A stretch of DNA of 64,000 bases. It comes from Eledone cirrhosa (Eukaryota). A program made the position numbers and the translations under genes. The stretch is from contig OZ024753.1 of the NCBI GenBank assembly GCA_964016885.1, positions 13,268,001 through 13,332,000 of the forward strand, given 5' to 3'. This document shows, piece by piece, positions 1-64,000 of this stretch. The stretch's first letter is position 1. The number at the start of each line of letters is the position of its first letter. The notes beneath the pieces are model-generated. The model was not told where the DNA came from. It ran no database searches and worked only from the letters and a program-made list of their open reading frames with translations.

Positions 1-3000
1 ACTCTGCCACTCTATCCCACATTCTAACCACTCTGCCATTCTACACCACATTCTAACCACTCTGCCATTCTACACCACATTCTAACCACTCTGCCATTCT
101 ATCCCACATTCTAACTACTCTGCCATTCTATCCCACATTCTAACCACTCTGCCATTCTACACCACATTCTAACCACTCTGCCATTCTACACCACATTCTA
201 ACCACTCTGCCATTCTATCCCACATTCTAACCACTCTGCCACTCTATCCCACATTCTAACCACTCTGCCATTCTACACCACATTCTAACCACTCTGCCAC
301 TTCTATCCCACATTCTAACCACTCTGCCATTCTATCCCACATTCTAACCACTCTGCCATTCTACACCACATTCTAACCACTCTGCCACTCTATCCCACAT
401 TCTAACCACTCTGCCATTCTACACCACATTCTAACCACTCTGCCATTCTACACCACATTCTAACCACTCTGCCACTCTATCCCACATTCTAACCACTCTG
501 CCATTCTACACCACATTCTAACCACTCTGCCATTCTATCCCACATTCTAACCACTCCGCCATTCTACACCACATTCTAACCACTCTGCCATTCTACACCA
601 CATTCTAACCACTCTGCCACTCTATCCCACATTCTAACCACTCTGCCATTCTACACCACATTCTAACCACTCTGCCATTCTATCCCACATTCTAACCACT
701 CTGCCATTCTACACCACATTCTAACCACTCTGCCATTCTATCCCACATTCTAACCACTCTGCCATTCTACACCACATTCTAACCACTCTGCCACTCTATC
801 CCACATTCTAACCACTCTGCCATTCTACACCACATTCTAACCACTCTGCCATTCTATCCCACATTCTAACCACTCTGCCATTCTACACCACATTCTAACC
901 ACTCTGCCATTCTACACCACATTCTAACCACTCTGCCACTCTATCCCACATTCTAACCACTCTGCCATTCTACACCACATTCTAACCACTCTGCCATTCT
1001 ACACCACATTCTAACCACTCTGCCATTCTATCCCACATTCTAACCACTCTGCCATTCTACACCACATTCTAACCACTCTGCCATTCTACACCACATTCTA
1101 ACCACTCTGCCATTCTATCCCACATTCTAACTACTCTGCCATTCTATCCCACATTCTAACCACTCTGCCACTCTATCCCACATTCTAACCACTCTGTCAT
1201 TCTACACCACATTCTAACCACTCTGCCACTCTATCCCACATTCTAACCACTCTGCCATTCTACACCACATTCTAACCACTCTGCCATTCTACACCACATT
1301 CTAACCACTCTGCCACTCTATCCCACATTCTAACCACTCTGCCATTCTACACCACATTCTAACCACTCTGCCACTCTATCCCACATTCTAACCACTCTGC
1401 CATTCTACACCACATTCTAACCACTCTGCCATTCTATCCCACATTCTAACCACTCTGCCATTCTATCCCACATTCTAACCACTCTGCCATTCTACACCAC
1501 ATTCTAACCACTCTGCCATTCTACACCACATTCTAACCACTCTGCCACTCTATCCCACATTCTAACCACTCTGCCATTCTATCCCACATTCTAACCACTC
1601 TGCCATTCTACACCACATTCTAACCACTCTGCCATTCTATCCCACATTCTAACCACTCTGCCACTCTATCCCACATTCTAACCACTCTGCCATTCTATCC
1701 CACATTCTAACCACTCTGCCATTCTATCCCACATTCTAACCACTCTGCCATTCTATCCCACATTCTAACCACTCTGCCATTCTACACCACATTCTAACCA
1801 CTCTGCCATTCTACACCACATTCTAACCACTCTGCCATTCTATCCCACATTCTAACCACTCTGCCATTCTATCCCACATTCTAACCACTCTGCCACTCTA
1901 TCCCACATTCTAACCACTCTGCCATTCTATCCCACATTCTAACCACTCTGCCATTCTATCCCACATTCTAACCACTCTGCCACTCTATCCCACATTCTAA
2001 CCACTCTGCCATTCTATCCCACATTCTAACCACTCTGCCATTCTACACCACATTCTAACCACTCTGCCATTCTATCCCACATTCTAACCACTCTGCCATT
2101 CTATCCCACATTCTAACCACTCTGCCATTCTACACCACATTCTAACCACTCTGCCATTCTATCCCACATTCTAACCACTCTGCCATTCTATCCCACATTC
2201 TAACCACTCTGCCATTCTACACCACATTCTAACCACTCTGCCATTCTACACCACATTCTAACCACTCTGCCATTCTATCCCACATTCTAACCACTCTGCC
2301 ATTCTATCCCACATTCTAACCACTCTGCCATTCTACACCACATTCTAACCACTCTGCCATTCTACACCACATTCTAACCACTCTGCCACTCTATCCCACA
2401 TTCTAACCACTCTGCCATTCTATCCCACATTCTAACCACTCTGCCATTCTACACCACATTCTAACCACTCTGCCATTCTATCCCACATTCTAACCACTCT
2501 GCCACTCTATCCCACATTCTAACCACTCTGCCATTCTATCCCACATTCTAACCACTCTGCCATTCTATCCCACATTCTAACCACTCTGCCATTCTATCCC
2601 ACATTCTAACCACTCTGCCATTCTACACCACATTCTAACCACTCTGCCATTCTACACCACATTCTAACCACTCTGCCATTCTACACCACATTCTAACCAC
2701 TCTGCCATTCTATCCCACATTCTAACCACTCTGCCATTCTATCCCACATTCTAACCACTCTGCCATTCTATCCCACATTCTAACCACTCTGCCATTCTAC
2801 ACCACATTCTAACCACTCTGCCATTCTACACCACATTCTAACCACTCTGCCATTCTATCCCACATTCTAACCACTCTGCCATTCTACACCACATTCTAAC
2901 CACTCTGCCATTCTACACCACATTCTAACCACTCTGCCACTCTATCCCACATTCTAACCACTCTGCCATTCTATCCCACATTCTAACCACTCTGCCATTC

Positions 3001-6000
3001 TACACCACATTCTAACCACTCTGCCATTCTATCCCACATTCTAACCACTCTGCCATTCTATCCCACATTCTAACCACTCTGCCATTCTACACCACATTCT
3101 AACCACTCTGCCATTCTACACCACATTCTAACCACTCTGCCACTCTATCCCACATTCTAACCACTCTGCCATTCTATCCCACATTCTAACCACTCTGCCA
3201 TTCTACACCACATTCTAACCACTCTGCCATTCTACACCACATTCTAACCACTCTGCCACTCTATCCCACATTCTAACCACTCTGCCATTCTACACCACAT
3301 TCTAACCACTCTGCCATTCTATCCCACATTCTAACCACTCTGCCACTCTATCCCACATTCTAACCACTCTGCCATTCTACACCACATTCTAACCACTCTG
3401 CCATTCTATCCCACATTCTAACCACTCTGCCATTCTATCCCACATTCTAACCACTCTGCCATTCTATCCCACATTCTAACTACTCTGCCATTCTACACCA
3501 CATTCTAACCACTCTGCCATTCTATCCCACATTCTAACCACTCTGCCATTCTACACCACATTCTAACCACTCTGCCATTCTACACCACATTCTAACCACT
3601 CTGCCACTCTATCCCACATTCTAACCACTCTGCCATTCTACACCACATTCTAACCACTCTGCCATTCTATCCAACATTCTAACCACTCTGCCACTCTATC
3701 CCACATTCTAACCACTCTGCCATTCTATCCCACATTCTAACCACTCTGCCATTCTACACCACATTCTAACCACTCTGCCATTCTATCCCACATTCTAACC
3801 ACTCTGCCATTCTACACCACATTCTAACCACTCTGCCATTCTATCCCACATTCTAACCACTCTGCCATTCTATCCCACATTCTAACCACTCTGCCACTCT
3901 ATCCCACATTCTAACCACTCTGCCATTCTATCCCACATTCTAACCACTCTGCCACTCTATCCCACATTCTAACCACTCTGCCATTCTATCCCACATTCTA
4001 ACCACTCTGCCATTCTACACCACATTCTAACCACTCTGCCATTCTATCCCACATTCTAACCACTGCCATTCTACACCACATTCTAACCACTCTGCCATTA
4101 TATCCCACATTCTAACCACTCTGCCACTCTATCCCACATTCTAACCACTCTGCCATTCTACACCACATTCTAACCACTCTGCCACTCTATCCCACATTCT
4201 AACCACTCTGCCATTCTATCCCACATTCTAACCACTCTGCCACTCTATCCCACATTCTAACCACTCTGCCATTCTATCCCACATTCTAACCACTCTGCCA
4301 TTATATCCCACATTCTAACCACTCTGCCATTATATCCCACATTCTAACCACTCTGCCACTCTATCCCACATTCTAACCACTCTGCCATTCTACACCACAT
4401 TCTAACCACTCTGCCACTCTATCCCACATTCTAACCACTCTGCCATTCTATCCCACATTCTAACCACTCTGCCACTCTATCCCACATTCTAACCACTCTG
4501 CCATTCTATCCCACATTCTAACCACTCTGCCATTCTACACCACATTCTAACCACTCTGCCACTCTATCCCACATTCTAACCACTCTGCCATTCTATCCCA
4601 CATTCTAACCACTCTGCCATTCTACACCACATTCTAACCACTCTGCCATTCTATCCCACATTCTAACCACTCTGCCATTCTACACCACATTCTAACCACT
4701 CTGCCACTCTATCCCACATTCTAACCACTCTGCCATTCTATCCCACATTCTAACCACTCTGCCATTCTACACCACATTCTAACCACTCTGCCATTCTATC
4801 CCACATTCTAACCACTCTGCCATTCTACACCACATTCTAACCACTCTGCCACTCTATCCCACATTCTAACCACTCTGCCATTCTATCCCACATTCTAACC
4901 ACTCTGCCATTCTATCCCACATTCTAACCACTCTGCCATTCTATCCCACATTCTAACCACTCTGCCACTCTATCCCACATTCTAACCACTCTGCCACTCT
5001 ATCCCACATTCTAACCACTCTGCCATTCTATCCCACATTCTAACTACTCTGCCATTCTATCCCACATTCTAACCACTCTGCCATTATATCCCACATTCTA
5101 ACCACTCTGCCACTCTATCCCACATTCTAACCACTCTGCCATTCTACACCACATTCTAACCACTCTGCCATTCTATCCCACATTCTAACCACTCTGCCAT
5201 TCTATCCCACATTCTAACCACTCTGCCATTCTACACCACATTCTAACCACTCTGCCATTCTATCCCACATTCTAACCACTCTGCCATTCTACACCGCATT
5301 CTAACCACTCTGCCATTCTACACCACATTCTAACCACTCTGCCACTCTATCCCACATTCTAACCACTCTGCCATTCTATCCCACATTCTAACCACTCTGC
5401 CATTCTACACCACATTCTAACCACTCTGCCATTCTACACCACATTCTAACCACTCTGCCACTCTATCCCACATTCTAACCACTCTGCCATTCTATCCCAC
5501 ATTCTAACCACTCTGCCATTCTACACCACATTCTAACCACTCTGCCATTCTATCCCACATTCTAACCACTCTGCCATTCTACACCACATTCTAACCACTC
5601 TGCCATTATATCCCACATTCTAACCACTCTGCCATTCTACACCACATTCTAACCACTCTGCCATTCTACACCACATTCTAACCACTCTGCCACTCTATAC
5701 CACATTCTAACCACTCTGCCATTCTATCCCACATTCTAACCACTCTGCCATTCTACACCACATTCTAACCACTCTGCCATTCTATCCCACATTCTAACCA
5801 CTCTGCCATTCTACACCACATTCTAACCACTCTGCCATTCTATCCCACATTCTAACCACTCTGCCATTCTACACCACATTCTAACCACTCTTCCATTCTA
5901 CACCACATTCTAACTACTCTGCCATTCTATCCCACATTCTAACCACTCTGCCATTCTATCCCACATTCTAACTACTCTGCCATTCTATCCCACATTCTAA

Positions 6001-9000
6001 CCACTCTGCCATTCTATCCCACATTCTAACCACTCTGCCATTCTACACCACATTCTAACCACTCTGCCATTCTATCCCACATTCTAACCACTCTGCCATT
6101 CTACACCACATTCTAACCACTCTGCCATTCTATCCCACATTCTAACCACTCTGCCATTCTACACCACATTCTAACCACTCTTCCATTCTACACCACATTC
6201 TAACCACTCTGCCATTCTATCCCACATTCTAACCACTCTGCCACTCTATCCCACATTCTAACCACTCTGCCATTCTATCCCACATTCTAACCACTCTGCC
6301 ATTCTATCCCACATTCTAACCACTCTGCCATTCTACACCACATTCTAACCACTCTGCCATTCTATCCCACATTCTAACCACTCTGCCACTCTATCCCACA
6401 TTCTAACCACTCTGCCACTCTATCCCACATTCTAACCACTCTGCCATTCTATCCCACATTCTAACCACTCTGCCATTCTACACCACATTCTAACCACTCT
6501 GCCATTCTACACCACATTCTAACCACTCTGCCATTCTACACCACATTCTAACCACTCTGCCATTCTACACCACATTCTAACCACTCTGCCATTCTACACC
6601 ACATTCTAACCACTCTGCCATTCTATCCCACATTCTAACTACTCTGCCACTCTATCCCACATTCTAACCACTCTGCCACTCTATCCCACATTCTAACCAC
6701 TCTGCCATTCTATCCCACATTCTAACTACTCTGCCATTCTATCCCACATTCTAACTACTCTGCCATTCTATCCCACATTCTAACTACTCTGCCATTCTAT
6801 CCCACATTCTAACCACTCTGCCACTCTATCCCACATTCTAACCACTCTGCCACTCTATCCCACATTCTAACCACTCTGCCATTCTATCCCACATTCTAAC
6901 CACTCTGCCATTCTATCCCACATTCTAACTACTCTGCCATTCTATCCCACATTCTAACCACTCTGCCATTCTATCCCACATTCTAACCACTCTGCCATTC
7001 TATCCCACATTCTAACTACTCTGCCATTCTATCCCACATTCTAACCACTCTGCCATTCTATCCCACATTCTAACCACTCTGCCATTCTACACCACATTCT
7101 AACCACTCTGCCATTCTACACCACATTCTAACCACTCTGCCATTCTACACCACATTCTAACCACTCTGCCATTCTACACCACATTCTAACCACTCTGCCA
7201 TTCTACACCACATTCTAACCACTCTGCCATTCTATCCCACATTCTAACCACTCTGCCATTCTATCCCACATTCTAACTACTCTGCCATTCTATCCCACAT
7301 TCTAACCACTCTGCCATTCTACACCACATTCTAACCACTCTGCCATTCTATCCCACATTCTAACCACTCTGCCATTCTATCCCACATTCTAACCACTCTG
7401 CCATTCTATCCCACATTCTAACTACTCTGCCATTCTATCCCACATTCTAACCACTCTGCCATTCTACACCACATTCTAACCACTCTGCCACTCTATCCCA
7501 CATTCTAACCACTCTGCCATTCTATCCCACATTCTAACCACTCTGCCATTCTACACCACATTCTAACCACTCTGCCATTCTACACCACATTCTAACCACT
7601 CTGCCATTCTACACCACATTCTAACCACTCTGCCATTCTACACCACATTCTAACCACTCTGCCATTCTACACCACATTCTAACCACTCTGCCATTCTACA
7701 CCACATTCTAACCACTCTGCCACTCTATCCCACATTCTAACCACTCTGCCATTCTATCCCACATTCTAACTACTCTGCCATTCTATCCCACATTCTAACT
7801 ACTCTGCCATTCTATCCCACATTCAAACTACTCTGCCATTCTATCCCACATTCTAACCACACTGCCACTCTATCCCACATTCTAACCACTCTGCCACTCT
7901 ATCCCACATTCTAACCACTCTGCCATTCTATCCCACATTCTAACCACTCTGCCATTCTATCCCACATTCTAACTACTCTGCCATTCTATCCCACATTCTA
8001 ACCACTCTGCCATTCTATCCCACATTCTAACCACTCTGCCATTCTACACCACATTCTAACCACTCTGCCATTCTACACCACATTCTAACCACTCTGCCAT
8101 TCTACACCACATTCTAACCACTCTGCCATTCTACACCACATTCTAACCACTCTGCCATTCTACACCACATTCTAACCACTCTGCCATTCTACACCACATT
8201 CTAACCACTCTGCCACTCTATCCCACATTCTAACTACTCTGCCATTCTATCCCACATTCTAACTACTCTGCCATTCTATCCCACATTCTAACCACTCTGC
8301 CACTCTATCCCACATTCTAACCACTCTGCCATTCTATCCCACATTCTAACTACTCTGCCACTCTATCCCACATTCTAACCACTCTGCCACTCTATCCCAC
8401 ATTCTAACCACTCTGCCATTCTATCCCACATTCTAACTACTCTGCCATTCTATCCCACATTCTAACCACTCTGCCACTCTATCCCACATTCTAACCACTC
8501 TGCCATTCTATCCCACATTCTAACCACTCTGCCATTCTATCCCACATTCTAACTACTCTGCCATTCTATCCCACATTCTAACCACTCTGCCACTCTATCC
8601 CACATTCTAACCACTCTGCCATTCTATCCCACATTCTAACTACTCTGCCACTCTATCCCACATTCTAACCACTCTGCCACTCTATCCCACATTCTAACCA
8701 CTCTGCCATTCTATCCCACATTCTAACTACTCTGCCATTCTATCCCACATTCTAACTACTCTGCCATTCTATCCCACATTCTAACCACTCTGCCACTCTA
8801 TCCCACATTCTAACCACTCTGCCATTCTATCCCACATTCTAACCACTCTGCCACTCTATCCCACATTCTAACCACTCTGCCATTCTATCCCACATTCTAA
8901 CCACTCTGCCATTCTATCCCACATTCTAACCACTCTGCCATTCTATCCCACATTCTAACCACTCTTCCATTCTATCCCACATTCTAACCACTCTGCCATT

Positions 9001-12000
9001 CTACACCACATTCTAACCACTCTGCCATTCTACACCACATTCTAACCACTCTGCCATTCTACACCACATTCTAACCACTCTGCCATTCTACACCACATTC
9101 TAACCACTCTGCCATTCTATCCCACATTCTAACCACTCTGCCATTCTATCCCACATTCTAACCACTCTGCCATTCTATCCCACATTCTAACCACTCTGCC
9201 ATTCTACACCACATTCTAACCACTCTGCCATTCTACACCACATTCTAACCACTCTTCCATTCTATCCCACATTCTAACCACTCTGCCATTCTACACCACA
9301 TTCTAACCACTCTGCCATTCTACACCACATTCTAACCACTCTGCCATTCTATCCCACATTCTAACCACTCTGCCATTCTACACCACATTCTAACCACTCT
9401 GCCATTCTACACCACATTCTAACCACTCTGCCATTCTACACCACATTCTAACCACTCTGCCATTCTACACCACATTCTAACCACTCTGCCATTCTACACC
9501 ACATTCTAACCACTCTGCCATTCTACACCACATTCTAACCACTCTGCCATTCTACACCACATTCTAACCACTCTGCCATTCTACACCACATTCTAACCAC
9601 TCTGCCATTCTACACCACATTCTAACCACTCTGCCATTCTACACCACATTCTAACCACTCTGCCACTCTATCCCACATTCTAACCACTCTGCCATTCTAC
9701 ACCACATTCTAACCACTCTGCCATTCTATCCCACATTCTAACCACTCTGCCATTCTATCCCACATTCTAACCACTCTGCCATTCTACACCACATTCTAAC
9801 CACTCTGCCATTCTACACCACATTCTAACCACTCTGCCATTCTACACCACATTCTAACCACTCTGCCATTCTATCCCACATTCTAACCACTCTGCCATTC
9901 TACACCACATTCTAACCACTCTGCCATTCTACACCACATTCTAACTACTCTGCCATTCTATCCCACATTCTAACCACTCTGCCATTCTATCCCACATTCT
10001 AACCACTCTGCCATTCTACACCACATTCTAACCACTCTGCCATTCTATCCCACATTCTAACTACTCTGCCATTCTATCCCACATTCTAACCACTCTGCCA
10101 TTCTATCCCACATTCTAACCACTCTGCCATTCTACACCACATTCTAACCACTCTGCCATTCTACACCACATTCTAACCACTCTGCCATTCTATCCCACAT
10201 TCTAACCACTCTGCCATTCTATCCCACATTCTAACCACTCTGCCATTCTACACCACATTCTAACCACTCTGCCATTCTACACCACATTCTAACCACTCTG
10301 CCATTCTATCCCACATTCTAACCACTCTGCCATTCTACACCACATTCTAACCACTCTGCCATTCTATCCCACATTCTAACCACTCTGCCATTCTATCCCA
10401 CATTCTAACCACTCTGCCATTCTACACCACATTCTAACCACTCTGCCATTCTACACCACATTCTAACCACTCTGCCACTCTATCCCACATTCTAACTACT
10501 CTGCCATTCTATCCCACATTCTAACTACTCTGCCATTCTATCCCACATTCTAACCACTCTGCCACTCTATCCCACATTCTAACCACTCTGCCATTCTATC
10601 CCACATTCTAACTACTCTGCCACTCTATCCCACATTCTAACCACTCTGCCACTCTATCCCACATTCTAACCACTCTGCCATTCTATCCCACATTCTAACT
10701 ACTCTGCCATTCTATCCCACATTCTAACCACTCTGCCACTCTATCCCACATTCTAACCACTCTGCCATTCTATCCCACATTCTAACCACTCTGCCATTCT
10801 ATCCCACATTCTAACTACTCTGCCATTCTATCCCACATTCTAACCACTCTGCCACTCTATCCCACATTCTAACCACTCTGCCATTCTATCCCACATTCTA
10901 ACTACTCTGCCACTCTATCCCACATTCTAACCACTCTGCCACTCTATCCCACATTCTAACCACTCTGCCATTCTATCCCACATTCTAACTACTCTGCCAT
11001 TCTATCCCACATTCTAACTACTCTGCCATTCTATCCCACATTCTAACCACTCTGCCACTCTATCCCACATTCTAACCACTCTGCCATTCTATCCCACATT
11101 CTAACCACTCTGCCACTCTATCCCACATTCTAACCACTCTGCCATTCTATCCCACATTCTAACCACTCTGCCATTCTATCCCACATTCTAACCACTCTGC
11201 CATTCTATCCCACATTCTAACCACTCTTCCATTCTATCCCACATTCTAACCACTCTGCCATTCTACACCACATTCTAACCACTCTGCCATTCTACACCAC
11301 ATTCTAACCACTCTGCCATTCTACACCACATTCTAACCACTCTGCCATTCTACACCACATTCTAACCACTCTGCCATTCTATCCCACATTCTAACCACTC
11401 TGCCATTCTATCCCACATTCTAACCACTCTGCCATTCTATCCCACATTCTAACCACTCTGCCATTCTACACCACATTCTAACCACTCTGCCATTCTACAC
11501 CACATTCTAACCACTCTTCCATTCTATCCCACATTCTAACCACTCTGCCATTCTACACCACATTCTAACCACTCTGCCATTCTACACCACATTCTAACCA
11601 CTCTGCCATTCTATCCCACATTCTAACCACTCTGCCATTCTACACCACATTCTAACCACTCTGCCATTCTACACCACATTCTAACCACTCTGCCATTCTA
11701 CACCACATTCTAACCACTCTGCCATTCTACACCACATTCTAACCACTCTGCCATTCTACACCACATTCTAACCACTCTGCCATTCTACACCACATTCTAA
11801 CCACTCTGCCATTCTACACCACATTCTAACCACTCTGCCATTCTACACCACATTCTAACCACTCTGCCATTCTACACCACATTCTAACCACTCTGCCATT
11901 CTACACCACATTCTAACCACTCTGCCACTCTATCCCACATTCTAACCACTCTGCCATTCTACACCACATTCTAACCACTCTGCCATTCTATCCCACATTC

Positions 12001-12830
12001 TAACCACTCTGCCATTCTATCCCACATTCTAACCACTCTGCCATTCTACACCACATTCTAACCACTCTGCCATTCTACACCACATTCTAACCACTCTGCC
12101 ATTCTACACCACATTCTAACCACTCTGCCATTCTATCCCACATTCTAACCACTCTGCCATTCTACACCACATTCTAACCACTCTGCCATTCTACACCACA
12201 TTCTAACTACTCTGCCATTCTATCCCACATTCTAACCACTCTGCCATTCTATCCCACATTCTAACCACTCTGCCATTCTACACCACATTCTAACCACTCT
12301 GCCATTCTATCCCACATTCTAACTACTCTGCCATTCTATCCCACATTCTAACCACTCTGCCATTCTATCCCACATTCTAACCACTCTGCCATTCTACACC
12401 ACATTCTAACCACTCTGCCATTCTACACCACATTCTAACCACTCTGCCATTCTATCCCACATTCTAACCACTCTGCCATTCTATCCCACATTCTAACCAC
12501 TCTGCCATTCTACACCACATTCTAACCACTCTGCCATTCTACACCACATTCTAACCACTCTGCCATTCTATCCCACATTCTAACCACTCTGCCATTCTAC
12601 ACCACATTCTAACCACTCTGCCATTCTATCCCACATTCTAACCACTCTGCCATTCTATCCCACATTCTAACCACTCTGCCATTCTACACCACATTCTAAC
12701 CACTCTGCCATTCTACACCACATTCTAACCACTCTGCCATTCTACACCACATTCTAACCACTCTGCCATTCTACACCACATTCTAACCACTCTGCCACTC
12801 TATCCCACATTCTAACCACTCTGCCATTCT
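1..12830. repeat. 29-bp tandem satellite, consensus ACTCTGCCATTCTATCCCACATTCTAACC (about 440 copies; runs off the left edge)
   Basis: Directly visible 29-bp period. Common variants are TTCTATCCC/TTCTACACC/CTCTATCCC and AACC/AACT. The array ends abruptly near 12830. Confidence 0.98.
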
Positions 12831-13145
12831 AACGACTCTGCCAATTCGCTACCTTTGCAAGTAGATACCGCTTGTAAATCATTGAAGAATTTTGTGAATT
12901 CGATTTATTCTGTTGAGATTTGCTCCATGTTTCACTGTAACATTTCAATGAAATATTCTTGAAATACATATAGTTTCCCGGCTTTTGTTTCGCTTTGGCC
13001 TGGCAAATAAATATCAACAACCCGATAGACAACCACCACAAAAGAATTAAACTTGCGTCGTTTATCTCAACGATGTGTGGAAATTGATTAAGAAAGAAGT
13101 TAAGAAGTAAACGAATATATTCTAAAAACAAAGTTCTTTAACGTG

Positions 13146-13778
13146 ATGAACTTTTATCGAATACTGAATGATTTAAGGAAATTACCTATATCAGAGAAGC
13201 CATGCAATTTCAAAAGAATGTCTTTACAACTTTTTTCTTCACTCCTTTGTATATATTTGACTCTAATTCCCATTCGCCAAATTGTTTGTTTAATGGAGTT
13301 AGAAGCTTTTAAAGCTAGTAAAGCAATTGTGTATATTTATATAGTATTTTACCGAACGTTCGTTACTATTTTGAATCTGAGCAAACTATACGGAAACCCT
13401 AGTGTTGAACAGCTAATTGAAATTTTCGCTAAACTTAAAATTGAAGATGAAAGTGTTAAAGTCTGTAACAACCGTTTTATACGTTTGCAAACATTCTGTT
13501 CATTATTTTTCTTCTCTGTCATACCAAACGTAGCAATGGAATTAATGTTGCCGCTTTTCAGTAGTGATTTGATGAGTTTCTTAACATTTCCACTTCTAAA
13601 CAATAATATATATCAATTCCTAATGTTATCAGTACAGATGGTAGTTAATACCATAACGAATATGTACATTTTACTCGATTTGTATATGAACTTGTTCTAC
13701 GGAATTATTCTCATTCGTGAGTTTGACGAACTGACGAATAAAGCCGAACGATATGTTACGAACTTAACTACTTCAGAT
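13146..13778 (+). CDS. Gustatory-receptor-like (GRL/7TMIC) gene, large 5' exon covering about TM1-TM4; 3' part apparently truncated
   Basis: Non-repetitive ORF from ATG 13146 with four hydrophobic segments (LQLFSSLLCIYLTLIPI; AIVYIYIVFYRTFVTILNL; FCSLFFFSVIPNVAMELMLPLF; FLMLSVQMVV...LFYGIILIREF). It is colinear with the GRL-type C-terminal exons downstream. At 13781 the frame runs into a SINE fragment and stops at 13922. The true start is uncertain. Confidence 0.7.
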
Positions 13779-13780
13779 GT

Positions 13781-13825
13781 CACAAGGCCAGCAATTACCC
13801 TAGTGCATTACTGGTACTTTATGTT
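13781..13825 (-). mobile_element. SINE fragment fused to the truncated GRL exon
   Basis: CACAAGGCCAGCAATTACCCTAGTGCATTACTGGTACTTTAT is near-identical to the SINE copies at 37095-37210 and 37686-37863. Confidence 0.8.
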
Positions 13826-14183
13826 TTATTATAATAGTATCATAATAGGGGCAAGTTATTGTCCTGCTCTGATAAAGTTCGGGAAGAACCACTCACCCCA
13901 GATGTGGGGAATATTTAAGTGAGCGGCCAAAAATCTCTTCTCGTAAACAAAACAATTAAAATATTAGATTAAAATCGGGAATCTAACTTATAAACTACTT
14001 TTTATAAGATACATCACGACCCTGCTTTATGTGAAACTTGCTTACGAAATGAGAGACGACCAACTTGGCTGTATTTCAGCAATATTCAAAAGCTCAGTTT
14101 TTTAAAGGTTTTAAAAACAACTAAATCAACGCCTCAAATAATTAGAACGAAACATTACAAGTGTTTTTCTATTTTAAATCCAG

Positions 14184-14252
14184 ATTCATAACATCGTACA
14201 AAGTATTCATTTTATGGAATTTCAAGATATGAAAGACAAGGATTTTGCAAAG
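14184..14252 (+). CDS. GRL internal exon (69 bp, phase 0/0): IHNIVQSIHFMEFQDMKDKDFAK
   Basis: Acceptor tttttctattttaaatccAG and consensus donor AAG|GTAAGT. Open frame. Fits the post-TM6 loop exon of GR/GRL genes. Confidence 0.75.
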
Positions 14253-14469
14253 GTAAGTAATATTTATACGTTCTTCAAACCAAAGTTAGTTTGCCACAAA
14301 CTAAAAACGATCTATGTTATCGTTAAATCTCTTCGCTATATGGTCCTTTCTCTCTCTCTATATATATGTATATTTTAATTTTGAATTACTATAGATCTGG
14401 AGAAAGTCTATTGAACTTTTGTTAGTGAGAAGCACAAAAATCAAACATATTTAATATGTTTATACCGCA

Positions 14470-14595
14470 TATTCCTACCTACATATATACACAGATACAT
14501 ATACATACATATATGCATACATATATATATATGCATATATATATATATATATGCATATATATATATATGTATACATAAAATATATATATATACAT

Positions 14596-14682
<87 letters not shown>

Positions 14683-14691
14683 ATATATATA

Positions 14692-14768
<77 letters not shown>

Positions 14769-14769
14769 C

Positions 14770-14839
<70 letters not shown>

Positions 14840-14860
14840 ATATATATATATATATATATA
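14470..14860. repeat. (TA)n-rich microsatellite
   Basis: Directly visible. Confidence 0.95.
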
Positions 14861-14917
14861 TAAATGTAAGTATGTATGTATACGTACATACATATATGTA
14901 TACAGACGTACAGTAGC

Positions 14918-14956
<39 letters not shown>

Positions 14957-15189
14957 CATGCAGGTACACATACATATATGCACGCATCAGTTTAGCAGAC
15001 GCTTATTATAGCGCTGCTTTGTTAGTTTGTCAACAAACTGAACAGCCTGTAAAAAGGTGACGTGGTTGCCTTAACACCGTATGGCATAAATTCAGGCTGT
15101 TCAGTTTGTTGACAAACTAACAAAGCAGCGCTATAATAAGCGTCTGCTAAACTGATGCGTGCATATATGTATGTGTACCTGCATGTATG

Positions 15190-15224
<35 letters not shown>

Positions 15225-15466
15225 GCTACTGTACGTCTGTATACATATATGTATGTACGTATACATACATACTTACATTTAAGTAAGTGCCATACTAAGA
15301 GTGAGAAATGAAATTTCGTTTTTCGTTTTCATTTTTTTCAACTTATCGTTTTCGGTATGCCTGACCGATTTAACTCACTCAATATGCAAATTAGGCTGCT
15401 CAGCCGTTAATTTTCATAAGGAAAGTATATACTTTCGAACGTTCAACTATCTGGCAGATGGGTAAA

Positions 15467-15507
15467 CGGTGCTGATGATAGCTAACAAGCTTGAAACAAG
15501 TACATCG
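15467..15507 (+). ncRNA. Minimal type I hammerhead ribozyme
   Basis: CGGTG-CTGATGA-T-AGCT(AACA)AGCT-T-GAAAC-AA-GTA-CATCG. Stem I CGGTG/CATCG, intact core, GUA cleavage triplet. Confidence 0.8.
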
Positions 15508-15937
15508 ATCCTGTGTCAGTGTTGAACAAAAAGGTGACGTGGTTGCCTTAACACCGTATGGCATAAATTCAGGCTGTTCAGTTTGTTGACAAACTAACAA
15601 AGCAGCGCTATAATAAGCGTCTGCTAAACTGATGCGTGCATATATGTATGTGTACCTGCATGTATGTATATATATATATATATATATATATACATGCTAC
15701 TGTACGTCTGTATACATATATGTATGTACGTATACATACATACTTACATTTAAGTAAGTGCCATACTAAGAGTGAGAAATGAAATTTCGTTTTTCGTTAT
15801 CATTTTTTTCAACTTATCGTTTTCGGTATGCCTGACCGATTTAACTCACTCAATATGCAAATTAGGCTGCTCAGCCGTTAATTTTCATAAGGAAAGTATA
15901 TACTTTCGAACGTTCAACTATCTGGCAGATGGGTAAA

Positions 15938-15978
15938 CGGTGCTGATGATAGCTAACAAGCTTGAAACAAGTACATCG
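15938..15978 (+). ncRNA. Minimal type I hammerhead ribozyme (second tandem copy)
   Basis: Identical to 15467-15507, 471 bp downstream. Confidence 0.8.
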
Positions 15979-16411
15979 ATCCTGTGTCAGTGTTGAACAA
16001 AAAGGTGACGTGGTTGCCTTAACACCGTATGGCAGAAATTCAGGCTGTTCAGTTTGTTGACAAACTAACAAAGCAGCGCTATAATAAGCGTCTGCTAAAC
16101 TGATGCGTGCATATATGTATGTGTACCTGCATGTATGTATATATATATATATATATATATACATGCTACTGTACGTCTGTATACATATATGTATGTACGT
16201 ATACATACATACTTACATTTAAGTAAGTGCCATACTAAGAGTGAGAAATGAAATTTCGTTTTTCGTTATCATTTTTTTCAACTTATATATATAAACATAT
16301 ATATATATATAGACATATATATATATATAAACACATACTTACATTTAAGTAAGTGCCATACTAAGAGTAAGAAATGAAATTTCGTTTTTCGTTATCATTT
16401 TTTTCAACTTA

Positions 16412-21515
<5,104 letters not shown>

Positions 21516-21741
21516 ATGGTGGCTGCCAACTCGTTTTCGAGTATGGCCACTACTTTATATCCATGTAGGAGAACTCCTACCGATACGCTGAACGAGTGTG
21601 ACTTTTTAGTCCAGCCAGCGACTTGAAAACTCTGGTACAAACACCACACTTGTGACAATTATTGACACATAGTGCTGGGGCCATGGTACCATGTGACGAC
21701 AAGTACAGAGATCTCCAGATATAAAGCAATGCCTGTGCCGT
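21516..21741 (-). mobile_element. 3' fragment of the RTE-derived non-autonomous element (same family as 51379-51988)
   Basis: Near-identical to 51379-51605. The minus strand carries a C2H2-like remnant ([18 protein letters not shown]) and the CTCG-AAAA-CGAG 3' hairpin. Confidence 0.85.
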
Positions 21742-22150
21742 TATTTGTTTTTATCGTCTCCGCTGAACCGGTGCGTACTCACACTCTATGCAAATTAGTC
21801 TGCCCACTACTAATTTTCATAGAAAAAGCATATAACGATATGTGCTTTTACAATTCTCCAGAAGCGCCGGTAGATAGGTAAATATTGCTGATGAGTTGTA
21901 ACAACAACGAAACTAGTTCAATATTCCTTGTCTGGCTTTTTGGAGAATAGAGGGAAGGTGTTCCCCCGAAAACCAGTATGACTCTAAAAACCCGTTTGTC
22001 TGTGTGTTTACATACAGAATAGCTGGGCTGCTCACAGTAAAGCATCCAGTGAAAGACTTGGTACACCTACATATGTATACGTGTGTGTATTCATATACAC
22101 ACTAGTATTTCAGTATGCATATGTAGATGTACATTTTTAACTTAATTGTT
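21742..22150 (+). mobile_element. Divergent monomer of the 471-bp hammerhead element family
   Basis: Shares colinear blocks with 15345-15640: TTATCGT, ACTCAC, TATGCAAATTAG.CTGC, TAATTTTCATA, GG.AGAT.GGTAAA, then the hammerhead. Confidence 0.7.
21881..21925 (+). ncRNA. Minimal type I hammerhead ribozyme
   Basis: AATATTG-CTGATGA-GTTGT(AACA)ACAAC-GAAAC-TA-GTT-CAATATT. Perfect 7-bp stem I, 5-bp stem II, palindromic stem III (AACTAGTT). Confidence 0.9.
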
Positions 22151-23200
<1,050 letters not shown>

Positions 23201-23318
23201 ATGATGGCTGCCCCCTCGTTATCGAGTATGGCCATTGCACGAGGAGAAAGAAAAAAAAAAAATAATAATAATAATAATAAATAAAAAAAATAAAATAAAA
23301 GTAAACAAAAAAAAACAA

Positions 23319-23358
<40 letters not shown>

Positions 23359-26300
23359 TAGCAACTAACAGCGCTGCGATCGAATGTGGCTTTTTAGCCC
23401 AGCCAATGATCTAAAATGTCTTGCACAGAGTCGGCAACCAAAACATTCACTGGGAATAGTCGGCTGTGCTTGGAGTTCGTGTACTTTTGCATGTCGCATG
23501 AGCCCTCCTGCTGATTTACATTCTCTACCACATCTTTGGCAAACATGATGAGTAGCATCTCCAACAGCAGCCTGGTAGTCAACCACTGATCTTACTTTAT
23601 GACTGCGAAGATGACTTTCGAGTCCAGCTTTGCTTAGGCAGAGTTTCGCACATACGCTGCATGTCAGCACCATAGGAGAACCCTCGCCGTCTGGAAGTGC
23701 AACAGCAATGCCCTTCCTCACATCCCGCTTTACTTTCTCGTATACGATTCGAGATGCCTCAAAGGCAACTTTTCCCTCATATACAGTCTTTCTCCATTTA
23801 TTACGATCAGCAGCAATATTCTCCCATGTATCAGCAGAGATGTTAGCGTCTCTCAGAGAGGCTTTCAAGGAATCCTTATACCTCTTTTTTGGTTTATGTG
23901 GCGGTCGTTTTCCTTTAACCAACTCTCCATAAAAGAGTTGTTTTGGTATTCTAGAATCCTTCATCCTGGCAAGGTGACCACTCCAACGGAGTCGTTGCTT
24001 AAGCACAAGAGCTTCTATACTGTCACACATAGAGCTTTCCATAATCTCGACCACACTGATGTGGTCCCTCCAGTGAACGCCATGGATCCGTCTGAGACAC
24101 ATCTGATGGAAACGCTCCAATTGCTTAAGGTAGTGTCGTCAGTATGTGACCCAGGTCTCGCAGGCATAAAGAAGACAAGAGAGCGCACATGCCCTGTACA
24201 CCTTTACCTTTGTCCTCCTGCATATGTCTCGCCGACCCCAGAGTCGCCTTTCTAGCTTTCCGAAAGCATCACTTGCTTTCCTAATCCTAAGTGAGATTTC
24301 ACTGTCAAGGTTGCTGTATCGATTGACAGTGCTTCCCAGGTAGACAAACTGATCAACCACTCCAAGTCGTTTTCCATACACATAGATGTTTGGTTCAGTG
24401 TACTGCTTACCAGGGGCAGGTTGGTACATGACGACGGTTTTCTTGAGACTGACAGTCAGACCTAGGGCAGAGCAAGCGTCAGAAAATGCATTTAAAATGT
24501 GCTGCATATCACTCTCTGTGTGCGCTACAATATCGCAATCATCTGCATACAAGAGGTCTCTTATGATTGATGTAAATACTTTTGTCTTCGCAGCAAAGCG
24601 CCTGATGTTAAATATGCTGCCTGAGGTTCGATATCGGATGTAAACACCATGCTCGCAATTCCTCAATGCAATACAGAAAACCATTGCAAAGTATATGGCA
24701 AACAGGGTCGGTGCTGGAATATCCCCCTGTTTCACTCCATTTTTTACTGAGATAGGCTCCGTCATGTTACCCCCGACATTAACCCAAGCCTTCATGTCGT
24801 CATGGAAAGACCTAACTAAAGCAAGGAACTTATCAGGGCAACCAAGTTTCTGGAGAACCTTCCATAATGCATCTCTGTTAACAGTATCGAAAGCTTTTGT
24901 CAGATCGACAAAAACCTGATACAGATCCAAGCCTTGTTCCATGCACTTCTCCTGGAGCTGTCCAGCTGAGAAGATCATATCAGTATACCGCGTCCAGCAC
25001 GAAAACCAGATTGACTTTCAGGAAGAACACAATCTGCAATGTGTGTCAGCAGACGGTCCAGAAGCACCCTACATAAAACTTTCCCTACGACAGAAGGCAA
25101 TGATATACCTCTGTAGTTCCCACAATCGTTCCTGTTACCCTTTCCCTTGTACAAGACCACCATTACTGCATCTCTCCAGTCCTCAGGTACGGATTCATTA
25201 GCCCATATCCTGCCAAACAAAGAGTGAAGATGTTGCAGGAGTCTCTCACCACCATATTGTAGGAGCTCAGCATGTATGCCATCCATACCTAGATATCTTC
25301 TACTGTTCAGCTTCGAAATAGCCACTGCAACCTCCACAAGCGTCGGAGGTTCGGCGAGAACTACTTTCACAGGACTTTCTGGAATGAGATTGAGGAAATC
25401 TTCACTGATGATAGACGGCTGATTCAAAAGATCATGAAAGTGCTCTCGCCACCTTCGTAGAATTCCTTGTGAGTCACGAAGCAGTTCTTTGCCATCCTTG
25501 CTGCGAAGCGGTGTCACCAGAGAAGAAGACGGTCCATAAACCTCACGCAAGAGACTGTACAACAGCTTTGTGTTAATGGAATCAGACGCAGTTTGTATCT
25601 CACCAGCCTTCTCACTCCACCACTGATCCTTCATCTGAGAAAGACTCCGCCTAACACGTGATTTTACATCCCTGAGTTCCTCATGCAACGTATTCCTCTC
25701 CTGTGGTTTTGCCGTCAAGTAGCGTGACAGAGCACGCCTCTTATCAGCCAACAAGTCTTCTATATGTACATCATTCTCATCAAACCAGTCCTGATGTTTC
25801 CTCTGCGCCAATCCCAGAACACGCCTGCCTACATCATAAACCGACTTTTTAAGGGTCGGCCAATCCTCACCAAGATCTGCAGCCTGCATCTCTTCTTCCA
25901 ATGTCCTCTTCACATTTTTATCCTTAAGACGAGCAGCATTCAATGTTTTGGGCAGGGCAACACCAGGAGCCCGGATTTGACGTTTAGTGATTAGTTTCAC
26001 TTTTGCGCGTACCAGGCGGTGGTCCGTCCAGCACTCAGCTCCACGAAGAACACGAACACACTGCACATCCTGTCTGTCACGCATCCTGACAAGAACGTAG
26101 TCCAAAAGATGCCATTCCTTAGATGCAGGATGCATCCATGTGGTCTTGAATGTGTTCTTTTGTTGGAACATGGTGCTGGTAACACAGAGATCCAGCTCCT
26201 CATACATCTGCAGCAGGAGCATACCATTGCTGTTACACTTTCCCACCCCATGCCTTCCAATTACATTCCATGTGTTAAAATCCCTACCCACTCTAGCATT

Positions 26301-27245
26301 AAAGTCACCAAGCACGATGACTTTGTCTGCCTGAGGGATATTTCTTAAAACACCTTTCAAGGCATGGTAAAAGGACACCTTTTCCTCATCGACAGAACTC
26401 ATAGTTGGAGCATACACACTCATCAGGGTAGCATATCTTCCCTTGTCCAGCGGAGCTCTCATGGACATAAGACGCTCTCATGGACATAAGACGCTCACTA
26501 ATCCCTACTGGGAATTCTTCTAATTTGTTCACAAGCACAGTCTTAACAGCAAATCCTACCCCAGCCTCTCTTCTGGTTCCTTCATCTCTTCCTTTCCAGA
26601 AGAATGTATATTCTCCACAAAATTCCGTAAGATGACCATCTCCATCTAGCCTCGTCTCAGATAAAGCCACGATGTCAAGATCGTAACGTCGAAGCTCCTT
26701 TGCAACAAGAGCGGTCCTTCGTTCAGGAGGCCCCAAGGAATCCGTGTCAAGCAGCGTCCGTACGTTCCAGCAGCCAAGACTAAATGCCTTGTTTGGCTCT
26801 ATTACAATGGCACGATGACGAGCGGGCCCAGGCTGTGATAACCTGGGGCCCCTGCCCTTATTGCCAATGATCTTTTTTGTTCCAGAACCAAAATTGCCAA
26901 TTATCTCTTTTATATTGTTCTGGAACATCATTGAATTGGGGGAAAAAAAAAAAAAAAGTAATAATAATAATAATAATAATAATAATAGTGCACTATTAAT
27001 AATTATTAATGCACTCGTGCAATGCCTGTGCGTGACGAATATTTTTAAAGTGAGGAAAGACTGTGCACTGAGCCAATCCCACTCTCTGAGCGACAGTAGC
27101 TCTAACCCGAAAAGAAGAAAAGATCAACATCATCGGTAACTACTGAGCCGCAGGTTTTATGTCGGAGTTAGCCCAGTTTCCTGAGATGCCTTCTCCTAGA
27201 AGAATGCCCTGACAAGGGCTAGGGGTTCTTCACTCCCAGTGGTTT
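23201..27245 (-). mobile_element. RTE-clade non-LTR retrotransposon, near full length but inactivated (APE endonuclease, RT, three C2H2 fingers)
   Basis: APE motifs [32 protein letters not shown] motifs FVDLTKAFDTV, GVKQG, LLYADD. C-terminal fingers end at stop 23365. Disruptions: frameshift from a 19-bp duplication (26455-26492), a frameshift near 24978 and an in-frame stop at 24139. 27040-27245 resembles the 5' UTR of the other RTE copies (CCTTCTCCTAG motif). Confidence 0.93.
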
Positions 27246-27279
27246 AACTGCGCGATCGGGCATCCAGCAAATTATTTCT

Positions 27280-28130
27280 ATGTCCCCGCGACCTCCAAAC
27301 CCCACAGTGGTGCCTGGCTCCATGCCCTGCCCTCCTTCTCCACTGGCACGCAGCTAGACAACCATAGCCTACGAATCGGTGTTTCCCTGAGGCTCGGCCT
27401 CCGGATCTGCCAGCCACACCAATGTCGCTGCGGTTCCACCGTGGACTCTTTCGGCCTCCACCCGCTTTCCTGTCTCCACAGTGCCGGCTGCATTCCACGC
27501 CATGCTGCCCTCAACGAGGTCATTAAGCATGGCTTGGACGCTGCAGGCTTCCCTTCCCAGCTCGAGCCGGTGAGGCTGGATCGAGGGGACGACAAAAGGC
27601 CAGATGGCATAACCATCTTCCCGTTCCGCGGTGGCAAACCCCTCGTCTGGGATGCCACTTGCACCGACACTTTCTGCAGTTGCAACCTGGTGCAGTCTGC
27701 GACTGACCCAGGTTCTGCTACACGTTGAGTTGAGGGGGCCAAACTCCTCAAATACCGGTCGCTCTCCGACAGGTTTGCGGTCGTTCCCCTGGCAGTAGAG
27801 ACTTCTGGTGCCCTCGGCCCCAGGGCTACCTTCTTACTCACCACCATAGGCGCTGAGCTGGCCAGCCGCAGGTGTGAGCCCCGCGAGTTGGAGTGGCTTT
27901 TCCAGCGCGTCTCCCTTGCCGTCCTCCAGGGAAACGCCTTCTCCATTCTGTCCGCCGGGGCTGTGGGTGGGCCCCATCGCGTACCAATACATTAGTTAAA
28001 TACCATTCTTTCATCTGATATATCTCTAAATAATATTTTGTACAATAATAAACGTGATCTTAGTTAAAACAATGAAATAAAAAATCAAGTCATTAGAAGT
28101 ATATTTCTAATGATTTTTTATTTCATTGTT
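27280..28130 (+). mobile_element. CRE-like non-LTR retrotransposon 3' fragment (zinc knuckle plus restriction-like endonuclease) with 3' UTR
   Basis: SGAWLHALP...CRCG...HPLSC...RHAALNEVI...KRPDGITIFPF...WDATC...VPLAVETSG...QRVSLAVLQGNA. In-frame TGA at 27726. AATAAA downstream. Confidence 0.85.
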
Positions 28131-28133
28131 TTA

Positions 28134-28161
<28 letters not shown>

Positions 28162-28164
<3 letters not shown>

Positions 28165-30357
28165 ATGGCTGCAAACTCGGCCAAGAGTATTGCAATCGCT
28201 TGTCAGATTCAGATGTGGGACGCTTGGATATGGCTTTTCAAGATCAGTGAGACGGTTTAAGAAGTTATCACCAGCACACTTGAAAATCTCGGCACTCAGT
28301 CCATCCATTCCAGGTGACTTGCCGCTGTTTAATTTGGCAATGGCCTTCGCCACCTCATCAAATGAAGGAGGATCAGCCATTGCCAGCTTTGTAGGTCTGG
28401 ATGGAATCGACCGGATGAACTCATCATCAATTTCTGATGGTCTGTTGAGAAGCTCATCAATGTGGTCATGCCACCTGATCAGGATTTCCTACGGATCTCT
28501 GAGCAATTCCTTGCCGTCCCCGGAGCGAAGTGATGATATTTGTGAACCGGTCGGACCATACACTTCCCTGAGCAGACTGTATAGGAGCTTTGTATCATGT
28601 CTATCGGAGGCCTTCCGGATTTCGTCAGCCTTTTGGCTCCACCAGGTATCCTGCATGGCTCTCAATCGATGTTGCAGACGTGCCTTGATCTGCCTGAAGG
28701 TTCGGTCACTCCCGTCAGAACGTGTCTCACACAACAATGACGTCAGCACTTTTTGTTTCTCTTCAAGCAAGGTCTGGATCACTGGATCATTTTCATCGAA
28801 CCAGTCTTCATGCTTTCTATTGGTATGACCCAAAACTCCAGCACTAACATCATAGACGATTTTCTTCAATGATTCCCAAGTGTTTTCACATTCCATGGAC
28901 TCAAGGGACCTCGACAGCTCAGTTCTGACTTTCTCTGTTTACAGACGAGACACGTTTAGTTTATTTGGAAGTGCAACCTTCTTCCCCCTTACTTTAGGCT
29001 TCACAACAAATTGAAACTTGGCGCGCACCAGACGATGATCAGTCCAACATTCCGCGCCTCGCAATACACGAACCAACGTGATATCCCTGACATCACGTCT
29101 TCTCGTTAAAACGAAGTCAATAAGGTGCCACTTCTTGGAACCTGGATGCATCCATGTTGTCTTATATTTGTCTTTCTGTTGAAAGAGCGTGTTCCCAACA
29201 AGATCCATCTCAATGCACATCTGCAACAGAAGTAGGCCATTGTTATTGCACTTACCTACTCCATGCCTGCCCATCACACTCCAAGCCTCCCAGTCATTAC
29301 CAACACGTGCATTAAAATCACCATGGATGGCCTCTCTCAAAGACATGTAAAAGTTAGTTTTTCATCATCACTAGCACACATAGTAGAAGCGTACACACTG
29401 ACCAGAGTCACAAAGCGGTTTTGAATCAGAGGGACTCTCATGGACATTATCCGATCATTGAATCCACAAGGGAGATTTTCCAGCTTTGAGACGAGTCCAT
29501 TCCTGACTGCAAATGCGACCCCTGCCTCTCTCCTACAACCCTCTGCTCCACCACTCCAATAGAAGGTATATCCTCCCTTCTGTTCTGTGAATTGACCCTC
29601 ACCTGCAAATCTCGTTTCTGAAAGAGCAACGATGTCCATGCTATAGCGATCGAGTTCCCTCGACACCAAAGCAGATCTCTCATGGCGAGTTTTACTGGAC
29701 TGGGAATCCAGTAAAGTTTTTACATTCCAGCATCCAATATTCAGAGATTTGAACCTCTTGTAGGATGACGACCGGGCCCACGCTGCGGTGCCATGGGATA
29801 CCTGCCAGGCCAGACCCCTTTACAATAGGTTCCAGAGCCCTTACTGCCATTGACTTCAGGGTTATCATCTGCCATCATAGAGTTTGGTGCACTTTTAGGC
29901 TACGGCCAGCCACACGAACCAGTAACAGATCCTGAACAAGCGAGGCCTGTGCTTTGAAGGTTTTTTTAAGTGGGGAAAGGCCTTGTACTTGACCAATCCC
30001 ACTTTCTGAGCATCGAAAACACTACCCGAAAAGGAGAACTGGTCCACATCATCGGATGCTTCCAAAGCTGCAGGTTTTTTTTCAAAGTTTGCCTCTCCTA
30101 GAAAGGTGTTCTGACAACAACAGGAGGCCCTTGACTCCCAGGTAAAAAAAAAAAAGTACTATTTGGATGGCCGTTGACTCTGCTGAGTTCCTCTGCCCTT
30201 TGCCTGGTCTTGTATTTCATCCCGCAGGGTGTCCAAATATCACCCTCCTCACCAAGCAAGCTTGGAGGGGTTGCCGGTTTAGTCACCGACGACCCGAGCA
30301 TGAGACAGGTTGTACTGGGTTACATGTTACCAGTAGCACTCGAGAGAGACCCGACAC
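28162..30357 (-). mobile_element. Second RTE-clade element with both termini and a decayed APE region, but RT deleted
   Basis: [30 protein letters not shown] and KSPGMDGLSAEIFK are present. Near 28240 the sequence jumps directly to a 3' UTR ending GCAGCCATCAT(GTAT). The 5' UTR is homologous to 51660-51988. Confidence 0.88.
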
Positions 30358-31336
30358 ATATATATATACATACACATACATACATACGTATATATATACA
30401 TATATATACACATACATACGTATATATATACATATATATACACATACATACATACGTATATATATACATACACATACATACATACGTATATATATACATA
30501 TATATACACATACATACGTATATATATACATATATATACACATACATACGTATATATATACATATATATACACATACATACATACGTATATATATACATA
30601 TATATACACATACATACATACGTATATATATACATATATATACACATACATACATACGTATATATATACATATATATACACATACATACGTATATATATA
30701 CATATATATACACATACGTTTATATACATATATATAAACGTATGTATGTGTATATATATGTATATATACGTATGTATATGTATGTGTATATATATGCACA
30801 TCCATATACATACGTATACATACGTGTATATATACATATATATACACATACATATACATACGTATATATACACATACATACACATACGTATATATACACA
30901 TACATACACATACGTATATATACACATACATACACAAACGTATATATACATATATATACACATACATATACATACATATATATACACATACATATACATA
31001 CCTATATATACATATATATACACATACGTATATATACATATATATATACACATACATATACATACGTATATATACACATACATATACATACGTATATATA
31101 CACATACATATACATACGTATATATACACATACATATACATACGTATATATACACATACATATACATACGTATATATACATATATATATATACACATATA
31201 CATACGTATATATGCATATATATACACACATACATATACATACGTATATATACATATATATATACACATACATACGTATATATACATATATATATATACA
31301 TACATACGTATATATACATATATATATATACATACA

Positions 31337-31372
<36 letters not shown>

Positions 31373-31634
31373 TACATACATATATACATATACATACATA
31401 TATACATACATATATATATTCATACATACAAGGGATGACAATTTCTTTTCTTTTACAACCTTGCCACCAGGAAGGTGGCCGGTCAAAAAAAAATATACTC
31501 GAAATTAAGAGAAAGAGAAAACATACGTATATACATATACATACGTATATACATACATATATATATTCATACATACATATATACATACATATATATATAT
31601 ACATATACATATGTACATACATATATATATATAT

Positions 31635-31705
<71 letters not shown>

Positions 31706-31999
31706 CATACATATATACATACATACATATATACATACATATATATATGCATATATATATATACATACATATATATATATACATACATATATATATATAC
31801 ATACATATATTTGCATATATATATATGCATACATATATATACATACACATATATATACATACATATATACATATATACATACATATATACACATACATAT
31901 ATATATATGCATACATATATATATATGCATACATATATATATATTCATACATATATATATATGCATACATATATATATATTCATACATATATATATATG

Positions 32000-32031
<32 letters not shown>

Positions 32032-32260
32032 CATACATATATATACATACATATATATACATATATATATACATACATACGTATACATATATATACATAC
32101 GTATACATATATAAACATACATATACATATATATATATTCATACATATACATATATATATATTCATACATATACATATATATACATTCATACATATACAT
32201 ATATATACATTCATACATATATATATACATATATATACATACATATATATGCTTACATAC

Positions 32261-32305
<45 letters not shown>
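30358..32305. repeat. TA/TACA/TACG compound microsatellite with a short unique island at about 31430-31520
   Basis: Directly visible. Confidence 0.95.
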
Positions 32306-32308
<3 letters not shown>

Positions 32309-32357
32309 AAAATGTGTGAGATCCATGATACAGTTAGGGGTATATTTGAAAAAAAGG

Positions 32358-32607
32358 AAAAGAATGACCAGTTCTAGTTCTAAACAATTTGATTTAAATT
32401 TAATTTATAACATTATAATATTATGAGTTGGTAAATCTAGTGACAGACAGTCTGTTTCTTTGTTTGTGAGCGTTTATCAAGACCACACACGCAGTTGCAT
32501 TAAGCGAGAAACAGACTGTCTGTCACTAGATCTACCAACTCATAATATATTATAATGTTATAAAATTAAATCAAATTGTTTAGAACTACAAGTGAAGTCA
32601 TTCTTTT
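32358..32607. repeat. Foldback inverted repeat (arms about 100 bp, 47-bp spacer); MITE-like or inverted pLTR
   Basis: 32358-32459 is nearly the reverse complement of 32507-32607. (TA)n follows the right arm. Confidence 0.85.
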
Positions 32608-32608
32608 G

Positions 32609-32646
<38 letters not shown>

Positions 32647-32889
32647 TAATAAAATAATGAATAAACAAAGAAACAGTTCCTTATATTAAAAAAAATTCAT
32701 CATTTTACGATCGTTTCTAGGTGTTAGAGTTGGTATGTGTTAGAGTTGGTATGCATATTCTATAGATCTATGTACAATATTTATACAAACTATCAGAGGA
32801 AATATACATACCTACACATCTTTTCATGATATCCGGATTACATTGAGTTCATACGGATTGGACACTACCGTAAACTTATGGTAGATTTA

Positions 32890-32963
<74 letters not shown>

Positions 32964-33414
32964 AACAAATAGTAGAATGGAAAAAGATTCTTTCACTAGT
33001 AAATGTTGAAGAGATTTTATTCAGTGAAATATCAAAACATTAATTTATTTACAATACCGGTTTCAGCATTGAATGCATTGTCAATTGATAATAGTAATAA
33101 TAATGATAATGAAGAAAATGAAAATAAAAAGGGGAAGAAAAAAAATGTTCACATACATGTTCATTCAGAGAAGAGAAGTCATTTCTCTGTCCATTCTACT
33201 CTACGTTTAATTAGGAATATACTCACTTATGTCCTAATGTTTGTTGAGTGAGTTGGAATTTGGACGGAGTATCGCTAAAAGCTTTCTCCGATAAAGTATT
33301 TATTTATTATATATATATATATATATATATATAACGAAGGAGTTGTGGTAAGGAACCAGATGGACCATAACGCACCAGAGTACTCAATACTTAGGGAAGT
33401 AGAGTGGGTAATAG

Positions 33415-50300: not shown

Positions 50301-50421
50301 ATATATATATATATACATACATATATATACATATATATATATATACATACATATATATATACATATATCTATATACATACATATATATACATATATATAT
50401 ATACATACATATACATACATA

Positions 50422-50459
<38 letters not shown>

Positions 50460-50491
50460 CATATATATATATACATACATATATATACATA

Positions 50492-50573
<82 letters not shown>

Positions 50574-50660
50574 CATACATATATATATATATATACATAC
50601 ATATATATATATATACATACATATATATATATATACATACATATATATATATATACATAC

Positions 50661-50693
<33 letters not shown>

Positions 50694-50873
50694 CATACAT
50701 ACATATATATATACATACATATATATATATATATAAATACATACATATATATATACATACATATATATATATATACATACATATATATATATATACATAC
50801 ATATATATATATATACATACATATATATATATATACATACATATATACATACATATATATATACATACATATA

Positions 50874-50911
<38 letters not shown>

Positions 50912-51147
50912 CATATATATATATATACATACATATATATACATATATATATATATACATACATATATATACATATATATATATATACATACATATATAT
51001 ACATATATATATATATACATACATATATATACATATATATATATATACATACATATATATACATATATATATATATACATACATATATATACATATATAT
51101 ATATACATATATATATATACATATATATACATACATATATATACATA

Positions 51148-51179
<32 letters not shown>

Positions 51180-51191
51180 CATATATATACA

Positions 51192-51229
<38 letters not shown>

Positions 51230-51378
51230 CATATATATATACATACATATATATATATACATATATATACATATATATATACATACATATATATATACAT
51301 ACATATATATATATATATACATACATACATATATATACATACATACATATATATATACATACATATATATATATATAC

Positions 51379-51988
51379 ATGGTGGCTGCCAACTCGTTTT
51401 CGAGTACGGCCACTACTTTATATCCATGTAGGAGAACCCCTACCGATGCGCTGAACGAGTGTGACTTTTCAATCCAGCCAGCCACTTGAAAACTCTGGTA
51501 CAGACACTACACTTGTGACAATTACTGACACATAGTGCTGGGCCCATGGTACCATGTGATGACAAGTGCAGAGAGATCTCCAGATATAAAGCAATGCCTG
51601 TGCCGTGAAGCTTTTATAGTGAGCAAAAGCACTGCACAAAGCCAGTCCCACTCTCTTAACCAAGATGATATTTACCAAAAAGAAGAACAAGTCAACATCA
51701 TTGGATACCATCAGGGTTGCAGGTGTTATATCAGAGTTTTCCTTCTCCTAGAATTCTGCCTTGACAAAGGCTAAGGGGTCATCTCTCCCGGTGATTTTGG
51801 ATGGCCATTGACTCTTAAGAGCTCTTTTGCCCTTTGACAGGTTTTGTTTTTAATCCTGCAGGATGTCCAAAGTCACCCTCCTCACCAAGAAACCTTGGTG
51901 GGGTTGCCAGTTTAGTCGCCAACGACCCGACCATGAGACAGGTTGTACTGGGGTACATGTTACCAGTAGCACCAACTGGTGACCTGAC
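51379..51988 (-). mobile_element. Bipartite non-autonomous RTE derivative (about 610 bp: RTE 5' UTR joined to RTE 3' end)
   Basis: 51660-51988 aligns with the RTE 5' UTR at 30020-30357. 51379-51520 is the zinc-finger remnant plus 3' hairpin. No APE or RT. Confidence 0.85.
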
Positions 51989-52371
51989 ATAATATATACA
52001 TACATATATATATACATACATATATATATACATACATATATATATATATATATATACATACATATATATACACATACATATATATATATATATATATACA
52101 TACATATATATACACATACATATATATATATATATATATACATACATATATATACACATACATATATATATATACATACATATATATACATATATATATA
52201 CATACATACATATATATATATATATACATACATATATATATACATACATATATATACATATATATACATATATATATATACATATATATACATATATATA
52301 TATATACATACATATATATACATATACATACATGTATATACATATATATATATATACATACATATATATAC

Positions 52372-52420
<49 letters not shown>

Positions 52421-52461
52421 CATATATATACATATATATATATATACATACATATATATAC

Positions 52462-52492
<31 letters not shown>

Positions 52493-52562
52493 CATATATA
52501 TACATTACATATATATATATATATATACATACATATATATACATATATATATATATACATAC

Positions 52563-52593
<31 letters not shown>

Positions 52594-52623
52594 CACATAT
52601 ATATATATAATATATACATACAT

Positions 52624-53006
52624 AAATAATATATAAGAACAAAAGATGGTTAAAAGAGTTCCATGTATTTTATTATGCGCATTTCAAAACAAATATCATC
52701 ATGCAATGATATTTGTGTTTTCATCAGATAGAATAGGAAGACATGATATGAAGGTTAAAAGAGTTCCATGTATTTTATTATGCGCATTTCAAAAACAAAT
52801 ATCATCATGCAATAATATTTGTGTTTTCATCAGATAGAATAGGAAGACATGATATGAAGGTTAAAAAACACTTGTGGATAGTGCAGTTTTAAATCAACAT
52901 ATCAATTTGTTCTTATATATTATGTATACTCCAGTCCTACAATCTGTAGAGTGCTTCTTATCGGATATCTGTATTGCTTTATTGTACTACAATAAAACTC
53001 ACCTCC
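52624..53006 (-). mobile_element. Hammerhead cassette copy 2 with two tandem ribozyme units (52666-52735, 52771-52841)
   Basis: Internal tandem duplication of about 105 bp. Each unit has CTGATGA...GAAATGCGCATA on the minus strand. Confidence 0.8.
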
Positions 53007-53053
53007 TACATACATATATATACATATATATATATATACATACATATATACAC

Positions 53054-53088
<35 letters not shown>

Positions 53089-53099
53089 CATATATACAC

Positions 53100-53130
<31 letters not shown>

Positions 53131-53357
53131 CATATATATACATATATACACATATATATATACATATATATATATACATATATACACATATATATATATA
53201 TATACATATATATACATATATACATACATATATATACATATACATACATATATATACATATATATATATATACATACATATATTATACATACATATATAT
53301 ACATATATATATACATACATATATATACATATATATATACATACATATATATACATA

Positions 53358-53395
<38 letters not shown>

Positions 53396-53441
53396 CATAT
53401 ATATATATACATACATATATATACATATATATATACATATA

Positions 53442-53477
<36 letters not shown>

Positions 53478-53593
53478 CATATATATATATACATACATAT
53501 ATATACATATATATATATACATATATATATATACATATATATATATACATACATATATATACATATATATATATACATACATATATATACATA

Positions 53594-53625
<32 letters not shown>

Positions 53626-53704
53626 CATATATATACATATATATATATACATATATATACATACATATATATATACATACATATATATACATATATATAT
53701 ATAC

Positions 53705-53847
<143 letters not shown>

Positions 53848-53860
53848 CATATATATATAC

Positions 53861-53897
<37 letters not shown>

Positions 53898-53898
53898 C

Positions 53899-53935
<37 letters not shown>

Positions 53936-54644
53936 CATATATATACATACATATATATACATATATATATATATACATACATATATATACATATATATAT
54001 ATATACATACATATATATATACATACATATATATATATATACATATATATATACATACATATATATATATATACATATATATATACATACATATATATAT
54101 ATATACATATATATATACATACATATATATATATATACATATATATATACATACATATATATATACATACATATATATATACATACATATATATATACAT
54201 ACATATATATATATATATATACATACATATAATACATATATATATATATACATACATATATATACATATATATACATACATATATATACATATATATATA
54301 TATATACATACATATATATATACATACATATATATAACATATATATATATACATACATATACATATATATATATATATACATATACATATACATATATAC
54401 ATATATATATATACATATATATATATATACATATACATATATATATATACATATATATATATACATATATATATATATACATATACATATATATATATAC
54501 ATACATATATATATACATATATATATATATACATATATATATATACATATATATATATACATATATATATATACATATATATATATACATATATATATAT
54601 ACATATATATATATACATATATATATATACATATATATATATAC

Positions 54645-54697
<53 letters not shown>

Positions 54698-54770
54698 CAT
54701 ATATATATATACATATATATATATACATATATATATATATACATATATATATATACATATATATATATAC

Positions 54771-54817
<47 letters not shown>

Positions 54818-54832
54818 CATATATATATATAC

Positions 54833-54915
<83 letters not shown>

Positions 54916-54928
54916 CATATATATATAC

Positions 54929-54961
<33 letters not shown>

Positions 54962-55056
54962 CATATATACATATATATATATATACATATATATATATAC
55001 ATATATATATATACATATATATATACATATATATATATACATATATATATATATAC

Positions 55057-55087
<31 letters not shown>

Positions 55088-55259
55088 CATACATATATAT
55101 ACATATATATATATATATACATACATATATATACATATATATACATACATATATATACATATATATATATATATATACATACATATATATACATATATAT
55201 ATATATATATACATACATATATATACATATATATATATACATACATATATATACATATA

Positions 55260-55297
<38 letters not shown>

Positions 55298-55340
55298 CAT
55301 ATATATATATATACATACATATATATACATATATATATAC

Positions 55341-55389
<49 letters not shown>

Positions 55390-55459
55390 CATATATATAC
55401 ATTACATATATATATATATATATATACATACATATATATACATATATATATATACATAC

Positions 55460-55490
<31 letters not shown>

Positions 55491-55520
55491 CACATATATA
55501 TATATAATATATACATACAT

Positions 55521-55902
55521 AAATAATATATAAGAACAAAAGATGGTTAAAAGAGTTCCATGTATTTTATTATGCGCATTTCAAAAACAAATATCATCAT
55601 ACAATGATATTGTGTTTTCATCAGATAGAATAGGAAGACATGATATGAAGGTTAAAAGAGTTCCATGTATTTTATTATGCGCATTTCAAAAACAAATATC
55701 ATCATGCAATAATATTTGTGTTTTCATCAGATAGAATAGGAAGACATGATATGAAGGTTAAAAAACACTTGTGGATAGTGCAGTTTTAAATCAACATATC
55801 AATTTGTTCTATATATTATGTATACTCCAGTCCTACAATCTGTAGAGTGCTTCTTATCCGATATCTGTATTGCTTTATTGTACTACAATAAAACTCACCT
55901 CC
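55521..55902 (-). mobile_element. Hammerhead cassette copy 3 with two tandem ribozyme units (55563-55632, 55668-55738)
   Basis: Near-identical to 52624-53006. Confidence 0.8.
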
Positions 55903-55949
55903 TACATACATATATATACATATATATATATATACATACATATATACAC

Positions 55950-55984
<35 letters not shown>

Positions 55985-55995
55985 CATATATACAC

Positions 55996-56040
<45 letters not shown>

Positions 56041-56224
56041 TACACATATATATATACATATATATATATACATATATACACATATATATATATATATACA
56101 TATATATACATATATACATACATATATATACATATATATATATATACATATATACATACATATATATACATATATATATATATACATACATATATATACA
56201 TATACATACATATATATACATATA

Positions 56225-56262
<38 letters not shown>

Positions 56263-56308
56263 CATATATATATATACATACATATATATACATATATATA
56301 TACATATA

Positions 56309-56346
<38 letters not shown>

Positions 56347-56434
56347 CATATATATATATACATACATATATATACATATATATATATACATATATATATA
56401 TACATATATATATATACATACATATATATACATA

Positions 56435-56472
<38 letters not shown>

Positions 56473-56562
56473 CATATATATATATACATACATATATATA
56501 CATATATATATATACATATATATATATACATACATATATATACATATATATATATACATACA

Positions 56563-56600
<38 letters not shown>

Positions 56601-56606
56601 ACATAC

Positions 56607-56657
<51 letters not shown>

Positions 56658-56726
56658 CATATATATATATACATATATATACATACATATATATATACAT
56701 ACATATATATACATATATATATATAC

Positions 56727-56837
<111 letters not shown>

Positions 56838-56888
56838 CATATATATATATACATATATATATATATACATACATATATATATACATAC

Positions 56889-56919
<31 letters not shown>

Positions 56920-56936
56920 CATATATATATACATAC

Positions 56937-56967
<31 letters not shown>

Positions 56968-57126
56968 CATATATATACATACATATATATATATATACAT
57001 ATATATATACATACATATATATATATATACATATATATATACATACATATATATATACATACATATATATATATATACATATATATATACATACATATAT
57101 ATATACATACATATATATATACATAC

Positions 57127-57157
<31 letters not shown>

Positions 57158-57437
57158 CATACATATATATACATATATATATATATACATACATATATAT
57201 ATATATATATACATACATATATATATATATATATACATACATATATATACATATATATATATATACATACATATATATATATATATATACATACATATAT
57301 ATACATATATATATATATACATACATATATATATATATATATACATACATATATATACATATATATATATATACATACATATACATATACATATATACAT
57401 ATATATATATACATATATATATATATACATATACATA

Positions 57438-57477
<40 letters not shown>

Positions 57478-57936
57478 CATATATATATATATACATACAT
57501 ATATATATACATATATATATATATACATATATATATATACATATATATATATATACATATATATATATACATATATATATATATACATATATATATATAC
57601 ATATATATATATACATATATATATATACATATATATATATACATATATATATACATATATATATATACATATATATATATACATATATATATATACATAT
57701 ATATATATACATATATATATATACATATATATATATACATATATATATATACATATATATATATACATATATATATATACATATATATATATACATATAT
57801 ATATATACATATATATATATACATATATATATATACATATATATATATACATATATATATATACATATATATATATACATATATATATATACATATATAT
57901 ATATACATATATATATATATACATATATATATATAC

Positions 57937-58015
<79 letters not shown>

Positions 58016-58088
58016 CATATATATATATATTCATATATATATACATATATATATATACATATATATATATATACATATATATATATAC

Positions 58089-58139
<51 letters not shown>

Positions 58140-58224
58140 CATATATATACATATATATATATACATATATATATATACATATATATATATATACATATAT
58201 ATATATACATATATATATATATAC

Positions 58225-58271
<47 letters not shown>

Positions 58272-58286
58272 CATATATATATATAC

Positions 58287-58319
<33 letters not shown>

Positions 58320-58550
58320 CATATATACATATATATATATATACATATATATATATACATATATATATATACATATATATATACATATATATATATATAC
58401 ATATATATATATACATATATATATATATACATATATATACATATATACATATATATATATATACATATATATATATACATATATATATATACATATATAT
58501 ATACATATATATATATATACATATATATATATACATATATATATATATAC

Positions 58551-58581
<31 letters not shown>

Positions 58582-58618
58582 CATACATATATATACATAT
58601 ATATATATATATACATAC

Positions 58619-58665
<47 letters not shown>

Positions 58666-58716
58666 CATATATATATATATACATACATATATATACATAT
58701 ATATATACATATATAC

Positions 58717-58763
<47 letters not shown>

Positions 58764-58772
58764 CATATATAC

Positions 58773-58819
<47 letters not shown>

Positions 58820-58894
58820 CATATATATATATACACATATATATATACACATATATATATACACATATATATATATACATATATATATATATAC

Positions 58895-59017
<123 letters not shown>

Positions 59018-59032
59018 CATATATATATATAC

Positions 59033-59083
<51 letters not shown>

Positions 59084-59406
59084 CATATACATATATACAT
59101 ATATATATATATACATATATATATATACATATATATATATATACATATATATATACATATATACATATATATACATATATATATATATATACATATATAT
59201 ACATACATATACATACATACATATATACATACATATACATATATATACATATATACATATATATATACATACATATACATACATACATATATACATACAT
59301 ATACATATATATATATACATATATATATACATATATATATACATACATATACATATATATATACATATATATATACATATATATATACATATATATACAT
59401 ATATAC

Positions 59407-59441
<35 letters not shown>

Positions 59442-59508
59442 CATATATATACATATATACATATATATATACATATATACATATATATACATACATATAT
59501 ATACATAT

Positions 59509-60128
59509 ATGGTGGCTGCCAACTCGTTTTCGAGTACGGCCACTACTTTATATCCATGTAGGAGAACCCCTACCAATGCGCTGAACGATTGTGACTGTTT
59601 AGTCCAGCCAGCGACTTGAAAACTCTGGTACAAACACTAGACTTGTGACAATTATTGACACATAGTGCTGGGCCCATGGTATCATGTGACGACAAGTCCA
59701 TAGAGATCTCAAGATATAAAGCAATGCCTGTGCCGTGAAGCTTTTATAGTGAGCAAAGGCACTGCACAAAGCCAGTCCCACTCTCTTAACCAAGATGATA
59801 TTTACCAAAAGAAGAACACGTCAACATCATTGGATAACATCATTGGATACCATCAGGGTTGCAGGTGTTATATCAGAGTTTTCCTTGTCCTAGAATTCTG
59901 CCTTGACAAAGGCTAAGAGGTCATCTCTCCCGGTGATTTTGGATGGCCATTGACTCTTAAGAGCTCCTTTGCCCTTTGACAGGTTTTGTTTTAAGTCCTG
60001 CAGGATGTCCAATGTCACCTCCTCACCAAGAAACCTTGGTGGGGTTGCCCGTTTAGTCGCCAACGACCCGACCATGGGACAGGTTGTACTGGGATACATG
60101 TTACCAGTAGCACCGACTGGTGACCTGA
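59509..60128 (-). mobile_element. Bipartite RTE derivative, full copy
   Basis: Near-identical to 51379-51988, with a small internal duplication (AACATCATTGGAT twice). Confidence 0.88.
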
Positions 60129-60189
60129 TATACATACATACATACATACATACATACATACATACATACATACATACATACATACATAC

Positions 60190-60507
60190 ATGGTGGCTGC
60201 CAACTCGTTTTCGAGTACGGCCACTACTTTATATCCATGTAGGAGAACCCCTATCGATGCGCTGAACGAGTGTGACATTTTAGTCCAGCCAGCGACTTGA
60301 AAACTCTGGTACAAACACTACACCTGTGACAATTATTGACACATAGTGCAGGGCCCATGGTACCATGTGACGACAAGTGCAGAGAGATCTCCAGATATAA
60401 GCAATGCCTGTGCCGTGAAGCTTTTATAGTGAGCAAAGGCACTGCACAAAGCCAGTCCACTCTCTTAACCAAAATGATATTTACCAAAAAGAAGAACAAG
60501 TCAACAT
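60190..60507 (-). mobile_element. Bipartite RTE derivative, 5'-truncated copy, with a pure (TACA)n tail at 60129-60189
   Basis: Matches 59509-59827. Confidence 0.85.
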
Positions 60508-60816
60508 ACATTATGGTCGTATAAAAACTCACTCTTACAATCAAGCACAGACGCGATTTCAGCAAGTCTCTTCATCTTACTCGATATTCCTCTTACTCTA
60601 AAAATCATAATGAAAAGACTATGCTGTCTATTCCAGGTATTTCGTTCCACACTTTCAGCCAAATATATATAGATTAATCTATATATGTATTTATAACTAT
60701 CTCTCCATATTTACTTGGAAACACAAGCTGTCTCTCTATCTCACAATTTCCATCCCACCAGTCCTTTCTCACCACCATAGACTCATCGACCAATCAAATC
60801 ACAGCAACAGAAATAT

Positions 60817-60988
60817 ATCTCCACCTATCACCAACAAACGCTGTTACTACTACTACTACTACTATCTCCACCTATCACCAACAAACGCTGTTACTACTAC
60901 TACTACTACTACTATCTCCACCTATCACCAACAAACCCTGTTACTACTACTACTACTACTATCTCCACCTACCACCAACAAACGCTGT

Positions 60989-61029
<41 letters not shown>

Positions 61030-64000
61030 TCTCCACCTATCACCAACAACGCTGTTACTACTACTACTACTACTATCTCCACCTATTACCAACAAACCCT
61101 GTTACTACTACTACTACTACTACTACTACTATCTCCACCTATTACCAACAAACCCTGTTACTACTACTACTACTACTATCTCCACCTATTACCAACAACC
61201 CTGTTACTACTACTACTACTACTACTACTATCTCCACCTACCACCAACAAACGCTGTTACTACTACTACTACTACTACTACTACTATCTCCACCTATCAC
61301 CAACAAACGCTGTTACTACTACTACTACTATCTCCACCTATCACCAACAAACGCTGTTACTACTACTACTACTATCTCCACCTACCACCAACAAACGCTG
61401 TTACTACTACTACTACTAACTATCTCCACCTACCACCAACAAACGCTGTTACTACTACTACTACTACTACTATCTCCACCTATCACCAACAAACGCTGTT
61501 ACTACTACTACTACTACTATCTCCACCTATCACCAACAAACGCTGTTACTACTACTACTACTACTATCTCCACCTATCACCAACAAACGCTGTTACTACT
61601 ACTACTACTACTATCTCCACCTATCACCAACAAACGCTGTTACTACTACTACTACTACTACTATCTCCACCTATCACCAACAAACGCTGTTACTACTACT
61701 TCTACTACTACTACTATCTCCACCTATCACCAACAAACGCTGTTACTACTACTACTACTACTATCTCACCTATTACCAACAAACGCTGTTACTACTACTA
61801 CTACTACTATCTCCACCTATCACCAACAAACGCTGTTACTACTACTACTACTACTATCTGCACCTATTACCAACAAACCCTGTTACTACTACTACTACTA
61901 CTACTACTATCTCCACCTACCACCAACAAACGCTGTTACTACTACTACTACTACTATCTCCACCTATTACCAACAAACGCTGTTACTACTACTACTACTA
62001 CTACTACTACTATCTCCACCTATCACCAACAAACGCTGTTACTACTACTACTACTACTATCTCCACCTATTACCAACAAACCTGTTACTACTACTACTAC
62101 TACTACTACTATCTCCACCTACACCAACAAACGCTGTTACTACTACTACTACTACTATCTCCACCTATCACCAACAAACGCTGTTACTACTACTACTACT
62201 ACTATCTCCACCTATCACCAACAAACGCTGTTACTACTACTACTACTACTATCTCCACCTATCACCAACAAACGCTGTTACTACTACTACTACTACTACT
62301 ATCTCCACCTATCACAACAAACGCTGTTACTACTACTACTACTACTATCTCCACCTATCACCAACAAACGCTGTTACTACTACTACTACTACTACTATCT
62401 CCACCTATCACCAACAAATGCCGTTACTACTACTACTACTACTATCTCCACCTATCACCAACAAACGCTGTTACTACTACTACTACTACTATCTCCACCT
62501 ATCACCAACAAACGCTGTTCTACTACTACTACTACTACTATCTCCACCTACCACCAACAAACGCTGTTACTACTACTACTACTATCTCCACCTATCACCA
62601 ACAAACGCTGTTACTACTACTACTACTACTATCTCCACCTATCAGCAACAAATGCTGTTACTACTACTACTACTATCTCCACCTATCACCAACAAACGCT
62701 GTTACTACTACTACTACTACTATCTCCACCTATCACCAACAAACGCTGTTACTACTACTACTACTACTATCTCCACCTATCACCAACAAACGCTGTTACT
62801 ACTACTACTACTACTATCTCCACCTATCACCAACAAACGCTGTTACTACTACTACTACTACTACTATCTCCACCTATCACCAACAAACGCTGTTACTACT
62901 ACTTCTACTACTACTACTATCTGCACCTATTACCAACAAACCCTGTTACTACTACTACTACTACTACTACTATCTCCACCTACCACCAACAAACGCTGTT
63001 ACTACTACTACTACTACTATCTCCACCTATTACCAACAAACGCTGTTACTACTACTACTACTACTACTACTACTATCTCCACCTATCACCAACAAACGCT
63101 GTTACTACTACTACTACTACTATCTCCACCTATTACCAACAAACCCTGTTACTACTACTACTACTACTACTATCTCCACCTACCACCAACAAACGCTGTT
63201 ACTACTACTACTACTACTATCTCCACCTATCACCAACAAACGCTGTTACTACTACTACTACTACTATCTCCACCTATCACCAACAAACGCTGTTACTACT
63301 ACTACTACTACTATCTCCACCTATCACCAACAAACGCTGTTACTACTACTACTACTACTACTATCTCCACCTATCACCAACAAACGCTGTTACTACTACT
63401 ACTACTACTATCTCCACCTATCACCAACAAACGCTGTTACTACTACTACTACTACTACTATCTCCACCTATCACCAACAAATGCCGTTACTACTACTACT
63501 ACTACTATCTCCACCTATCACCAACAAACGCTGTTACTACTACTACTACTACTATCTCCACCTATCACCAACAAACGCTGTTACTACTACTACTACTACT
63601 ACTATCTCCACCTACCACCAACAAACGCTGTTACTACTACTACTACTATCTCCACCTATCACCAACAAACGCTGTTACTACTACTACTACTACTATCTCC
63701 ACCTATCAGCAACAAATGCTGTTACTACTACTACTACTATCTCCACCTATCACCAACAAACGCTGTTACTACTACTACTACTACTACTATCTCCACCTAT
63801 CACCAACAAACGCTGTTACTACTACTACTACTACTATCTCCACCTATCACCAACAAACGCTGTTACTACTACTACTACTACTACTATCTCCACCTATCAC
63901 CAACAAACGCTGTTACTCTACTACTACTACTACTATCTCCACCTATCACCAACAAACGTTGTTACTACTACTACTACTACTACTATCTCCACCTATCACC
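60817..64000. repeat. Compound minisatellite: ATCTCCACCTATCACCAACAAACGCTGTT + (ACT)n with variable n; runs off the right edge
   Basis: Directly visible 29-bp core with a variable trinucleotide spacer. Confidence 0.97.

Follow-up and report, generated by a model that had tools for sequence, protein, structure and literature searches.

Animal retrozymes leave two questions open: how they are transcribed, a 2020 review stating that they seem to lack a promoter (PMC7761336), and what mobilises them, Penelope-type elements (PLEs) having been proposed. Both questions are raised by a short repeat with a hammerhead ribozyme in the 64,000-nucleotide stretch of the Eledone cirrhosa genome analysed here (the window). 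Our preferred reading, which we hold to be probable, is that this repeat is a retrozyme with an internal host snRNA-type promoter, whose RNA would cleave itself, circularise and be inserted into (TA)n by a PLE.

The copy and its immediate surroundings are organized as follows:

21739..22150, plus strand: monomer of retrozyme family B, truncated at its 5' end so that it spans unit positions 56-467 of 467; it stops at the 'unit-end' site and is followed by (TA)n
21739..21754, plus strand: 3' remnant of the 71-nt 'tail' segment, containing the T5-AT end
21747-21754, plus strand: T5-AT end, the second fixed insertion end of family B
21520..21741, minus strand: adjoining RTE-like LINE, represented by its 3' fragment (C2H2 zinc finger end); it lies outside the element, head to head with the B copy

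The original prediction had placed the copy at 21742..22150; its end was correct, and the true start is 21739. It had also described the copy as a divergent sibling of a 471-bp element (family A) present elsewhere in the window. As the copy covers unit positions 56-467 and differs from the family B majority by just 4 substitutions across 412 nt, it is a recent truncated member of family B and not a decayed sibling of family A. The 221 bases on the 5' side were considered as part of the element and rejected, being an unrelated LINE end on the other strand.

The family B repeat unit is 467 bp long, has a GC content of 37.5% and occurs in tandem arrays with 467-bp spacing on many contigs. Used as a genome query, the family B region gave 133 matches with 96-100% identity, drawn from 40 of 3,015 candidates. 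In the 3.0 Gb of genome searched, which contains many AT microsatellites, the exact 28-letter hammerhead pattern of family B was matched 5,243 times, against 0 with a reversed control. ATG open reading frames of at least 50 amino acids are absent from three of four tandem units, and the fourth has one 71-aa ATG frame. Family B is a young protein-free hammerhead repeat, a family in its own right with more than 5,000 exact motif matches. Pieces of families B and C, mostly with 90-99% identity, were also seen in six sequencing runs labelled as other organisms (X5-X10) when these were compared with L017:1446-2400 and window positions 21500-22200, at a depth near 190 in two of them and at low depth, possibly by carry-over, in four.

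The ribozyme of the window copy comprises the following parts:

21878..21927, plus strand: type I hammerhead, with GUA bulge, 7-bp stem I, CUGAUGA, 5-bp stem II, AACA loop and GAAA
within 21878..21927, plus strand: hammerhead stem III, 2 bp and palindromic
after 21918 (GUU), plus strand: cleavage site predicted from the hammerhead layout

Compared with the 471-bp unit, stem I changes from CGGTG/CATCG to AATATTG (21881-21887)/CAATATT (21919-21925), and stem II from AGCT-AACA-AGCT to GTTGT-AACA-ACAAC (21895-21908), with the catalytic core kept (CTGATGA at 21888, GAAA at 21909). Every letter of this swap, as first described, is present in the sequence; the AACA loop, said to be kept, is indeed found in both of these units and is replaced by AATA and others in the wider lineage. 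The hammerhead core pattern has six matches in the window where 0.16 are expected, the B core lying at 21888-21912. Two further matches belong to other repeat families (36827-36850, plus strand; 33635-33657, minus strand). The Rfam model Hammerhead_HH9 (RF02275, clan CL00010) aligns with 21870-21941 over its entire length (38.8 bits, E 2e-8), and the match takes in the stems, the core and the GUA bulge. It falls short of the model's gathering score (52), and at gathering thresholds nothing in Rfam passes anywhere in the window. Unlike the model, stem III has no loop, and family A reaches just 13.9 bits.

In a 12-copy alignment (12 real copies from 11 families) for which the structure was set by hand, stems I and II contain seven pairs with a two-sided change, and 85.5% of their cells are paired, compared with 32-46% after sliding. 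The covariation proposed from two units was thus upheld for the ribozyme stems in this 12-row alignment. The usual 10.1-11.1 pair is absent in nine of the 12 rows and present in B (G-C); family A has U-U there. Stem III keeps its palindrome in all of families A, B and F (ACTAGT to ACATGT), a layout characteristic of dimer-type hammerheads (PMC4209133).

In every feature that can be tested, the element agrees with the metazoan non-LTR retrozymes as defined by Cervera and de la Pena 2020 (PMC7229834). It forms non-coding tandem units with a GC content below 45% and a type I hammerhead; these range from monomers to long multimers, are dispersed, have no LTR, are predicted to be highly self-paired and co-occur with PLEs. 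Its unit of 467 bp compares with 170-400 nt for the retrozymes of that paper, and lies within the range of 51-972 bp given by Li, Clavereau and Pollet 2026 (bioRxiv 10.64898/2026.07.22.740005). A precedent for a promoter within such a repeat is newt satellite 2, for which an snRNA-type Pol II promoter was described by Coats, Zhang and Epstein 1994, as cited in PMC2220036. Both are hammerhead tandem repeats with an internal snRNA-type promoter, in the present case a candidate one; compared by description, they differ in phylum and in the combination, here, of a host Pol III-gene motif with a TATA-like box. An undescribed structured RNA family of a new kind, suggested beforehand as a possibility, is not supported, given the retrozyme features and the newt precedent; as both were already known, our result refines rather than overturns the current picture. 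A literature search that covered few subscription papers returned no description of this family or of an invertebrate retrozyme promoter; the supplements of PMC7229834 and bioRxiv 10.64898/2026.07.22.740005, outside that search, may list related species.

By pattern searches, about 13 related families were recovered for the family B lineage, and the further families obtained in this way are C (C1 and C2), A2, D1-D3, E, F, G, I and H. The stem II of family C is GATGT/ACATC; its pattern has 4,122 matches, and 99 of the first 100 listed are family C. A search through the whole octamer hairpin described below returned 50 matches, all read as A and B variants. Some arrays are long, with about 31 consecutive units at one place. 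Family A is represented in the window by a two-armed insertion:

14862..16286: family A (471-bp) two-armed insertion, of which the minus arm, 14862-15049, ends at the unit end
15051-16286, plus strand: family A plus arm, ending at the tail end
16347-16412: local duplicate of the family A tail

B-lineage insertions consist of two 5'-truncated arms arranged head to head, each running into (TA)n. In a census of only those 3' ends with TA-rich sequence after them, all 71 distinct B-lineage ends map to one of two positions, 34 to the unit end and 37 to a site about 70 nt beyond it, and two-armed insertions carry one of each in 24 of 24 cases. In the A lineage, 101 of 105 ends fall into two classes and 15 of 19 rows are mixed pairs; the pairing is less clean there because an internal TA hairpin blurs it. 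Variants were common to both arms at 27/69 within loci versus 47/1,124 across loci for B, 34/71 versus 44/466 for C1, and 30/38 versus 62/219 for C2. Such sharing fits a single template, and fits one source locus or later conversion equally. The 5' ends of the arms, inspected by eye, show no obvious clustering at the predicted start or cleavage site. At one locus (L013), where family B is inserted in another repeat, (TA)n is present on one side only, beside an apparent short target duplication; the insertion itself may create or expand the microsatellite.

An inverted arm, a one-sided tail and microsatellite targets form the signature of PLEs (PMC8557442), and in vitro, PLE reverse transcription starts at two sites bounding the tail (PMC11167929). 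With the EN+ clades of PLEs the retrozymes share 5' truncation, partial tandems and an inverted 5' arm (PMC8557442; PMC11167929; PMC4209133), together with the tail at one end, the (TA)n targets and the two tail-bounding sites (PMC8557442; PMC11167929). Two young PLE families of the host behave in the same way: their 3' ends lie 35-40 nt apart, with one of each in 6 of 6 two-arm loci. Unlike PLEs, the retrozymes have no ORF, their tail is about 66-71 nt long against 30-40 in PLEs, and their hammerhead is canonical rather than minimal. At one locus (L265:2152-5890; G000:C1:41487500-41495500), a retrozyme arm abuts a PLE arm with no host DNA between them. The retrozyme arm has the tail end, about 2.7 units and a 40-nt inverted piece; the PLE arm is 5'-truncated with the short 3' end, and both outer ends of the insertion lie in (TA)n. 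This chimera is a single case, which two insertions and a deletion could also explain. Retrozyme pieces beside PLE1 at two other loci (L122, L142) were considered as chimeras and rejected, being nested or adjacent insertions. At the window copy, the LINE 3' fragment and the B copy overlap by 3 nt at their joint, and both 3' ends lie in TA-type repeat; the joint may mark a chimera of another type, or two insertions with a deletion. Judged by these footprints, PLE-type mobilisation of the retrozyme is likely. Earlier proposals of PLE mobilisation drew on co-occurrence and phylogeny (PMC7229834; bioRxiv 10.64898/2026.07.22.740005), whereas here the support for PLEs as the mobiliser comes from where the insertions end and from a single chimera.

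The same PLE-like tail, inversion and (TA)n target would be expected if the repeat were the detached pseudo-LTR (pLTR) of an autonomous Penelope family that has escaped sampling, and many Xenopus retrozymes are homologous to pLTRs (bioRxiv 10.64898/2026.07.22.740005). That the sequence might simply be the pLTR of a catalogued Penelope family had been named beforehand as a possible refutation. Among the matches listed, the retrozymes resemble the bodies of the two autonomous PLEs that were compared (PLE1, PLE2) in microsatellite only, so a pLTR origin is unsupported, and in these two families no retrozyme unit flanks the RT/GIY-YIG ORF in the same orientation with homologous ends. The two families come from a protein search with 39,880 genome candidates, which leaves such an origin some room. 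Of 204 loci that lie outside the PLE set, some of them overlapping, just three matched the PLE protein, one of these being the chimera and one split by microsatellite. The ribozyme, moreover, has the canonical loop-loop architecture and differs in this from the minimal hammerhead of PLEs (PMC4209133). We give a pLTR origin very little credence, and retain a retrozyme moved by PLE enzymes.

The window itself contains a 5'-truncated young PLE (41631-44352, minus strand) with 412 aa that include the RT end and a GIY-YIG-like region. Full copies have a 777-aa frame, with 101 scored matches without stops and 3' ends about 35 nt apart. Pfam returned no family for the window fragment; its PLE label is based on the RT and GIY-YIG-like motifs recognized by eye and on the insertion layout. 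In both PLE 3' UTRs, a hammerhead-like layout was noted by eye (window, about 41775-41812, minus strand; L265, about 5740-5775): TTGAAAA in the place of CUGANGA, with a short stem after it and then a segment that reads GAAAC- or GCAAC-CGGT.

The RNA of the unit is predicted to fold well beyond the ribozyme. In the window copy, the predicted elements are:

21824..21849, plus strand: 'upstream hairpin', carrying TATAA at 21831, 43 nt from the octamer start (see below)
21853..21948, plus strand: extended stem I arm around the hammerhead
21952-21965, plus strand: small hairpin
21976-21983, plus strand: 3' strand of a long-range helix, whose partner falls in the part missing from the window copy
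21991..22026, plus strand: 'downstream hairpin', with inner stem 21999-22018
22061..22132, plus strand: long AU-rich bulged hairpin, with the same layout in family A

Both flanking hairpins, which had been said to covary between the two families, are present; the upstream pair is co-located but of unequal length, and is not compensatory column by column. Matches of miRNA families to the AU-rich hairpin were dismissed, their scores being far under the Rfam threshold. Circular folds of the A and B units have about eleven helices in identical order, with 258 of 513 global-alignment columns identical. The folding z-scores of the units range from -6 to -14, and the predicted plus-strand fold is more stable than its reverse complement in four of four families. 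We placed the substitutions of one family on the confident pairs (p>0.7) of another and compared the number of broken pairs with 5,000 random placements. No pair is broken for B against C1 (null 5.2), 1 against C2 (null 12.1+-2.5) and 17 against A (null 34.6), and 6, 6, 3 and 6 for A against A2, D1, D2 and E, respectively (null 15-19; p<=0.001 in all cases); these comparisons involve shared ancestry and majority sequences, and conservation of stem sequence alone also reduces breakage. Two-sided changes exceed the null for B against A (13 versus 3.6, p 0.0002) and for B-C (p about 0.03), with no excess inside the A lineage (p 0.26-0.6). Since the changes that separate the families tend to spare predicted helices throughout the unit, an RNA structure larger than the ribozyme and maintained by selection is supported by these models, as the original prediction had proposed.

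An ordinary satellite spread by DNA recombination, with hairpins left by palindrome repair rather than kept for an RNA function, could also give long arrays such as the one with about 31 units, and AT-rich inverted repeats fold readily. Such a satellite does not account for 5'-truncated copies that have fixed 3' ends and are dispersed over many contigs, for the many one-sided changes that preserve pairing, for the folding advantage of the plus strand or for a catalytic core that is intact across families, and the two-end rule already largely refutes it. We find it hardly credible as an explanation, and continue with a structured retrozyme RNA.

What would transcribe this RNA is suggested by a conserved octamer ahead of the ribozyme:

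21787..21799, plus strand: TATGCAAATTAG motif (octamer 21788-21795), matching the upstream motif of host U6, RNase MRP and U6atac; putative promoter element
21785..21823, plus strand: octamer-containing inverted repeat, predicted to form a hairpin in B and A, not in F
near 21862, plus strand: start site predicted from host spacing

The octamer, ATGCAAAT, is present at 15384, 15855 and 21788, as had been noted; the first two positions lie in tandem repeats of a single unit, which makes this a comparison of two families rather than three. Five octamers in the window against 3.6 expected is chance level, and it is the homologous position that counts. One family search required the octamer and is circular for its conservation; in an octamer-free search, 24 of 30 rows being listed, an exact octamer lies within 130 nt upstream in 10 and a one-mismatch octamer in 3, and the other listed rows are truncated, inverted, divergent or from different families. 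Family G (L242, L243), which is old, has about three octamer-like modules with a 33-nt period ahead of the ribozyme. Family H (two copies; L157, L172) is a hammerhead repeat without the octamer, and has TCAGT followed by TATAAG 26 nt later.

In the host, ATGC(A/T)AAT is found at -76 to -78 and TATA at -30 in three dissimilar U6 loci and in RNase MRP, and the best U6atac match has the same motif with one mismatch. The octamer motif was found in 0 of 20 rows for U1, U2, U4, U5 and RNase P within the 300 nt searched. A matrix built from five host promoters selected for having the motif has its top score at the plus-strand octamer in all families but H (11 of 12; p<=0.01), and reaches 15-19 bits there, comparable to the host promoters' own scores. 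Outside this matrix, the motif is absent from 2 of the 5 top U6 places, from 9 of the 9 readable among 12 weaker U6 matches left out (110 nt scanned) and from 5 of 6 U6atac matches; we assume that most of these motif-free matches are retrocopies. Genome-wide, the octamer-TATA pattern has 56,811 matches, with some double counting, against 2,173 for the control.

The polymerase is less clearly indicated. The TATA-like box of the retrozymes follows the octamer by 42-44 nt, against 46-48 nt for the Pol III genes of the host. It lies 26-27 nt from the TCAG element, as in U1/U2 (25-27). With either spacing, the predicted start falls close to the 5' boundary of the ribozyme arm. Where a Pol II element would be expected to lie, a host Pol II matrix reaches significance for just two of the 12 families (F, p 0.04; G, p 0.005) and for neither B nor A; family B has CCACT in the place of the Pol II YCAG element. 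With the Pol III spacing off and the Pol II matrix significant only in F and G, neither polymerase fits cleanly. Runs of T5-T8 stop Pol III. Most families have such runs in the tail (T5 in B, T6-T8 in the A lineage), and because inserted copies hold entire units including them, and the octamer-TATA spacing is 4-5 nt below that of host Pol III genes, Pol II would be slightly favoured over Pol III. The promoter of newt satellite 2 uses an octamer and a PSE.

These imperfect fits leave room for a retrozyme mobilised by PLEs but lacking a promoter of its own, whose RNA would arise by host read-through and whose octamer would be a strand of an RNA hairpin or an RNA-protein site. The octamer helix is predicted with a pairing probability of 0.96-0.99 in B, C2, A, D1 and E, and family H manages without the octamer. 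The TATA spacing departs by 4-5 nt from the host Pol III value, family B gives no significant match to the Pol II matrix, and metazoan retrozymes seem to be without promoters according to PMC7761336, from which the promoter-like block inside the present unit would set it apart. However, a pure helix should covary, and two-sided changes affect 0 of 11 pairs, the 5' octamer strand being almost fixed and its 3' partner variable; the motif is kept in family F although the helix is not predicted there, and is multiplied in family G; and the host promoter motif is matched in both sequence and orientation, with a TATA-like box downstream. We regard transcription by read-through as unlikely. As the octamer hairpin is well predicted in B, A and D, the octamer may still have a role in the RNA. 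The octamer-dependent promoter put forward in the original prediction is, as a candidate, the likeliest reading, and a captured host snRNA-type promoter within each retrozyme unit appears likely from the motif comparison.

Put together, a retrozyme with its own promoter would propagate as follows. The octamer motif and TATA-like box would start transcription where the ribozyme arm begins, about 74 nt past the octamer, and the transcript would read into the next unit, so that a monomer keeps the promoter. Neighbouring hammerheads would cleave as dimers through their 2-bp palindromic stem III, releasing a monomeric RNA of 467 nt, linear or circular, that would fold into about 11 helices. A pair of PLE enzymes would then prime both target ends at the two tail-flanking sites, usually on one template. 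A more specific version, which we hold only tentatively and would put somewhat below an even chance, is that of a self-promoting circular-RNA lineage copied by PLEs, in which one stretch of about 60 nt would serve as a hybrid snRNA promoter in DNA and as two hairpins in RNA. The host Pol III octamer motif would there be combined with the spacing of Pol II promoters, so that oligo-T could be read through, and the two tail-flanking sites would be used once each at a (TA)n break, even with arms from retrozyme and PLE RNAs; tens of thousands of octamer-TATA modules would be spread across the genome.

Family B offers a mapped candidate promoter that matches host Pol III genes. A by-product is an outline of the U6-type promoter of the host animal, useful for expression tools: TATG(C/G)(A/T)AAT(T/G)AG at -76 to -78 and TATA at -30 in the host Pol III genes (L286, L287, L288, L347, L327). 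The host snRNA promoters fall into two clear groups, and those of U1, U2, U4 and U5 carry YCAG around -57, followed after 25-27 nt by a TATA-like box, and often AATTAAAT near -90. Loci with promoters of this non-U6 type are L266-L268, L315-L320, L333-L345 and L348, and RNase P RNA looks Pol II-like. Finally, satellites occupy window positions 1-12831 and 60816-64000, with repeat units of 29 bp (442 copies) and 47 bp (65 copies).
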